A DNA stretch of 64,000 bases from Nitrospira sp. (lineage in GTDB: Bacteria; Nitrospirota; Nitrospiria; Nitrospirales; Nitrospiraceae): contig JAWOMO010000022.1 in the NCBI GenBank assembly GCA_033852435.1, positions 91,448-155,447 on the forward strand, in the 5' to 3' direction. The translations under genes were made by a program, and so were the position numbers. Below are positions 1 to 64,000 of this stretch, in pieces; position 1 is the first letter of the stretch; the number at the start of each line of letters is the position of its first letter. The notes under the pieces are model-generated. The model made no database searches and was not told the DNA's origin. It saw only the letters and a list, made by a program, of their open reading frames with translations.

Positions 1-1173
1 ATCGGCAGCAACACGGAAAATCTGCTTCGCAGTGCGCCCTGTAACGTCCTCGTCTCGAACCGCAAGTACGTGCCGCCGATCGATACGCAAGCCGAATACA
101 CGATCGCCTGGACGGAAGAGGCTCTGCGCCGGATGGAAAAGATCCCTGTGTTCGCCCGCGGTGTTGCGAAGACCGCCATTCACCGTTATGCGATCGAAAA
201 GGGCCATACGATCATCAGCAATACGGTTGTGGATGCAGCGGTCGGCCATATCCTGCCCAAAGGCGCCATGGATGCCATGCGCGCGCTCGGTGGCAGTCTA
301 GAGGCGGCCGGCATCGACCGGGACAAGATGCAAGCGGATGACTCCGTGGCGAAGGACCTCATGGGCTCGACGCTCAGCGGCATGATGACCGAAATCGTGG
401 AAGAGAAGCCGACCGTCAGTGCAGGCACTCAGGCCTATTTGGATCGGATGACTCAGAATTACTTCGTCTGTGACGGCTGCGGCTACATCGGCAAGGGCGA
501 GACGCCAGTGAAGTGCCCGGTGTGCGGTGCGGAAGCGGCTCGGTTCAAACAGGTCGACAAGAGCATCTTTGAAGCAGCGGCGAAGGCGGAAGGCGGGGTC
601 GAAACCGATGTAGCCTACGACGATGTGCCGATGCAGTGGACGAAGGACGCGAAGGAAGCGATCCGTGCCGTGCCGGCGGGGTTCCAGCGTCGCCGCGCCA
701 AAGCCAAGATCGAAAAGACGGCACGCAAACTCGGGATGACCACGATCACGCTGGAATATGCCGCCCCCATGATCAAAGAGGCTGCTTCAGAAGACTACCA
801 GCCGATTTTCGCGAACAAGGGTGGCGGAACATCCGCAGAAGCCGAAGCGAAGTTGGCGGCCGTCAACGGCAACGGCACTCATGAGAATGGTAATGGAAGT
901 GGAAACGGCCAGGCTGAAGCCTCCCCCTATACCTGGACCACCGATGCCCAAGCGAGGTTGGATCGTGCACCGGAGGGTTTCATGCGGGATTGCACGAAGG
1001 CACTGATCATCAAGCACGCGGACAAGATCGGCACCACCCTCATCACGTTGGAAGTCGCCAACGAAGGGATCGAGCAGGCCAAGGGCTATATGGAAGAGGC
1101 CATGAAGACCGGCAACCTCAAGGACATGATCGCCAACCTTACCGGCAAAGCCAAGTCCGGGGCCAGTCACTGA
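1..1173 (+). CDS. Multidomain protein with its 5' end off-window: USP-like C-terminus, three PCP_red-like repeats and a rubredoxin-type zinc ribbon
   Basis: Frame 1 is open from nt 1 (IGSNTENLLRSAPCNVLVSN resembles a universal-stress-protein C-terminus), so the track ORF 70..1173 is an internal piece. It has three repeats of the W-T-x-x-A...P.F.R...IE..A...G...IT type (AWTEEALRRMEKIPVFARG, QWTKDAKEAIRAVPAGFQRR, TWTTDAQARLDRAPEGFMRD), as in the ChlB/BchB C-terminal PCP_red domain. A CDGCGY...CPVCG zinc ribbon and an NG-rich linker are also present. Confidence 0.75.
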   Translation: MGSNTENLLRSAPCNVLVSNRKYVPPIDTQAEYTIAWTEEALRRMEKIPVFARGVAKTAIHRYAIEKGHTIISNTVVDAAVGHILPKGAMDAMRALGGSLEAAGIDRDKMQADDSVAKDLMGSTLSGMMTEIVEEKPTVSAGTQAYLDRMTQNYFVCDGCGYIGKGETPVKCPVCGAEAARFKQVDKSIFEAAAKAEGGVETDVAYDDVPMQWTKDAKEAIRAVPAGFQRRRAKAKIEKTARKLGMTTITLEYAAPMIKEAASEDYQPIFANKGGGTSAEAEAKLAAVNGNGTHENGNGSGNGQAEASPYTWTTDAQARLDRAPEGFMRDCTKALIIKHADKIGTTLITLEVANEGIEQAKGYMEEAMKTGNLKDMIANLTGKAKSGASH

Positions 1174-2567
1174 TGGGGAAATCGCTGCCGATCCTGAACA
1201 TCCCGACTTTGCCGGGAGCGCTCGGATCGTTTCAACAACAGATCACGCAGTTCTTTACGCCCACCCCACAGGGCGAAGGCCCTTACGACGGCCGGACCGT
1301 CGACGACTTCAAGCCCTATCTCGTCGCGCTGAACCTCACCAAACGTTGCAACCTCAAATGCGACCATTGCTACCTCGACGCAACGACGAAATCCGCCGGA
1401 GGAGACGACGAACTCTCGACTGAAGAATGCTACCGGCTCATCAATCAGATCGCTGAGGTCAACAAAGGCTGCTTGCTCGTCATCACCGGCGGTGAGCCCT
1501 TGGTGCGACCCGATATCCTGGATATCGCGCGGCATGCCGTGAAGCTCGGTTTCATGGTCGTCTTCGGCACCAACGGTATGTTGATCGACGATCAGATGGC
1601 TAAAACCCTGGTGGAGATCGGCGTCATGGGGGTCGGCATCAGCATCGATTCACTCGATCCCGCCAAGCATAACTCCTTCCGCGGCGTCCCCGGAGCCTGG
1701 GAAGCAGCTATCGCCGGCATCGAAGCCAGCAAGCGCAATGGCCTCCAGTTCCAAGTCCACTTCAGCGCTCAGCCCATGAATTATCAGGAGCTTCCTTCCG
1801 TCGTGGAATGGTCCCATGGCCTCGGCGCCCGTGTCTTGAACGTCTTCTTCATGGTTTGCACAGGCCGTGGCGAAGAGCTGACCGACATCACTCCGGCGCA
1901 GTACGAAGAGGTGCTCGGCTACCTCGTCAACTGCCAGGACAATTACAAAGGCATGCTGGTCCGCGCCCGTTGTGCGCCGCATTTCAAGCGGCTGGCCTAT
2001 GAAAAGGACCCCAACTCCCCGATCACGAAGGCGACGGGCTACATGGGCGGAGGCTGCCTCGCCGGCACTAACTATGCCCGCGTGACGCCGAATGGCGAGC
2101 TGACGCCTTGCCCCTACATGCCGCTTTCAGCCGGCAATGTCCGCCAGAATAGTTTTGTCGACCTCTGGGAAAAATCGGATATTTTCAACTCGTTCCGGTA
2201 TCCTCAGCTCAAAGGTAAATGCGGTGACTGCGAATACACCGATATCTGCGGCGGCTGTCGTGCCCGTCCCTATGTGGACCATGGGGATTGGCTGGATGAA
2301 GACCAGTGGTGTCTCTACACACCAAAGGGCGGCGAAAAGATTAAAGTTGCCTTCAATATTCAAGAAGAGACCGAAGTCTCCTGGGACGAGGCCTCAGCTC
2401 TGCGGCTCAGCCGCATTCCCTATTTCCTCCGTGCGATGGTCAAGAAGGGCGTGGAAAAGCACGCCCGTGAAAACGGCATTTCGACGGTGACCATCGAGTT
2501 GATGGAAGAACTTCGCAAGAAACGGTTTGGGAACGACGCGCCGGTCTTTAAATTTGACAAGCCATGA
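1173..2567 (+). CDS. Radical SAM / SPASM-domain protein (NirJ/AhbD-like) with a C-terminal PCP_red-like repeat
   Basis: I moved the start to ATG 1173, which forms an ATGA overlap with the upstream stop. It carries CNLKCDHCY (CxxxCxxC), TGGEPL and FGTNG motifs. The Cys-rich auxiliary-cluster region is CGDCEYTDICGGCRARPY. The C-terminal SWDEASALRLSRIPYFLRAMVKKGVEKHARENGISTVTIE repeats the domain seen three times in the upstream gene. Confidence 0.85.
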   Translation: MGKSLPILNIPTLPGALGSFQQQITQFFTPTPQGEGPYDGRTVDDFKPYLVALNLTKRCNLKCDHCYLDATTKSAGGDDELSTEECYRLINQIAEVNKGCLLVITGGEPLVRPDILDIARHAVKLGFMVVFGTNGMLIDDQMAKTLVEIGVMGVGISIDSLDPAKHNSFRGVPGAWEAAIAGIEASKRNGLQFQVHFSAQPMNYQELPSVVEWSHGLGARVLNVFFMVCTGRGEELTDITPAQYEEVLGYLVNCQDNYKGMLVRARCAPHFKRLAYEKDPNSPITKATGYMGGGCLAGTNYARVTPNGELTPCPYMPLSAGNVRQNSFVDLWEKSDIFNSFRYPQLKGKCGDCEYTDICGGCRARPYVDHGDWLDEDQWCLYTPKGGEKIKVAFNIQEETEVSWDEASALRLSRIPYFLRAMVKKGVEKHARENGISTVTIELMEELRKKRFGNDAPVFKFDKP

Positions 2568-2645
2568 CCGCTATCGGCCGTCAGCTCTCGGCTCGGAGAG
2601 CAGACTGACCTCTTGGCTGAACGCTGATTGCTGAAAGCTACTCGC

Positions 2646-3155
2646 ATGGACGCCTTACAGAGCATTGCCACTGATCTCAACACCCTCATCCCGATCCTCA
2701 ATCATTGGTTTCATCTGTTGTCGGCGGTGATCTGGATCGGCGGGCTGGCCTTCCTCGTCATGGCCGTCACCCCCGGTTTGCAGAAGGCCGTTGCGAAGGA
2801 GCAGATCAAGCCCATTACGGACATTTTTTATCGGTACTACAAGAAGGTGGCAGGGATTCTGTTGGTTGTCTTGTTATTTACGGGGGGGATTAATCTCCAT
2901 TACGTGAATCAGGTTCTCACGTCTCAAACCGGCAGCGGCGTACAGCACCACGCCAAATACCTCACGGTCTTTTTCGTCAAGCTCGCCCTCGTGCTCGGCC
3001 TCTTAACCTTGTTCCTCTATACGGTGATCTTTAAATCAGATGACGAGGCGGAAGAGGGCGAGTCTTACGAAGTGATTCCCTTCCAGCGTGCCGCCCTTTG
3101 GATGGGTTTCTTCATCATTCTCTGCGCCGCCGCGATGAAGCATCTGCATCAGTAG
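2646..3155 (+). CDS. Four-TM membrane protein, CopD/HemJ-like (tentative)
   Basis: There are four hydrophobic helices (LLSAVIWIGGLAFLVMAV, VAGILLVVLLFTGGI, VFFVKLALVLGLLTLFLYTVI, LWMGFFIILCAAA). The H..LSAVIW.GG motif resembles the CopD family. ATG 2646 is preferred over TTG 2628. Confidence 0.6.
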   Translation: MDALQSIATDLNTLIPILNHWFHLLSAVIWIGGLAFLVMAVTPGLQKAVAKEQIKPITDIFYRYYKKVAGILLVVLLFTGGINLHYVNQVLTSQTGSGVQHHAKYLTVFFVKLALVLGLLTLFLYTVIFKSDDEAEEGESYEVIPFQRAALWMGFFIILCAAAMKHLHQ

Positions 3156-3689
3156 ATCAGTCAGATTCCCTCATTCCCTTCACCCGTCGTAGCCTATTTC
3201 CTGACGTATCTCTTCAGATAATGGCAGTATTGTTTCCGATACTGCTGTTCTCGACGCTGATCTTCCCATCTCGACGGCAAACCAACACAAAGTTTTTAAA
3301 CGCTAGACAGTTCAAGCGCTTGCCTCTTCTCCTTCCTTCTGGCGCGATGAGTTATGACGCTGGTACAGGCGTTGCTGAGAGTACCGCAGCAACTCATTGA
3401 GAACCAGACCATGGCGGCGATCACGAGTTGGACTTCCATTGGCAAGGTACGGCGCCGACGGACCCCCATGAGGACAGGGAAGCCTCTGTCGCGATTGTGG
3501 GATGACCTCCGGATCATGCCCATCTGGAGCGATGCCGTCGCCACGTATTTCTGCCATCCCGGCCGCGTGTCTGCCCTCAGTCGGCGCTCGGCCTCCCAGC
3601 CAATCCAAGAACATCTTCTTTTCTGGGCCTGTGCGTTCCCAAATTCAGGCAAGCCGAGCCCATTTCACCAGATAGTGAAGGAGGTACCT

Positions 3690-4100
3690 ATGACAATGAT
3701 CTCTCAGGCAACGCCCACTGCCGCAGAGGAAAAACTCCAACGCGCAATGCACCTCAGCGGAACGCCAGTGATCAGAGCTATTGAAGCAAAGCCTCGAATG
3801 GTTCGATTGACCGTCAATCTGCCATCGGATCTCGTTGAGAAAATGCGCGACGCGGTCTACTGGACTCCGGGACTCACGCTTGCCTGGATGATTGCACGAT
3901 CTGTCCGCACATCTCTGGCTGAACTGGAACAGGCTCACCAGGGTCCCTTTCCCAAACGCTCCAAACCGCTCCGTGCCGGTCGGCCTCGATTGGTTGGCCA
4001 ATCGATGAAGGTCCAGGCTCAACCGTCCAACAGCAGAGGAACATCATCGGGGGACCGCTCCATGCAAGCCCGCGTGGTTTCAGAACCGTTGAAGGAGTGA
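3690..4100 (+). CDS. Small DNA-binding-like protein (ribbon-helix-helix / ParB-C-like tail), function tentative
   Basis: ATG 3690 lies 5 nt after GAAGGAGG. The upstream 336 nt of the track ORF 3354..4100 lacks coding character. VRLTVNLPSDLVEKMRDAV looks like an RHH strand-helix start. The tail PFPKRSKPLRAGRP resembles ParA-associated centromere-binding proteins as I recall them. Confidence 0.5.
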   Translation: MTMISQATPTAAEEKLQRAMHLSGTPVIRAIEAKPRMVRLTVNLPSDLVEKMRDAVYWTPGLTLAWMIARSVRTSLAELEQAHQGPFPKRSKPLRAGRPRLVGQSMKVQAQPSNSRGTSSGDRSMQARVVSEPLKE

Positions 4101-4606
4101 TCTCCCCTCTCGATGGTTTGCTCATCCCTGACAGAGAAAGGACCGATGTGTTGGCCATGCAGAAGGCAGCAGTTGTGACATCCTCTCCCCAGAAGAAGCG
4201 GTTCGAGCAGCCTGAGGTCCTGATCGTAGACGACGATCCCGACTTACAGATTATCCTGCATGATCTCCTCGAGTCCGAAGGCTATGCAGTGACTGAGGCC
4301 TCGACGTGCCGAGAAGCTTTGCTGCACACTCAGACAAAATCCTTCGACGCTGTGCTGCTTGATATCGGACTACCGGACGGAGATGGCGTATCGGTTCTCA
4401 ACCATTTGCAGGAAACTAGTCCGTCCCTCTCTGTCATCATGCTCACAGCAGCCACATCGACCGACTTGCGCGCCGATGTGCTCGCTCAAGGCGCCTTCTC
4501 CTTCCTCTCGAAACCTTACAGTCATAACGAGCTTCGCCTGTTAGTTCGTCAGGCGATCGGAACGACTGCCAGCGACAGACCCACCGGCAAGCGTACGAGT
4601 CATTAG
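4097..4606 (+). CDS. Stand-alone response regulator receiver (CheY-like)
   Basis: Motifs VLIVDDDPDL, AVLLDIGLPDGDG, VIMLTA and LSKPY give the acidic pocket, phospho-acceptor Asp, and Thr and Lys of a receiver domain. No output domain is present. GTG 4097 overlaps the upstream stop (GTGA); ATG 4157 is an alternative start. Confidence 0.8.
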   Translation: MISPLDGLLIPDRERTDVLAMQKAAVVTSSPQKKRFEQPEVLIVDDDPDLQIILHDLLESEGYAVTEASTCREALLHTQTKSFDAVLLDIGLPDGDGVSVLNHLQETSPSLSVIMLTAATSTDLRADVLAQGAFSFLSKPYSHNELRLLVRQAIGTTASDRPTGKRTSH

Positions 4607-4640
4607 CCGACCAGCTTGGAGGCCAGGCTGAACCGATTAC

Positions 4641-4672
4641 GGTGGTGTCCGCCTGGAATCTCGGACACCACC
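4641..4672. terminator. Strong hairpin between convergent genes (possible bidirectional terminator)
   Basis: GGTGGTGTCCG (4641-4651) and CGGACACCACC (4662-4672) form a perfect 11-bp stem with a 10-nt loop. It sits between the stop at 4606 (+) and the stop at 4709 (-). No flanking U-tract is present. Confidence 0.5.
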
Positions 4673-4708
4673 CATGCAGATGTGAACGTGAAGTGAGGGA
4701 CAGAGATG

Positions 4709-5473
4709 TCAGCTGGACCGATGTGAAGCGGACCAGGCTCGCTTGAACACACCTCGAATTCCAAAGTAGGCAAAGGAGTCTTTGAGGTTGGAATAGAGCC
4801 GCTTGAACGGTCCCATCTCCGGATTCGTGACATATTCCATGGTCAAGGCAATCCGTTCTTCGCCCTGGCCGAGCGGCGTGACTGCATGCCAGAGTTTATC
4901 CCCGTTAAAAATCACCAGATCCCCTGGTTGCGTCACAAGCTCCATCTTTCGTGGTGTCTTCACCGGATCATCTTTGAACAGTTCGCAAACCAGTTTGCAT
5001 TGAGTGGACTTGTCGACGAGTCCCATGAGGATCGTGTAACGAGCTCCCTTGTAGTAGGAGGTATCATAGTGAAAGCCGATGTGATCGCCCGGTTCAGTGT
5101 AGTAGTAGAGCGCGCAGGAATGGGGATCGTTATCGGGGCAAAGCATGAGTTTGGCCTCGACCAACCGGCTGAGGAAATTCAGGAACGCAGGCGAGCGGTA
5201 TAAATCAAGAAAGAGCGGGGCTTTGTCTTGCACCGTATAGTAGCTGACGCTCCCTCCCTTCTTGTGGCCCGGAATAAAATTGCGATTCAAATCTCCCTTC
5301 ACCCCCTGGGCTTGCGGGACAAGGGTTGCTTCGACAAACGCGCGCGGAAGAAATTGCGGAATGAACAGGAACTCATTCTGCTCCCAGTACTCTCGATGTA
5401 ATCGATCAACATCCAACCTGGCAACGGCTTGATCCGTCGCTTCAGCGACCTGGCTCAACACCGCAGTACTCAT
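4709..5473 (-). CDS. Fe(II)/2-oxoglutarate-dependent oxygenase superfamily protein
   Basis: It has an HxD...H facial triad (GFHYDTS, KLWHAVTP) and a downstream Arg (ERIALTMEY) in a ~250-aa protein. The substrate is unknown. Confidence 0.6.
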   Translation of the reverse strand: MSTAVLSQVAEATDQAVARLDVDRLHREYWEQNEFLFIPQFLPRAFVEATLVPQAQGVKGDLNRNFIPGHKKGGSVSYYTVQDKAPLFLDLYRSPAFLNFLSRLVEAKLMLCPDNDPHSCALYYYTEPGDHIGFHYDTSYYKGARYTILMGLVDKSTQCKLVCELFKDDPVKTPRKMELVTQPGDLVIFNGDKLWHAVTPLGQGEERIALTMEYVTNPEMGPFKRLYSNLKDSFAYFGIRGVFKRAWSASHRSS

Positions 5474-5519
5474 ATCCGCTGCTCCTCCGGCTCTCTTTGG
5501 AATATGTCAATGCCCGCTA

Positions 5520-6230
5520 TCATGGCTGGTTCAAGATGGGCGCCTTCACGACTTCGACATCTGCTGGCAGCTTCGGGTTGAAGACGTCGTCGCCAAGCCC
5601 AACGTTCGTCTGCAACGAGGAAAACTCGAAATTCGAGACATTACCGCTGATCTCATAGAGAGAGACCGTACGAATGTAATAGGTCTTTGGAAACACTTCC
5701 ACCACAATCTTCTGAAGGGTTCGGTGCGCCTCACCCTCGTGAGATTTTGGGAGCAGCATCAGGAGTCGGATGCCTCCGACCCCCCGCCCTTTCCCGGGCG
5801 TCGGCTCTACATCAAACGACTCTTCCAGCTTCGCCGCGCCCTGCAGGAGTTCCAGCGGGGCTTTCGACGCAGCCATCTGGGTGAGCTTTCCAACTAACAC
5901 CTGTTTATGCTCGGGCACATAGACTTTGACGTCGTCACCTTGGACGTAGATATCTTCCGTTGAAGGGTCGAGATAGTTCCATCGCAGACGGCCCGGTTTC
6001 TTGATATAGACCTTCCCCGAGGAATTCATGGACCGTTCGAATCCCTCGATCGTGGTCTTTTGCGTGAAATCCGCCTGGAGATCTTTGGTTTTCTCATAGC
6101 GCGCCTGCAATCGTTTGACCACCTCGCGCACTTCTTTCCGCGCCTGCTCGTCTACCGCATCTTCTGCCAGGGCCACGGAGCCGAAAGTGAGCGCCAGTAG
6201 GACGGCGCCATGGATCCAGAAATGTTTCAT
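5520..6230 (-). CDS. lolA: Outer-membrane lipoprotein carrier protein LolA-like
   Basis: It has a signal peptide (MKHFWIHGAVLLALTFGSVALA), the LQADFTQ motif, the right size, and a position directly downstream of ftsK (4-nt overlap), as in many bacteria. Confidence 0.75.
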   Translation of the reverse strand: MKHFWIHGAVLLALTFGSVALAEDAVDEQARKEVREVVKRLQARYEKTKDLQADFTQKTTIEGFERSMNSSGKVYIKKPGRLRWNYLDPSTEDIYVQGDDVKVYVPEHKQVLVGKLTQMAASKAPLELLQGAAKLEESFDVEPTPGKGRGVGGIRLLMLLPKSHEGEAHRTLQKIVVEVFPKTYYIRTVSLYEISGNVSNFEFSSLQTNVGLGDDVFNPKLPADVEVVKAPILNQP

Positions 6231-8650
6231 CCTTGCGCGTCCCCTACCGGTCCACGCCGTCCGATGACTTCTCGACGGCCGTCTCGACCGGCCGCGCCGA
6301 CGAGCCCATCTGCTTCCATCTGTTCGATCATCCTCGCTGCACGAGGATAGCCGACCCGAAGACGGCGCTGAATCAACGAGGCCGACGCCTGCCCCGTCGA
6401 CAATACCAAATCCTTGGCCTGTTCATAGACTTCGTCTTGCGCCTCTTCCTCTTTCGCCTCTTCCTGTTTCAAGGACTGCAGCTCTTGGTTGTAACTGGGC
6501 AGAGCCTGTTTCTTGATAAACTCGACAACCCGACGGACATCGTCATCGGAGACGAATGAACCGTGCAGCCGCATCAGACGCCCTGTTCCCGAGGCCAGAT
6601 AGAGCATGTCCCCGCGCCCCAGCAATGCTTCGGCTCCATTGGCATCCAGGATGGTACGGGAGTCTGTCTTTGATGAGACTTGAAACGCGATGCGAGCAGG
6701 AAAGTTTGCCTTGATCAACCCGGTCAATACGTCAACCGACGGCCGTTGCGTGGCCAGCACGAGATGGATGCCAGAGGCCCGGGCCATTTGCGCCAAGCGG
6801 GCGATCTTGTCTTCGACGTCTTTTGGCGCCACCATCATCAAGTCGGCCAACTCGTCGATCATGATGACGATATAGGGCAAGGGTTCCGGCGGAGTCGGAG
6901 GCGGAGCGAACGAGCCTGGACTGCCTTCCGGAATAATCGTCTCACCGGCTGAAAGCCGCTCTTCCTCTGAAAGAAACTGAATCGGCAACTCCGGTTGATC
7001 CGGCTTCGTCTCCGTTCCGCTGTCGCCTGATACCCCCTGAGCCCCGGCGACCTTTCGATTATACGAATCGATGTTGCGAACCCCGGCTTCGGCCAGAAGT
7101 TTATAGCGACGCTCCATTTCCTGAACCACCCAACTCAAGCCGCGGGCCGCTGATTTCGGATCGGTAATGACAGGACGCAAGAGATGTGGAATGCCGTCAT
7201 AGGTCTGGAACTCCAGCATCTTCGGATCGATGAGCAGCAATTTCACTTCGTTCGGCCTGGCGGACAGTAAGATGCTGATCAACATCGTATTCAAGCCGAC
7301 GCTCTTTCCCGCCCCGGTCGCACCAGCAACGAGTAGGTGTGGCATGGTTTTGAGATCGGCGATCACGGGGGCCCCAAAAATATCCTTGCCGAGGGCAAGG
7401 GTGAGTTTGGATCGCGCCCTGGAAAAGGCTTCGCTGGTCGCCACTTCTTTCATGGAAACCATTTCACGTTGGGCATTTGGCACTTCGATCCCAACCACAG
7501 ACTTCCCCGGAATGGGCGCCACGATACGCAGACTGATGGCCTTCATCGCCAATGCCAGGTCGTCGGCTAAATTTACGATGCGCGCCACTTTTGTCCCTGG
7601 CGCCGGTTCGAACTCGTACATCGTGACTACAGGACCAGGTCGGACCTCCGTCACCTTGCCCTCGATCCCGAAACTCAACAGCGCCTTGGAGAGAATCTCC
7701 GATTGTGCCTTCAACTCCTCATCCGTCACACGGGAAAGTACGCCGGACGGCTCGCTCAGCAGTTCGTCCGGATCCGGCAGTTGATAATCGTCCGGATCTT
7801 CGATTTTCCCGCTCACCACTCCTTCAGGCTCAAATTCAGCGACATCCGGCTGTTCAGGCACAGCAACGAGTTGCGGCTGAATGAACGGCTCTACGGCAGG
7901 CTGTGCCTCTACCGGCTGTGGAATGACCTCTTCGATGACTGCTCGGATAGACTTCGATTTTTTCGGCTTGGATACTTTCAAAGGCTCCGTGACCGGCTCT
8001 TCATTCTTTCGTTCCGGGATCAGCGCACGGGTCGCTTCTAAGAGCTTACGCCCCCACTCGGGCACTTGGATCGCAATTTGCGCCAGCGATAAGGGGGTCG
8101 TAAAGAGGAGGGCAACGAGGAACCCTGCGATGATCAAAATATGCGCGCCGGTGCTGGCAAAATACACCCGCAATCCTTCGGCAAGAATTTGCCCGAATAG
8201 GCCGCCTGCCTGCCCACGAAACACCAACCCGCTCGACAGTGTCGGCACAGCCATCACTTCCAGATGGAGGAAGGCGCTGAGGAATAACAGAGCTCCAAGA
8301 GAGGCCCCAGCATTCCGTAAACGAATAGAAAGGTCGCTCTGGGTAAAACAGCGGATGCCCATCAACCCGAGCAGAATCGGGAACAGATAGGCGGCCCCGC
8401 CGATCAACGAAAAGAGCACGGAAGAGAACACGGCCCCGACCGATCCGATCAGATTGTGCGTTGGAGGCGAACCTGTCGACCCCGGTGTGGCCACGACTTT
8501 CGGCTCGCCGGGGACAAATGACAGCAAGCTCAGCAGTGTGAGCAGGCTCAGCGCGATCAAGACCACGCCGATGACTTCACGCCTGATGTGGGAAGGGGGA
8601 GCAGGGGCGCGGCGGGCCTCGCCCCGCTTGGCCGAGCTGGTTACGCCCAT
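6227..8650 (-). CDS. ftsK: DNA translocase FtsK
   Basis: It has N-terminal TM helices, a Pro/Glu-rich linker, Walker A LVAGATGAGKSVGLN, IVIMIDELADLMM, and a C-terminal winged-helix gamma domain (SASLIQRRLRVGYPRAARMIEQME). Confidence 0.95.
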   Translation of the reverse strand: MGVTSSAKRGEARRAPAPPSHIRREVIGVVLIALSLLTLLSLLSFVPGEPKVVATPGSTGSPPTHNLIGSVGAVFSSVLFSLIGGAAYLFPILLGLMGIRCFTQSDLSIRLRNAGASLGALLFLSAFLHLEVMAVPTLSSGLVFRGQAGGLFGQILAEGLRVYFASTGAHILIIAGFLVALLFTTPLSLAQIAIQVPEWGRKLLEATRALIPERKNEEPVTEPLKVSKPKKSKSIRAVIEEVIPQPVEAQPAVEPFIQPQLVAVPEQPDVAEFEPEGVVSGKIEDPDDYQLPDPDELLSEPSGVLSRVTDEELKAQSEILSKALLSFGIEGKVTEVRPGPVVTMYEFEPAPGTKVARIVNLADDLALAMKAISLRIVAPIPGKSVVGIEVPNAQREMVSMKEVATSEAFSRARSKLTLALGKDIFGAPVIADLKTMPHLLVAGATGAGKSVGLNTMLISILLSARPNEVKLLLIDPKMLEFQTYDGIPHLLRPVITDPKSAARGLSWVVQEMERRYKLLAEAGVRNIDSYNRKVAGAQGVSGDSGTETKPDQPELPIQFLSEEERLSAGETIIPEGSPGSFAPPPTPPEPLPYIVIMIDELADLMMVAPKDVEDKIARLAQMARASGIHLVLATQRPSVDVLTGLIKANFPARIAFQVSSKTDSRTILDANGAEALLGRGDMLYLASGTGRLMRLHGSFVSDDDVRRVVEFIKKQALPSYNQELQSLKQEEAKEEEAQDEVYEQAKDLVLSTGQASASLIQRRLRVGYPRAARMIEQMEADGLVGAAGRDGRREVIGRRGPVGDAQG

Positions 8651-8724
8651 GGAGCGGATGCTAACACAGGGGCAAAGTCAATTCAAACGCGGGGAGCCAT
8701 CATCCGGCCATCCCGCGCATGCCC

Positions 8725-9525
8725 TTAAACGGCCAGCCGTTTCGTCAGATCCGTGAACTGATCGAGCGCTAACGTTTCGGCCCGGATCGTGAGGGGAATG
8801 CCCATGTCGTTTAGGGCATTGGCGACCAGCCGTTGGTCATAATCTTCATCGCGAAGCGAGTTGACGAGCGTCTTGCGCCGATGGGCAAACGAGGCTTTCA
8901 CGAGCGCTGTGAAGGCCGGTTCTTCCTCTGCTCGAAGCGGCACCTGCGCTTTGCTGCGTAGGAGGACCACGGCTGAGCCGACCTCCGGGCGAGGCCTGAA
9001 ACATTGCGCCGAGACCTTGAAGGCCTTGGTGATATCGGCAGCATACTGTGCCATCACCGAAAGAACGCCGTAGTCGGAACTTCCCGGTTTCGCCACAAGA
9101 CGGTCGGCAACTTCATCTTGCAGCATGAGCACCATCCTGGAAAACCGGGACCGGCAATCGAGCAACCTGAACAAGAGAGGGGTCGAAATATAATAAGGGA
9201 GATTGGCGACGACAACTGTGCCGATCGGCAGATTCTCAACCGGATAGACCAACGCATCGCCGCAAACCAATTCGACGTTGGGCCAATCTGCCTGCCATTC
9301 TTTCAGCAAGCGGTGGAGGACCGGATCAATTTCGACCGCGACGACCTGCCCCGCTTCACGGGAAAGCGCCTCTGTCAGAATCCCCCTTCCCGGACCAATT
9401 TCAAGGACCGACGATTGAGGTGTGAGCTCAGCCAGCGCGATGATCTTGCGGACGATGTTGGGGTCGATGAGGAAATTCTGGCCGAGCCGTTTGTTGGCGG
9501 GGGGAAAGGTGGGAGAGGGCACCAC
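8725..9525 (-). CDS. rsmA: 16S rRNA (adenine1518/1519-N6)-dimethyltransferase RsmA/KsgA
   Basis: It has LGQNFLIDPNIVRKI, VLEIGPGRGILT and NLPYYISTP motifs. It lies downstream of pdxA, as in the classical pdxA-ksgA arrangement. Confidence 0.95.
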   Translation of the reverse strand: MVPSPTFPPANKRLGQNFLIDPNIVRKIIALAELTPQSSVLEIGPGRGILTEALSREAGQVVAVEIDPVLHRLLKEWQADWPNVELVCGDALVYPVENLPIGTVVVANLPYYISTPLLFRLLDCRSRFSRMVLMLQDEVADRLVAKPGSSDYGVLSVMAQYAADITKAFKVSAQCFRPRPEVGSAVVLLRSKAQVPLRAEEEPAFTALVKASFAHRRKTLVNSLRDEDYDQRLVANALNDMGIPLTIRAETLALDQFTDLTKRLAV

Positions 9526-9864
9526 TCAGCCTCCGCCGGATGGATGAGGGCCGGCCTGAGACAACTTCTTGGAGAGGGCTGAAAGCGGTGTTTTGAAACA
9601 GTCGATGAAGTCGGTGAACTCTTCAACGAGGTCGTTGGTAAACGACGGACCAGGCTGGACACGCGCGAAATCCTGCCCGGCCTGCTGACCGACCGCCTCG
9701 GTCAGCAAGGCCACGGTCTGGGCTTTCCACTTGGCGACCCGCTCCATTCCCGCCACTGTATTGAGGGTCTCCATCGTGTCCTGAAAAATCTGGTCCAATT
9801 CCTTCAATTGCTGCTGAACGATTACCTGTCCTTTGTTCGTCATCTGCGACATCTTCCCATCCAC
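9526..9864 (-). CDS. Small helical hypothetical protein inserted between pdxA and rsmA
   Basis: The ORF has good coding character, and its stop directly abuts the rsmA start codon. I recognise no motif. ATG 9852 (MSQMTNKG) is an alternative start. Confidence 0.5.
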   Translation of the reverse strand: MDGKMSQMTNKGQVIVQQQLKELDQIFQDTMETLNTVAGMERVAKWKAQTVALLTEAVGQQAGQDFARVQPGPSFTNDLVEEFTDFIDCFKTPLSALSKKLSQAGPHPSGGG

Positions 9865-9869
9865 TCCTG

Positions 9870-10916
9870 CTAGATAGTCTTCTGTGATTGCCGTTTCGTC
9901 GCAAGTTCGGCCGCAAGCGCGACGGCTGCGATCAAGCTGCCGGGATCGGCGATCCCTTTCCCGACGATATCGAATGCGGTGCCGTGATCCACCGAGGTTC
10001 GAATGATTGGAAGCCCGACCGTCAGGTTCACGCAGGTTCCGAACGCGAGCAACTTGAGAGGAATCAATCCCTGATCGTGGTAGAGCGCCACGACGCCGTC
10101 GTAATCACCCCGGGCCGTTTTCCCAAACAGGGTATCGGCCGGCAGCGGTTCGCTGGCAAGAATCCCCTTCGCTCGAGCTGCGCGTGCCGCCGGAAGGACG
10201 ACGCGCGCTTCTTCATCTCCAAAGAGCCCGTGCTCACCTGCATGGGGATTCAACGCAGCCACGCCGATTCTCGGGTTCTTGATCCCAAAGAGCGTCGTCA
10301 ATGCGAGATGCGCCAGCCGGATTCCTCTTTCGATCTTGTCCTGTGTAAGCAGCGACGGAAGATCCTTGATCGCCACATGGGTCGTGACGAACATGATGCG
10401 GAGCGGCCCGCCGATGATCATCATGCCCGATTCCTCAGTGTGGGTCAGATCGGCCAGCAGTTCAGTATGACCGGGAAAGTGACAGCCGGCCATGTTGATG
10501 GCTTCCTTGTTGATCGGCGCCGTAACCATGCCATCGATACAACCGATTTGAGCCAGGCGAACGGCCCTCTTGATGAAGGCAACTGAGGCCGCCCCTGTTT
10601 CAGGAGCCGCAACTCCAACTTTGAATGATCCAAGCGGCTTCTCCAGCGGATCCAACACGGCGATCTGGTTCGCGCGGAGTGCATTGCGGTCATGACCGTC
10701 GACTGATCGGACATCAAGTTTCAATCGCAGCCTCTTGACTGTCTGCTGCATGACGGGCAGCGACCCGATGACGAGCGGAAAACAGACACGTCTCAACTTG
10801 GTCCCGGACAATGCCTTGGCGATCACTTCCGGGCCGATCCCGGCCGGATCACCCATCGTGATGCCGAGAAGCGGCTTGCTCTTCTGTATCACCCGATTGT
10901 TCTTGGTACCCATCAA
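9870..10916 (-). CDS. pdxA: 4-hydroxythreonine-4-phosphate dehydrogenase PdxA
   Basis: It has GITMGDPAGIGPE, CHFPGHTELLA, NPHAGE and RTSVDHGTAFD motifs. Confidence 0.9.
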   Translation of the reverse strand: MMGTKNNRVIQKSKPLLGITMGDPAGIGPEVIAKALSGTKLRRVCFPLVIGSLPVMQQTVKRLRLKLDVRSVDGHDRNALRANQIAVLDPLEKPLGSFKVGVAAPETGAASVAFIKRAVRLAQIGCIDGMVTAPINKEAINMAGCHFPGHTELLADLTHTEESGMMIIGGPLRIMFVTTHVAIKDLPSLLTQDKIERGIRLAHLALTTLFGIKNPRIGVAALNPHAGEHGLFGDEEARVVLPAARAARAKGILASEPLPADTLFGKTARGDYDGVVALYHDQGLIPLKLLAFGTCVNLTVGLPIIRTSVDHGTAFDIVGKGIADPGSLIAAVALAAELATKRQSQKTI

Positions 10917-10940
10917 TGCCTACCGGCTGTGGACCGCTGT

Positions 10941-11945
10941 TCAGGACCCGTACAAATACAACGCATAACCTATATAAAGCACCGCACCGGCGCTCAGCAA
11001 CCAGGGCCGCCACTGGCCTGCCCAGGCTGTTTGGATGAGCAGACTGCCAGCCGCCACCACGGCAAGCACCATGGTGATCAAGGCGTTGGGAGCCAAGGTC
11101 CAATCCGTCCCCAATAACCCGATCGACACAGGAAACATGCCCTGAAACACCATGGCACCGGTCACATTGCCTACTGCTAGGCGATCTTTCTTTTGGTAGA
11201 GCCACAAGAAGCTGTTCGACATTTCCGGCAACTCCGTTGCAAGGGGGGCGATGAGCAACGCCAGAATCAAAGGAGAAATTCCGAGAAACTGTGCCGTCGA
11301 TTCGGCGGCTGTCACAAAGAGATGTGCGCCCAGAGCAAGTCCCGCAAGGCCGGCGATCGCCTGCAACGCGATCAGACCGTAAGAGGGCGTCGCTGCTTTT
11401 CGGCCAAAGAATAAAGGATCAAGCTCGCCGCCCTCGCCTTCTTCACCCGAATCGCTGAACTTCAGTTTCACATAGTAGAGATAGCAGGTCATGAGTCCGA
11501 TCGCCGCAATCACGTGCAGGAGACGAGAAGGGATAAAGGCGCAGGCCATGGCCACCGTGTACCCGAACGCAAAAAACGAGAGATCGACCGTGACATCTTT
11601 ATAGTTCAGCCGGAACGATCCGCCCCGCTTCCCCAGTCTGGAGAAGAGGAGAAGGAGCAGGGCCAAAATCGGGACCACGAGGGTGCTGAGCATGAACGGT
11701 GCTCCGAGGATCGCGCCGACACCCACTTCGGCCTCCTGACGACTGGTTCCGAAGAAAATCGCCACAATAGGGATCGAGGTTTCCGGCAAGGTCGTGCCGA
11801 TAGCCGCCAAGACGCTGCCGACCGCTCCCTCCGAGAGATTCAGCCGCTTCCCCAGCCATTCAATCGCGTTCGTAAAGAGGGTGCAGGCACCGAGCGTGAC
11901 GGCGACGGAGGCGATGAACAAGAGACTATAGAGCAGGAGGGTCAC
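10941..11945 (-). CDS. Na+/Ca2+ exchanger family (CaCA/YrbG-like) membrane protein
   Basis: It is polytopic, with two alpha-repeat-like motifs (IGTTLPETSI and LATELPEMSN). The GTG start overlaps the larC stop (GTGA). Confidence 0.7.
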   Translation of the reverse strand: MTLLLYSLLFIASVAVTLGACTLFTNAIEWLGKRLNLSEGAVGSVLAAIGTTLPETSIPIVAIFFGTSRQEAEVGVGAILGAPFMLSTLVVPILALLLLLFSRLGKRGGSFRLNYKDVTVDLSFFAFGYTVAMACAFIPSRLLHVIAAIGLMTCYLYYVKLKFSDSGEEGEGGELDPLFFGRKAATPSYGLIALQAIAGLAGLALGAHLFVTAAESTAQFLGISPLILALLIAPLATELPEMSNSFLWLYQKKDRLAVGNVTGAMVFQGMFPVSIGLLGTDWTLAPNALITMVLAVVAAGSLLIQTAWAGQWRPWLLSAGAVLYIGYALYLYGS

Positions 11946-13144
11946 GAATGGTCCTTCGCGGGCCAGCGCCCCTTGGCATAGGCGAGCGCTGCTTCCTCGA
12001 GAACCGCTTTGACCGGCCGGCCGGTCCGCTCCGCGATGCGTTGACAGTCCGCATATTCGGGGGCGGCTTTCGTTACCGTTTCATCCACTGCCGCGATTTT
12101 CATCCGAACCTCACCGCCGCGAATCTTCACCGACGTGAATCGCCGCGGAAGAATGTGCCGTTCCACTTCTTGTATCCGAACACCCAATGCCGTCGTCTCT
12201 TCGAACAGCACGTTGAGCAGCGGATGAAGGCCGGTGGGAGCGCCAAGGCAGGTCAGTATGATCCCGGGCCTCCCGCGTTTCATGATGACGGGCGTCAGCG
12301 TAACATCGAGCGCCCCGGATCGAAACAGGCGCTCCATAATATGCTCATACGTTTGAGGGTTGAGATCGTCGAGATTCGTCTCGATCTGCAAGACCGTATC
12401 GCGCTCCCTGCCCCCTCGCGACGAATCGCGCGAGAGAAACACGCGCAACACATTCGGCCAGCCTGCCGGATTCGCATCACCAGCCCCGTATCCGACAGAT
12501 GTCGGCCGCAGCAATGGCATGGGCCCGAACTCTGTCGTCAGCGTCTGCAACAGCGCAAGACCGGTCGGCGTCGTCAGTTCGCAGGCTGGACCGGCGCTGT
12601 AGATGGGAAGCCCTTTCGCCAAGATGGCCACGGCAGGCCCCGGCGCTGGCAGAATGCCGTGCGCCGATCGAAGCGTCCCCGCCCCTACATTCACGGGAGA
12701 AGCGGTCACCCTGGTGACGCCCAACAGTTCGCAGCAGATCAACCCGCCGACGATATCAACGAACGAATCCAAGACGCCGACTTCATGAAAATGCACATGA
12801 TCCTTCCCAACGCGATGGGCCTTCCCTTCAGCTTCCGCGAGACGTTCGAACACGGCGCGGCTTTGCTCCTTGATCTTCGGTGAAAGGCGACTGGCAGACA
12901 GGATCTTGCGAATGCGTGTGAGCGAAAGCGGATGACGCAGGCCGGCCCCAATCACCACATCAACTTTGGTCGCGGAAATCCCGCCGCGCTGGACGCGCCG
13001 TTTTCGCAACGTGAATCCTGCCACACCCAGCCGCTTGAGCCCCTTTACCAGATCCGGAAAGGGCGCACCGGCGTCTACAAGCGCGCCAAGCGTCATGTCT
13101 CCGCTGATTCCGGAAAAGCAGTCAAAATGGAGATGCAGGCCCAT
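11942..13144 (-). CDS. larC: Nickel-pincer cofactor biosynthesis protein LarC (DUF111 family)
   Basis: The N-terminus HLHFDCFSGISGDMTLGALVDAG and a length of ~400 aa are typical of LarC/UPF0272. Confidence 0.85.
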   Translation of the reverse strand: MGLHLHFDCFSGISGDMTLGALVDAGAPFPDLVKGLKRLGVAGFTLRKRRVQRGGISATKVDVVIGAGLRHPLSLTRIRKILSASRLSPKIKEQSRAVFERLAEAEGKAHRVGKDHVHFHEVGVLDSFVDIVGGLICCELLGVTRVTASPVNVGAGTLRSAHGILPAPGPAVAILAKGLPIYSAGPACELTTPTGLALLQTLTTEFGPMPLLRPTSVGYGAGDANPAGWPNVLRVFLSRDSSRGGRERDTVLQIETNLDDLNPQTYEHIMERLFRSGALDVTLTPVIMKRGRPGIILTCLGAPTGLHPLLNVLFEETTALGVRIQEVERHILPRRFTSVKIRGGEVRMKIAAVDETVTKAAPEYADCQRIAERTGRPVKAVLEEAALAYAKGRWPAKDHS

Positions 13145-13297
13145 TGATCTTCTTCCTTCGCCTCATTAGGCCGCGCCATCTTACCCAAGGCCGGTCAGAA
13201 CGGCAATGCATTGACAGCCGGAGAACGCTATGTTATCCCCACTGCGGCAATTGGTTCCTCACGCCTGCTGACAACCGTAAGGCCTCTAGACAGCCGG

Positions 13298-13849
13298 ATG
13301 TTCTTCACAACTCTCTCCAGCGTATCGCCATCGACGGATTTCCGCGTTCGACATCTTCATTGGCGATGGACCGTTCCCATCCTGGCTATTGCGCTCCTGC
13401 TACCAGCCGCTTCATCAGCAAAGACCAAGCAGAACAGGGCCCCGCGCCCTGAGCCGGAACTGAAGGTTCTGGAACTCAAGGTTAGCCCGAACCCCTATAC
13501 CGTTTCAGCGGGCTCCCTGGAATTCTCAGCTCTGGTTCAACTCCCGATGGAGTTGAACGGCGCAACACTGTTAGAAGTGTCGTCGCTCGTCTCTTCTCCC
13601 TCGAAAACTTCGATCCGTTTCCTCTCAATACGCAAACCACTGGAACCGCATTCCACACCCGAGACCAGCACTGACCGCCCGAAGATCTCCGTCGTCCTGG
13701 CATGGGATGGAATGGATCACAAGAAAACACCGGCCGAGGCGGGACTCTACCAGTACGAATTGCGGGCCAAGCTCCTGACGAACGGTGAAAAGGGACCCCG
13801 TACACTGATGGTGTCCTGGCCGAAACGCGGAACCTTGGAAGTGAAGTAA
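13298..13849 (+). CDS. Exported hypothetical protein (Ig-like fold suspected)
   Basis: It has a signal/anchor segment (WTVPILAIALLLPAASSA) and a beta-rich C-terminus (GLYQYELRAKLLTNGEKG). ATG 13298 is preferred over the TTG at 13211. Confidence 0.5.
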   Translation: MFFTTLSSVSPSTDFRVRHLHWRWTVPILAIALLLPAASSAKTKQNRAPRPEPELKVLELKVSPNPYTVSAGSLEFSALVQLPMELNGATLLEVSSLVSSPSKTSIRFLSIRKPLEPHSTPETSTDRPKISVVLAWDGMDHKKTPAEAGLYQYELRAKLLTNGEKGPRTLMVSWPKRGTLEVK

Positions 13850-13859
13850 CTGATAGCTG

Positions 13860-14681
13860 TCAGCTCTCCGCTCTCCGCTTGATCTTCGTCTTATCCTTCG
13901 TCTTTAGTGATCTGTGATGGGTAACGGCTATCCGTCCTCCCAGCACGTTGATGCGGTGTGCAAGACAGCCGGCGCCGAACCCGTTGTCGATGTTCATGAC
14001 CCCCACCCCAGCCGCACAGGAATTCAGCATCGTCAGCAACGCAGCCAGTCCGCCGAAACTCGCGCCATAGCCTCGACTCGTCGGGACCGCCACCACCGGC
14101 ACATCCACCAACCCCCCGACGACGCTCGGCAATACCCCGTCCATCCCGGCGACGACCACAATCACGTTGGCCTCGGTCAGTCGATGGTGACGATCCAATA
14201 GTCGATGAATGCCGGCAACACCGACATCGTAGAGCGTCTCGACGCGGCTGCCCATGACCGCCGCACTGATTCGCGCCTCTTCTGCGACCGGAACGTCGGA
14301 GGTTCCGGCCGTAATCACCAAGACATGCCCTTGAAGCGGTCGCTTGGGATCGCGAATTGCCACGAGCCGTGCGTCTTCGTGGTACTGCGCCCGGCCATCA
14401 ATCCGTTTGATAACCGAAGCAACCTGGCGTGTGGCTCTCGTGGCCAGAAATGGCCGGTGATGTTTGAGCAGTGCCTTGGCGATCCTTTGTATCTGAGTGA
14501 GTGTCTTTCCCTCGCACAAGATCACCTCTGGAAACCCCTGGCGAAGCGACCGGTGATGATCAAGCGACGCAAATCCCAGATCCTCGAAAGGCAGCGAGCG
14601 GAGTTGTTCCAAAGCCTTCGTTACTGAGAGGGTGCCGCTCCGCACATTGGTCAGCAAACGTTCGAGGCGCGCCGGATTCAT
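13860..14681 (-). CDS. larB: Nickel-pincer cofactor biosynthesis protein LarB (PurE-like carboxylase/hydrolase)
   Basis: It has LDHHRSLRQGFPEVILCEGKT and the AIR-carboxylase-like VITAGTSDVPVAEEA motif. ATG 14681 forms an ATGA overlap with the gpsA stop. Confidence 0.85.
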   Translation of the reverse strand: MNPARLERLLTNVRSGTLSVTKALEQLRSLPFEDLGFASLDHHRSLRQGFPEVILCEGKTLTQIQRIAKALLKHHRPFLATRATRQVASVIKRIDGRAQYHEDARLVAIRDPKRPLQGHVLVITAGTSDVPVAEEARISAAVMGSRVETLYDVGVAGIHRLLDRHHRLTEANVIVVVAGMDGVLPSVVGGLVDVPVVAVPTSRGYGASFGGLAALLTMLNSCAAGVGVMNIDNGFGAGCLAHRINVLGGRIAVTHHRSLKTKDKTKIKRRAES

Positions 14682-15697
14682 GCCTGCCCTTTCTCCGGCT
14701 TGGCAACCCGCTCCATGAGATCGCCGACCGCTTTCCTGCAAGACTTGCCCTCGAAGAGCACCGCGTTGATCTCACGCACGATCGGCATTTCCACCCTGTG
14801 ACGAAGCGCCAAGCCTGCGGCCGCCCGGCTGGTCCGAATTCCTTCGGCCACAGCATGCATACCGCCGAGTATCGTCTCGAGTGACTCGCCTTTACCGAGA
14901 CGAACGCCGACGGTATGGTTGCGGCTCAATGCTCCTGTGCAGGTCAGCACCAGATCTCCGACACCTGATAACCCATAGAATGTCCGCGGGTCGGCGCCCA
15001 TGGCATTTCCGAGACGGACCATTTCGGCCAGACCTCTCGTGATCAACGCGGCGCGTGTGTTGTGCCCGAGCCCCAGCCCATCAACCACTCCCGCCGCCAA
15101 TGCCATCACATTCTTCAACGCGCCGCCCAATTGCACGCCGATGACATCGCTGTCTGCATAGACTCGCAAGGCCGGCGTCATGAAGACAGTCTGAAACGCT
15201 TCGACGAGCGAACCGTCCTTCCCTGCCAGACAGAGGGCCGTCGGTTGTCCCTGGCTGACTTCCGTCGCAAAACTTGGCCCCGATAACACCATCAGTCGAT
15301 CATGGAGTGGCGGAGGCAGCACATCATCCATCACTTGCGTCATCAGTTTTAACGTGTCTTCTTCGACACCCTTCGTCGCACTCACGATGGGCGTGGAACG
15401 TGATAGAAGGGGGGCAACCTGCCGGAGTACCTGACGGGCCACATGCGACGGCACGACGAATAGCAGGCCGTCACAGCCCTCTACGGCTTCGACCAACGTA
15501 TTCGTGACGACGAGTGCTAACGGAAGGGTGACTCCTGGCAAGAACAACTGGTTCTCCCGTTTGGAGGTGATTGAATCGACCACATCCCGCTCGTAAGCCC
15601 AAAGAGTGGTGTGGAAACCTTTCTCCGCCAAATGTTTTGCCAGGGCTGTTCCCCAGGCCCCTGCTCCTATGACTCCTATTCGATGGATGGTCGGCAT
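14678..15697 (-). CDS. gpsA: NAD(P)H-dependent glycerol-3-phosphate dehydrogenase
   Basis: It has IGVIGAGAWGTALA (Rossmann), GALKNVMALAAG and SRNHTVG motifs. Confidence 0.95.
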   Translation of the reverse strand: MPTIHRIGVIGAGAWGTALAKHLAEKGFHTTLWAYERDVVDSITSKRENQLFLPGVTLPLALVVTNTLVEAVEGCDGLLFVVPSHVARQVLRQVAPLLSRSTPIVSATKGVEEDTLKLMTQVMDDVLPPPLHDRLMVLSGPSFATEVSQGQPTALCLAGKDGSLVEAFQTVFMTPALRVYADSDVIGVQLGGALKNVMALAAGVVDGLGLGHNTRAALITRGLAEMVRLGNAMGADPRTFYGLSGVGDLVLTCTGALSRNHTVGVRLGKGESLETILGGMHAVAEGIRTSRAAAGLALRHRVEMPIVREINAVLFEGKSCRKAVGDLMERVAKPEKGQA

Positions 15698-15906
15698 GGT
15701 GTTGTACGAAGAGCTACGTAGAGACGGGGGCCATCAATTCGATACGTAAATGAGTGATCGGGCGGGCGGATTATAGGAAGGGGTACTTTCTTCTGTCAAT
15801 GAACATGCCTGTGCAGGAACCGTACAATCCCGCTTGCTTGAGTGAGCAGCCGAATGAGTTCAACGCCGAGAAATCGAGAAATAGGCATGCTTTTCCGCAT
15901 TTCAGG

Positions 15907-15921
15907 TGGCATATGGCTTGC
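15907..15921 (+). promoter_or_regulatory. Candidate sigma-54 (-24/-12) promoter upstream of the OMP gene
   Basis: TGGCATatggcTTGCT has GG and GC separated by exactly 10 nt, as in the TGGCAC-N5-TTGC consensus. It lies ~95 nt upstream of ATG 16016. Confidence 0.45.
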
Positions 15922-16015
15922 TCGTCCCCTCTTGGATTTCACAAATCGCTTCGCCCCTGCTTGGAAGGCCGATAGGATAGCAGTGGGTATTTCGCATCGC
16001 AGCGGGAGCTAGATA

Positions 16016-16720
16016 ATGAACACAAAACGCACGGTCAACAGAGTCCTGGGAGCCACCTTCCTCACCATCATGCTTCACGCGATCCTATCGCCATCGATGA
16101 CGCAGGCGGAGTCGTATGTCGCAGGAACATTCGGGGTGACCATGCCTCAAAGCTTGAGCAACGGTGTAGTAACCCAAGATGGATTAGGCGGTCTTGATAT
16201 TTCAGATCAGTCGCTAAAAAGTTCCGTCAACGTTGGCGCAAAGCTCGGACATTATTTCTCCAAAGCCAGGTGGATAGGGGTGGAAACAGGATTGTCCTAT
16301 ACCACGCCTCATATTAAAGAAGGGTCGCTGACATTTACAGGGCCCGGTGGCTCCCAAACTTCACCCACGTTTTCAGGCATACACCAACGCATCATCATAT
16401 GGGATGTGGTAACCCTCATGCTGCGTTATCCCGGCAATCGCTTCCAACCCTATGTCGGAGTTGGTCCAGCGCTCTTCTTTGCCAGTCTCAATGGTCCGAC
16501 AGCCCCTCCCGGGCAATCGGCGACTGCAATAGGACTGAACGCCGAAGCAGGGGCGCGCTATTTTATTACTCGACACTGGGCCCTCTTTGGGGAAGGCGTG
16601 TACAATAGAGCCCGGCTGAGTTACAGTTCCAATGATAGTAACCCTGCTGCAGATCCGTTTGGATTTCGCGCGACATACAGCGCTTTCACGGTAAGTATTG
16701 GTGTCAGTTATCACTTCTAG
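16016..16720 (+). CDS. Outer-membrane beta-barrel protein (OmpW/opacity-porin-like)
   Basis: GGGAG precedes the ATG. The signal peptide ends at MTQAES. Amphipathic beta segments alternate, and the C-terminus is aromatic (GVSYHF). Confidence 0.7.
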   Translation: MNTKRTVNRVLGATFLTIMLHAILSPSMTQAESYVAGTFGVTMPQSLSNGVVTQDGLGGLDISDQSLKSSVNVGAKLGHYFSKARWIGVETGLSYTTPHIKEGSLTFTGPGGSQTSPTFSGIHQRIIIWDVVTLMLRYPGNRFQPYVGVGPALFFASLNGPTAPPGQSATAIGLNAEAGARYFITRHWALFGEGVYNRARLSYSSNDSNPAADPFGFRATYSAFTVSIGVSYHF

Positions 16721-16790
16721 CCGGAAGCTTCTCCCCCGTCAGATCTGGTACACTACGCGCCGTTTCGTGTAGCCTAGGCACGGACCGCGT

Positions 16791-17141
16791 ATGAAAATCT
16801 GTCCATCCTGTCAGCGTGAACTTCCTGAGATCTATCGTTATTGCACCGAGTGCGGCAGCAGCCTGGATGGCAGATCTCAGCCTACACCCGCTAAATCGGA
16901 CGCCACCCCGGAGGCGCTTAACCTCCAGATTCTCTACGGCATGGTGGCGATGCTCGTGCTCGCATTGCTGTTCCCGCCGTGGGAAACGCCGCCGTCGCAA
17001 GCCCCTGAATTTCTCGGACTGCACTTCATTCTCTCGCCGCCAACTCCCGAGGCCGTCGTCAGCCGGCTCCTGATCACCATCGAACTGGTCACGATCGCCA
17101 TCGCCGGTCTGTACGGATCGTTTCTCTTTCGAAGTCGCTAG
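16791..17141 (+). CDS. Zinc-ribbon membrane protein
   Basis: It has an N-terminal CPSCQ...YCTECG zinc ribbon followed by two hydrophobic helices. Confidence 0.6.
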   Translation: MKICPSCQRELPEIYRYCTECGSSLDGRSQPTPAKSDATPEALNLQILYGMVAMLVLALLFPPWETPPSQAPEFLGLHFILSPPTPEAVVSRLLITIELVTIAIAGLYGSFLFRSR

Positions 17142-17161
17142 TCGGCTTGGTGCAAGGTCTC

Positions 17162-17971
17162 TCAATCCAACGCCAGCGTCAGGCACTTTGCCGATCCGCC
17201 GGACTTGAGAAATTCATCAAGGGGAACGGCATGGGGCAGGTATCCACGCGAGACAAGCCACGCCTCCGTGTCGGGACAATCAGTCGGCAGCACGACATGC
17301 TTCCCGACGCATACTGCATTGCAGGCGAAGGCGAGTGCTTCGCGTTCAGGAACGGCGAGTCGTTGCATCGGGCCGATTCGGTCCGCAATAGCTTCCTGAC
17401 CATAGCGGTCGAAGGCGGACGGAAAATAGAGCAGTTCGCCACCGCTCAGGGGACAAAAACAGGTGTCCAAGTGGTAGAAGCGGCTATCCACTAGCTCTAG
17501 GGGGATGATCTCCCGATGAAACCATTCACTCAGGAGCGGAAAGGCTCGAATGTCCGTCCGCTGCCTATAGCCGCCGAACCAGCAGTCTTGAAATCCCAGC
17601 AGATCACCAGCACCCTCGAAAAGATGATCCCGCTCAAGCGTGAGAATCTCATAGCCGTGCAGACGAAACCAATCTTCGAAATGCGCCTCTTCACGCTGCC
17701 GCTCGGGATAACGGAATCGGCTCGGTACAGCCTGCGCCCCAACCACCACTCCCGCGTTCGCTGTAAACACGAGGTCCGGCAATCCTTGGACAGGCCTCAT
17801 CCGTTCAAGGCCCACTCCCACGTCCTGTTCCAAGACCTGCATTAATCGACGCCACTGGTGCGTCGCACGCTCACGATTCACGGCATTGGAGCGATGCATC
17901 CATGGATTGATTTCGTATTCGACACCGAAGAAGTCCGGAGGACAGACGAGCAGCCGGCTCATGGCTTCCAC
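17162..17971 (-). CDS. Guanidino-group-modifying enzyme (amidinotransferase/arginine dihydrolase-like fold)
   Basis: It has FYHLDTCFCPL and the C-terminal catalytic-Cys motif GGSAKCLT, typical of the DDAH/ADI/amidinotransferase superfamily. The alternative ATG 17962 gives an ATGA overlap with the upstream gene. Confidence 0.65.
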   Translation of the reverse strand: MEAMSRLLVCPPDFFGVEYEINPWMHRSNAVNRERATHQWRRLMQVLEQDVGVGLERMRPVQGLPDLVFTANAGVVVGAQAVPSRFRYPERQREEAHFEDWFRLHGYEILTLERDHLFEGAGDLLGFQDCWFGGYRQRTDIRAFPLLSEWFHREIIPLELVDSRFYHLDTCFCPLSGGELLYFPSAFDRYGQEAIADRIGPMQRLAVPEREALAFACNAVCVGKHVVLPTDCPDTEAWLVSRGYLPHAVPLDEFLKSGGSAKCLTLALD

Positions 17972-19200
17972 CCCAATTCACGCGCGATCTCTCGCAGAAA
18001 CGACGCGGCGTCCATCACGAGCCCGACCGCTTGAAAACTTCCTCGATCCGCGAGTTTCGTCGGGACCGAGGGATTGATGTCCACACACACGGTCGGGACC
18101 GACGCCGGCAACAGGTTTCCGGTCGCTACGGCATGCAACGTCGAGGCAACCAGTAAGGCCAAGCCCGTGCCTGGAATCGCTTTCCGCATGGCTTCTTGAG
18201 CCTGAATCGAATCCGTGATCACGCCCGGAAGCGGTCCATCGTCCCTGATCGTTCCCGCCATCACCACTTGCACAGCCTGTCTCACGCAAGCAGCCATGAT
18301 GCCCTGCTTCACCAGCCCGGATTCCACCGCTTTCTCAATGCTCCCGATTGCGCGGATGCGATTGATCGTTCGCAAGTGATGTTCGTGCCCATGGGGAAGC
18401 GGCTGGCCGGCCTGATGCGCATAACCCAGCGATGTGCCGTACAGTTCCATTTCCAGATCATGCGCCGCCAGTGCATTCCCGCAGAACAAAATTTGGACAT
18501 ACTCGTTCTCGATCAGCCAAGCCAAGGCATCCCGACCGCCAGCGTGAACGATCGCCGGCCCCCCTGAGAACAGGATCCGGCAATCAGCTTGCCCTTCGCG
18601 ATAGCCGGACCGCAGTTGCGTCATTCGTGTGGCGATATCGTGGATCATGTGCCCGTGCGGCCGCTCGACCGACACCTGCGACTCCATGAAGCTGAAGACG
18701 TCGCGCTTGCGCGGTCGCTGAAGGGGAATGACCCGCACGCCTTGTCGGCCGATTACAACGGACTCGCCGCACTTTACCGAGGCCATCGGGACGGCTCTGG
18801 CCACGCCTCGCTCAGGCTCGACCACGATACCCAGATCCATTTCGATCAGATCCACATTGATCCATGATCCCCGCAGCCGCACCTGTGTCGACAGATGGGT
18901 GGTCGCATAAAACTCATCGGGGAAGACCCCGTCCGCCGGTGCCGGCTGGAATCGGCAGTCCGATTCGCGTTCCACCGAAGCGCCATGAGGCTGAATCGCT
19001 TCCAGGATTGATTTGAGCTGGGCGGGGGATTCTGTTTGCACCACTATCTTGACCCGAGAGGGATCCTGGCGCGTCTTTCCGATCTGAACCTCTTGCAGGT
19101 CGAACGAGCCGCCCATCGAAAGAATCCGATCCAGCACCTTCGCCAAGATCAACGAATCGATGATGTGGCCTTGGAGAAGCACGGTCTCTTGATACACCAT
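17959..19200 (-). CDS. TIGR00300-family LOR/SDH-domain protein (ornithine cyclodeaminase-like, tentative)
   Basis: The N-terminus LLQGHIIDSLILAKVLDRI..GG.F and a length of ~410 aa match the archaeal/cyanobacterial LOR/SDH conserved-domain family as I recall it. Confidence 0.6.
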   Translation of the reverse strand: MVYQETVLLQGHIIDSLILAKVLDRILSMGGSFDLQEVQIGKTRQDPSRVKIVVQTESPAQLKSILEAIQPHGASVERESDCRFQPAPADGVFPDEFYATTHLSTQVRLRGSWINVDLIEMDLGIVVEPERGVARAVPMASVKCGESVVIGRQGVRVIPLQRPRKRDVFSFMESQVSVERPHGHMIHDIATRMTQLRSGYREGQADCRILFSGGPAIVHAGGRDALAWLIENEYVQILFCGNALAAHDLEMELYGTSLGYAHQAGQPLPHGHEHHLRTINRIRAIGSIEKAVESGLVKQGIMAACVRQAVQVVMAGTIRDDGPLPGVITDSIQAQEAMRKAIPGTGLALLVASTLHAVATGNLLPASVPTVCVDINPSVPTKLADRGSFQAVGLVMDAASFLREIARELGWKP

Positions 19201-19307
19201 GGCACCACCCTCTCAACTCCCGACTGCTAGGTAAATTTTACCACTCCTTTTCCGTAAAGGCCGGGTCGGCAAGGCCTATATTCATTGAGCCGAACAAGGA
19301 GATGCGT

Positions 19308-20363
19308 CTAGCGAACAGATGGTTCAGGGATTTTCATCAATTCCCGCAAGACACTCGTAGCGTACGCGCCTGGCGGCAGAGAAAAAGAGAGGGTAAGGAT
19401 GGAGCCATCCACTGACCAGTCGAGATCCACTAATGGGACTCGCAGCGATCGCCGCTCTCCGCGGAACCCGCAAGCCTTGGCTGCCTCCGTCAGGCTCTCA
19501 GGCGTGGTGCCCGCCTCTGTTGCGACAGCCCGCTCGATCTCGCCCGGTTCTCCGCCAGCCCAGGACACGCGCGACCCAAACAGAATGCCGGTGGGGCTGA
19601 TTTCGAATCGATCCGCGCGCGGCTGTTCGGCCTCGGCATTGTCGACGAGGAAACAGGCTCCGTTCTCCATCTTCATCGCCCAATCTCCGACCAGAATGCG
19701 GTCGATGCGATCGATGCGGCAGGCCAGGATTTGATTGAACAGGTGCGATTGAAAGGCGTTGAGGTACCACATTCGCTTGGCGCGGCTCATCTTGTTTCTG
19801 CGATCCGAATCCGTGAGGAGCGCCACCCCGGTCTGATAGTTCTCGCCGGCCCGTCCTTGCCTTTGGGGTCCGAAATAATTTGGCACTCCACGGCGCGTCA
19901 AGATATCCAGTACCGAGGGAACCGTTTCCTTGGCGTGGGCGGCCACGTCTCGAATGACAAGCCGGAATCGATTGCCGGCATGGTGTCCGGGGCGCAAGCG
20001 ATTGCGATGTCGCCCGAGGAGCTCAATCGACAGGATTTGCCCATCCGCTTTCAACCGGGCCAACCGGTCGGGGGTGACCCCATGCAAAGATACCATCTGA
20101 GTCGTGACGGCTCTCGCATCCTTGAGCCCGGCTGTTCCAATTCCCTGCGCTTTGACACCCACCGTTGACGAAATCTTCCGAATCAGATCCGGCGTCGACA
20201 GTAGCCGTTTGGTGACTTTGATATAGAGATGTTCCCCTTCTCCGCAAGGCAGATACAACGGACGCTCGTCGACCCGGAAATCCTCCGGCTCCACACGCAT
20301 GTGGCCGCCGATGCCAGGCATGGCGCTCGTGAGATAGGGCTGCATGGTTGGAGTGCGATCCAT
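19308..20363 (-). CDS. truD: tRNA pseudouridine(13) synthase TruD
   Basis: It has GTAGLKDARAVTTQ (catalytic Asp motif), NYFGPQRQG, and a typical length. Confidence 0.85.
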   Translation of the reverse strand: MDRTPTMQPYLTSAMPGIGGHMRVEPEDFRVDERPLYLPCGEGEHLYIKVTKRLLSTPDLIRKISSTVGVKAQGIGTAGLKDARAVTTQMVSLHGVTPDRLARLKADGQILSIELLGRHRNRLRPGHHAGNRFRLVIRDVAAHAKETVPSVLDILTRRGVPNYFGPQRQGRAGENYQTGVALLTDSDRRNKMSRAKRMWYLNAFQSHLFNQILACRIDRIDRILVGDWAMKMENGACFLVDNAEAEQPRADRFEISPTGILFGSRVSWAGGEPGEIERAVATEAGTTPESLTEAAKACGFRGERRSLRVPLVDLDWSVDGSILTLSFSLPPGAYATSVLRELMKIPEPSVR

Positions 20364-20425
20364 TATGATGTCGTCTCTGCAATCAGGTACGATCTCAATC
20401 TTTCATCGGACGTTGCCCTGCGTCA

Positions 20426-20434
20426 TGGTATACT
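20426..20434 (+). promoter_or_regulatory. Extended -10 element (TGgTATACT) placed for a leaderless transcript
   Basis: TGGTATACT ends 6 nt before ATG 20441. No Shine-Dalgarno sequence lies between them. Confidence 0.35.
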
Positions 20435-20440
20435 TTTTCG

Positions 20441-21067
20441 ATGCATGCTGGATTGAATATAGTTGTCGGAACGGTCTTCGTCTTCCTATTGGCCATCGCC
20501 CCAGGAGAGGCCAGGAGTGCGGGGCGAATAGACAACGCCGTCTTCTCGTCGTTCACCGGACATATTACCCGTCAAATGGGTCTGGACAAACAGGCCTTCG
20601 CCCAGGCCAGCACATGTTTGTCCTGGTTCTACAAAGCCTCCAAGAAGAAACCGCCGCCGCCTGCGGCTCAGGGCATTAATTGGAGGCCGACCGCTGGACC
20701 GCTACTCGAAGAAGACTGCCCCAGGATCTATCCGGGCGGCATGGACGCGGCACGAGAGGATTTCGCCAGAACGCAAACGTTGTTATCCGTCTGCCTCACA
20801 ATCTACGAATTTGCCTTGGTCGCCGATCAAGATGACAATCAATCCTACAGCACCATCGAGTTGAGGGATCTTTTCCAGTCCCTCTCTCTAGCCTACGATG
20901 CGGGAGATTCGCCGCGGAATTCCATCAACACCTTGACGGATCGATTCGACAATTGGCATCGCGCCAGAACGCTGGACCCGGTCATGCAGGGCATGAGCAC
21001 CCTCTACGAGCGAGGGTATCGCGTCACCCCTAACGATCGAGCCGAGTTGGACCGGGTCATGAAATGA
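20441..21067 (+). CDS. Secreted hypothetical protein with an EF-hand-like loop
   Basis: A signal peptide starts at residue 1 (MHAGLNIVVGTVFVFLLAIAPGEA). DQDDNQSYSTIE fits the 12-residue EF-hand loop at positions 1, 3, 5 and 12. Confidence 0.6.
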   Translation: MHAGLNIVVGTVFVFLLAIAPGEARSAGRIDNAVFSSFTGHITRQMGLDKQAFAQASTCLSWFYKASKKKPPPPAAQGINWRPTAGPLLEEDCPRIYPGGMDAAREDFARTQTLLSVCLTIYEFALVADQDDNQSYSTIELRDLFQSLSLAYDAGDSPRNSINTLTDRFDNWHRARTLDPVMQGMSTLYERGYRVTPNDRAELDRVMK

Positions 21068-21921
21068 CGCGACGGCGGATGTCCTGGCCCGATCGGCTCC
21101 GTTCCTTTATCGGTTACTGCCTGAGCGAACCGCTTTACCGGCTCTTCAGCCTCGTACCCCATTGGGAATTCGGTCTCTCCAGCCACAGAGTGTCCAGCCT
21201 GACTTTTACACACGGAGCGCTGGCCGGTCGCCGCGCCGTGCACTTGAGCGACTTGCATCTCGACCGCTATCACCCGCGCCATGAGCGTGTCGTTGAAGCC
21301 GTCGACGAACTCAGTCCCGATTGGATTTTCATCACCGGCGACCTGCTCAACGTGCCGGAAGGACTCCCTCATCTGTTCCGCTTTCTCGCCCGCCTGCGTG
21401 ACGTGGCTCCCGTCTATATCACCCTCGGCAACCACGATCACTACAGTGGGGTGTCCGTCGAGCAGTATGCCGAGCTCGCCGATCGGCACGGCATCACGCT
21501 CCTAGTGAACCAGACTGCGTTTATTCAAACAGGCATGGGGGAACTGGCCCTCGCAGGGGTCGACGATCCTTCATTGCATCGTGCCGATCTCAGCTGCTTA
21601 CCGCCTCCTGCAGACCGTCGGTTTACGTTACTCCTGGCGCATGCGCCGAATATTCTCGATCAAATGGAGGAGGAGCACGTCGTCGACTTGATTCTCTGCG
21701 GACACAGCCACGGCGGGCAGTGGCGCATTCCCGGGATCCCCACATTCTGGCTTCCACCTGGGTGTAACGGCCGCATCGAAGGCGAACATCGGTCTGGTGA
21801 ACGTACGCTTTACATCAACCGGGGAATGGGATGGTCGTTTCTTCCCTTCCGATGGAATTGCGAGCCGGAAATCGCCGTCATTGATTGGACAAATGAACAG
21901 ACCCAGGCGCGGACAGCGTAA
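21064..21921 (+). CDS. Metallophosphoesterase (YaeI-like)
   Basis: It has HLSDLHLD, GDLL, GNHD and GHSHGG motifs. It forms an ATGA overlap with the upstream gene. Confidence 0.85.
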   Translation: MTRRRMSWPDRLRSFIGYCLSEPLYRLFSLVPHWEFGLSSHRVSSLTFTHGALAGRRAVHLSDLHLDRYHPRHERVVEAVDELSPDWIFITGDLLNVPEGLPHLFRFLARLRDVAPVYITLGNHDHYSGVSVEQYAELADRHGITLLVNQTAFIQTGMGELALAGVDDPSLHRADLSCLPPPADRRFTLLLAHAPNILDQMEEEHVVDLILCGHSHGGQWRIPGIPTFWLPPGCNGRIEGEHRSGERTLYINRGMGWSFLPFRWNCEPEIAVIDWTNEQTQARTA

Positions 21922-21924
21922 CCC

Positions 21925-22686
21925 TCAGGTACTCATCCGCTCCAACGCTTCTTTCGCCCGACTTCTCACCGTCTGATCCCAATCTTCCTCCATCAGCACT
22001 TTCAATCGCTCCCGCGTTTCCACCGCCCGCAGTCGCCCCAATCCCAAGGCCGCACAAGAGCGGACATAGGCGTGATCGTCTTCCAACGCCTTGACCAGCA
22101 ACGGCACCACCGTCATATCTTGAAGCACTCCCAGGTGGCTGGCCGCCATGCCGCGAATCCGGTGCTGCTTCTCGCCTACCGCACGCTGCAACGTCGTGAC
22201 GAACAATTCCTTCATCGCCGGAACTGCGGGCTCTAGTCCCTGCACGCGGTACTCGTTCACTTCGATCAAGGCGAATGCCGTCTTGAGTTTCTTATCCCTC
22301 GCGGTTTCTCGTTCAAATGCTGCGAGGAGCTTCGCGCGCTGACTGAGGCGGCGCTTCCGCTTCCTGACAGCTCGCACCACCGTCCACAGCACCGCACAAC
22401 AGAGCGCGCCCACAAACACCAGGGGAATGGCTTGATCGATGATATATTCCTGCGTCTCGAGGGAAAGCCGCTTCCACACCCACACGGAGGCAATGACCGC
22501 CCCCAGAAGGAGGGCAATGGCGGTCAGGTTGGCGTTGCCGGACGAGGGTCGCAGCATAGGGACCGCATCATAGGGAGGCAGCCGCCGCGACGTCAACGGA
22601 AAGACGCAATGGGACGGTCGAGATGCCACGGACTTACTGGCAACGAGTAAGAGAAATCTTGACGCGGCCTCTTTGGAGGTTTTCAC
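21925..22686 (-). CDS. Membrane-anchored HEAT-repeat protein
   Basis: It has two TM helices followed by PBS-lyase/HEAT-like repeats (IRGMAASHLG, VRSCAALGLGRL, VRSRAKEAL). The start is uncertain; an internal ATG near 22557 is possible. Confidence 0.6.
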   Translation of the reverse strand: MKTSKEAASRFLLLVASKSVASRPSHCVFPLTSRRLPPYDAVPMLRPSSGNANLTAIALLLGAVIASVWVWKRLSLETQEYIIDQAIPLVFVGALCCAVLWTVVRAVRKRKRRLSQRAKLLAAFERETARDKKLKTAFALIEVNEYRVQGLEPAVPAMKELFVTTLQRAVGEKQHRIRGMAASHLGVLQDMTVVPLLVKALEDDHAYVRSCAALGLGRLRAVETRERLKVLMEEDWDQTVRSRAKEALERMST

Positions 22687-22823
22687 TTTTATTCCTATAG
22701 GGCTGTCTGGTCTCTCCTCGAGTGCGCGCGTCGAACGAGCACCGCCCTTGATGCCACCATTCGATAAGTCTGGCGTGCACCTTCCGCGAGCAGGAGGAGG
22801 ACCAGGCAGCCCCGCCAGTCGGC

Positions 22824-23327
22824 TTGACCGGTGGTTCTAGCGCGGACTATTCTCCCCCCTCAGTGGATCTCCCGGATTTCAAAGATGATCCCTATCTGAA
22901 AGTGCTTCGACCTCTGGCCGAGGCCTATCTGGCATTCTGGCGCGTCGATAGTCGCCACATTCGATCGATGCGACTGACTCCATCGCAGTTCGACGTGATT
23001 GTGACGCTCGGCGACACGAACGGACTCACCTGCTCCGAATTGTCGGCCCAGACGCTCGTGACAAAAGGAACGTTGACCGGAGTGCTGGATCGTCTGGCAA
23101 AAAGAGGGTTGATCAGGCGAGAGTCCGTTGCGGCGGACAAGCGGCGCACGAAGATCTGTTTAACGGAAAAAGGCAACGCCCTCTTCAGAAAAGTCTATGC
23201 CGCCCACATGGCCTTTACTCGACCATTCTTCGAACGGGCGCTTTCTCAACAGGAAATTGACACCGCACGAAGCCTCCTCCTTCGGATACGGGACAGCTTT
23301 CAAAAGGAAGGTCAAGGAGCAGGCTAA
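22824..23327 (+). CDS. MarR-family transcriptional regulator
   Basis: It has a winged-HTH pattern (LTPSQFDVIVTLG...LTCSELSAQTLVTKGTLTGVLDRLAKRGLIRRE...DKRR). The start appears to be TTG. Confidence 0.8.
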   Translation: MTGGSSADYSPPSVDLPDFKDDPYLKVLRPLAEAYLAFWRVDSRHIRSMRLTPSQFDVIVTLGDTNGLTCSELSAQTLVTKGTLTGVLDRLAKRGLIRRESVAADKRRTKICLTEKGNALFRKVYAAHMAFTRPFFERALSQQEIDTARSLLLRIRDSFQKEGQGAG

Positions 23328-23401
23328 GATGAAGATGAGGCAAGACCTCACTGCCGAACGTCGCGCTCGATCACAGCCTCACCCTTGACCGATCTGAACC
23401 T

Positions 23402-24154
23402 ATGCGCCTGACGATTCTTGGTTCCGGCACGAACGTCCATCCGACGCGAGCGGCGGCCGGTTACATCGTGCGGACCGATCAGACCTTGCTGCTCGACTTC
23501 GGACCCCGAACACTCATGAATCTGATGCGGACCGGCGTGAATCGCCATCGTATCGAGTACATTCTGTTCTCGCATTACCACAGCGACCATTTCGCCGACT
23601 TCATTCCTTTCTTTTTCGATGCGGTATTCTATTCGAACTATATCGGGCATAGACCCGATCTCACCCTCATCGGACCACGAGGAACCACACGGCTCTTCCG
23701 CACCCTTATAGCCACACTGCCGGGGTTCAAGAAGGCCCGCTTCAAGAGCCGTTTCAGAGAGGTGTCCGATCGAGCATTTCATATCGGGAAGACGTCCATT
23801 GTCCCGCGGACTGTCACCCACAGTCCCGGCCTGCATTGCATCGGCTATCGCATCGAGTACGGCGGGCGGGCCATCGCCTATTCCGGCGATGCGCAGTACT
23901 GCCACAATCTGGTGCCGCTTTGCGGTGACGTCGATCTTGCCGTGCTGGATTGCTCGTTCCCGGCAAACAAGCCGGGCCCTGGACATCTGCATGCCGGTGA
24001 ATGCGGGCAAGTGGCAGCGGAGGCAGGAGTCGGCCGCCTGGTACTCTCGCATTTCTATCCGATTGCGGAACGGTACAACGTGAAGGAGCAGGCAGGAGAA
24101 TCGTTCGGCGGACCGATCACGCTTGCCGGCGATCGAATGACGATCAAAATCTGA
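23402..24154 (+). CDS. MBL-fold metallo-hydrolase (RNase Z-like)
   Basis: It has the HYHSDH (HxHxDH) motif, downstream GD/H ligands, and a length of ~250 aa. Confidence 0.8.
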   Translation: MRLTILGSGTNVHPTRAAAGYIVRTDQTLLLDFGPRTLMNLMRTGVNRHRIEYILFSHYHSDHFADFIPFFFDAVFYSNYIGHRPDLTLIGPRGTTRLFRTLIATLPGFKKARFKSRFREVSDRAFHIGKTSIVPRTVTHSPGLHCIGYRIEYGGRAIAYSGDAQYCHNLVPLCGDVDLAVLDCSFPANKPGPGHLHAGECGQVAAEAGVGRLVLSHFYPIAERYNVKEQAGESFGGPITLAGDRMTIKI

Positions 24155-24180
24155 TACCAGAAGACAAGAGGCCCATCAAC

Positions 24181-24376
24181 GCAGGATGCTCAAAATCGAC
24201 CCGGGCAAGGCCGCAGCGAGCGAGAAGACGAGGAGGTACATACCAAGCTTTGCTTGAGCCGCTCGCTTCGATCACATGCGAGCGGAGAGGTACTTTCCCT
24301 CAACTGACCACTTCCATACGTTGAGTCTTTGAACGATGCGAGAACGCAGCCCGAGGCGATTTTCGGCATCCTGCTA
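24181..24376. repeat. Structured ~196-nt palindromic repeat, copy A (candidate ncRNA / REP- or MITE-like element)
   Basis: It aligns end to end with 38005-38201 in the same orientation. A 57-nt core has only 2 differences. It has ~26-nt terminal inverted repeats and internal hairpins CAAGC-TTT-GCTTG and CCGCTCGC-11nt-GCGAGCGG. No conserved ORF is present. Confidence 0.85.
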
Positions 24377-25261
24377 GAGGCCGCCTTCTTTGATTTCACA
24401 CCCTAAGATCTCCATAAACTTCGTCAGGCGGGCTTTCTTGAGAGGATCGTCGAGCTTGGCATAGATCGCGAGAAGATTCTTGATCATGCGCGAGAGAATG
24501 GCGCGCACCGGGCTGTGCTGGAGATATTTCTCGTCAAATCCGTAGCCCGCTTCGGTGAGAAAGCGCTGGCAGTTCTTCTCCGTCAGCAAGGCCCCGCCGT
24601 TGAAGCAATCGACGAAAATCTTGTACCGATCCGATTCATACTTGACGAGGAAATGCCCCGGCATGCCGATGCCATGCACCGGAAGACGCAGCCGCTTGCC
24701 GATCAGCAGGTAGACCACCGACAGGCTGATCGGAATCCCGGTCCGCCGGTCGATGACGCGATTGATGTAGCTGTTCTCAACCTCGTAATAATTCTTCGTG
24801 TTGCCCTTAAACCCCTGCTCCGTAAACAGATAGCGATTGAGCGTCTTGACCGTTTCCTCGCCGGATGCCCGAGGACCGATGCGATCCTGCACCTCCTGCG
24901 CCATTTCGTCCAGCAGGCGCGTATAGATCGATACGTCCAGTGAAGGATAGGCGTAGCGGGCGATCAGAAACGCCCCCTGCTCCAAATCCATGCTCTCGTC
25001 CGGCATGGCCGCCAACTGAATGAACTCGTCTTCCAGCTTGCCGCCACGGATCTCCTCGAGTACCGAGGCGATCCGCTCCGCCATTTCTGGTTGTTCGATC
25101 TCGGCTTCTTGCAGGAGGGGCACGGCTGAGGGACCGAATTCAATCAGCTTGTCGCTGATTGTCTGGACGATTTTTTCGTCCTCATCGGCGAGCAATCGGA
25201 TGAGGGCCCGAATTTGACTCTCGTTCACGACCATGATGAGCCTCCTGGACAACCCAGGCAA
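24374..25261 (-). CDS. SirB1/YchA-like transglutaminase-like protein with an N-terminal HEAT-like region
   Basis: NRYLFTEQGFKGNTKNYYEVENSYINRVIDRRTGIPISLSVVYLLIGKRLRLPVHGIGMPGHFLV is the UPF0162/SirB1 signature as I recall it. Confidence 0.6.
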   Translation of the reverse strand: MPGLSRRLIMVVNESQIRALIRLLADEDEKIVQTISDKLIEFGPSAVPLLQEAEIEQPEMAERIASVLEEIRGGKLEDEFIQLAAMPDESMDLEQGAFLIARYAYPSLDVSIYTRLLDEMAQEVQDRIGPRASGEETVKTLNRYLFTEQGFKGNTKNYYEVENSYINRVIDRRTGIPISLSVVYLLIGKRLRLPVHGIGMPGHFLVKYESDRYKIFVDCFNGGALLTEKNCQRFLTEAGYGFDEKYLQHSPVRAILSRMIKNLLAIYAKLDDPLKKARLTKFMEILGCEIKEGGL

Positions 25262-26041
25262 TTACCCCATCGCCCGTCGGAACGCTTTAGCGCCGCCATA
25301 GAGACAGAGCGCGTCGAAGATCACCATCACGACCACCACCATCCCGACATGCGGAAGCGCCTCACTCCAGCTGCTGAGGATCAGCGGCCGCACCGCGTCG
25401 ATGGCCCAGGTCATTGGATTGAACCTTGCCAAGAAACTCATCCACCCCGGCATGGCCGCCAACGGCACCAGTGCCGAACTTAAGAATATCATCGGGAGGG
25501 AGAGAAAGCCCAGCACGGAGAAGAAATCGCCATGGCTTTTCACGGAGAAGGCCATCGCCATGGAGATCGCCGTAAGCCCCACCCCGAACATCATGCCGAT
25601 GAGCAGAATCGTCGCAATGCCGAGCAATCCGGTGGTAGGCTGGACACCGAACAGAAAGGCCACGCCGAGAATCACCAGCACTTGGAGGGAGGTAATCGTC
25701 ATCACGAAGATGAAACGACTCAGGATCACCGAGCTCCGATGGATCGGCGTCGACATTAACCGTTCCAAGAATCCGTTCTCTTTATCGAAGAGCAGATCGA
25801 CCCCCCCGGCGAGTCCATTATTCAGCACCGTCATCACAACCACACCGGCCGCCAGGAAGCTGATGTAGTTCGGGGCCTGTGTTACCTGCGCATCCGCCGC
25901 ACGCTGGAACAGATTGCCGAAGAAGATCAGCCAGAACAGCATTGGCTGGACGAGCGTGAACAGCATACTGAACTTCTCGCGGCTCAGCCGCAGCACCCAT
26001 CGCATCGTCAATGCACTGATTTCCTGCCAGTACTGCGCCAC
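25262..26041 (-). CDS. ABC-2 type transporter permease
   Basis: It has six TM segments, a length of ~260 aa, and a position directly downstream of the ABC ATPase. Confidence 0.8.
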   Translation of the reverse strand: MAQYWQEISALTMRWVLRLSREKFSMLFTLVQPMLFWLIFFGNLFQRAADAQVTQAPNYISFLAAGVVVMTVLNNGLAGGVDLLFDKENGFLERLMSTPIHRSSVILSRFIFVMTITSLQVLVILGVAFLFGVQPTTGLLGIATILLIGMMFGVGLTAISMAMAFSVKSHGDFFSVLGFLSLPMIFLSSALVPLAAMPGWMSFLARFNPMTWAIDAVRPLILSSWSEALPHVGMVVVVMVIFDALCLYGGAKAFRRAMG

Positions 26042-26050
26042 AAGACTCCT

Positions 26051-27025
26051 TTAGGCCGTTTCGCTCGGTGGAACCGACTCGGTAATCGCACGGCCGGTAT
26101 GGGCGATAAACACATCGTCCAGCCGCGGCCGGTTGTATTGAATGAATTCCACGCGACAGTTCAGACGATTGGCGGTGTCCAGTATTGCCGGCAAGGCTTT
26201 CTCCGGCGACTCGACACGGATATCGAGTCTTTTCTCTGTCGCCCGCACCGCCTTGATGGCCGGTTGCCCCTTCAACGCCGATTCTAATGCCGGCATCCTA
26301 TCGGTTTCCTTCAACGTCAAGGAGACGATATCGCCGCCGAGCCCGACCTTCAGTTCAACCGGAGACCCGATCGTCTTGATCATTCCTCCGTCGATGATGG
26401 CCAGACGATCGCAGAGCTGGTCCGCTTCGTCCAAGTAATTAGTCGTCATGACGACCGTCATCCCCCGCGCCTTCAGCATGCGCACATAGTCCCAGATCCG
26501 AAGCCGGCTCTGGACATCCAGACCGAGCGTCGGCTCGTCCAAAAATAGAATCTTGGGGTCGGGCAAGAGGCCGCAGGCAATGTCGAGCTTGCGCTTCATA
26601 CCGCCCGAGTACGTTTTCGCCGGACGATCAGCGTGGGCTTCAAGTTCGACGAGCTTCAGCAGCTCGCGGATCCGCTTGTTAGCCTCATCTTTGGGGAGAT
26701 GGTACAGAGCGGCAAGGAGTTCTAGATGCTCTTTGCCGGTCAGAAACCGGTCGATTGCCCGCTCTTGCGGCACATAGCCGATCAGATGACGCACCTTGTC
26801 GGCGTCCCGCACGGTATCGTGCCCTAAGACGGTGGCGGTCCCGGAGGAAGGCGTCAGCAGCGTGATGAGCGTGCGGAGCGTGGTGCTTTTCCCCGCGCCG
26901 TTCGGACCGAGCAGCCCGAAAATTTCCCCCGCGTAGACCTGAAAGGAAATATCTGCGACAGCGACATGGCCGTCGTAGGCCTTCGAGAGGCGGGAGACTT
27001 CGATCGCGATCGCCCGGTCCATCAC
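26051..27025 (-). CDS. ABC transporter ATP-binding protein (DrrA-like exporter ATPase)
   Basis: It has Walker A GLLGPNGAGKSTT, signature YSGGMKRKL and Walker B LFLDEPTLGLD. Confidence 0.9.
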   Translation of the reverse strand: MMDRAIAIEVSRLSKAYDGHVAVADISFQVYAGEIFGLLGPNGAGKSTTLRTLITLLTPSSGTATVLGHDTVRDADKVRHLIGYVPQERAIDRFLTGKEHLELLAALYHLPKDEANKRIRELLKLVELEAHADRPAKTYSGGMKRKLDIACGLLPDPKILFLDEPTLGLDVQSRLRIWDYVRMLKARGMTVVMTTNYLDEADQLCDRLAIIDGGMIKTIGSPVELKVGLGGDIVSLTLKETDRMPALESALKGQPAIKAVRATEKRLDIRVESPEKALPAILDTANRLNCRVEFIQYNRPRLDDVFIAHTGRAITESVPPSETA

Positions 27026-27711
27026 CCCCAGCCCTTCGCGCCGTGATGATCGTGCATGAGAAATTGGATAAGATCGCTGAGGCGGCGAGCCTGTTGGTGG
27101 AGACTATCGGCTTCCAACAGAAATTGCTTTTCCAGCGGCGTGCAGTCCAGATAGGTCGAAAGCGTGTTCACTAAAATATCATCGCTGACGTCTTCGCGGA
27201 ACCAACTCTGCCAGGTCGGCGGCTCCTGGCGCGAATGGAGATATTCTTCCAACGCGGTCACAAGTCGCTGGCGCACGGCCAGATCCAAACGGCCTTCCGC
27301 CTCTCTCATCTTGAGCGTGATCGACGCCTGGCGATAGGGCTTGTCGTACGACTCTTTAGAAATCTCAAATCGTTCCATACCTTGCAAGAGAATATTCGAC
27401 CGCCCCTCCGCCAGGGGCTGCACGCTGACGAGCCGGCCCACGCACCCCATGGTAAACACCGGAGGATTTCCGTAGTAGCTCGGTTCCCAGCCTTCTTTCA
27501 GGAGCGCCATCCCGATACACTGGCCGCCCATCACCGCATCGTCGACCATCTGACGATACCGCGGCTCGAAGATATGGAGGGGAAGATACGTCTTCGGGAA
27601 CAATACGACATTGGGAAGGGCGAACACCGGAATCGTTGCCGGAATAGGAAGCGGCGTACTCTTGTCGTGCCCGTCTTGTTCGTGATGCTCTCGCTCGCGA
27701 TCAGTCTGCAT
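27022..27711 (-). CDS. Lon N-terminal (LON substrate-binding) domain protein, no ATPase/protease part
   Basis: IPVFALPNVVLFPKTYLPLHIFEPRYRQM is the canonical Lon-N start. The protein is 229 aa. It overlaps the ABC ATPase gene by 4 nt. Confidence 0.75.
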   Translation of the reverse strand: MQTDREREHHEQDGHDKSTPLPIPATIPVFALPNVVLFPKTYLPLHIFEPRYRQMVDDAVMGGQCIGMALLKEGWEPSYYGNPPVFTMGCVGRLVSVQPLAEGRSNILLQGMERFEISKESYDKPYRQASITLKMREAEGRLDLAVRQRLVTALEEYLHSRQEPPTWQSWFREDVSDDILVNTLSTYLDCTPLEKQFLLEADSLHQQARRLSDLIQFLMHDHHGAKGWG

Positions 27712-27904
27712 GGCTCACGATAGCCGATGGTCGACAAAATTGTCAACGGCGCAAGAGGCCCTAATGAAGCTCCGCGAGATGCGGAAAACCCGTACCAACA
27801 CAGTCGATTTGTGCCTCGAGGGCTGGCATGCTATAAGCGCGAAAGGAAGTGGTGTCGCGCACGCTGCAGCGACACCAGATTAAATGATCCCAACCGGAGA
27901 TGAC

Positions 27905-29017
27905 ATGCGACGCTCGGCTCTTTTGATGTGCATGCTGTTGACGGTGGGACCCGCGCTCGCCGCCGACAGCCCGTACGAGTTCACACCCGCGACGGAATCC
28001 TACCGCTACGAATTCCCGCGTGATCATGGATCGCACGAAACCTTTCGCACCGAGTGGTGGTACTACACCGGCAACCTCACCTCAAAAGACGGCCGCGCGT
28101 TTGGCTATCAACTCACATTTTTTCGCCGGGCCATGCCACCCGATCAAGTCAGGACTTTGCCCTCGAAATGGTCTGTCAGCCAGCTCTACTTCGCTCACTT
28201 CGCCGTGAGCGACCTCGACAAGAAACAATTCCATTACACAGAAAAACTCAGCCGGGCCGGGCTTGGAAAAGCGGGGGCCGAGACGAATCACTTACAGGTC
28301 TGGATCGATGATTGGCGCGCCGAATCACCTTCGGCACAACCAAATCTCCATATCTTGAAGGCTGCGGAGGGGGGCCTGGCCATTCAGATCCAACTCTCGC
28401 CGGAGAAAGCACTCGTTGTCCATGGAACCGCCGGGATCAGCCGAAAGGGAGCCGAGCCAGGCCAAGCCTCTCACTATTATTCGTTCACGAGGATGGCAAC
28501 GGCAGGCCGCCTGACAATCGGGAGCACGTCGTTCGAGGTAACGGGCACTAGCTGGATGGATCATGAATTCGGCTCTGCTGATCTTGGGAAGGATCTGGTT
28601 GGATGGGATTGGTTCAGCATACAGCTAGATAATCGGACGGAACTCATGCTCTACCGATTGCGCCGTGCGGATGGATCGGCCGATCCCGCCTCAAGCGGCA
28701 CCCTCATCGACCATGATGGGCAGGCGCACCATCTCTCGATCGGAGATTTTACGCTGGAACCGATGAGTTATTGGACCAGCCCAGCCAACAAGGCGCGCTA
28801 CCCCCAACATTGGCGTCTGACCATTCCTTCGAAACAAGTTTCGCTCGACTTCATCCCGCGCCTTGCAGAGCAGGAACTCACCACCACACGCAGCACACAG
28901 GTCACCTATTGGGAAGGCGCCATCGAGGCGACCGGCACTGCGCACGGCCGGCCGATCCATGGCCAGGGTTACATGGAACTAACCGGGTATGCTGAGCGCT
29001 TTACCAAGAAGTTGTAA
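27905..29017 (+). CDS. Exported CrtC/AttH-like lipocalin-domain protein (carotenoid 1,2-hydratase family)
   Basis: FPRDHGSHETFRTEWWYYTGNL is typical of the hydroxyneurosporene synthase/AttH family. A signal peptide follows ATG 27905, which has GGAG 5 nt upstream. Confidence 0.65.
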   Translation: MRRSALLMCMLLTVGPALAADSPYEFTPATESYRYEFPRDHGSHETFRTEWWYYTGNLTSKDGRAFGYQLTFFRRAMPPDQVRTLPSKWSVSQLYFAHFAVSDLDKKQFHYTEKLSRAGLGKAGAETNHLQVWIDDWRAESPSAQPNLHILKAAEGGLAIQIQLSPEKALVVHGTAGISRKGAEPGQASHYYSFTRMATAGRLTIGSTSFEVTGTSWMDHEFGSADLGKDLVGWDWFSIQLDNRTELMLYRLRRADGSADPASSGTLIDHDGQAHHLSIGDFTLEPMSYWTSPANKARYPQHWRLTIPSKQVSLDFIPRLAEQELTTTRSTQVTYWEGAIEATGTAHGRPIHGQGYMELTGYAERFTKKL

Positions 29018-29077
29018 CGGCCGTGCTCTTCTTGACTCCTCGTCGAATCCTGTGTTTAGGTCACCCGCCATTACACC

Positions 29078-30109
29078 ATGCTGATTCGAACCATCGCTCA
29101 ATTCGCGTCCGTCACATTGGTGCTCTTCTGTCTTGGTTGCCAGAAGGACAGCGAGGCGATCGTCTCAATCGCGTTGCATCCGACGAACGCGAACATTCTT
29201 TACGTCGCCACGAACGACGCGGTCTATAAATCGCGCGACGGCGGCCAGCTCTGGGAAAAATTCCCCAGCTTCAGTGCCAGGCGCGTCACGACGGTGGCGA
29301 TTGATCCGAAGTTGCCTGCCACGATTTACGCCGGCACGATGGGAGATGCGGTCTATAAGAGCCCTGACGGCGGTCAACATTGGCTGCCGCATAATGTCGG
29401 GCTGAAAGAACACGTCTCTTTTGTGAATCAGTTCGTTTTCCACCCGGCGCTGAGCGAGAAGATCTACGCAGCCACGACGGTCGGCGCCTACTACACGAAA
29501 GATGCGGGTCGTGAATGGGAAGAACGCATGAACGGCATGAAGGAAGTCCACATCGTGACCTCGATCGCAATCAATCCCAAGGACCCGACGATTCTTTACG
29601 GAGGCACCACCGGAGGGATCTACCGCTCGGACGACGCCGCGATGTCCTGGAAGAAAATCAACAATGGACTGATTCCGGACACAGAACTCATGGCGTCGAT
29701 GGCGTTAGGCGTGAATGCCATTGAGATTGATCGGGTCAACCCCGACATTGTGTATGCCGGGACCACAAAGGGACTATTCCGCACGGCGAACAGGGGGGGA
29801 CAATGGGAGCGGATCGGGCTATCGCTGCCCGATCCTTTTGTCAGCAGCATAGTCATCCACCCCACGGATCCCTCTGTCCTTTATATTGGAGGTCCCGGAG
29901 GCGTTTGGAAAAGTTCCGACAGCGGGAAGACTTGGAATGCGATGAATCAAGGGCTCGCGACACTCAACGTGCGATCCCTGGTTATGGCTCCGAAGAATGC
30001 GCAAACACTTTATGCCGGCACGAACGGCAGCGGCCTCTATCGCTCGACCGACGCCGGCGCAACCTGGACGGCAGTCCCCCTCACAGCTGCACCGGCTCAA
30101 TCTCAGTAA
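29078..30109 (+). CDS. Lipoprotein with seven BNR/Asp-box repeats (Ycf48-like beta-propeller)
   Basis: It has the lipobox LFCLGC and seven SxDxGxxW-type boxes (SRDGGQLW, SPDGGQHW, TKDAGREW, SDDAAMSW, TANRGGQW, SSDSGKTW, STDAGATW). Confidence 0.8.
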   Translation: MLIRTIAQFASVTLVLFCLGCQKDSEAIVSIALHPTNANILYVATNDAVYKSRDGGQLWEKFPSFSARRVTTVAIDPKLPATIYAGTMGDAVYKSPDGGQHWLPHNVGLKEHVSFVNQFVFHPALSEKIYAATTVGAYYTKDAGREWEERMNGMKEVHIVTSIAINPKDPTILYGGTTGGIYRSDDAAMSWKKINNGLIPDTELMASMALGVNAIEIDRVNPDIVYAGTTKGLFRTANRGGQWERIGLSLPDPFVSSIVIHPTDPSVLYIGGPGGVWKSSDSGKTWNAMNQGLATLNVRSLVMAPKNAQTLYAGTNGSGLYRSTDAGATWTAVPLTAAPAQSQ

Positions 30110-30585
30110 CCGCTTTTCGTCCCCGCCGCCCCGGGCTGGTACCGGCTGCTGTATGAGAGCATCTGGTCGGACAGGGCCTTCCACTCATCGGCCGTCATCA
30201 ACTCCTTCATCTTGAACCGTAAACTGAGGATCTTCGCCGACGCCCGCATCCGTTGGTTATTGGCCTCGTCGAGGATCTTCGTAAATTCTTCGGGCGTCGC
30301 TTGGTAACTGGCATTCAGCGTATAGAGCTGGCGATGATAGGCACGTTCCTGCTCGCGGCCTGCCTTCAACTCCGTCACGATCTCGCCAACGATGCTCTTC
30401 ACTTGTTGTGCCTTGGCTTGATCCTTCACGGTCCGCTCGACCAAGCCCTCCATGTCCTGTTGGCCCTTCTGCCAATAGGCATCGCTCTTGCCGCCTTCCA
30501 TCATTCCATGATGATGATAGGAGGAACAGCCGCCTAGTACCAATAGACTCGCCAACGATAACGCCGCCCACTGCGTGGATCGCAT
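30103..30585 (-). CDS. Periplasmic lipoprotein, Spy/CpxP-like (tentative)
   Basis: It has the lipobox LVLGGCSS, is helical and charged, and has an LTxxQ-like MTADEWKAL motif. Confidence 0.45.
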   Translation of the reverse strand: MRSTQWAALSLASLLVLGGCSSYHHHGMMEGGKSDAYWQKGQQDMEGLVERTVKDQAKAQQVKSIVGEIVTELKAGREQERAYHRQLYTLNASYQATPEEFTKILDEANNQRMRASAKILSLRFKMKELMTADEWKALSDQMLSYSSRYQPGAAGTKSGY

Positions 30586-30674
30586 AGATGCCTCCCCTTT
30601 ATATTGCAGATCTTGTTAAACCAACCACCTGTTGTCACTATCAATCATCATACCGTATCATCCGCTTGATCACG

Positions 30675-31019
30675 ATGCCTGAACCAACTGCTCCATCGTC
30701 CGCCGTGATTCAGGACCTGCGCGAAGAGTTTCGATCTCATCTCGAAACATTCTACGCTCAACTGAAGCTCGCGCCTCCTTATGAAAGCGTAGAGAAGGCG
30801 ATTCGCGCTCTCACGACCTCCGTGCATGCTTTGCCGAAACCAGAGCAAACGCGCATTGCCGCCGATCCTGCCTTGCGGTGGGAGCAATTCCGCCAGGCCT
30901 TCGAAGCCTCCGGCTTGAGCAAGAAGCATCGCGGCATCATCGCCGGTCTGGCACGCAATCGCTCGAACCTGGATCTGCCAGCCGAGTACGATCGGTTTCT
31001 CAGCCTCTTTAGGTCGTAG
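30675..31019 (+). CDS. Hypothetical protein
   Basis: The track start at 30588 would lie 2 nt from the divergent start at 30585, so I prefer the internal ATG 30675 (MPEPTAPSS). I recognise no motif. Confidence 0.4.
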   Translation: MPEPTAPSSAVIQDLREEFRSHLETFYAQLKLAPPYESVEKAIRALTTSVHALPKPEQTRIAADPALRWEQFRQAFEASGLSKKHRGIIAGLARNRSNLDLPAEYDRFLSLFRS

Positions 31020-31626
31020 CGCCCCCGCCTTCGATCGCCTCGCGCAGTTCCTCGTACACCCTTGTCAGCCGGCTATTCTCCAGGCGATTGGCCATGACCA
31101 CGGTCACCACTCCTGAAAACAAAAAGATCAGCCCTAATGTCAGAATGCCGGCGCCGATCAGCACCCCGCCAGTTCTGGCCAATCCTCCCTCCATCACGTA
31201 GCTGATCAGAGTCACCACCGTCCCGAGTCCCACAATGAGGAACCAGGCTCCGGTGAGAATCGCCGAGCACCAGGGAATGCGTTTTGTGGACGACAGCACG
31301 ATCGCATCGCCTTCAACCCGTAGATCGATGGTCGCTTTCATTGGCCACAGCCACAGAAATGCCCACAGCGTGTGATAGCGCGGACGCAGAAGAATGCGAT
31401 TGGGGTCCGAGAATAATCGTGCGACCCCGTGGCGGAGCGCGAGCACTCCCAATCCGTCGAAGCATGCGCGGATCTGCGCGAGGTCCGCGGCATCGACCCG
31501 GTCCTCCTGACGACCGACGCGGCAGCCGTACCGGCTGGCCTCGGCCGAGAGTGTGCGAAAATACAATCGATCCCCGACAAGAAGTCCGAGAAGGAGTATG
31601 GCGGCAAAGAATCCGGCAAGAACCAT
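31009..31626 (-). CDS. Hypothetical membrane protein
   Basis: It has an N-terminal TM helix and two C-terminal TM helices. I recognise no motif. Confidence 0.5.
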   Translation of the reverse strand: MVLAGFFAAILLLGLLVGDRLYFRTLSAEASRYGCRVGRQEDRVDAADLAQIRACFDGLGVLALRHGVARLFSDPNRILLRPRYHTLWAFLWLWPMKATIDLRVEGDAIVLSSTKRIPWCSAILTGAWFLIVGLGTVVTLISYVMEGGLARTGGVLIGAGILTLGLIFLFSGVVTVVMANRLENSRLTRVYEELREAIEGGGATT

Positions 31627-31896
31627 GCTCGTACCTATCCCACAGCCGTACTCGCTGAATCAAGCCTGTGCGCCGAACCAGGCCCGGTCAGTCATTGTCC
31701 GACCGGAAAACTCCGGAAGATTTTGTTGACTCGCTATCCTGAGTTGGCTATTGTAACGCCTGTTTTGGACTCGGCGGGTCCCTCGGGCCATATCAGGCGC
31801 TCCGCCATTACAGATTTTCCCCACTTGAACAAGCCGTCGGTTCATCCCTGCCCATTCGGGATGCGCAGGACGCACGATGTATGGGTTGGAGGTGAC

Positions 31897-32628
31897 ATGG
31901 ATTTACATAAGGTTGAACGGGTCTATACGTCCTACGCCGGTGTCTACGACAGAATTTTCGGGAAAGTGTTTCATGAGGGACGTGAGTCCGCGATCCGAAA
32001 CCTGAATGTCCAACCGAATGAGCGCATCCTCGAAGTCGGCGTCGGGACAGGGATCGCCCTGCCGATGTATCCCCGTCACTGCCAAATCGTCGCCATTGAC
32101 TTCTCTGAAGGCATGTTGGAAATCGCCAGGAAGCGGACGGCCGAACACCAAATGGGCCATGTGACGTTGCATCGCATGGATGCCGGCGCCATGGACTTTC
32201 CGGACAGCAGTTTCGATACCGTCGTCGCGGCCTACGTCGTCACGGCCGTGCCTGATTACCGCAAAGTGGTGAACGAGATGATCCGTGTCTGCCGTCCGGG
32301 GGGACGCATCATCATGCTCAACCATTTCAGCAACGGGAATAAAGTGATCGCGGCGGTGGAAAAGGTCATCTCGCCCTTGACCAAACACCTAGGCTGGCGA
32401 ACCGACCTATCGTTGGACACCGTGCTGGAAGGGACCGACCTGCATGTGGCCCGCAAGCAGAAGGTAAACCCGCTTCGCCTCTGGGCGCTCGTGGAATGCG
32501 TAAATCGCAAGAACGGAAGCGGGACGATGCACAAGAACGGCGTGTCCCATGCCAACGGCACGACCATCTATACGCACAGTGCCAGCGCCCTCGCAGCCGG
32601 CCCTACGAGCGAAGAAGCCCTCGCCTAA
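31897..32628 (+). CDS. Class I SAM-dependent methyltransferase (PmtA/UbiE-like)
   Basis: It has ILEVGVGTG (motif I) and a MDFPDSSFDTVV acidic loop. ATG 31897 or 31861 is the likely start. The upstream part of the track ORF overlaps the minus-strand gene 31009..31626. Confidence 0.8.
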   Translation: MDLHKVERVYTSYAGVYDRIFGKVFHEGRESAIRNLNVQPNERILEVGVGTGIALPMYPRHCQIVAIDFSEGMLEIARKRTAEHQMGHVTLHRMDAGAMDFPDSSFDTVVAAYVVTAVPDYRKVVNEMIRVCRPGGRIIMLNHFSNGNKVIAAVEKVISPLTKHLGWRTDLSLDTVLEGTDLHVARKQKVNPLRLWALVECVNRKNGSGTMHKNGVSHANGTTIYTHSASALAAGPTSEEALA

Positions 32629-32631
32629 CCA

Positions 32632-33465
32632 CTACTCCTCGACCGGCTCCGCATTCATCCAGCGCTGCTGCTCCAGCGATTTCCAGCTCAGCCATTCTCC
32701 TCCAGGAATGATCGTATTGCCGACCAGGCATTGGCCTGAAAACCGACGCACGATCAGATCGGAGGCACAAGACAGGACGCGATTAACCGCCTGCCCTTGC
32801 GTCCTTGCGACTTGCAGGACAATGCCGAAGCCGGGCCCATCCAGCGGGCCATAGAGCATGACCTGAACTGCAGCCTGATCGACCGCCTCCGCCCCCTGCG
32901 CAGGAACCAACATCCCTTCCCATTGAATCACCGACTGACGCCCCTTCGACCCCTTGGCCTGCTTCCACGTGCAAGGACATCCAGCCCCGTCCAATGCCTC
33001 GAGGATCCAGTCCACCGTCGGCCAGTTGGCCATCGGACTCTGGAAAGTCCATTGCGCGATCGGATCGCGTGCGCGATCTTCCGTAAGCGGCATGGCCACT
33101 TCATCCAGGATTGCCTCGTCGCAGACGACGTAAAGTTCACCCTGCGGATCAAACCAGAACCGCAGCTTTTCCTCCGTGTGTTCGGCTTGAATGACGCCCA
33201 GCGTCGAACAGTCAGCGCCTTCCTGCTCGAAGATCGAAAAATCCGTCACCCCCGCCATCGTCAGTTTTGCAACTCGCGCCATCTGGCGAAGGCGATAACG
33301 CATGACCACCGTCACCGTCGTATCGGCCAGGACCTCACGCGCGGAGCCTTCGTCGAACAACCGCCGCTTCGACATTTGGACATCGGTCACATAGCCACCG
33401 CTAAACCCGCCCGTATGGCCCAGCAACCAACGCAGATCTTCTTTCGTCTTGATGAGATGTTTCAT
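32632..33465 (-). CDS. Hypothetical protein (no recognisable domain)
   Basis: It is a long ORF with coding character. ATG 33465 (MKHLIKTKEDL) is preferred over the Cys/Ser-rich extension to 33540. Confidence 0.5.
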   Translation of the reverse strand: MKHLIKTKEDLRWLLGHTGGFSGGYVTDVQMSKRRLFDEGSAREVLADTTVTVVMRYRLRQMARVAKLTMAGVTDFSIFEQEGADCSTLGVIQAEHTEEKLRFWFDPQGELYVVCDEAILDEVAMPLTEDRARDPIAQWTFQSPMANWPTVDWILEALDGAGCPCTWKQAKGSKGRQSVIQWEGMLVPAQGAEAVDQAAVQVMLYGPLDGPGFGIVLQVARTQGQAVNRVLSCASDLIVRRFSGQCLVGNTIIPGGEWLSWKSLEQQRWMNAEPVEE

Positions 33466-33572
33466 GAGGGAGATTGTAGCGCAGCAGGATTGGAAACGGC
33501 TAGGAGGTCGTGAGAACGAGCAAGCTGAAATGCTTGACAATCACTTGCCAGCCAGTTTCGTAAAAATGTTTC

Positions 33573-34082
33573 TCATCCCTGGAGAAGCCTCTCGTAGATC
33601 GCGAGATCGCCGCGCGAGAAGCAACAGAAGATCACTTCACGAATCGCAGTGAATTCCCGCAAACACCCTCGCACCGTGTCGACGGCAATCCCTGCAGCCT
33701 GTTCAATGGGATATCCATAAATGCCGGTGCCGATGCTGGGAAAGGCCAAGGTAGCAATTCCGTTCGCGGCCGCCAGCTCGATAGAACGGCGGTAGCAGGA
33801 AGCCAGCAGCTCCGGCTCACCGTTCTTTCCTCCACCCCAGACGGGTCCGACCGTGTGGATGATGTGCCGGGCCGGCAGGCTGTAGCCCTTCGTCAGTTTC
33901 GCATCGCCGGTCTGGCAGCCTTCGAGAAGGCGACACTCTTGCTGTAATTCCGGTCCTGCGGCGCGATGGATCGCACCACAAACCCCACCGCCTGGCAGTA
34001 AAGAAGAGTTCGCAGCGTTGACGATGGCATCAACAGCGAGCGTGGTGATGTCAGCCCGAACGGCGCGAAGGGTAGGGGACAT
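33573..34082 (-). CDS. Macro-domain protein (O-acetyl-ADP-ribose deacetylase, YmdB-like)
   Basis: It has [33 protein letters not shown] and [12 protein letters not shown] motifs. Confidence 0.9.
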
Positions 34083-34117
34083 GATCGTACGGTGCGAGGA
34101 TGGGTTTAGTTAGCCGG

Positions 34118-34435
<318 letters not shown>

Positions 34436-34522
34436 TCAGGCTAATGGGCTTGTTTGATGATCAGATGCCTGCACCTCATATAGAATTCGCATGGAGCCTA
34501 GTCAGATCACACCGGAGTGTCA

Positions 34523-35206
34523 ATGCGTGCTGTCTGTCTCCAACATGTTCTCTTTGAACGGCCCGGTGCTTTTGCCACTGCACTCGCGAATCGAGGCGTA
34601 CGTCTCGAACACTACCTCGTTCCTAAAGGCGGTCTATCGAAAGATGCCGGCGATCTACTGATCATCATGGGCGGACCGATGTCGGTGAACGATTCGGATG
34701 GTTGGATCCAGGAGGAGACCGTCTTCATCAGATCCGCGATTCTCGCCGGCAAGCCGGTGATCGGCGTGTGCCTGGGCAGCCAGTTCATGGCGAAAGCGCT
34801 GGGAGCTACTGTGCGTCCCGGCAAGGCTCTGGAAATCGGGATGACGCCGGTGCGGCTCACGCTTGAGGCCAAGGACGATCCGGTCTTCAAAACACTGCCC
34901 GATTCGTTCGACGTCTTCGAATGGCATGGTGAAGTGTTCGACCTGCCCAACGGCTGCGCGCCGCTGGCAAGTTCCGCTATCGCGCCGCATCAGGCCTTTC
35001 GTTACGGTACTCGTGCCTATGGACTGCTGTTCCACCTGGAGATGGAAGAGTCCGGGATTGATTCGCTCTCCCGGGAATGCGCGCCGGATCTCATCAAGGC
35101 GCGGCTGACTGCGCAAGAAGTGAAGGCAGCCGCCACCTCGCACCTCCCCGCCCTGCACCAGATTGCCGATCGACTGATCGATCATCTGCTTACATCAAAG
35201 CGTTGA
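34523..35206 (+). CDS. Class I glutamine amidotransferase-like protein
   Basis: It has the GVCLGSQ nucleophile elbow and the FHLE His-Glu pair. GGAG lies 5 nt before ATG 34523. Confidence 0.8.
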   Translation: MRAVCLQHVLFERPGAFATALANRGVRLEHYLVPKGGLSKDAGDLLIIMGGPMSVNDSDGWIQEETVFIRSAILAGKPVIGVCLGSQFMAKALGATVRPGKALEIGMTPVRLTLEAKDDPVFKTLPDSFDVFEWHGEVFDLPNGCAPLASSAIAPHQAFRYGTRAYGLLFHLEMEESGIDSLSRECAPDLIKARLTAQEVKAAATSHLPALHQIADRLIDHLLTSKR

Positions 35207-35285
35207 TTACCAGCTCTGTCCTGAAGTAGCCTAGAAGCTTCGCCTGCCCCTCGGGGCTTATTCCCAGAAAGGAGATTTCTGAATC

Positions 35286-36461
35286 ATGGCCGGTTTCCCG
35301 ATTGAAGTCGCAACCAGAATCAAGACCCTCCCCCCTTATTTGTTCGCCGCTATCGACAAGATGAAACAAGCCGCGATTGCGCAGGGAGTGGATATCATCA
35401 ACCTCGGCATTGGCGATCCCGATTTGCCGACGCCCGCGCCGATCATCGAGAGCCTGGCCCAGGCGGCAAAAGACCAGAAGCACCATCAATATCCTTCGTA
35501 TGAGGGCATGCTGGCATTCAGAAAAGCCGTAGCCGATTGGTACAAGCGTCGCTTCAACGTCACGCTCGATCCAGCTGACGAAGTCTTGACCCTGATCGGC
35601 TCGAAAGAAGGGATCGGTCACATCCACCTGGCTTTCGTCGATCCCGGCGATATCGTCCTGGTTCCGAGCCCCGGCTATCCCGTCTATCCGGTCGGCACCA
35701 GTTTCTCCGGCGGCATCTCGCACATCATGCCGCTGACGAAGGCCAATGGATTCTTGCCCGATCTGAAGGCGATTCCGAAGGACGTGGCGAAGAAGGCCAA
35801 GCTGATGTGGCTGAACTCGCCGAATAACCCGACCTCGGTCATTATGACCAAGGACTACTTCAAGCGGGCAGTCGAATTTGCGCAGGAGAACCAGGTTATC
35901 ATCTGCCACGACGCAGCCTACTCGGAGATTTACTACGACGGGAAGCGGCCGGCGAGTTTTATGGAAGTCGATGGGGCCAAGGACGTCGGGGTGGAGTTCC
36001 ACTCACTCTCCAAGACTTACAACATGACCGGCTGGCGCATCGGGTTCGCGGTCGGTAACAAGGAGATCCTCGCCGCGCTCGGGAAGGTGAAGAGCCAATT
36101 GGACTCCGGCGTGTTCGAAGCGGTGCAGGCGGCTGGCATTACGGCGCTTGGACTGGAGGATTCCGTGACCGACGGCATCCGGAAGATCTATCAGGAACGG
36201 CGCGACACGCTTATTCCAGGACTCAAGAAACTGGGATTGGAAGTCGATGCGCCTCCCGCGGCGTTCTACATCTGGGTGACGGTGCCGAAGGGCTACACAT
36301 CCGCATCGTTCACCGCTCATTTGCTGGAGAAGGCCGGCATCGTGACGACGCCGGGCAACGGATTCGGCGCGCCGGGTGAAGGCTATATCCGGATGACGGT
36401 CTGTACGACGAAGGAGCGGTTGGCGGAAGCGGTGGAGCGGATGAAGAAAGCAGGATTCTAA
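35286..36461 (+). CDS. dapL: PLP-dependent aminotransferase, LL-diaminopimelate aminotransferase-like
   Basis: It has RIKTLPPYLFAAIDKMK....GVDIINLGIGDPDLPTP, NSPNNPT and SLSKTYNMTGWRIG (PLP Lys). The symbol is tentative. Confidence 0.65.
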   Translation: MAGFPIEVATRIKTLPPYLFAAIDKMKQAAIAQGVDIINLGIGDPDLPTPAPIIESLAQAAKDQKHHQYPSYEGMLAFRKAVADWYKRRFNVTLDPADEVLTLIGSKEGIGHIHLAFVDPGDIVLVPSPGYPVYPVGTSFSGGISHIMPLTKANGFLPDLKAIPKDVAKKAKLMWLNSPNNPTSVIMTKDYFKRAVEFAQENQVIICHDAAYSEIYYDGKRPASFMEVDGAKDVGVEFHSLSKTYNMTGWRIGFAVGNKEILAALGKVKSQLDSGVFEAVQAAGITALGLEDSVTDGIRKIYQERRDTLIPGLKKLGLEVDAPPAAFYIWVTVPKGYTSASFTAHLLEKAGIVTTPGNGFGAPGEGYIRMTVCTTKERLAEAVERMKKAGF

Positions 36462-36488
36462 ATACCGTAAGGCGTCAGGCGTTAGGGG

Positions 36489-36516
36489 GGTGAGGGACCA
36501 TAACCCGTCCCTCGCC
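36489..36516 (+). terminator. 10-bp hairpin between the aminotransferase gene and folK (possible terminator/attenuator)
   Basis: GGTGAGGGAC pairs with GTCCCTCGCC (one G-U pair, 8-nt loop). It is flanked by inverted AGGCGT/ACGCCT hexamers. No U-tract is present. Confidence 0.35.
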
Positions 36517-36549
36517 TCACGCCTCACGTTTCACGCCTAACGGAGTCTC

Positions 36550-37101
36550 ATGGAGACGGTCTTCATTGGGTTCGGCTCGAATGTCGGCGATCGGGTGGAT
36601 TTCTGCGACCGCGCGGTGACGCTCTTGAGCCTGCTGCCACATTCTCAACTGTCGGGGGTTTCCTTGCTCTACGAGACCGAACCGGTTCGTGATGGATCGA
36701 ACCCCGGCGATGGCTGGTTCCTGAACGGCGTCGTCCAACTCGAAACGGATATCGCCCCCAAGATTCTCTTGAGCATCCTCCGGGAGATTGAACGATCGCT
36801 TGGACGCGACGAGGAGAATCGATCGGGCCCTCGAACGATTGATCTTGACATCCTGTTCTATGGCGAGCGGATTATCAACGAACCGGGCCTGACCATTCCA
36901 CATCCCCGGCTCCATCAGCGCCGATTCGTCTTGATGCCGCTGAGTGAACTCGACCCGCTGTTCGTCCATCCGGTTCGACAACGGTCGGTCAACCAAATGC
37001 TGGCCGAGGTCAACGATCCCTCAGAAGTTCGGTTGCTCTTCCCCCAACCTTCGACGCGATACGGCTCTCGCCCGACCTGCAGCCCGCGTTTCGACGTATG
37101 A
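36550..37101 (+). CDS. folK: 2-amino-4-hydroxy-6-hydroxymethyldihydropteridine diphosphokinase
   Basis: It has VFIGFGSNVGDR, RTIDLDILFYG and IPHPRLHQRRFVL motifs. Confidence 0.9.
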   Translation: METVFIGFGSNVGDRVDFCDRAVTLLSLLPHSQLSGVSLLYETEPVRDGSNPGDGWFLNGVVQLETDIAPKILLSILREIERSLGRDEENRSGPRTIDLDILFYGERIINEPGLTIPHPRLHQRRFVLMPLSELDPLFVHPVRQRSVNQMLAEVNDPSEVRLLFPQPSTRYGSRPTCSPRFDV

Positions 37102-37964
37102 AGATTGTTCATGCCCCTAAGGCCATGACGGCCTGGAGCGAACGGCTCAGGCGGGAAGGTGTGACGATCGGCTTCGTGCCGACGATGGGCGCACTGCATG
37201 ACGGCCACCGTTCGCTGATTCGAGCGGCTCGACTGCAATGCGACGCCCTCGTGGTCAGCATTTTTGTAAACCCAACACAATTTGCGCCTACGGAGGATCT
37301 GGCCAACTATCCGAGGCCCATTGCGAATGATCGCGCGCTCTGCCGCGCGGAAGGCGTGGATATCTGCTTCGAACCCAGCGCATCAGCGATGTATCCAAAA
37401 GGATTTCAAACTACGGTCGCTGTTCCGGGCATCGCGAAACGCTGGGAGGGTGAATCGCGCCCCCATCACTTCGGCGGCGTGGCAACGGTCGTCACGAAGC
37501 TGTTCGGCATGGTCCGGCCGCATGTCGCGCTGTTTGGGCAGAAGGACTATCAGCAGGCGGCGCTCGTCCAACAGCTTGTTCAAGACTTGAATCTTGGCGT
37601 GAGGATTCAGGTGAGGCCGACGGTGAGAGAACGCGACGGCTTAGCCATGAGTTCTCGCAATGTGTACCTCTCACCGGAAGAACGGATGCTCGCGCCGACT
37701 TTCTATCGGGCCTTGCAGGCCGGCCGGCAGGCGATTGAAGCTGGAAAGACCGATGGAGATTCGGTGCGTCAGGTCATGCGGCAGGTGATCAGTAAAGAAC
37801 CGATGATCCAGATCGATTACCTGGCCGTCTGCGATGGCGCAACGCTGGAACCGCTGACCACGATCGAACGGCAAGCGGTCCTGCTTGGCGCCATCCGGAT
37901 CGGTTCAGTCCGCCTGATCGATAATCTGGTCGTAAAGGTCGGAGGGAAAAAGGGCGGTCGTTGA
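37098..37964 (+). CDS. panC: Pantoate--beta-alanine ligase
   Basis: It has GFVPTMGALHDGH, VVSIFVNPTQF, FGQKDYQQ and MSSRN motifs. It overlaps folK by 4 nt. Confidence 0.95.
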   Translation: MKIVHAPKAMTAWSERLRREGVTIGFVPTMGALHDGHRSLIRAARLQCDALVVSIFVNPTQFAPTEDLANYPRPIANDRALCRAEGVDICFEPSASAMYPKGFQTTVAVPGIAKRWEGESRPHHFGGVATVVTKLFGMVRPHVALFGQKDYQQAALVQQLVQDLNLGVRIQVRPTVRERDGLAMSSRNVYLSPEERMLAPTFYRALQAGRQAIEAGKTDGDSVRQVMRQVISKEPMIQIDYLAVCDGATLEPLTTIERQAVLLGAIRIGSVRLIDNLVVKVGGKKGGR

Positions 37965-38004
37965 ACGGCTCCATAGCGGGGTTGGAGAAATAGAAGAACG
38001 TCCA

Positions 38005-38201
38005 GCAGGATACTCAAAAAGGCCGTCCGGCAAGGCCGCAACAAGCGAAGGGGCGAGGAGGTACATACCAAGCTTCGCTTGGGCCGCTCGCTTCGATCAC
38101 ATGCGAGCGGATAGTTACTTTGCCTCAAGCTGGATTCTCGGTACGTTGAGCCTCTGAGCGCAGTGAGAACGACGCCGGCGGACTTTTTCAGCATCCTGCT
38201 A
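38005..38201. repeat. Structured ~197-nt palindromic repeat, copy B
   Basis: It is homologous to 24181-24376 over its full length. It keeps the same internal hairpins, and its terminal helix is maintained by compensatory substitutions relative to copy A. Confidence 0.85.
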
Positions 38202-38708
38202 AGCGGTTGAGACAGACTGGTGCCCCTGGCTCACGAGCAGGCCAAGGACCACTTGGCTGAGACGTCGCTGGTCGGGCAACGGCACTTCGAGAAAGCGCAC
38301 CCCCACCGAGGAGGGACGGACGGAACAGACCATCGCCGTTTCGATCCGAATGGCCTCGTCCTCCTGCTTGGGCTTCAAAACCAGTCCAAGAAATGTCCCG
38401 CGCGGTAACCCTGTCGTCTGCAGCGTACAGCCGTCCATCGAAATATCGGTGATGCGGTTCGTCGCTTGCATCCGATTGTCGGCGAGAAACTGCGCCTCGA
38501 TTGATGTAGGAAGCCGCTTATATTGGCGGCGATCGAAGGCCTGCATGCTTTGGCGATCCCCTCGGTGGAAGGCGCGGAACTTATTCATGCAGAGCTGGCA
38601 ACGAAAGGGGAAGAGGTTCAACTGATTCATGACGCGCTCCATCGTGCCATCCTGATAGGTCACGCGCACGAACGGTGTGCCGCAATTCGGACAGTGGACT
38701 GTCTTCAT
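38199..38708 (-). CDS. Zinc-ribbon + PilZ-domain protein
   Basis: It has CPNCG...CQLC at the N-terminus, then RRQYKRLP ... DISMDGC, the PilZ RxxxR / D.S.GG-like signature. Confidence 0.7.
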   Translation of the reverse strand: MKTVHCPNCGTPFVRVTYQDGTMERVMNQLNLFPFRCQLCMNKFRAFHRGDRQSMQAFDRRQYKRLPTSIEAQFLADNRMQATNRITDISMDGCTLQTTGLPRGTFLGLVLKPKQEDEAIRIETAMVCSVRPSSVGVRFLEVPLPDQRRLSQVVLGLLVSQGHQSVSTA

Positions 38709-39136
38709 GCTCCCGGCTGAACCTCCTCAAGATCGCGTCCGGACTCGACCACTCGTCCATTTCGCTCCGCCTGCTCGATCAGGATAGGCTCGATCGACGC
38801 CGGCGAGTAGCTCGCCGGCTTGACCCATTTGCCGTCCTCACGCTTATATCCGCCGACCTTGCTCATGTTGGAACGGTGGACCTCGCGGAAAACAGGATCC
38901 ATGTCGATCCCGTACGACACGGCTGTGCCATAGACCACGTACAGGAGATCGGCCATTTCCTTTGCGATGCAGGCCAAATCGTTCTTCCCCATCGCCTCCT
39001 TGAGCTCTTCGAATTCTTCCTGGATCAACCGTTCACGTAAGGCGCGGGTCCGGTCATCCACCACGGTCGGCGCGTGATGCACGACGATGTCGAACATCCG
39101 GTGAAAGGCCGCCACCATAGCTTGGGCCTCTGTCAT
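38705..39136 (-). CDS. MazG-like all-alpha nucleoside-triphosphate pyrophosphohydrolase
   Basis: It has EEFEELKEA...EMADLLYVVYG (EExxE...D metal-binding helices). ATG 39136 is preceded by AAGGAG-N6, and earlier in-frame ATGs would overlap rmuC. Confidence 0.65.
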   Translation of the reverse strand: MTEAQAMVAAFHRMFDIVVHHAPTVVDDRTRALRERLIQEEFEELKEAMGKNDLACIAKEMADLLYVVYGTAVSYGIDMDPVFREVHRSNMSKVGGYKREDGKWVKPASYSPASIEPILIEQAERNGRVVESGRDLEEVQPGA

Positions 39137-39146
39137 CACGGGCTCC

Positions 39147-40538
39147 TTATTCATGGTCATGGGGCAACGCCTTTCGTGACACGACTTCCACCGGACCAAG
39201 CGAGGGGATGTCTTTGTCCGACGACACGCCCAGCTCTTTGAACCGGCGCGCAGCCGGAAGAATTCTCGTTTCCAACGATCCGACCGCCTTGTTGTAGGCC
39301 ACGACGCTCTTCCCTAACGATTGTCCGACATCGTTCAAGTGTTCCGCCAAGATCGCCATCCGCTCGTAGAGCTCTTTCCCCAATCGACCGGCTTCCTCGG
39401 CATGCTCGGTCAGCCGTTCCTGCCGCCATCCGTAGGCGACGGCGCGCAACAGGGCCATGAGCGTCGTCGGCGTCGCGAGAACGACGCCCTGCGCAAAGCC
39501 GTCCTCGATGAGTCGAGGATCCTGCTCCAATGCCGCTCCCAGAAATTGTTCTCCCGGTAAGAACAGGACCACGAATTCGGGCGCCTGGTCGAATTGACTC
39601 CAGTAGGCCTTCAAACTCAACTCATCCATGCGTGAGCGCACCTGAGCCGCATGACGGCGCAGCCCGTTCGTCCGCTCCGCCTCGTTCGTCGCTTCATGGG
39701 CCTCCAGATATCCGGCCAACACCGTTTTGGCATCGACGATGATTTGTCGCCCACCCGGCAACTGCACGACCATATCGGGACGTAACCGGCCTTCGTCGAC
39801 CGTCACTGATTCCTGCTCGTAGAAGTCGCAATGCGCCACCATACCGGCCAGCTCGGCCACGCGCTTCAGCGTGATTTCTCCCCAGCGGCCTCGCACGGCA
39901 GGGGCCCGCAGTGCATTGACGAGATTTCCAGTTTCCTGCTGCAACCGTTGCTGTGATTCGGCGAGTGACTTCAGGTGCTGGTCCAAGCCGCCATAGGCCG
40001 CCTGACGGGACTGTTCAAGCTGCCGGACCTGCTCGTCGTAGCGATGCAAGGATTCTGACAGCGGCTTCACCAGCTCATCGATAGCCTGTTGTCGCTGGGC
40101 GAGCTCGCCTTTGGCTTCTGCCTGCAGGGTTTGGAATGACGTCTTGGCAAGGTTCAAGAAGGCCTCGTTGTTTTGCTTCAGGGCTTCTCCCGACAAAGCC
40201 TGGAACGCTTCGGCCAGCTCATGCCGCGCCTGAGCGAGTATCGCCTTCTGTTCTTCCGCATGCTTGCTGGTTTCAATCGCTTGTGTCTCCGCGATGGCGC
40301 GCGCCCGCGCCTGCTCGGACAGCTCGCGCCTCATGCGTTCGAGGTCCGCCCGATCACCCTCTCCCTGGCGACGAAGCTCCTCGGCCAAGGTTTCGGCTCG
40401 TTGCGCTCGCTCCGCGGCGCTGAAGAGTTGGGAGTGAAATTGCGTGCGCAGGCGAGCCGACAGCCAGAAGCCGGCGATCAGCGCGCCGAGCACGACACCG
40501 GCTGTCAGACCCCAACCAAAGGCAGCGCTTTCAATCAT
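39147..40538 (-). CDS. rmuC: DNA recombination protein RmuC
   Basis: It has an N-terminal TM helix, a long coiled coil, and a C-terminal nuclease-like region (PDMVVQLPGGRQIIVDAKT, FVVLFLPGEQF), as in RmuC. Confidence 0.85.
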   Translation of the reverse strand: MIESAAFGWGLTAGVVLGALIAGFWLSARLRTQFHSQLFSAAERAQRAETLAEELRRQGEGDRADLERMRRELSEQARARAIAETQAIETSKHAEEQKAILAQARHELAEAFQALSGEALKQNNEAFLNLAKTSFQTLQAEAKGELAQRQQAIDELVKPLSESLHRYDEQVRQLEQSRQAAYGGLDQHLKSLAESQQRLQQETGNLVNALRAPAVRGRWGEITLKRVAELAGMVAHCDFYEQESVTVDEGRLRPDMVVQLPGGRQIIVDAKTVLAGYLEAHEATNEAERTNGLRRHAAQVRSRMDELSLKAYWSQFDQAPEFVVLFLPGEQFLGAALEQDPRLIEDGFAQGVVLATPTTLMALLRAVAYGWRQERLTEHAEEAGRLGKELYERMAILAEHLNDVGQSLGKSVVAYNKAVGSLETRILPAARRFKELGVSSDKDIPSLGPVEVVSRKALPHDHE

Positions 40539-40621
40539 GGATTGCAGTCCGCGTCATCATTGCAAGCAGCAAGTGACGACGAAGTTGGGTAACACTCTGA
40601 CGATGGAAAAGAATATTCGGG

Positions 40622-40650
40622 AGAATACGTAAACTTTCTATAAACGTCAA
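40622..40650 (-). promoter_or_regulatory. Sigma-70-like promoter for rmuC
   Basis: The minus strand reads TTGACG - 17 nt - TATTCT. A GAATATTC palindrome (40611-40618) lies just downstream of the -10. Confidence 0.5.
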
Positions 40651-40688
40651 GACAAGCGAGCCAGGTCCATTCGGCCCTAGTCTTTTCG

Positions 40689-43358
40689 TCATCGAATTCG
40701 GATCAACGTCGTTCGCATTCCGCACTGGTTGGACGATGCATCTTCCTCGAATCGGATCTCGCCTACTCCGGCATCGAGGTGAACGCGATCGCCTTCCTTC
40801 AAGAGGCTCATAACCCCGGCAACGTTAGCAACGGCGGGCAAGCCGTATTCTCGCGCGATGATCGCTCCGTGCGAGAGCGTGCCTCCCATTTCGGCCACGA
40901 GTCCCGCGGCGATCCCGAAAAGCGGCGCCATACCAGGATCGATCACGGGAGCGACGAGGATATCCCCCTTGACGACCCTGCACCAATCTTCCATCGATCG
41001 CACTAGTCTCACTGGTCCCGTCACACAACCGAGACTGATGGGAATGCCTCTCAAGACTCCCTCGGAGGTTGGGGAGGTGTCATCATGAGAGCGAGTGATC
41101 ACCTCCTCCCAATCTCGAATCGTATCGGGAACTTGAACCCCGATCCAGCGATCTCGCTCGGCACGGCGCGCCTGCACAAGAGTTGCCCAGTCTCTCGGCG
41201 TGCCCGATGACAAATCCCTCCGTTCCTTCAAGGTCAGGAAGAACACATCTTCTCGCACGGCAAAGACCCCCCGCTCAACAACGCGCTCACCGAGACAGAG
41301 CAGCAGGTTGCGGACTGCCGTGGAATAGAACATCAGATGATGACGGTTGGCCTCTCGCAAGGAGTAAAACCGGCAGAGACGCCGGTACCACCATTGAAAC
41401 ACCATCCACCGATCAAGCCGCCAGCCGCATCGGCTCCGGATCGCCTCCAATGCCTTCTCTCGAATGCGCCGTTGGCGCTCTGCAATGTCCGCCGGAGTAG
41501 AAGCCGGACCGCTCAGTTGAACCCTGATCACATCCAGCAGAGCCTCAGGCTGATCGGCAAATCGAGGAGACATCACATCCGATTCGCCCAGCCCGCGATG
41601 GCCGTAGTCCTCAAGGTAGCGATCGAAGGCGACGAGAAAGGGCGTGTCTTGCATCGTCTGGCGGAACGATCCGGAAACGGATCCCTCGCGCAACAACTTG
41701 CGAGATGTCGTTTCGTCTGTGCGGGCCATCTGAACTAATTCGGCCAATCGAATAATCTGCTGCGCGCTGATCACTGTCCCCTGCCCTTGCAACGCCGCGT
41801 TCAGAAGGCTTCGCCAATCCTCTCCCAGCCAGCGAGGCAGGGTCAGACTGAATGTTTGCAAACACTGTCCCACTCCTGCTGCGATGCCGAACGTAACCTC
41901 CCTTCGATCGAACCAGCGGCCGAGTTCGTCGAGACGGGCTCCAAGTTCATCGAAGGAAAAGTGCACGATGCGGTCTCGGCGGTAGGCGGAGGCCAGCTCT
42001 TTCATCTCTGCGAACCAGCCTGGCCCAGACTTCATGACCCGGCTCAATTCGCACCACATGACCCACCCGGCACGGAGGTAGGCGAACCAGCCGAGCGGCT
42101 TCACAGCCGGGACCTTTTGTAGCGCTTCGCCTCCCATTTGTTCGACATTCAAAGAAGGGTCGCCGCGCAACTGCCCGACGAGGTCATGAAACAACGACAC
42201 ATTCAGGTAGGGGCGACCGCATAACGTACGTACTGAGGAAAGTCCCTGGGGAATCCGACAACCCAACCGGCGGTAATGCGAGAGAATGCAGGACTCCATA
42301 AATTGCTTGAGAAAGGAGAGTCCCATCGGGCTGGGGACTTCCGGCATCGTTTCCTTGAAGTTGGTTCTTGACCACTCGCACTCGTCGTCGGTCAGTTCCC
42401 AAGACGGCTGCACGGCGGTAACCGGTCGGGCTTGCAAAACCCACAGCCTCTCCTTCTCAAATGCCCATTCCATATCGACAGGGTGCCGAGCGATGCTTTC
42501 GATCCGTTTCGCCAGCCGCGCGATATCGAGCAACTGAAGGTCTGAAAGGGAAGACTCTGTTCGATCTGAATCAGGAAGGTGCTCTTTGTGCAGCCCATCC
42601 GCTCCCACCTCCAGCCGCACCGACTGATGACCCAGGATGCGCCGGCGAATGAGGCCTTGTTGATCCTCCCCTCCGAGCTCCACGACGTACTGGTCCGGCG
42701 TGACTGCGCCGTCGACAAGGGGCGCACCTAAGCCGCGCACGGCATTGATCGTCACCTGATTCACACGTCCCGTCACAGGATGGATAGAATAGGCCGCCCC
42801 AGCAACCTGCGCAGTAAGCATTGGTTGAAAGATAATGGCCATGGCGGGAGGGTTGTGATCCGTTCTGGCTTTGGTCATGTACTCCACGACTCGCTCATTC
42901 CAGATCGATGCCCACAGATCCTTGATCACTCGGCCGATCTCCGTGGGGAGGACCCCCAGTTCTGTTCGATACAACCCTGCGAAGCTGGCTTGTCCCGTAT
43001 CTTCATTCGAGGCCGACGACCTCACGGCCCACCGCCGCTCTACTCCGCTCGTAATCCTTTGCATCTCCTCTGTACATGCCTCGACCAGTGACGAAACATC
43101 GGCCTGTCGAATCATCGACCCGCATTCGACGAGAACCAGCCGACGTGATTCAGCAACCTGACCGAGCGCCTGTTCCCATCGCTCTGTCGCCGAGAACCCC
43201 ATTGCGCGCAGTGCGTCATGGTACGCCTCCGTTGTCAGGCAGAAGCCCTCCGGGACATCGATCCCGGAGGCCAGAAGTCGGGCGAGGCCAAGAGCCTTCC
43301 CCCCGACGAGGGAGGCATCGTAACAATCGTGCAATGGAAGAATAAGCCGCGATGCCAT
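40689..43358 (-). CDS. PEP-synthase-like dikinase lacking the TIM-barrel domain (rifampicin-phosphotransferase-type architecture)
   Basis: It has an N-terminal PEP/pyruvate-binding ATP-grasp start (LVGGKALGLARL), a C-terminal swivel phosphohistidine domain (GGTLSHGAIIAREYGLPAV), and a ~450-aa uncharacterised central region. The protein is 889 aa. Confidence 0.75.
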   Translation of the reverse strand: MASRLILPLHDCYDASLVGGKALGLARLLASGIDVPEGFCLTTEAYHDALRAMGFSATERWEQALGQVAESRRLVLVECGSMIRQADVSSLVEACTEEMQRITSGVERRWAVRSSASNEDTGQASFAGLYRTELGVLPTEIGRVIKDLWASIWNERVVEYMTKARTDHNPPAMAIIFQPMLTAQVAGAAYSIHPVTGRVNQVTINAVRGLGAPLVDGAVTPDQYVVELGGEDQQGLIRRRILGHQSVRLEVGADGLHKEHLPDSDRTESSLSDLQLLDIARLAKRIESIARHPVDMEWAFEKERLWVLQARPVTAVQPSWELTDDECEWSRTNFKETMPEVPSPMGLSFLKQFMESCILSHYRRLGCRIPQGLSSVRTLCGRPYLNVSLFHDLVGQLRGDPSLNVEQMGGEALQKVPAVKPLGWFAYLRAGWVMWCELSRVMKSGPGWFAEMKELASAYRRDRIVHFSFDELGARLDELGRWFDRREVTFGIAAGVGQCLQTFSLTLPRWLGEDWRSLLNAALQGQGTVISAQQIIRLAELVQMARTDETTSRKLLREGSVSGSFRQTMQDTPFLVAFDRYLEDYGHRGLGESDVMSPRFADQPEALLDVIRVQLSGPASTPADIAERQRRIREKALEAIRSRCGWRLDRWMVFQWWYRRLCRFYSLREANRHHLMFYSTAVRNLLLCLGERVVERGVFAVREDVFFLTLKERRDLSSGTPRDWATLVQARRAERDRWIGVQVPDTIRDWEEVITRSHDDTSPTSEGVLRGIPISLGCVTGPVRLVRSMEDWCRVVKGDILVAPVIDPGMAPLFGIAAGLVAEMGGTLSHGAIIAREYGLPAVANVAGVMSLLKEGDRVHLDAGVGEIRFEEDASSNQCGMRTTLIRIR

Positions 43359-43372
43359 GCTGCGGATAGTAC

Positions 43373-44710
43373 CTAGAGGATGAGAAGGAGGTAAAGGTCG
43401 TTCACATTCGTTCCGGTTGGTCCAGTGATGATATGGCTTCGGAGGGCCCGCAGCGCCGGATACGTATTGTTCTGTGCGAGGGCTGCATCGAGATCCACGC
43501 CAAGGCGCTGGGCCCGGGCGAGCGTCTCTCCGCTCACCAGCGCGCCGGCCACGTCGGTCGGCCCATCGGTACCATCCGTTCCGATCGCTGCGACCCAGAC
43601 ATTCGATAGGCCGGCAATGGCCTTTGCTGCACTGACGGCAAACTCCTGCGCGCGCCCGCCCTTTCCATTTCCCTTGACGGTCACAGTGGTTTCTCCTCCT
43701 GCAACGATGCAGTAGGGTCTGGAGACAGAAGATCGCTTCGCATACAAGGTTCGAGCGAGTTCACCGAAACAAGCTCCCGCAACTCGCGATTCCCCCGCCA
43801 GAGTCATGGAATGCACGATGGTCCGAAAGCCCGCCTCCCGAGCCGTGTGGATGACGGCCGCCAGCGCGAGCTTACTGTTGCCGATAATCTGGTGGTGAAC
43901 CCGACGAAAAACCCGTGACCCCGGCTTGGGAGTTTCCGGGAGGTGCCTTTGGCGGCCTTGCTCCAAATGCGCCCGCACTGCCCGTGGAGATGAAAACCAG
44001 ACACGGTACCGTTTCAAGCAATCGATCGCCTCCCTATAGGTGGTCGGGTCAGGTGCGGTCGGCCCGGAGGCAATGGTACTGAGATCGTCGCCGAGGACAT
44101 CCGACAAGATCAAGGTTACGACGGTTGCTTTCGTCGCTTCAGCCAGGCGGCCTCCCTTCAGATTCGACAGGTGCTTGCGCACACAGTTGACCTCGCCGAT
44201 GCTGGCTCCGCTACGAAGCAACTGCTTCGTCACCCGCTGTTTATCCGCCAGGGTGACGCCGCGGACTGGTGACGGCATCAAGCTGGACGCGCCTCCGGAC
44301 AATAAGACGATCAGCAGATCATGCCTGGTCAGAGAGGAGGCCAGAGCGTGAATACGTTCCGCAGCCAGTTGGCCGGCTCGATCAGGAAGGGGATGGGCCG
44401 CTTCTGCCACCACGATTCTGGCAGTCGGAACCACATGACCATATTTGACGATGACGAATCCGGTATGTAATCGACGACCAAGTACCTGCTCCATCGCACG
44501 AGCCATCGAAGCCGTCGCTTTTCCCGCCCCAATCACGATGACTCGTTCATAATGACACAGGTCATACCTGTGCGACCCGACCGTCAAGACATCGCCCTCT
44601 TTCTTGACGGCTCGACGCAGGGCGGCTCCAGCATTCACCGCATCCAAGGCCCGCCTGATCATCTTGCCGAGCAGCGGTCTGACCGGAGATGCAGGAAGCT
44701 GAATTGCCAT
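43373..44710 (-). CDS. Glycerate 2-kinase (MOFRL/TtuD family)
   Basis: It has VIGAGKA, LLSGGASSL, GGETTVTVKGNGKGGRAQE and GTDGTDGPTD motifs. Confidence 0.85.
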   Translation of the reverse strand: MAIQLPASPVRPLLGKMIRRALDAVNAGAALRRAVKKEGDVLTVGSHRYDLCHYERVIVIGAGKATASMARAMEQVLGRRLHTGFVIVKYGHVVPTARIVVAEAAHPLPDRAGQLAAERIHALASSLTRHDLLIVLLSGGASSLMPSPVRGVTLADKQRVTKQLLRSGASIGEVNCVRKHLSNLKGGRLAEATKATVVTLILSDVLGDDLSTIASGPTAPDPTTYREAIDCLKRYRVWFSSPRAVRAHLEQGRQRHLPETPKPGSRVFRRVHHQIIGNSKLALAAVIHTAREAGFRTIVHSMTLAGESRVAGACFGELARTLYAKRSSVSRPYCIVAGGETTVTVKGNGKGGRAQEFAVSAAKAIAGLSNVWVAAIGTDGTDGPTDVAGALVSGETLARAQRLGVDLDAALAQNNTYPALRALRSHIITGPTGTNVNDLYLLLIL

Positions 44711-44725
44711 GAAAGGAGAGAAGCC

Positions 44726-45823
44726 TTAGGGCATTTTGTCTTGCTTGAAACAGCGGCTGGGACAGGTTTGACGAGGAACCCTGATTTCATAGGTCCCGTG
44801 CGGGAGCACATCTTTCTTGAATTCGGGATTGAGCATCTTGAGCTCGAGGAAGTAGGTGCCGAACTCCTCGGCGATGGAGGTCAACGCCCGCTGTGACTCT
44901 TTGACATTGACGGTAACGGTTTCCACCTCAAGCGGAGCATAGAGATCCTTTTTGCTCAGGCCCAGATACTTCTCCGGTTGGGAGTAGATTTCTTTGGCCG
45001 CGATGATGCGCGGCACATAACGCATGGTTTCGCGCGGACCGTGCATCCTCCAATAATCGGTGATCTTTTGCTCCTTGAGCAGCTTGCGCACACGTTCCTC
45101 ACCGGCATTGTAGGAGGCCATGGCCAGAAACCAGTCATTTTGCTGAAAGTCTTTGAGATACTTCAGATACTTGACCGCCGCCTCCGTCGACATTTCCAGA
45201 TTGCGGCGCTCATCGCGAACGGAATCGCTCTTGAGCCGGTAGCGTCTTCCGGTTGATGGAATAAACTGCCAGGGGCCGGATGCTTTCGCTTTCGAGTAGG
45301 CGGCCGAAATACATTTACTCTCAACCAGCAACATGTACTTCAGATCATCCGGCAGACCGGCTTCGGCCAATTGCCTCTCGGCAGGAGGGAAACAGCGTCC
45401 CGTGCGTTTGGCGAGGATAATGCTTTCGCCTTGATCCTCCAGAAATTGATAGAATTCGTATTCGATCCGTTCCCGCACCTGCCAATTATCCAGCGGCACC
45501 GGTTGCCCGGCAAAGGTAATCTTGTCGGGAAGCTTGAACGAACTGAGGAAGAATCGCTCGCCTTCCCGTTTGATTTCCGGAAGAATGACAAGACGGTCCT
45601 CCGGCTCGTTCTGCCCCTCAAGCGGCTCAGGAAGGATCAAGTCGAGCTCGCCGTTGGCACCGGTGCGCGCAGGAGCCTCCTTCGGTGGAGCTTGATCCGG
45701 TTCTGGTTGGGCCTTCGTCGAAATGGGAAATACGGCCGCCAGGACAAGCGTCACAATCAGCAACAGACGAAGAAGCCAGCCCCGCATAACGATCCTACCT
45801 CCGGATTGTTGGGATTCACTCAC
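44726..45823 (-). CDS. Lytic transglycosylase (SLT-domain, MltD-like) with N-terminal anchor
   Basis: It has ESKCISAAYSKAKASGPWQFIPSTG (catalytic Glu plus GxWQF) and AYNAGE motifs. Confidence 0.8.
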   Translation of the reverse strand: MSESQQSGGRIVMRGWLLRLLLIVTLVLAAVFPISTKAQPEPDQAPPKEAPARTGANGELDLILPEPLEGQNEPEDRLVILPEIKREGERFFLSSFKLPDKITFAGQPVPLDNWQVRERIEYEFYQFLEDQGESIILAKRTGRCFPPAERQLAEAGLPDDLKYMLLVESKCISAAYSKAKASGPWQFIPSTGRRYRLKSDSVRDERRNLEMSTEAAVKYLKYLKDFQQNDWFLAMASYNAGEERVRKLLKEQKITDYWRMHGPRETMRYVPRIIAAKEIYSQPEKYLGLSKKDLYAPLEVETVTVNVKESQRALTSIAEEFGTYFLELKMLNPEFKKDVLPHGTYEIRVPRQTCPSRCFKQDKMP

Positions 45824-45905
45824 CTACAATGTTTTCATGCTAGCAGCAAGCAGTCCGTGCGGCAAGCAGGATCAGCTTTCGCAGTCGTGCTACACTGCGG
45901 ATTGC

Positions 45906-46610
45906 ATGAGATCACTGGCGCTCCTCAACGATCGAATCATCTCTTGTACCGCTTGCCCTCGCCTTGTCACCTACCGGCAGACGGTCGCGGAAGAAAAGCG
46001 GAGGCAGTTTCGAGACTGGACTTATTGGGGACGGCCGATTCCCGGCTTCGGAGACGCCGACGCGCGCCTGTACGTGCTGGGACTGGCACCGGCCGCTCAT
46101 GGCGGGAACCGAACGGGCCGCATCTTTACCGGAGACCGAAGCGGAGACTGGTTGTATGAAGCGCTGCATCGCCACGGCTTTGCGAATCAACCGACATCGC
46201 AGCACAAAGACGATGGCCTCGCACTATCGGATTGCTACATCGGGGCCACGGTGCGATGCGCCCCGCCCGGAAACAAACCGGCACCTGAAGAGTTCGAGGC
46301 CTGTCGCCCCTACGTCAAAGAAGAATTGCGGTTGCTACGAAACGTTCGGGTCGTCGTGGCGCTCGGCAAGATCGCGTTCGATCACTACCTCAAAGCCAGT
46401 CGTGAAGCTGGTTATCCGCTTCCTTCCCCACTCCCGACGTTCGGCCACGGAGTGGTCTACGAACTGCCCTGGAATGTGACGCTCATCGGGTCCTACCATC
46501 CAAGCCAACAGAACACCTTTACCGGCAAACTTACCAGGCCGATGTTCCACAAAGTCTTCAGCATGGCCCGGCGCCGGCTCTCCGGTCTGCGATCGATAAC
46601 GACCCGCTAA
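45906..46610 (+). CDS. Uracil-DNA glycosylase, family 5 (UdgB-like)
   Basis: It has CTACPRLV, GLAPAAHGGNRTGR (family-5 type motif A) and HPSQQN. ATG 45906 is the likely start; 45837 is an alternative. Confidence 0.8.
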   Translation: MRSLALLNDRIISCTACPRLVTYRQTVAEEKRRQFRDWTYWGRPIPGFGDADARLYVLGLAPAAHGGNRTGRIFTGDRSGDWLYEALHRHGFANQPTSQHKDDGLALSDCYIGATVRCAPPGNKPAPEEFEACRPYVKEELRLLRNVRVVVALGKIAFDHYLKASREAGYPLPSPLPTFGHGVVYELPWNVTLIGSYHPSQQNTFTGKLTRPMFHKVFSMARRRLSGLRSITTR

Positions 46611-46616
46611 ACCGCC

Positions 46617-47264
46617 TTATTTCCGGTTCTGCGACTCCCAATCCGCGAGGAACTTTTTCAGCCCTAGATCGGTGAGCGGATGTTTCACGAGCTGTTGGAA
46701 GATGGCGAACGGCATCGTACAAATGTGCCCGCCGGCCAATGCCGCTTCGACCACGTGCTGAGGATGCCGCACGCTCGCGACAAGCACATAGGTCTTGAAG
46801 TCGTAGTTCTTGTAGATCGTGACGATCTGGCGGATGAGTTCCATCCCGTTTGAGCTGATATCGTCCAGCCGACCGATGAAGGGTGAGACACACCACGCCC
46901 CGGCTTTCGCGGCGAGTAGCGCCTGCGTCGGCGAAAAGCAGAGCGTGACGTTCACCCTGATCCCTTCGGCAGCCAGCCGTTTCGTCGCCTTGAGGCCTTC
47001 GGCGATGAGCGGAACTTTGACGACGATGTTCTTGTGAATCTTCGCGAGTTCCCTCCCCTCTTTGACCATCGCATCGGCTTCGATGCTGACGACCTCTGCA
47101 CTGATGGGCCCGTCGACGATATTGCAAATCTCGACGAGCACTTCGCGAAACACTCGCCCTTCCTTGGCAACCAGGGAGGGATTGGTCGTGACCCCGTCCA
47201 GTAATCCAAGGCTCGCCGCTTCCTGAATCTCTTTCACGCTTGCGGTATCAAGGAAGAACTTCAT
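46617..47264 (-). CDS. tal: Fructose-6-phosphate aldolase / short transaldolase
   Basis: It has [18 protein letters not shown] (Schiff-base Lys region) and a length of ~215 aa. Confidence 0.9.
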
Positions 47265-47373
47265 GGTCATTTCCTTTCATGTGCGCGACATGGTCGGTCG
47301 ATTGTTCGCCAAGCATAAATACATTCTAGGAAGAACGGAGCGTTGATGCAAACGAATCTCTGTTGAGTTCTGT

Positions 47374-47402
47374 TTGACACACTTTTGGCTGCCGGTTAGA
47401 AT
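47374..47402 (+). promoter_or_regulatory. Near-consensus sigma-70 promoter
   Basis: TTGACA (47374-47379) - 17 nt - TAGAAT (47397-47402) lies ~70 nt upstream of ATG 47472, which has a GAGGAG Shine-Dalgarno sequence. Confidence 0.65.
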
Positions 47403-47471
47403 CATTTCGTCAACGCAGTAGGGTCTTGTACGTTGAGTTCTCTGTGGGCATGCTGATCGAGGAGACGCACC

Positions 47472-47783
47472 ATGCAACGAGCTTTATGGCTGTTCGTCGG
47501 TTCTCTCATGTTCACCGCCTGTGGCGGGAGCAACCCCTATCTTGAACAATCATTGAAGCCGGCTGAATTGCAGGGTAAAGACAAGGCCTGGTTCGAAAAG
47601 AACTGGGGTTCTCCAAGCGGCAAGGCTCCCAGATTTTTCGGTGGTGAGACCTGGACGTATTACCGGATCGCCGGAGGAAAATCCGGTCCTCCTCTATTCA
47701 ATTTCACCCCCAATCAGTGCGAAATCACGTTGAAGTTCGATAAGGAAGAAAAGCTCTCCGACTATAGCTACTCCGGCTGCTAA
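47472..47783 (+). CDS. Small lipoprotein, hypothetical
   Basis: It has a signal peptide with the lipobox MFTACG and is 103 aa. Confidence 0.6.
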   Translation: MQRALWLFVGSLMFTACGGSNPYLEQSLKPAELQGKDKAWFEKNWGSPSGKAPRFFGGETWTYYRIAGGKSGPPLFNFTPNQCEITLKFDKEEKLSDYSYSGC

Positions 47784-48058
47784 CCCGTCATCTGTTTCTG
47801 GAACGTGGTGGCGCAACCGCGGCTACAGAAGCAATAGATCTGGCCGCCGATCACCTCCGTGACTGCTAATCCCCTCGGAACAAAGACGTGGCAGACAGGA
47901 TCCTGAACCATCTGGTCCTTGTCGACCGGAAGTCTATCCGTACCTGCTTTCGCCCGAAACTCCCTCAGGGCGCTTCGAATCAGAAAGTACAGCACGATAA
48001 GCAGGATGAGGATGAAGATGATTCTATACATAGTAGGGCGGATGCCTTGGTGCCACAA
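47780..48058 (-). CDS. Membrane-anchored YHS/TRASH-domain protein
   Basis: It has an N-terminal TM helix, then DPVCHVFVPRGLAVTEVIGGQIYCFCSRGC (YHS/TRASH metal-binding pattern). Confidence 0.7.
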   Translation of the reverse strand: MWHQGIRPTMYRIIFILILLIVLYFLIRSALREFRAKAGTDRLPVDKDQMVQDPVCHVFVPRGLAVTEVIGGQIYCFCSRGCATTFQKQMTG

Positions 48059-48246
48059 TCCTATGGGAGAGGGAGGCGTTAGTCAAGAATCTGCCGGTCA
48101 GGTTTTTCTGAAAAACCAAAGGGTTTGTTGTGTTTTTACCTAGCTCCAATGGCCTAGGCTGGTCCGATTTCCCAGGTCTTAATCGCCTGAATAGGCCAGT
48201 ACTTCTGATGGATATGCATACATTTCGGAGAGTGTTAGAGTGTGCC

Positions 48247-48400
48247 CATGAAGACATGCGATAAATGCCGCGGAACAATGTTACCGGAACGGGCAGTGGA
48301 TTTGGATGCCGGGCTCGCGATCATGGTGTTTGCCTGTTTGAACTGTGGTCGGCGCAAAGCAGCGGATCAGGAACCTCGTCCCCTTACGGCCAGACATTGA
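48247..48400 (+). pseudogene. Small zinc-ribbon ORF apparently disrupted by a +1 T in a T4 run
   Basis: The ATG is preceded by AGAGGTG. The ORF reads MKTCDKCRGTMLPERAVD, then GATTTTGG. Removing one T gives LDAGLAIMVFACLNCGRRKAADQEPRPLTARH*, which restores a second CxxC. As written, the frame yields a Ser/Gly-rich tail ending at TGA 48406-48408. It is below the 60-aa track cutoff. Confidence 0.35.
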
Positions 48401-48404
48401 CGCG

Positions 48405-48599
48405 ATGACAGAACTCAAACCGCTCACGTACGATGAGCATAAGGCTGCCGAGGCGGCCTTTCGTGGCTCCCCGCCTGATCCCGATTGGACGGACGCCGCG
48501 CAGTTGATCTATGTGAAGCTTTCGAAGGCGGTCGCTGATCGCGCAGCCCATGGGGCTCGCCTATCTGTCGATCATCCACTAGCAGCCGCCCTCCGTTAA
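48405..48599 (+). CDS. Small hypothetical protein (64 aa)
   Basis: The ATG lies 4 nt after the restored stop of the preceding ORF. The product is MTELKPLTYDEHKAAEAAFRGSPPDPDW.... The track lists a longer GTG-initiated version, 48345..48599. Confidence 0.4.
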   Translation: MTELKPLTYDEHKAAEAAFRGSPPDPDWTDAAQLIYVKLSKAVADRAAHGARLSVDHPLAAALR

Positions 48600-48606
48600 T
48601 CGCATT

Positions 48607-48765
48607 ATGCGGCCTCCCGTCCATAAACTCTCGCGGGTTCCGGAAACGGCCCTTCTCAACTGCCCCTCCTGCTACCGCATGATCAGCTACAGTCCTCAGC
48701 AAGTAACGATCGCTTGCACATGGTGCGGCGTCGCCATGAAACAGTTCACACGTAAGGCGCGGTAA
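48607..48765 (+). CDS. Small zinc-ribbon protein (52 aa), not in the ORF track
   Basis: My own translation is MRPPVHKLSRVPETALLNCPSCYRMISYSPQQVTIACTWCGVAMKQFTRKAR*. It has CxxC-17-CxxC. It starts 7 nt after the preceding stop. Confidence 0.45.
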   Translation: MRPPVHKLSRVPETALLNCPSCYRMISYSPQQVTIACTWCGVAMKQFTRKAR

Positions 48766-48842
48766 CGTCTTCGCGTTCGCGCACCACTATTTTGCGTTGA
48801 ATTTGAAGAAATCGCCGAGTGGAACGGCGCGGTGTACTGCCG

Positions 48843-49646
48843 TTACTTAAGGCCTAGCACATCCATCATGTCGTACAGCCCAGGCGGCTGCCTGACGACC
48901 CATCGTGCCGCCCGCAACGCACCACGCGCGAAGGTGTCGCGACTGCTGGCCCGATGAGTCACTTCGATCCGTTCTCCCATCCCGCCGAACAGAATGGTGT
49001 GGTCGCCGACAATATCCCCGGCACGAATCGTTTGAATCCCAATCTCCTGTTTCTTTCGTTCTCCAATCAGACCTTTTCGCGCGTAGACCCCGACTTGATT
49101 GAGATCTCGATTCACAGCCCTGGCCAATACCTCCGCGATCTTGAGAGCCGTCCCGCTCGGCGCATCTTTTTTCAGCCGGTGGTGTGCCTCAATAACCTCA
49201 ATGTCGTACTCGTCCCCCAATGTCCTGGCCATCTCGCTAATGACCTTGTAAATCAGGTTTACGCCCACGCTCATGTTGGGAGAAAAGACGCAAGGCACTT
49301 GCCGGGCTAGCGATTTCAGCTCTTCGAGTTCCGCCGCGGCGAAACCCGTCGTTCCGATCACCATGGCGCGCCGGTGCTGCGCCACCACCCGTAGATGATT
49401 CAGAGTCGCTTCCGGAGAGGAAAAATCAATAACGACTTCTCCCCGTTCCAGGAGCGTCGAAAGATCCTCCGTTATCGGGACGCCGGCCTTGCCACAGCCC
49501 GCCGTCTCGCCGGCATCCTCACCCAACGCATGGTGGCCCTTGCCCTCGATCGCGCCCGCCAATGTGAGGGCGGTGGAATCCTTGATCAAGGCGACCAACC
49601 GGCTGCCCATTCGACCCGCAGCACCAGCGACAATAACTTTGATCAT
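48843..49646 (-). CDS. dapB: 4-hydroxy-tetrahydrodipicolinate reductase
   Basis: It has IKVIVAGAAGRMG, EAHHRLKKDAPSGTA and a length of 267 aa. It lies downstream of dapA. Confidence 0.95.
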   Translation of the reverse strand: MIKVIVAGAAGRMGSRLVALIKDSTALTLAGAIEGKGHHALGEDAGETAGCGKAGVPITEDLSTLLERGEVVIDFSSPEATLNHLRVVAQHRRAMVIGTTGFAAAELEELKSLARQVPCVFSPNMSVGVNLIYKVISEMARTLGDEYDIEVIEAHHRLKKDAPSGTALKIAEVLARAVNRDLNQVGVYARKGLIGERKKQEIGIQTIRAGDIVGDHTILFGGMGERIEVTHRASSRDTFARGALRAARWVVRQPPGLYDMMDVLGLK

Positions 49647-49670
49647 GCAGAACCGCTCGCTTCCGATCGA

Positions 49671-50543
49671 CTAGATCAGCTTCATGTCCTTCAGCACGCG
49701 CGTTAACTGGGCTTTCGTGTCGGCCCCCATCGCACAGAGTGGCAGCCGCAACTCCGGATCGATTTTCCCCATCATGCCCAAGGCTTCCTTCACCGGGATG
49801 GGGTTCGTTTCATAGAACAGCGCCGCGAAAAGGGGCGACAACATGAAGTGCAGCTTGCGCGATTCCTCGACCCGACCTGTCAAAAACGTACTGACCAACT
49901 GCGCCATCTCCTTCGGAACCAGATTCGCCGCCACTGTGATGACCCCTTTTGCCCCGACCGCCATCATAGGGAGGGTCAATGCGTCATCACCGGCCAGGAC
50001 CGTTATCCGCTCACCGCAGATCTGTGCAATTTCCGACGCTTGCTGGACCGAACCGCTTCCTTCCTTAATGCCCACGATGTTCTTCATACCGCACAATCGC
50101 GCGACGGTCGCGGGCAACATATTTACGCCGGTCCGGCCGGGAATATTATAGAGGATCTGCGGAATCTCGACGGACTCCGCGACCGCCTTGTAATGTCGAT
50201 ACAGCCCTTCTTGGGTCGGCTTATTGTAATAGGGCGTGATCAGCAGCGCCCCGTCCGCACCGGCCTCTTTGGCATGCCTGGTCAATGAGATAGCTTCGTC
50301 GGTGCTGTTGGAGCCCGTCCCGGCAATGACCGGGACACGTCTCCTGGCGACTTCGACGGCCAGCTTGACCACGCGATGATGTTCCTCGTGCGTCAGGGTT
50401 GCCGATTCACCAGTGGTGCCGCAGGGGACAATCCCATTCGTTCCATTGGCAATCTGCCATTCGATCAAATCGCCAAAAGCCCGCTCATCAAGCTGGCCCT
50501 TCCTGAACGGCGTGACGATGGCAACCAACGACCCAGTAAACAT
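49671..50543 (-). CDS. dapA: 4-hydroxy-tetrahydrodipicolinate synthase
   Basis: It has GTTGESATLT, YNIPGRTG, and the IVGIKEGSG Schiff-base Lys region. Confidence 0.95.
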   Translation of the reverse strand: MFTGSLVAIVTPFRKGQLDERAFGDLIEWQIANGTNGIVPCGTTGESATLTHEEHHRVVKLAVEVARRRVPVIAGTGSNSTDEAISLTRHAKEAGADGALLITPYYNKPTQEGLYRHYKAVAESVEIPQILYNIPGRTGVNMLPATVARLCGMKNIVGIKEGSGSVQQASEIAQICGERITVLAGDDALTLPMMAVGAKGVITVAANLVPKEMAQLVSTFLTGRVEESRKLHFMLSPLFAALFYETNPIPVKEALGMMGKIDPELRLPLCAMGADTKAQLTRVLKDMKLI

Positions 50544-50560
50544 GGGAACTCCTTTACCGA

Positions 50561-51823
50561 CTACTCGAGAAATGCGGGAACCGTTTCACCTCTAACCAGA
50601 TCTTCGTAAGTTTCTCGCGCCTTGATGATATGGATCTCGCCGTCTTTGATCAGCACCTCAGGCACCCGCGGCCGCGAGTTGTAGTTGGACGCCATGACAA
50701 ACCCGTAGGCTCCCGCGCTCATGACGGCAAGCAGATCGCCGGGCCTGACCTCCGGGAGCGTGCGATCTTTCGCCAGGAAGTCGCCGGACTCACAGACCGG
50801 CCCGACTACATCGACCGAGTGTCTGGGGCGCTGCAACAGGGATTCGAAGACGGGACGGATCTCGTGATAGGCGCTGTAGAGGCTCGGCCTGATCAAGTCG
50901 TTCATCGCAGCATCCACGATAATGAACCGCTTCGCTTCGCCGACCTTTTCGTAGAGCGCTTTGGTCACGAGGATGCCCGCATTCCCCACGATTACGCGTC
51001 CCGGCTCCATCACCAGCGTGAGTTTCAAGTCCCGCACGAGCGGTGAAATGGCGTCGGACAGATCTTGCGGCAATGGCGGCTTCTCGTCGCTGTAGGTGAT
51101 CCCGAGCCCGCCTCCGATGTTCAGATATTGAATGTTGATGCCCTGCTCCTTCAGTGCCCCTATCAGCGTAATCACCTTCTTTAAGGATTCAACGAAGGGC
51201 GTGACCTCTGTCAGTTGCGATCCGATATGCGCATGCACGCCGACGACCTCGATATGCCCGAGTGAGGACGCCAGCTTGAACTCCTCCAAGGCGCGATCGG
51301 CGGCGATCCCGAACTTGCTCTTCTTCAAGCCGGTCGAGATGTAGGGATGCGTCTTGGGATCGATGTCGGGATTGATCCGCAATGCCACGCGGGCTTTCTT
51401 TCCGACCGAAGCGGCCACATCGTTGATCGCGTGAATCTCCGCCGACGACTCGACGTTGAACATGAGGATGTCCGCCTTCAGCGCGTCACGAATCTCCTCC
51501 GCATTCTTACCGACGCCGGCGAACACGATTTTGGAGGAGGGCACACCGGCCTTCAGCGCACGAAACAATTCACCGCCGGACACGATATCGACGCCGCTTC
51601 CTTCCTTCGCCATAAGACGAAGGATCGCCAGATTCGAATTGGCTTTCATCGCAAACGCGATGATGTGCGGGATGTTCTTAAACGCGCTGTCGTACGCGCG
51701 GAAATGCCTGGTCAACGTGGCGTGACTATAGATGTAGCAGGGCGTGCCAACTTCTTTGGCAATCCGGCTGACGGGCACCTGTTCACAATAGAGCTCGCCC
51801 TGGCGATATTCGAAATTATGCAT
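50561..51823 (-). CDS. lysA: Diaminopimelate decarboxylase
   Basis: It has AFAMKANSN (PLP Lys), GGGLGI, CESGD, EPGR and a length of 420 aa. Confidence 0.95.
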   Translation of the reverse strand: MHNFEYRQGELYCEQVPVSRIAKEVGTPCYIYSHATLTRHFRAYDSAFKNIPHIIAFAMKANSNLAILRLMAKEGSGVDIVSGGELFRALKAGVPSSKIVFAGVGKNAEEIRDALKADILMFNVESSAEIHAINDVAASVGKKARVALRINPDIDPKTHPYISTGLKKSKFGIAADRALEEFKLASSLGHIEVVGVHAHIGSQLTEVTPFVESLKKVITLIGALKEQGINIQYLNIGGGLGITYSDEKPPLPQDLSDAISPLVRDLKLTLVMEPGRVIVGNAGILVTKALYEKVGEAKRFIIVDAAMNDLIRPSLYSAYHEIRPVFESLLQRPRHSVDVVGPVCESGDFLAKDRTLPEVRPGDLLAVMSAGAYGFVMASNYNSRPRVPEVLIKDGEIHIIKARETYEDLVRGETVPAFLE

Positions 51824-53726
51824 CCTGAAAATCCTCGCTCAGCATTTCGAGACCCGCAAGGGAGAAGCCTTGCAGCGAGGTCTCGAAGGCGTCCTTGAAC
51901 TTGCGATAGCGCACCTTGACGTGCGGCACAGCGGCCTTGATGGCCTCCGAATCGATCAAGGCCTTCAGCGCATCTGGCGCTGCCAGTTTCAGGTGCTCGA
52001 AATTGACGATGACGTCCAATTTCGCGTTCTCGGCCGCCTCTTTGATCCGCTTGATGAGTTCCTGAACATTCAGCCGGTCCAGCGCACCCTCGAGATCGAC
52101 AAAGAGGGCGGCGAACTTATCATGCCGTTTGGCTTTGATGTTCAGGGTGAGATTTTCTGTCGACAGCGTCTTCGGGTCTAAGCGTTGCTTCAAGGCATGC
52201 AACGCACTGGGAATGAGTTGATCCCTGTCCAACACAGGGAGCTTGGCTTGCAGATTTTTCAGCACAGTCGCCAAGGGGGAAAGGGTTCCCTTGGGACAGC
52301 TCCGCTTAACCAATTTTCTGAATTCCCGGTTCATTTCCCATCGGGCCACCAACCGCTGCTTGGTGCCGGAAAGCCGATACCAGATGTTGGGCAACGAATA
52401 GAATTGATGGTTGGCCCAATGGAATCCCTCTTGTAGCTGTTCCGGCGTCATGCGACTCGGCTGAAACACAACGTGTTTGCCGTCGTACTTCGACCAATCC
52501 TTGTCGAAGATCCGGCCGGCGTTGTTATAGCGGTCGAAGAGCGCGGTTCCCGGCAACGGCGTGAGAACGTTGAAGTAGGCCAACTCCACTTGATTTTTGG
52601 TCAAAAAATCAACGGCACGTTCAAACACCGCTTCGTCGTCGTTGTCGAACCCGAACACTATGCCAGGATTCACCATGATCCCGTAATCGTGGAACATTTT
52701 GATCTCTTGGGCAAACTTTTTGACGCGGTTGAACGGCTTATTGGTTTCATCGAGGCAGTCTTCATCCAACGATTCCATCCCGACGAATACGGAGACGCAG
52801 CCACTCTCCGCCGCTAACTTGACCATCTCCTCATCATCCGCCAGAAACAACGTCGACTGGCAGCCCCATTTGAGCTTGAGCGGCTTCAATGCCGTCCAGA
52901 GCTCGCGGCAATAGGCGCGGTTGCTGTTGTGCAGGTCGTCGACAAACGCCACGATGCTGCCGTCTTCAATGCCAACTCGAATGCGGAGACTCAGGATGAA
53001 GGCCTTCCAGAGCGGTTCGTCTCGAATACGCTCAACCAATTCGCTGCGAATCCAACGTTGCACGTTCTGGAGTTCCGTGACGACTTCCTCCACCGGCCTG
53101 CGCCGTGTGGTCTTGCCATTGAAGGGCGACACGCTGCAAAACTCACAATCGAAGTGACAACCCCTGGTCGTAAAACTGCATTGCCTCGTCATATAGGCAT
53201 CGGGGCTCAGCAATTCGACGCGCGGGCTCTTGTAATTCTCCAACGCCGGAAACGACGTCATTTTGTACATCCGCTGCATTTGACCCGCCTCGTAGTCTGC
53301 GACTAGTTGCGGCCACAAATCTTCTGCCTCGCCGCATACAATCGCGTCCGCATACTGTAAGGCTTCGTCCGGGCAGTAAGTGGGGTGGACGCCGCCCATC
53401 ACAACGGTTTTCCCTCGCTTGCGAAACTCCTTGGCGATCTCATAGGCGCGGGGCGCATAACAGGTCATGATCGAAAGGCCGACCATATCGCAGGGATAGT
53501 CGAAATCGATGTCCTGCACCGCTTCGTCGACCAAATCGACGGTCCAATGCTCCGGCGTATAGGCGGCGATCGTCGGGAGGCTCAACTTCGGGAACCAGAC
53601 CGCCCGTCGCTCCGACGCCGTCAGGTGGTACTGGCTGTTGCGAGGATAGGGATCCACCAGCAGCAACCGTTTGCCCGCGGTCTGCCGGGGCAAATGGCCT
53701 TGTCGCATTGGTTGAATCAGTTGCAT
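51816..53726 (-). CDS. B12-binding-domain radical SAM protein (DUF4070-type) with a STAS-like C-terminal extension
   Basis: It has an N-terminal cobalamin-binding-like Rossmann region (LLLVDPYP...VGLSIMTCYAPRAYEIAKEFRKRGKTVVMGGVHPT) and RGCHFDCEFCS (CxxxCxxC). The region FNVLTPLPGTALF...DWSKYDG is DUF4070-like. The last ~140 aa (FVDLEGALDRLNVQELIKRIKEAAENAKLDVIVNFEHLKLAAPDALKALI) resemble an anti-sigma-antagonist/STAS fold. It overlaps lysA by 8 nt. Confidence 0.8.
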   Translation of the reverse strand: MQLIQPMRQGHLPRQTAGKRLLLVDPYPRNSQYHLTASERRAVWFPKLSLPTIAAYTPEHWTVDLVDEAVQDIDFDYPCDMVGLSIMTCYAPRAYEIAKEFRKRGKTVVMGGVHPTYCPDEALQYADAIVCGEAEDLWPQLVADYEAGQMQRMYKMTSFPALENYKSPRVELLSPDAYMTRQCSFTTRGCHFDCEFCSVSPFNGKTTRRRPVEEVVTELQNVQRWIRSELVERIRDEPLWKAFILSLRIRVGIEDGSIVAFVDDLHNSNRAYCRELWTALKPLKLKWGCQSTLFLADDEEMVKLAAESGCVSVFVGMESLDEDCLDETNKPFNRVKKFAQEIKMFHDYGIMVNPGIVFGFDNDDEAVFERAVDFLTKNQVELAYFNVLTPLPGTALFDRYNNAGRIFDKDWSKYDGKHVVFQPSRMTPEQLQEGFHWANHQFYSLPNIWYRLSGTKQRLVARWEMNREFRKLVKRSCPKGTLSPLATVLKNLQAKLPVLDRDQLIPSALHALKQRLDPKTLSTENLTLNIKAKRHDKFAALFVDLEGALDRLNVQELIKRIKEAAENAKLDVIVNFEHLKLAAPDALKALIDSEAIKAAVPHVKVRYRKFKDAFETSLQGFSLAGLEMLSEDFQDA

Positions 53727-53785
53727 CAGTCCCTCCTCCAGTTCAACATCGGTGCAAGATGAATAGTCATAACATTTTCCCGCGC

Positions 53786-54013
53786 TCAGCGCGTACCGAA
53801 CGGTCGTACCGGCGGCAAAACCACATCTTGGCCCTGCGGTTCACTTGCCGCCTGCGATTCAGCCGCTTCACGTTGTTGCGCTTCGAGCGCATCACGCCTC
53901 TTCTGAAACTCGACCGTCCGGGACACTCCAACATCTTCGGGAGCCATCGGCGGCCCCACAACTCCGCAGGCTGCCACCAGCCCCAGAACCAACACGACCG
54001 CCAGACTTCTCAC
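53786..54013 (-). CDS. Small lipoprotein, LptM/YifL-like
   Basis: The lipobox LVAACG is followed by VVGPPMAP (compare the CG.KGPL..P pattern of LptM/YifL, which sits next to dap/lys genes in proteobacteria). It is 75 aa and overlaps the argH stop by 4 nt. Confidence 0.6.
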   Translation of the reverse strand: MRSLAVVLVLGLVAACGVVGPPMAPEDVGVSRTVEFQKRRDALEAQQREAAESQAASEPQGQDVVLPPVRPFGTR

Positions 54014-55422
54014 GACAACATCCGTTCGAGTTCCTTGATCCGTTGCTCCACGCGCACCCGAGCCGTGCCCCCGATCTGCGCCTTACGATCGATCGCCGCC
54101 TGAACTGTCAGACGCGCGAAGACCGCTTTGTCGATACGATCGGAGAACCGGCGCAACTCTTCAAGCGGGATAGAGCTCAATTCCTGCCCGCGATCCAACG
54201 CGGCCCGCACAATTTTCCCCGTAATGGCATGGGCCTCGCGGAAGGACACGCCCCTTCCTACCAGATAGTCGGCCAACTCCGTCGCGAGCATCCCCCCGCC
54301 TTGGAGAGCCTGCTTGAGCACTTCTTTGTTTACTTTGAGCCGACGCATCAGCTCAGTCAAGACCTTAAGGGAAGCCGCCACCGTATCGATCGCGTCAAAC
54401 AGGGCCGGCTTATCTTCTTGCAAGTCCCGATTATAACTGAGCGGCAGGGCCTTCAGCGTGGTTAACAAATTGATCAAATGACCATAGACTCGGCCTGTCT
54501 TGCCGCGGACCAATTCGGGAACATCCGGATTCTTCTTCTGCGGCATCATGCTGCTGCCCGTGCAGAAGCCGTCCGGGAGATCCACAAAACGGAATTCCTG
54601 CGAAGACCAGACGATGAGTTCTTCGCTCAACCGGGATACATGCATCATGGCAATCGAAAGCGCAGCGGCGATTTCAATCATGAAGTCTCGATCGGACACG
54701 GCATCCAGACTATTGGCCGTGACGGCGGGAAAATCTAACAGCCTCGCTGTGTACCGGCGATCCACCGGATAATTGGTGCCGGCTAAGGCGCCGGAGCCTA
54801 ACGGCATGACGTTCAACCGATTCTTTGCATCGCGCAGGCGCCCCTTATCACGCTCGAGCATTTCGACATACGCCAGCAGATGATGCGCGAGCAGCACCGG
54901 CTGGGCCCGCTGCAGATGGGTATAACCGGGCATAGCCAGAGTCCGGTTCGCCTTGGCTTTAGCCACTAAGACCAGCTGAAACTCCTCGAGCTGGGCGAGC
55001 AAGAGATTCAGCTGGTCACGAAGATAGAGCCTGACATCGAGCGCTACCTGATCGTTCCGACTGCGTCCTGTGTGCACCTTACCACCCAGGGGACCGATCA
55101 ACTCCGTTAGGCGGCGCTCGATCGCCATGTGAATGTCCTCGTCCTGACGCAAAAACCGAAATCGTCCGCGATCAAACTCCGTCTTCACCAACTCAAGGCC
55201 TCGCACAATGGCCCTCGTTTCGCCCGGGGTCAAGACGCGCGCCTTCGCGAGTGTCTTGCAATGGGCGATGCTACCCTGAATGTCATGCGCATAGAGCCGT
55301 CGATCGACATCCACCGACACCGTGAACGCTTCGACCAGCCGGTTCGTTTTTTCCCGAAACCGTCCCTCCCAAGCCTTGCCGCTCGCGGACCCAAGCCGGT
55401 TACGCTTCTTCGCTGTCCCCAT
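54010..55422 (-). CDS. argH: Argininosuccinate lyase
   Basis: It has GRSRNDQV, GYTHLQRAQP, the GSSMMPQKKNPD signature and a length of 470 aa. Confidence 0.95.
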   Translation of the reverse strand: MGTAKKRNRLGSASGKAWEGRFREKTNRLVEAFTVSVDVDRRLYAHDIQGSIAHCKTLAKARVLTPGETRAIVRGLELVKTEFDRGRFRFLRQDEDIHMAIERRLTELIGPLGGKVHTGRSRNDQVALDVRLYLRDQLNLLLAQLEEFQLVLVAKAKANRTLAMPGYTHLQRAQPVLLAHHLLAYVEMLERDKGRLRDAKNRLNVMPLGSGALAGTNYPVDRRYTARLLDFPAVTANSLDAVSDRDFMIEIAAALSIAMMHVSRLSEELIVWSSQEFRFVDLPDGFCTGSSMMPQKKNPDVPELVRGKTGRVYGHLINLLTTLKALPLSYNRDLQEDKPALFDAIDTVAASLKVLTELMRRLKVNKEVLKQALQGGGMLATELADYLVGRGVSFREAHAITGKIVRAALDRGQELSSIPLEELRRFSDRIDKAVFARLTVQAAIDRKAQIGGTARVRVEQRIKELERMLS

Positions 55423-56633
55423 CAGGACGATGCCTTCTTCAGTTGTGCTCTGATCTTCAGCCGCAAGGCATTGAGACGGATGAACCCTTCGGCGTCTTTC
55501 TGATTATAGACTTCGTCCTCTTCGAACGTGGCGATGTCGAGCCGATAGAGGGAGTTCTTTGATTTGCGGCCGGCGAGCGTGCAACTGCCCTTGTAGAGTT
55601 TGACTCTGGCGGTACCAGTCACATCCTTCTGTGCCTCATCGATCGCCGTCTGAACCATCTCGCGCTCCGGGCTGAACCAATAGCCGTTGTAAATGAGATC
55701 GGTAAAACGCGGGATCAAACTGTCCCTGAAGTGCAGCACCTCGCGATCCATCGTCAACGACTCCAATCCTCGGTGGGCCACATGGAGAATCGTGCCTCCT
55801 GGCGTTTCATACACCCCGCGGGACTTCATGCCGACGTAGCGGTTCTCGACGAGATCGACACGCCCGATCCCGTGTGCCCCGCCCAACTTATTGAGATGGG
55901 CCAGCAAGGTCGCCGGACTCATCTTCTTGCCGTCAACCGCGACAGGGTTGCCGGCCTCGTAGTCGATTTCGACTTCCAGCGGTTTATTCGGAGCCTTTTC
56001 AGGCGAGACCGTCATTTGAAAAATTTCATCCGGCGGCGCCTCCCAGGGGTCTTCAAGAATGCCCCCTTCGTAGCTCACATGGAATAAGTTGAGATCCATG
56101 CTGTAGGGCTTCGCTTTGGTCGCGGTCACGGGAATACCGTGGCGATCGGCATACTCGATCAGCTCGCGCCGGGACCGCATCGTCCACTCACGCCAAGGCG
56201 CGATAATTTTCAACCCCGGCGCCAGCGCCGTGTAGGTCAACTCAAAGCGGACCTGGTCGTTCCCCTTTCCGGTCGCGCCGTGCGACACCGCCTCGGCACC
56301 TTCTTTGAGCGCGATTTCAGCCTGGCGACGGGCGATCAAGGGTCGTGCGATCGATGTGCCCAGCAAATAGCAGCCTTCGTACATCGCGTTCCCGCGCAAC
56401 ATCGGGAACACATAATCTTTGACGAAGGTTTCCCGCAGATCTTCGACGTAGACTTTCTTGACGCCGAGGGCCTGCGCCTTCGCCTTGATCGCTTTGAGAT
56501 CTTCGCCCTGGCCGAGATCGGCGCAAAAGGCGATGACCTCGGCTTGATAGGTTTCCTGCAACCATTTCAAGATGACGGAGGTGTCGAGTCCTCCGGAATA
56601 GGCCAGCACGATTTTCTTGATCGCACGACTCAT
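55422..56633 (-). CDS. argG: Argininosuccinate synthase
   Basis: It has [13 protein letters not shown] and [13 protein letters not shown] motifs and is 403 aa. Confidence 0.95.
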
Positions 56634-57601
56634 CGTTTTCCTTCTTTCCCCTTGCCTAAGAGTTTCGTCAAAATTGCTTTCTGCATGTGAAGCCGGTTCT
56701 CGGCTTGGTCGAGAATGACCGACTGCGGACCGTCCAATACCTCCGCCGAAATCTCCTCACCGCGATGCGCGGGCAAGCAATGCATGATGATCGCGTCGGA
56801 TTTCGCGCGGCTGACGAGGCGGCTGTTCACCTGATAGGGCGCCAAGACTTTCAGCCTCCGAGCCTGCTCACGTTCACGGCCCATACTGATCCAGACATCG
56901 GTATAGATCACATCTGCTTCCTTAGCGACGATAGAGGGATCGTGGCTGAGCTCGATCAGCGCTCCAGTTTTCTCCGCTTCGAGCCGAGCCAGGTCGACCA
57001 CATGCTGATCCGGCTGATAGCCGGCCGGGCAGCCCAGTGCGATCGTCATGCCCATTTTCGCTGCCGCTTCAATCAATGAATTGGCCACGTTGTTTCCGTC
57101 ACCGATATAGGCAATCTTGATACCCTTCAAGCGCCCTTTCTTCTCCTTGATCGTGAGCAAATCGGACAGAGCTTGGCAAGGATGACTCAGATCGGTTAGC
57201 CCGTTGATGACGGACATGGTCGCTTCCCTCGCCCATTCCTGGACCGTTGCATGGTCATACGTGCGAATGACGATCCCATCGAGATAGCGCGATAACACAC
57301 GAGCCGTGTCGGGCACGCTCTCGCCGCGCGACAGCTGAATGTCGCCCATCGGCAGGACTAGCGCATGACCCCCTAGCTGGTTCATGCCGGCTTCGAAGGA
57401 GACTCTTGTCCTGGTCGAGGGCTTCTCAAACAGGAGCCCCAAGGTCTTGCCTTGGAGTACGGGATGGGGAACGCCTCGCCGCTGCTTATCCTTCAGGCGA
57501 GTTGCCAGCGTCAGCAGGCTCTCGACCTCAGCTTTGGTGAGAGCCGCGACATCCAGCAGATCCTTGCTCAGCCCAGTGGGTCGCCTCGCCGGTGATTTCA
57601 T
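56630..57601 (-). CDS. argF: Ornithine carbamoyltransferase
   Basis: It has the [24 protein letters not shown] and [10 protein letters not shown] motifs. Confidence 0.9.
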
Positions 57602-57619
57602 GGTATTAGAGCCTATCGA

Positions 57620-58831
57620 TTAGTGCGCGGGCCCTTCAGCCGCCTGCCGATTGAAGATCTGCGACAGCACTTCGATGAGTCGATCGATCTCCGGCTGGGA
57701 AATGATCAAGGGCGGGACAAAGCGGAGCACATGCTCTCCGGTGGCATTGACCAGAATGCCGCGTCTGAGACAGTCGCTGACGACCGTCTTGGCGTCCATC
57801 TCCACTTCAAGGCCTTGCAGGAGGCCGAGCCCCCGCACGTCCCTCACTGCATGATGGCGGTCTTTAAACTCCGAGAGACCCTTTGCCAAATAATCACCCA
57901 TGCGACGGGCTTGGTCGAGCACGCGTCCTTCAAGGAGCACGCGAAACACGGCCAATGCCGCGGCGCAGGCAAGCGGATTGCCGCCGAACGTCGACGCATG
58001 GGAGCCTGGTCCAAACGCTTTAGCGACCTCCTCCTTCGCAAGGCAAGCCCCGATAGGTACGCCGCCGCCAAGGCCCTTGGCCAAGGTCATAATGTTAGGT
58101 TGAACACCCAATTGCTCGTATGCGAAGAGTGTGCCCGTTCGCCCCATTCCGGTCTGCACTTCATCGAAGATCAACAAAATGTCTTTTTGGGTACAGAGCT
58201 CACGCACCGCTTTCAAATATTCACGATCCGCAACGTGCACGCCTCCTTCACCTTGAATCGGCTCCAGCATGATCGCAGCCGTTTTCCCGGTCACCGCCTG
58301 TTCAAGCTCGGCGAGATGATTGAACGGAACGTACAGAAATCCCGGCACCAGAGGGTCATAGCCCTTCTGCACTTTTTCCTGGCCGGTGGCGGTCAATGTC
58401 GCCATCGTGCGGCCGTGGAACGAGTTTTTCATCGTGATGATCTCGAATCGCCCGAGGCCATACTTGTCGTGTGAGTACCGACGCGCGAGCTTAATGGCCG
58501 CTTCGTTGGCCTCCGCGCCGCTGTTGCAGAAGAACACCTTGTCGGCAAACGAGTGATCCACAAGCATTTGCGCGAGCTTCACTTGCGGCTCCGTGTAGTA
58601 GAGGTTCGACGTGTGGATCAGCTGCGCGGCCTGTCGTTGAATGGCTAAGACGAGGTCTGGATGGCCGTGACCGAGAATATTGACGGCAATCCCGCCGACG
58701 AAATCGATATACTCCCGGCCTTCGAGATCGTAGACTTTCGTCCCGCGCCCTCGCACGATCGAGATCGGCTGACGAGCGTAAGTTCCCATCAAATACTGTT
58801 CGGTGGCTTGCTTGAGCTCTTCGGTCGGCAT
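57620..58831 (-). CDS. argD: Acetylornithine aminotransferase
   Basis: It has CNSGAEANEAAIKLAR, DEVQTGMGRTG, and the TLAKGLGGG PLP-Lys region. ATG 58831 with an upstream AAGGGGA is preferred; the track's GTG 58876 is an alternative. Confidence 0.9.
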   Translation of the reverse strand: MPTEELKQATEQYLMGTYARQPISIVRGRGTKVYDLEGREYIDFVGGIAVNILGHGHPDLVLAIQRQAAQLIHTSNLYYTEPQVKLAQMLVDHSFADKVFFCNSGAEANEAAIKLARRYSHDKYGLGRFEIITMKNSFHGRTMATLTATGQEKVQKGYDPLVPGFLYVPFNHLAELEQAVTGKTAAIMLEPIQGEGGVHVADREYLKAVRELCTQKDILLIFDEVQTGMGRTGTLFAYEQLGVQPNIMTLAKGLGGGVPIGACLAKEEVAKAFGPGSHASTFGGNPLACAAALAVFRVLLEGRVLDQARRMGDYLAKGLSEFKDRHHAVRDVRGLGLLQGLEVEMDAKTVVSDCLRRGILVNATGEHVLRFVPPLIISQPEIDRLIEVLSQIFNRQAAEGPAH

Positions 58832-58975
58832 GGCAGACGTATCCCCTTGTAAAGTAAGGGAAGCTAGCACAGGCACTACAGTGAAAGCAACTTGTTACCG
58901 GTCAGCGAATCCCAACGGAAGGTTTCGATTCCTTCTTTACTCGTTCAGCCCCGATGATGTGATAGTCTCTGAACG

Positions 58976-59617
58976 ATGAAATCCTGTACACAGTGTCAGC
59001 AACAAAACCAAGACGATTCGAAATTCTGCTATCAATGCGGGACCAATCTGACGGCACCGCCGGAACAAGCCACGGCTGCTTCAACCGTTTGTCCCACTCA
59101 TAGCGACAGCGATCTCTGGCGAGCTTTCATCGGTCCCAACGCAGACCGCTATCTGGAACAATTCAAGAAATTCGGCCCGGAGCAGACCCCAAAATTCGCC
59201 CTGACATGGAATTGGCCGGCCTTTCTGTTCGTTTCATTCCTCTGGTTTCTCTACCGCAAGATGTATGTTTATGCAGCCGTCTATGCGATCGGCCCGATGG
59301 TTTCCACCTACCTGACGGGCGACATGACGAGCGGTATCGTCTGGAGCATCGTAGCCGGCGCAACAGCCAACTACGTCTACTATTGGCACTGCCGGGAGCA
59401 GATCGGTGCGATCAAACAACAATTGTGGAGTGAACCGGCTAAACAGGATGCCGCGGTCAAAGAAGCCGGCGGAGTCCAACCCTACGTGATCTGGGTGGGC
59501 GTCGCCCTCTATGTGCTTTTTTCAATCACCATGTTCAAGATGATTCAGGACGGTGCGCTGGACGGAGAACGACTGCCGACAAAGCCAGCCAAACCAGGCG
59601 CGACGACTCACACGTAG
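58976..59617 (+). CDS. Zinc-ribbon + DUF2628-like membrane protein
   Basis: It has an N-terminal CTQCQ...FCYQCG ribbon, then NWPAFLF..FLWFLYRKMY, typical of DUF2628 as I recall it. Confidence 0.65.
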   Translation: MKSCTQCQQQNQDDSKFCYQCGTNLTAPPEQATAASTVCPTHSDSDLWRAFIGPNADRYLEQFKKFGPEQTPKFALTWNWPAFLFVSFLWFLYRKMYVYAAVYAIGPMVSTYLTGDMTSGIVWSIVAGATANYVYYWHCREQIGAIKQQLWSEPAKQDAAVKEAGGVQPYVIWVGVALYVLFSITMFKMIQDGALDGERLPTKPAKPGATTHT

Positions 59618-59626
59618 ACAATAGGC

Positions 59627-60451
59627 TTACCGAGCACGCTGCCAGCTGATCCAAGCCTGAAACCAGCCAAAGTCCTGTTCATAGGCCGCGCCGCCTGAAT
59701 CGGGAGCGTCCTGCTTCTGTTCCAACTGGGTATAGGTGCGCGGCCAGTTTTTCTGCCACCAGGATTTGAGTTCGTCGGAGCTGAATGCCTGCCCGTTCTG
59801 ATTGAGGATGCCCGCCGCCGTACATAAGGGCGCAACCAGCGGCCAGTAACGATCTTTCCCTAATCCCAGACTCCGAAAGTGTTCGCGGAGGAGAAAGACA
59901 ACCCAGAGCTCCGCACTATTTTTCTTATTGTGCTTGAACGGCTGCGTTTGCCTGAGCGGAACCGGGTCGAAGGCTTTTACGATCGAGGTGTAGTCCGGCC
60001 CGCCGTAAGTACCGGCGGCTTCTCCAATTTCTTCAACGATGCTGAAGAGTTCGAGTTCCGCGACCGGCGAAGGGCTGATGCCTTTGGTGGAAGGAGTGTC
60101 GGAAAGGGGGGTTGGAGTCGTGAGCAGTTCGATTAACGGCTTGAGTTCGCGCAGCCGGGCTGCAGCAGCTTTGAGAATCTGCTCAGATTCCAGCCAGTAA
60201 TCCGGATCGTTCTTCGTCAGTCGCTCGCGGCCTGGTGGGGGCAGGACAGTCGGCACCCAATAGCGCATGAGCACGAACAGGATGTAATCGACCTGTCCGC
60301 CGACCTGCGCGATCCGATCGAGTTGCCCGTCGCTTCTCACCTTTTTAAAAAAAGATTGGGCTCGGTCGGCCACGTGCAGGCGATCGCCCATCGCAATCCA
60401 CCAGGATTCGAGGGCCGGCCAGTTGATTTCGGATGATGGAGGGATGGTCAT
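59627..60451 (-). CDS. Hypothetical protein (Trp-rich, no recognisable domain)
   Basis: It is a 274-aa ORF with coding character and no motif I can place. Confidence 0.5.
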   Translation of the reverse strand: MTIPPSSEINWPALESWWIAMGDRLHVADRAQSFFKKVRSDGQLDRIAQVGGQVDYILFVLMRYWVPTVLPPPGRERLTKNDPDYWLESEQILKAAAARLRELKPLIELLTTPTPLSDTPSTKGISPSPVAELELFSIVEEIGEAAGTYGGPDYTSIVKAFDPVPLRQTQPFKHNKKNSAELWVVFLLREHFRSLGLGKDRYWPLVAPLCTAAGILNQNGQAFSSDELKSWWQKNWPRTYTQLEQKQDAPDSGGAAYEQDFGWFQAWISWQRAR

Positions 60452-60727
60452 ACAGCGAAGCGATTCGCTCTTGAGATCACCTGCGATCGTTGCAAAACTC
60501 CCAGAAAGTTAAACGCCCACGAAATCCATTGGCCAGGCCACAGGAGGCCTAATAGAACCCGGGAGGATGGTAATAATATCCGCCAGCAAGGCCACAGCAA
60601 GCGAAAGGTCTAGCTGGCTCAATACCCACATTGAAGCCTTGAGAGTTGCGTGAATGCTGCTGGCGGGTTTTGGCAACCTTCTCAAGTTGTGCGGCATGGT
60701 ACTTCCGCATAAGGACGAAAGCAACGC

Positions 60728-60755
60728 TTGACTTGGAGTATCGATCCAGTATTCT
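60728..60755 (+). promoter_or_regulatory. Sigma-70-like promoter for gpmA
   Basis: TTGACT - 16 nt - TATTCT lies ~40 nt upstream of ATG 60799, which has a GGGAGGAAGAAGGA Shine-Dalgarno region. Confidence 0.55.
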
Positions 60756-60798
60756 TGGGCCTGCAACCGCTCCGCTATCCGACTGGGAGGAAGAAGGA

Positions 60799-61404
60799 AT
60801 GGGTCGCTTAATCCTACTGCGTCACGGCGAATCACAATGGAACCTCGAAAATCGTTTTACGGGCTGGGTCGATGTCCCCCTGTCACCACGTGGGATTCAG
60901 GAGGCACGGAACGCGGGCGAGAAGCTCCGGGGCTTCACCTTCAATCGTGCATTCACCTCCGTCCTTATCAGAGCGATCGAAACGCTGCGGCTCGTCTTGG
61001 AAACGATCGGCCAGTCGGGCATTCCCATCGAGAAAGACAAGGCGCTTAACGAACGGATGTACGGAGAGCTGCAGGGCCTCAACAAAGCCGAGACGGCAAA
61101 GAAGTACGGCGACGACCAGGTGAAGATTTGGCGGAGGAGTTACGACGTCCCCCCGCCCGGCGGAGAGAGCCTAAAAGACACGGCGGATCGCGTGCTGCCG
61201 TACTACGAACAGAAAATCAAACCCCACGTCTTGAAGGGCGATACGATTCTGATTGCAGCACACGGGAACAGTCTGCGGGCGCTGGTAATGCAACTCGAAC
61301 AGCTCTCCAAAGAACAGGTCCTCGAACTGAATATTCCGACGGGCGCCCCGCTGCTGTACGAACTCGATACCACCGGCAAGGTCGTGAGCCACCGATATCT
61401 ATAA
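60799..61404 (+). CDS. gpmA: 2,3-bisphosphoglycerate-dependent phosphoglycerate mutase (short form)
   Basis: It has LILLRHGESQWNLENRFTGW (RHGE catalytic His) and AAHGNSLRAL. The start is moved to ATG 60799, because the upstream track extension lacks similarity or coding character. Confidence 0.9.
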   Translation: MGRLILLRHGESQWNLENRFTGWVDVPLSPRGIQEARNAGEKLRGFTFNRAFTSVLIRAIETLRLVLETIGQSGIPIEKDKALNERMYGELQGLNKAETAKKYGDDQVKIWRRSYDVPPPGGESLKDTADRVLPYYEQKIKPHVLKGDTILIAAHGNSLRALVMQLEQLSKEQVLELNIPTGAPLLYELDTTGKVVSHRYL

Positions 61405-61416
61405 GTGGCATAACTC

Positions 61417-61916
61417 TCAACCGATGTCTTGCAATAGCTGCCCGTATGTCTCGACCGGCACTGAGTCGATCAGCAGGGTCAGAACATATCGCCGGTCCTC
61501 TTCGCCGACGACATGCTGTTCTTCCAGCCACATGCCAACTTCGGCGCTGATTGCAAGCGGACTCATCCCCTCATTCACCAAACGTTCGTAGCGTTTCGTT
61601 CGCTCTTTCCATTCCGTCAAAAAGGTCGTCCAGGCTACGGGACCAACGGGATAGGTCGTACCCCATCCCGTTTCTACTGCGTGCAGGACGAGCTCCGATA
61701 CGCCTGCTGGAATTTCTGCGGAATATGGGCTTCGATGGCCGCTAAGCTCCAAAAGAGATTGAGCAAGAGCATTTCGCGGGTGAGGGTTTGCGCCCGTTCG
61801 GCCGTCGCCTCGATTCCGTACTCTTGCAACTGGGATTCCAACAGACCAGTTGGCATCGCGGCGATCACCGCCGATGCCGCTTCTCTCGGTGTCATTCCTT
61901 TTCCTGGCATCCTCAC
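61417..61916 (-). pseudogene. Hypothetical gene split by a single-nt frameshift near 61690-61700
   Basis: The protein-like N-terminal part is in track ORF 61674..61916 (…AIEAHIPQKFQQAYR). The protein-like C-terminal part is in track ORF 61417..62001 from ELVLHAVETGWGTTYPVG onward. The remainder of each ORF is Arg/Gly-rich nonsense. Confidence 0.5.
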
Positions 61917-62136
61917 CTCGTCTCGCTGACCGATTTGCGAGAATACCGCAGCGCGGCCAGGTGCTCAAGCAACTTATCCCTCCCACTCCCCGTGTTGGCA
62001 TCCAGCCATGGTGGACAGGTGGCGCAGCGGAGCACTTCCAACGCGCCCATGCACCGAGCTAGAACGCGATCGAGATTCTGCACTCGCTGTTTCTATGAAG
62101 CATGAAGAGCTGAACTGGAGATCTTGGGCGGTCGGC

Positions 62137-63159
62137 TTACGCAGCTTTCGCCGGCCGCCAGCGGAGACCAACATTCAGGAGTTCTTGGAGCAGATCTTTG
62201 TAGGGACAGTTCGCCTTCTCGGCGGAATCCGCAAAATCTTCACTGTGCGCGATTTGCGGATTGGGATTGGCTTCGAGCACGTACAGCTGTCCCTTTTCAT
62301 CCATCCGCATATCAATGCGTGCATAGCCGCTCAACCCGAGCGCGCGATAGACCCGCTTCGCGAGATGCTGGATCTCCTCGGCCTTCCCTTCGGGAAGATT
62401 CTTTGCTTCTTTCGAGGTAATTCCATACTTATCCTGATACTTCCTACTCCATTTCACCCGCTCGGTCGCGATCCGACGGGCATCCTCCGGCAGCTTGTCC
62501 ATCTTGAGTTCCCAGACCGGGAATACCTGCAGATGCCCATTGCCCAACACGCCAACGTAGAGTTCACGCCCTTCAATGTAACGTTCGATGAGAGCCCCAG
62601 TCCCGACGCTTTGATGGATAAACGCGACACGCTCTTTCAACTTCTCATCATCTTGGACGATCGAGGCCTGCGAAATGCCCAGCGATGCCTCTTCGGTGAC
62701 GGATTTCACAATCAGGGGGAAGGAGAGCCACTTGGGTCGCTTCACGGTCCGCCCCTGCGGCACGACCATGAATTCGGGGAACGGAATCCGGTGAAACGAG
62801 AAGAGTTTCTTTGACAACACCTTGTCACGCGCCAGCATCAAGCCGCGTGGATTGCAGCCGGTATAGGGCATGCGCAGCAGCTCGAGATAGGAGACGACGT
62901 TTTGATCATAGACGGCAACGCCGTCGAACTCTTCGAGCAGGTTGAAGGCAATGTGCGGTTTCCACTCCTCCACCGCCGACCTGATTACGCCAAGATCGCT
63001 TTTCACGCCCAGCGGTTTCACTTCGTGCCCCAGCTTGCGCAAGGTCGTGACCACGTCGTATTCCGTTTTCCATTCAGCCCGTAACGGATCATGACTGTTG
63101 AGCGGTTCCGGCGGAACCAAATCCTTGTGCATCAGGACGAGAATGCGCAATCGCCTCAT
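62137..63159 (-). CDS. ATP-grasp ligase, D-alanine--D-alanine ligase-like
   Basis: Its ATP-grasp elements are LIVKSVTEEASLGIS, IERYIEGRELYVGVLG and ARIDMRMDEKGQLYVLEANPNP. ATG 63159 forms an ATGA overlap with the upstream gene. Confidence 0.8.
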   Translation of the reverse strand: MRRLRILVLMHKDLVPPEPLNSHDPLRAEWKTEYDVVTTLRKLGHEVKPLGVKSDLGVIRSAVEEWKPHIAFNLLEEFDGVAVYDQNVVSYLELLRMPYTGCNPRGLMLARDKVLSKKLFSFHRIPFPEFMVVPQGRTVKRPKWLSFPLIVKSVTEEASLGISQASIVQDDEKLKERVAFIHQSVGTGALIERYIEGRELYVGVLGNGHLQVFPVWELKMDKLPEDARRIATERVKWSRKYQDKYGITSKEAKNLPEGKAEEIQHLAKRVYRALGLSGYARIDMRMDEKGQLYVLEANPNPQIAHSEDFADSAEKANCPYKDLLQELLNVGLRWRPAKAA

Positions 63160-64000
63160 ACTGCCACCTTGTGCCGCCCGCTGCGAAGATAGTTCATCGT
63201 GTGGACTGTCAATAAAATCGTAAAGTCCAGCTTCGCCTGTTCCTCGGGAAGGGGCAGACGCAGATGCAACTCGCGGCATCGCTGAATCATGTCCTCAAGA
63301 ACTTGATCGATGGTGTACTGATATTCCCCTGTCCAACTGGCAACCTTTCGACGAACCTCTCGACGGAACCGGTTGAGGAACGTGGCCGCGCTTAGCTTGT
63401 CGGCATGGGTCGGCGCGTCAGTAAATAATCGCTTGAGATCTGGATCGTAGAACGAGGATCTTGCAATACCGTAGTGGCTCCGCTTGCGTTGGTAATGTTC
63501 GCGAAGCGTTTTCTTCAAAGTGTGGAGCGGGTCGATAAGTTCCTTCGTCGTGACAATCGGAGGTACATTGGCCAACCCTCCCATGAGACCATCCATGTAT
63601 TGCAACTTTCTCAGAACGGGCCAGCCTTTGTAACGATCGGCCCACATCGAGTCCGGTGTAAGCCATACCGCAAACGTCTCAGCAAAATCCTCGTCCGGAT
63701 GGCTTTGCGCATACCACACATCGAGGTGTCGAACAAAGCTGCGGCTGTACGGCCTGGGGCTGTAGTACTTGGGATAGGGTTGGGAGGAGCGGCCAAAGAT
63801 TTGCTGCCGGCTTCGGAGGCGCCTGATGCGAAAGGCATTCTCGATCGCATGCCCGGCTTCATGCCGCAAAATGCGCATGCACCATTCGGCTGTCCCTCCT
63901 TCGACTTCCAACATTTGGGCCAGCTCAAGTTTTACGAGACGAGGGTGGGCGAGATAAAACGGGACGGCGATTCCGGGAACACCGTCAGGCGTGAACCATT
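63156..64000 (-). CDS. Putative zinc metallopeptidase (HExxH zincin, PF15887-like), 5' end off-window
   Basis: It has HEAGHAIENAF plus a downstream HPDEDFAE. The reading frame stays open to nt 64000 (…WFTPDGVPGIAVPFYLAHPRLVKLELAQMLEVEGG). Confidence 0.65.
   Translation of the reverse strand, partial: WFTPDGVPGIAVPFYLAHPRLVKLELAQMLEVEGGTAEWCMRILRHEAGHAIENAFRIRRLRSRQQIFGRSSQPYPKYYSPRPYSRSFVRHLDVWYAQSHPDEDFAETFAVWLTPDSMWADRYKGWPVLRKLQYMDGLMGGLANVPPIVTTKELIDPLHTLKKTLREHYQRKRSHYGIARSSFYDPDLKRLFTDAPTHADKLSAATFLNRFRREVRRKVASWTGEYQYTIDQVLEDMIQRCRELHLRLPLPEEQAKLDFTILLTVHTMNYLRSGRHKVAV

Follow-up and report, generated by a model that had tools for sequence, protein, structure and literature searches.

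A Nitrospira MITE family often located at stop codons, with a rod-like hairpin body whose pairing appears to be kept by selection

We report a family of small mobile elements, classified here as MITEs, from the genomes of Nitrospira, two copies of which (A and B) lie in the window, by which we mean the whole stretch of 64,000 nucleotides that was analysed. Copy B is best read as an old copy of a Nitrospira/Nitrospiraceae-specific MITE, in which the pairing of a long rod has been selected and whose most likely role is that of a hairpin at the 3' end of transcripts; to this reading as a whole we assign a probability of roughly 0.6. A preliminary description of the window had compared the two copies and proposed that pairing, and not sequence, is kept in their closing helix, which it took to favour selection on a structure over a pair of inverted repeats matched for binding by a transposase.

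An intact element measures ~270-310 bp and is made up of a left part of 76 nt, X, and a hairpin body of ~190 nt, Y. The left terminal repeat, CAGGCTGCGGAAAAACTC, stands at the start of X and the right one, CAGGATGCTGAAAAAGTCC in reverse complement, at the end of Y, the end-repeat motif of the element being CAGGMTGCKGAAAAA. Because the right repeat occurs once more inside Y, inverted, the whole body folds into a long rod consisting, from its outer end, of a stem P1, a C·C mismatch, an A5/T5 tract, a stem P2 and inner stems, with an optional core of ~95 nt at its apex. Copies A and B share a 100-nt stretch at 89% identity and align at 83% identity over ~250 nt, the repeat being ~195 nt long, and in both the outer stem P1 is followed by the C·C mismatch, the A-tract/T-tract and the G+C-rich stem P2. 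In both the X part has been lost and there is no left duplication; copy A retains ~14 nt of the end of X and copy B a degenerate left repeat. The features of the window are listed below, with the strand in brackets where one applies.

38006..38198 (+): hairpin body of copy B, the Y part of the MITE, from the first to the last base of the outer helix; nhmmer match 38006-38198
38006..38014 (+): 5' strand of P1 of copy B, CAGGATACT, the internal inverted copy of the right terminal repeat ('DR2')
38190..38198 (+): 3' strand of P1 of copy B, AGCATCCTG, the tip of the right terminal inverted repeat, with an A38012·C38192 mismatch
38016..38031 (+): 5' strand of P2 of copy B, AAAAAGGCCGTCCGGC, the A5 tract and G+C-rich stem, with C38015 opposite C38189
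38174..38188 (+): 3' strand of P2 of copy B, GCCGGCGGACTTTTT, the G+C-rich stem followed by T5
38055..38127 (+): conserved core of copy B, an optional module, with a GAGGAGG...CCTC closing stem
38069-38081 (+): hairpin in the core of copy B, CAAGC-TTC-GCTTG
38084-38110 (+): hairpin in the core of copy B, CCGCTCGC-TTCGATCACAT-GCGAGCGG
38199..38202: CTAA, the YTAR target and right copy of the duplication at copy B; L118 has CTAA on both sides at the same site
38199-38201: CTA, the TAG stop codon of a PilZ-domain gene, 38199-38708 (- strand)
37977..38005 (+): probable left (X) remnant of copy B, inferred from a degenerate left repeat, CGGGGTTGGAGAAAT, the spacer being mostly deleted
24182..24373 (+): hairpin body (Y part) of copy A, with its core at 24230-24301
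24374..24377: CTAG, the YTAR site adjoining copy A, in which CTA is the TAG stop of a transglutaminase-like gene, 24374-25261 (- strand)
24152..24181 (+): sequence flanking copy A, in which TGATACCAGAAGAC is a short relic of the end of X (compare GCTGATACCAGAATAAC, as read in L014 and L065); the TGA stop of a metallo-beta-lactamase-fold gene, 23402-24154, lies within it
60573..60675 (+): third copy, degenerate and reduced to its inner arms (CCGCCAGCAAGGCCACAGCAAGCGAAAGG ... GCTGCTGGCGGGTTTTGGC), without outer helix and without core
47780..47783: empty CTAA target, the stop codon of the ORF 47472-47783; the related L049 is filled
25262..25264: empty site, the stop (TTA on the + strand) of an ABC-2 permease gene, 25262-26041; the related L053 is filled

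Three further pairs of short repeats, direct or inverted, were returned by a repeat finder with a match of 73-75% (9684-9715/24565-24596, 4553-4586/43555-43588 and 33221-33250/62695-62724) and resemble chance matches.

In the closing helix of copy A, CAGGATGCT (24182-24190) pairs with GGCATCCTG (24365-24373) and is followed by the C·C mismatch 24191/24364 and then by AAAATCG (24192-24198) opposite CGATTTT (24357-24363). The two strands of P1 in copy B pair likewise, and are followed by the same mismatch at 38015/38189 and by AAAAAG opposite CTTTTT. Direct reading of these letters upholds the preliminary description on the two adjacent pairs that are T-A and C-G in copy A and A-T and G-C in copy B, and on the wobble T24190·G24365 of copy A that becomes the pair T38014-A38190 in copy B; the A38012·C38192 mismatch in P1 of copy B is absent from that account. 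The inner arms, described there as different in sequence yet complementary, are paired in the minimum-free-energy folds of both copies. When the two copies are folded, on either strand, they beat all 200 of 200 shuffles (z from -4.0 to -6.2). In the closing helix copy B agrees with the family consensus, from which copy A departs: its T-A pair is found at that position in 6 of 89 distinct copies and its C-G pair more rarely still.

Further copies were collected by means of an exact 19-mer from the core, GAGGAGGTACATACCAAGC, in a scan that covered one genome per species and returned at least 117 loci (designated here by L numbers) in at least ~63 assemblies, with up to 8 sampled loci from one genome. 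Among the matches listed, all but two belong to Nitrospira/Nitrospiraceae, including N. moscoviensis NSP M-1 and the complete genome of Nitrospira sp. NFB02. The two exceptions, L088 and L114 (Mycoplasmoides alvi and a Bacteroidaceae MAG), were set aside as chance matches in which the remainder of the element is absent, and two is about the number expected for 19 bases in 596 Gb. Searched against Rfam at gathering scores, the whole window matched no family, and for 37950-38260 there was still no match when E was allowed to reach 10.

Pairing was assessed in an alignment (A2) of 38 copies of typical length, with the structure given by RNAalifold; other counts on the helix draw on up to 96 further copies. 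The whole structure comprises 44 pairs, 21 of which have changed on both sides, and 95.6% of its cells are paired as against 89.2% in shuffles and 34-41% when the partner is slid. For the terminal helix the corresponding figures are 12 of 19 pairs changed on both sides and 95.1% of cells paired, against 87.6% in shuffles and 36-52% with a slid partner. None of 500 shuffles attains the observed value, for the whole structure on any of five measures and for the terminal helix on any measure. Thus in further copies the pairing exceeds that of shuffled controls and the changes in the arms are largely compensatory, and the statement that it is pairing and not sequence that is kept in the closing helix holds for the family. 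Among 16 orthologous pairs of elements we count 10 compensated double changes where ~1-2 are expected; of the single changes, 28 abolish a pair altogether and 15 leave an A·C. The identity of the element in these pairs is close to that of the mostly coding flanks and lies above it in about half of them, and the structural constraint on the element is loose.

The mobility of the element is seen most directly at its ends. In 23 of 93 copies the end motif recurs in direct orientation ~76 nt upstream of P1 (CAGGCTGCGGAAAAACTC), and of the first 15 positions of the terminal repeats in these full-length copies, 12 agree in the majority. Fourteen of the 23 are flanked by a perfect 4-bp target duplication of the form YTAR (CTAG, TTAG, CTAA or CTAT), and two more by one with a single mismatch; TTAA is also among the duplications of the family. 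Filled and empty sites can be compared between close relatives, whose flanks are 85-93% identical and whose empty sites are clean: L027 reads CTAT-[X+Y]-CTAT where L022, with flanks 93% identical, has a single CTAT, and L116 reads TTAA-[Y+X]-TGAA where L042 has an empty TTAA, at a TAA stop codon. The window itself is empty at 47780-47783 and after the stop of the ABC-2 permease gene, the two sites filled in L049 and L053. At the panC-PilZ site of copy B, L118, the closest metagenome relative (panC 77% identical in protein, the best metagenome match to panC, the exact product of which is not on record), has X and a Y without core, flanked on each side by CTAA and lying at the same PilZ stop; L128 and L129 keep a remnant there, and L119, L122 and L124 are empty. 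The unit X+Y, with its terminal repeats, 4-bp YTAR duplication and empty sites, therefore identifies the element as a MITE: it is short and non-coding, bears terminal inverted repeats, duplicates its target and occurs in dispersed copies at sites found both filled and empty. There is no ORF conserved between copies, and the variable region changes in length by numbers of nucleotides not divisible by three. The compensating pairs of the arms and these out-of-frame length changes led us to rule out a small conserved ORF or a read-through peptide.

Insertion takes place at YTAR with duplication of 4 bp, which suggests a staggered cut made by a DDE-type transposase acting in trans. A TA duplication of the IS630/Tc1-mariner kind was ruled out, as all four bases are duplicated and vary together (CTAG, TTAG, CTAA, CTAT); a model in which only TA is duplicated would need coincident end bases in every copy. 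In ~0.9 Mb of 8-kb loci we found no pair of inverted repeats 0.7-3 kb apart that could represent a parent or autonomous element, nor a transposase gene between matching repeats.

About 75% of the copies, A and B included, show no recognisable left repeat or left duplication. A few cases suggest that such copies arose by decay of X: following insertion, X and the left duplication would decay while Y persists, and copies A and B would be in this state. A search with a profile upstream of the X-less copies recovers remnants of X in only 3-6 of 80, and the same 4-mer occurs within 100 nt upstream in 5 of 19, against 1-2 in controls, a weak signal; no duplication directly flanks these copies, where there is only a trivial G/C extension of the helix. 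The 5' flank of X-less copies is often rich in pyrimidines (TTTCTTTCTTG-like) directly upstream of the outer helix, as in L049 (4369-4402), L039, L044, L050, L081 and L115, and this stretch may be a second type of left end. We also observe, at 7725-7812 of L042, a solo X without Y, composed of a motif like the left repeat, the hairpin of the spacer and 11 nt from the start of the internal repeat, which occupies a site that is empty in L116.

The right ends of the elements have a consistent relationship to neighbouring genes. Most copies have, immediately after their 3' end ...CATCCTG, one of the three stop codons in reverse complement (CTA, TCA or TTA); such a stop comes right after CATCCTG in 55 of 97 copies, with at least 50 open codons leading up to it in 37 of 97, and an ORF on the opposite strand ends at the 3' end of the element in ~45 of 77 cases. 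Since TAG and TAA lie inside YTAR and the 4-bp duplication rebuilds the stop, insertion at a stop codon is harmless to the protein, and it is because of this rebuilding that copies A and B start exactly at the stops of the transglutaminase-like and PilZ genes. In L053 the element lies directly after the stop of the ABC-2 permease gene, and the C-terminus (...AFRRAMG and stop) is the same as that encoded by the gene at the empty site of the window. We ruled out that the element supplies the stop or acts as a SECIS/PYLIS-type recoding signal: the stop and the C-terminus are native and the genes that the element abuts are unrelated. Stop codons make up ~21% of the non-coding YTAR sites in the loci, or ~10% per end, whereas the right end is found at a stop in 38-57%; of the 23 full-length copies, 14 have a stop adjoining the right end and 4 have one adjoining the left. 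The excess at the right end shows that target preference alone is insufficient, and selection on the position and orientation of insertion is likely.

The strands of the closing helix are the right terminal repeat and its internal inverted copy in the 5' arm, and not the left terminal repeat. This distinction can be made in the 23 full-length copies, where left and right repeats differ at position 5 (C versus A, equal in 2) and at position 9 (G versus T, equal in 4), whereas the internal arm agrees with the right repeat at these positions in 21 and in all 23 copies, respectively, and also tracks its rare variants (L019, L072). As the true left repeat differs at the covarying positions, binding of a transposase to both ends cannot explain the covariation. 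The contrast drawn at the outset between a selected structure and a transposon thus stands in one part, in that the helix does not consist of two matched transposase sites, and falls in the other, since the element, with its empty sites and its 4-bp YTAR duplications, is a transposon-derived MITE whose terminal inverted repeat supplies the 3' arm of the helix.

This last fact lends itself to an interpretation without function, in which the pairing is a by-product of three neutral processes: descent from a master copy whose internal repeat and right terminal repeat were duplicates, correction of quasi-palindromes by hairpin-templated template switching, and conversion of whole units between dispersed repeats. 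The main variants (A-T/C-G at position 5 and C-G/T-A at position 8) do resemble a few subfamilies and not many events, many single changes break pairs, and the occurrence of full and coreless Y at one locus in related genomes (L067/L070 and the window/L118) fits conversion, which it makes likely between copies. Template-switch correction should, however, erase mismatches, yet the C·C is retained in 83 of 89 distinct copies, at a position where the internal arm has C and both true terminal repeats have G, and a G·A site also persists. Nor do symmetric neutral processes predict that G·T should outnumber A·C by ~2:1, as it does in three separate counts (61 versus 26 in the outer helix, ~41 versus 19 in the inner stems and 31 versus 15 in the 16 orthologous pairs), and at loci where X and the left duplication decay, Y persists and remains highly identical. 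A wholly neutral origin of the pairing is in our judgement rather unlikely, if a serious candidate, and the room left for hairpin-templated correction and conversion as routes to matched arms is reduced. Retention of the C·C, the excess of G·T over A·C and the compensated changes in orthologues instead favour a fold in a single strand, and the statistics above show that the pairing of the rod is kept by selection on such a fold, which seems to matter as far as the aligned copies can tell.

A single-stranded fold could be one of DNA as well as of RNA. The hairpin might be extruded as single-stranded or cruciform DNA during replication or transposition and be recognised by a transposase or host factor, in the manner of IS200/IS605 ends, REP/RAYT or integron attC sites, and this would accommodate the covariation of P1, which lies beyond the T5 tract, the conserved C·C, which resembles the unpaired bases that mark folded DNA sites, and the excess of G·T, which is tolerated in DNA hairpins too. 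Against it, the 4-bp duplication implies a staggered double-strand cut and not the duplication-free insertion of HUH enzymes, which makes a single-strand DNA mechanism of the IS200/IS605 or attC type unlikely; the left end that is used in transposition lies outside the hairpin; the fold persists long after the left end is lost; and no gene for an HUH transposase or integrase was seen beside the copies, the flanks in the window being housekeeping genes. We hold a DNA-level role to be highly improbable. An element of the IS200/IS605 or REP/RAYT (HUH) type had first been suggested by the one-sided CTA, and is excluded by the duplicated 4-mer and the single-copy empty sites. An integron attC site was also ruled out, as the copies are dispersed among housekeeping genes and have the ends CAGG...CCTG and not RYYYAAC/GTTRRRY.

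A fold in RNA could in turn belong to a self-contained structured RNA gene carried by the transposon, with a transcript of the + strand that starts perhaps from X and with the core as its active part. The core contains a GAGGAGG stretch that pairs with CCUCC and a hairpin with a T-loop-like loop, TTCRAUC; it folds well (z -4.45), units of it stand alone downstream of a tRNA-Met gene and in the same sense, the wobble bias lies on the + strand, and its loops are very conserved, in agreement with the sequence-conserved central core of the preliminary description, although this conservation is inflated because an exact 19-mer of the core served as the probe for copies. It is at the same time dispensable: coreless 'mini' copies of ~122 nt are found at no fewer than 8 loci and at the same types of site, including that of copy B in L118, so that the core is an optional insert of ~95 nt in an apical GTAC/GTAC hairpin. 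No promoter was detected, and Rfam has no match even at E = 10. We think an independent RNA gene very unlikely. A scan of viral contigs with two core loops found nothing.

Several variants of the core and of its surroundings were observed. In L111 (243-385) two core-only units lie in tandem directly downstream of tRNA-Met (384-460, - strand) and in the same sense; their second hairpins show compensatory changes (GCCGCCCCC/GGGGGCGG and CCGCCGCG/CGCGGCGG), and the loop of this hairpin, TTCGATCAAAT or TTCAATCAAAT, starts like a tRNA T-loop (TTCRA). Another core stands alone at 28-135 of L007. A C-rich module of 44 nt, GTTCTCACCCGCCCACCCC followed by the hairpin GGCGCGCC-AAGA-CGCGCC and TTTCC, is inserted in the 5' arm of ~42 copies (for example L001 180-240, L027 3440-3490, L046 and L127 3385-3560), and it also occurs inverted in the 3' arm (L013, L046, L101) and at the apex (L098); L127 has two inverted modules between its arms and lacks the core. 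Matches to this module in the loci lie inside elements in 43 of 47 cases, and its own hairpin shows compensatory changes. An extra hairpin of ~33 nt (CCTGCCTGCGCGAAGCGCTTCGGCGGAGGCAGG) is found between GCGA and GAAC of the 3' arm in L005, L008, L093 and L107, as a nested palindromic insert. Three variants stand within 2.6 kb in N. moscoviensis NSP M-1 (L098 2556-5057; CP011801 ~1,618,556-1,621,057), namely a full copy, a copy in which the C-rich module replaces the core at the apex, and a coreless mini copy. The family is a mosaic of optional modules, the core and the C-rich module among them.

The role that we consider most likely, with modest confidence and on the strength of sequence comparison, is that of a hairpin at the 3' end of transcripts, either terminator-like or protecting the end of the mRNA. 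The fold would form in transcripts that cross the element and would act there as a 3'-end hairpin. On both strands the G+C-rich P2 is followed by T5, so that the element looks like a two-way terminator; its 'loop', however, is ~140 nt long and P1 extends past the T tract, and if transcription stopped at T5 then P1 would be absent from the RNA, which counts against this reading. The wobble bias favours the + strand of the window, whereas most copies are read into by a gene on the - strand. Simple consensus scans for promoters and canonical terminators reported none at either copy in the window. A more specific version, which we regard as decidedly unlikely, is that the hairpin body is a mobile device for gene 3' ends, placed at stops in a preferred orientation, and that the fold or core acts on the upstream message or on the terminating ribosome, in termination, decay, stalling or rescue. 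Were it so, a transposon would be spreading a structured regulatory RNA module across Nitrospira genomes.

Comparison with known repeats places the element in a familiar class. Correia elements (CREE/NEMIS) of Neisseria are small, non-coding and multi-copy, have terminal inverted repeats and a short TA-containing target duplication, lie at gene ends and form hairpins in transcripts that affect termination and RNA processing. The Nitrospira element shares the size class, the repeats, a duplication, the position at gene ends and the hairpin; it differs in being unrelated in sequence and from another phylum, in a 4-bp YTAR duplication in place of TA, in a helix formed by an internal copy of one terminal repeat and not by two termini, and in its mosaic modules. 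ERIC/IRU of enterobacteria and Yersinia are imperfect palindromes of ~127 bp in transcribed intergenic regions, with arms that are complementary between copies, and are held to influence the stability of mRNA as hairpins in it; the present element is unrelated to them in sequence and host, larger and modular, and has a clear 4-bp duplication and empty sites. REP/BIME and REPIN-RAYT repeats are intergenic palindromes often found just downstream of stop codons, and an E. coli REP near a stop codon reportedly affects translation of the upstream gene, but REPs are 20-40 nt long with a GTAG-type motif, no target duplication and a RAYT (HUH) gene, none of which is seen here. Like attC sites, in which unpaired bases of the folded strand are functionally important, the element conserves structure over sequence, but it has no R/L core sites, cassette arrays or nearby integrase and does have a conserved core, a target duplication and dispersed copies.

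The target preference of IS5 is YTAR. The ends of the Nitrospira element, CAGGCTG...GAAAA, recall what we take to be those of the IS5 family, and the 4-bp YTAR duplication is a likeness to IS5, from which the element differs in that no transposase gene or parent element was found for it in the loci. Direct repeats of 4 bp are listed for IS5/IS5 group elements, and also for the IS1182 family and the IS3/IS407 group (PMC3281130). Because the 4-bp duplication is shared with IS1182 and IS3/IS407, assignment to the IS5 family is only a lead.

In the papers that the literature search covered, nothing relevant to a MITE or repeat of Nitrospira appeared, and none describes this element. What is new is thus the Nitrospira family, the hairpin-forming bacterial MITE being a known kind (compare Correia and ERIC); less usual are the internal copy of a terminal repeat that forms the rod, the optional conserved core and the use of stop codons as targets with a bias in orientation. 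Nitrospira are key nitrite oxidisers and complete ammonia oxidisers whose non-coding DNA is almost uncharted, and the family, present in at least ~63 species-level genomes including that of the cultured N. moscoviensis, marks many of their gene ends. It offers a clear case of a transposon that uses the stop codon as a safe landing site, and a warning for annotation, in that such a repeat can pass for a novel structured RNA. If the fold acts on transcripts, the family would provide a natural experiment in which dozens of genes per genome exist with or without the same 3' module.
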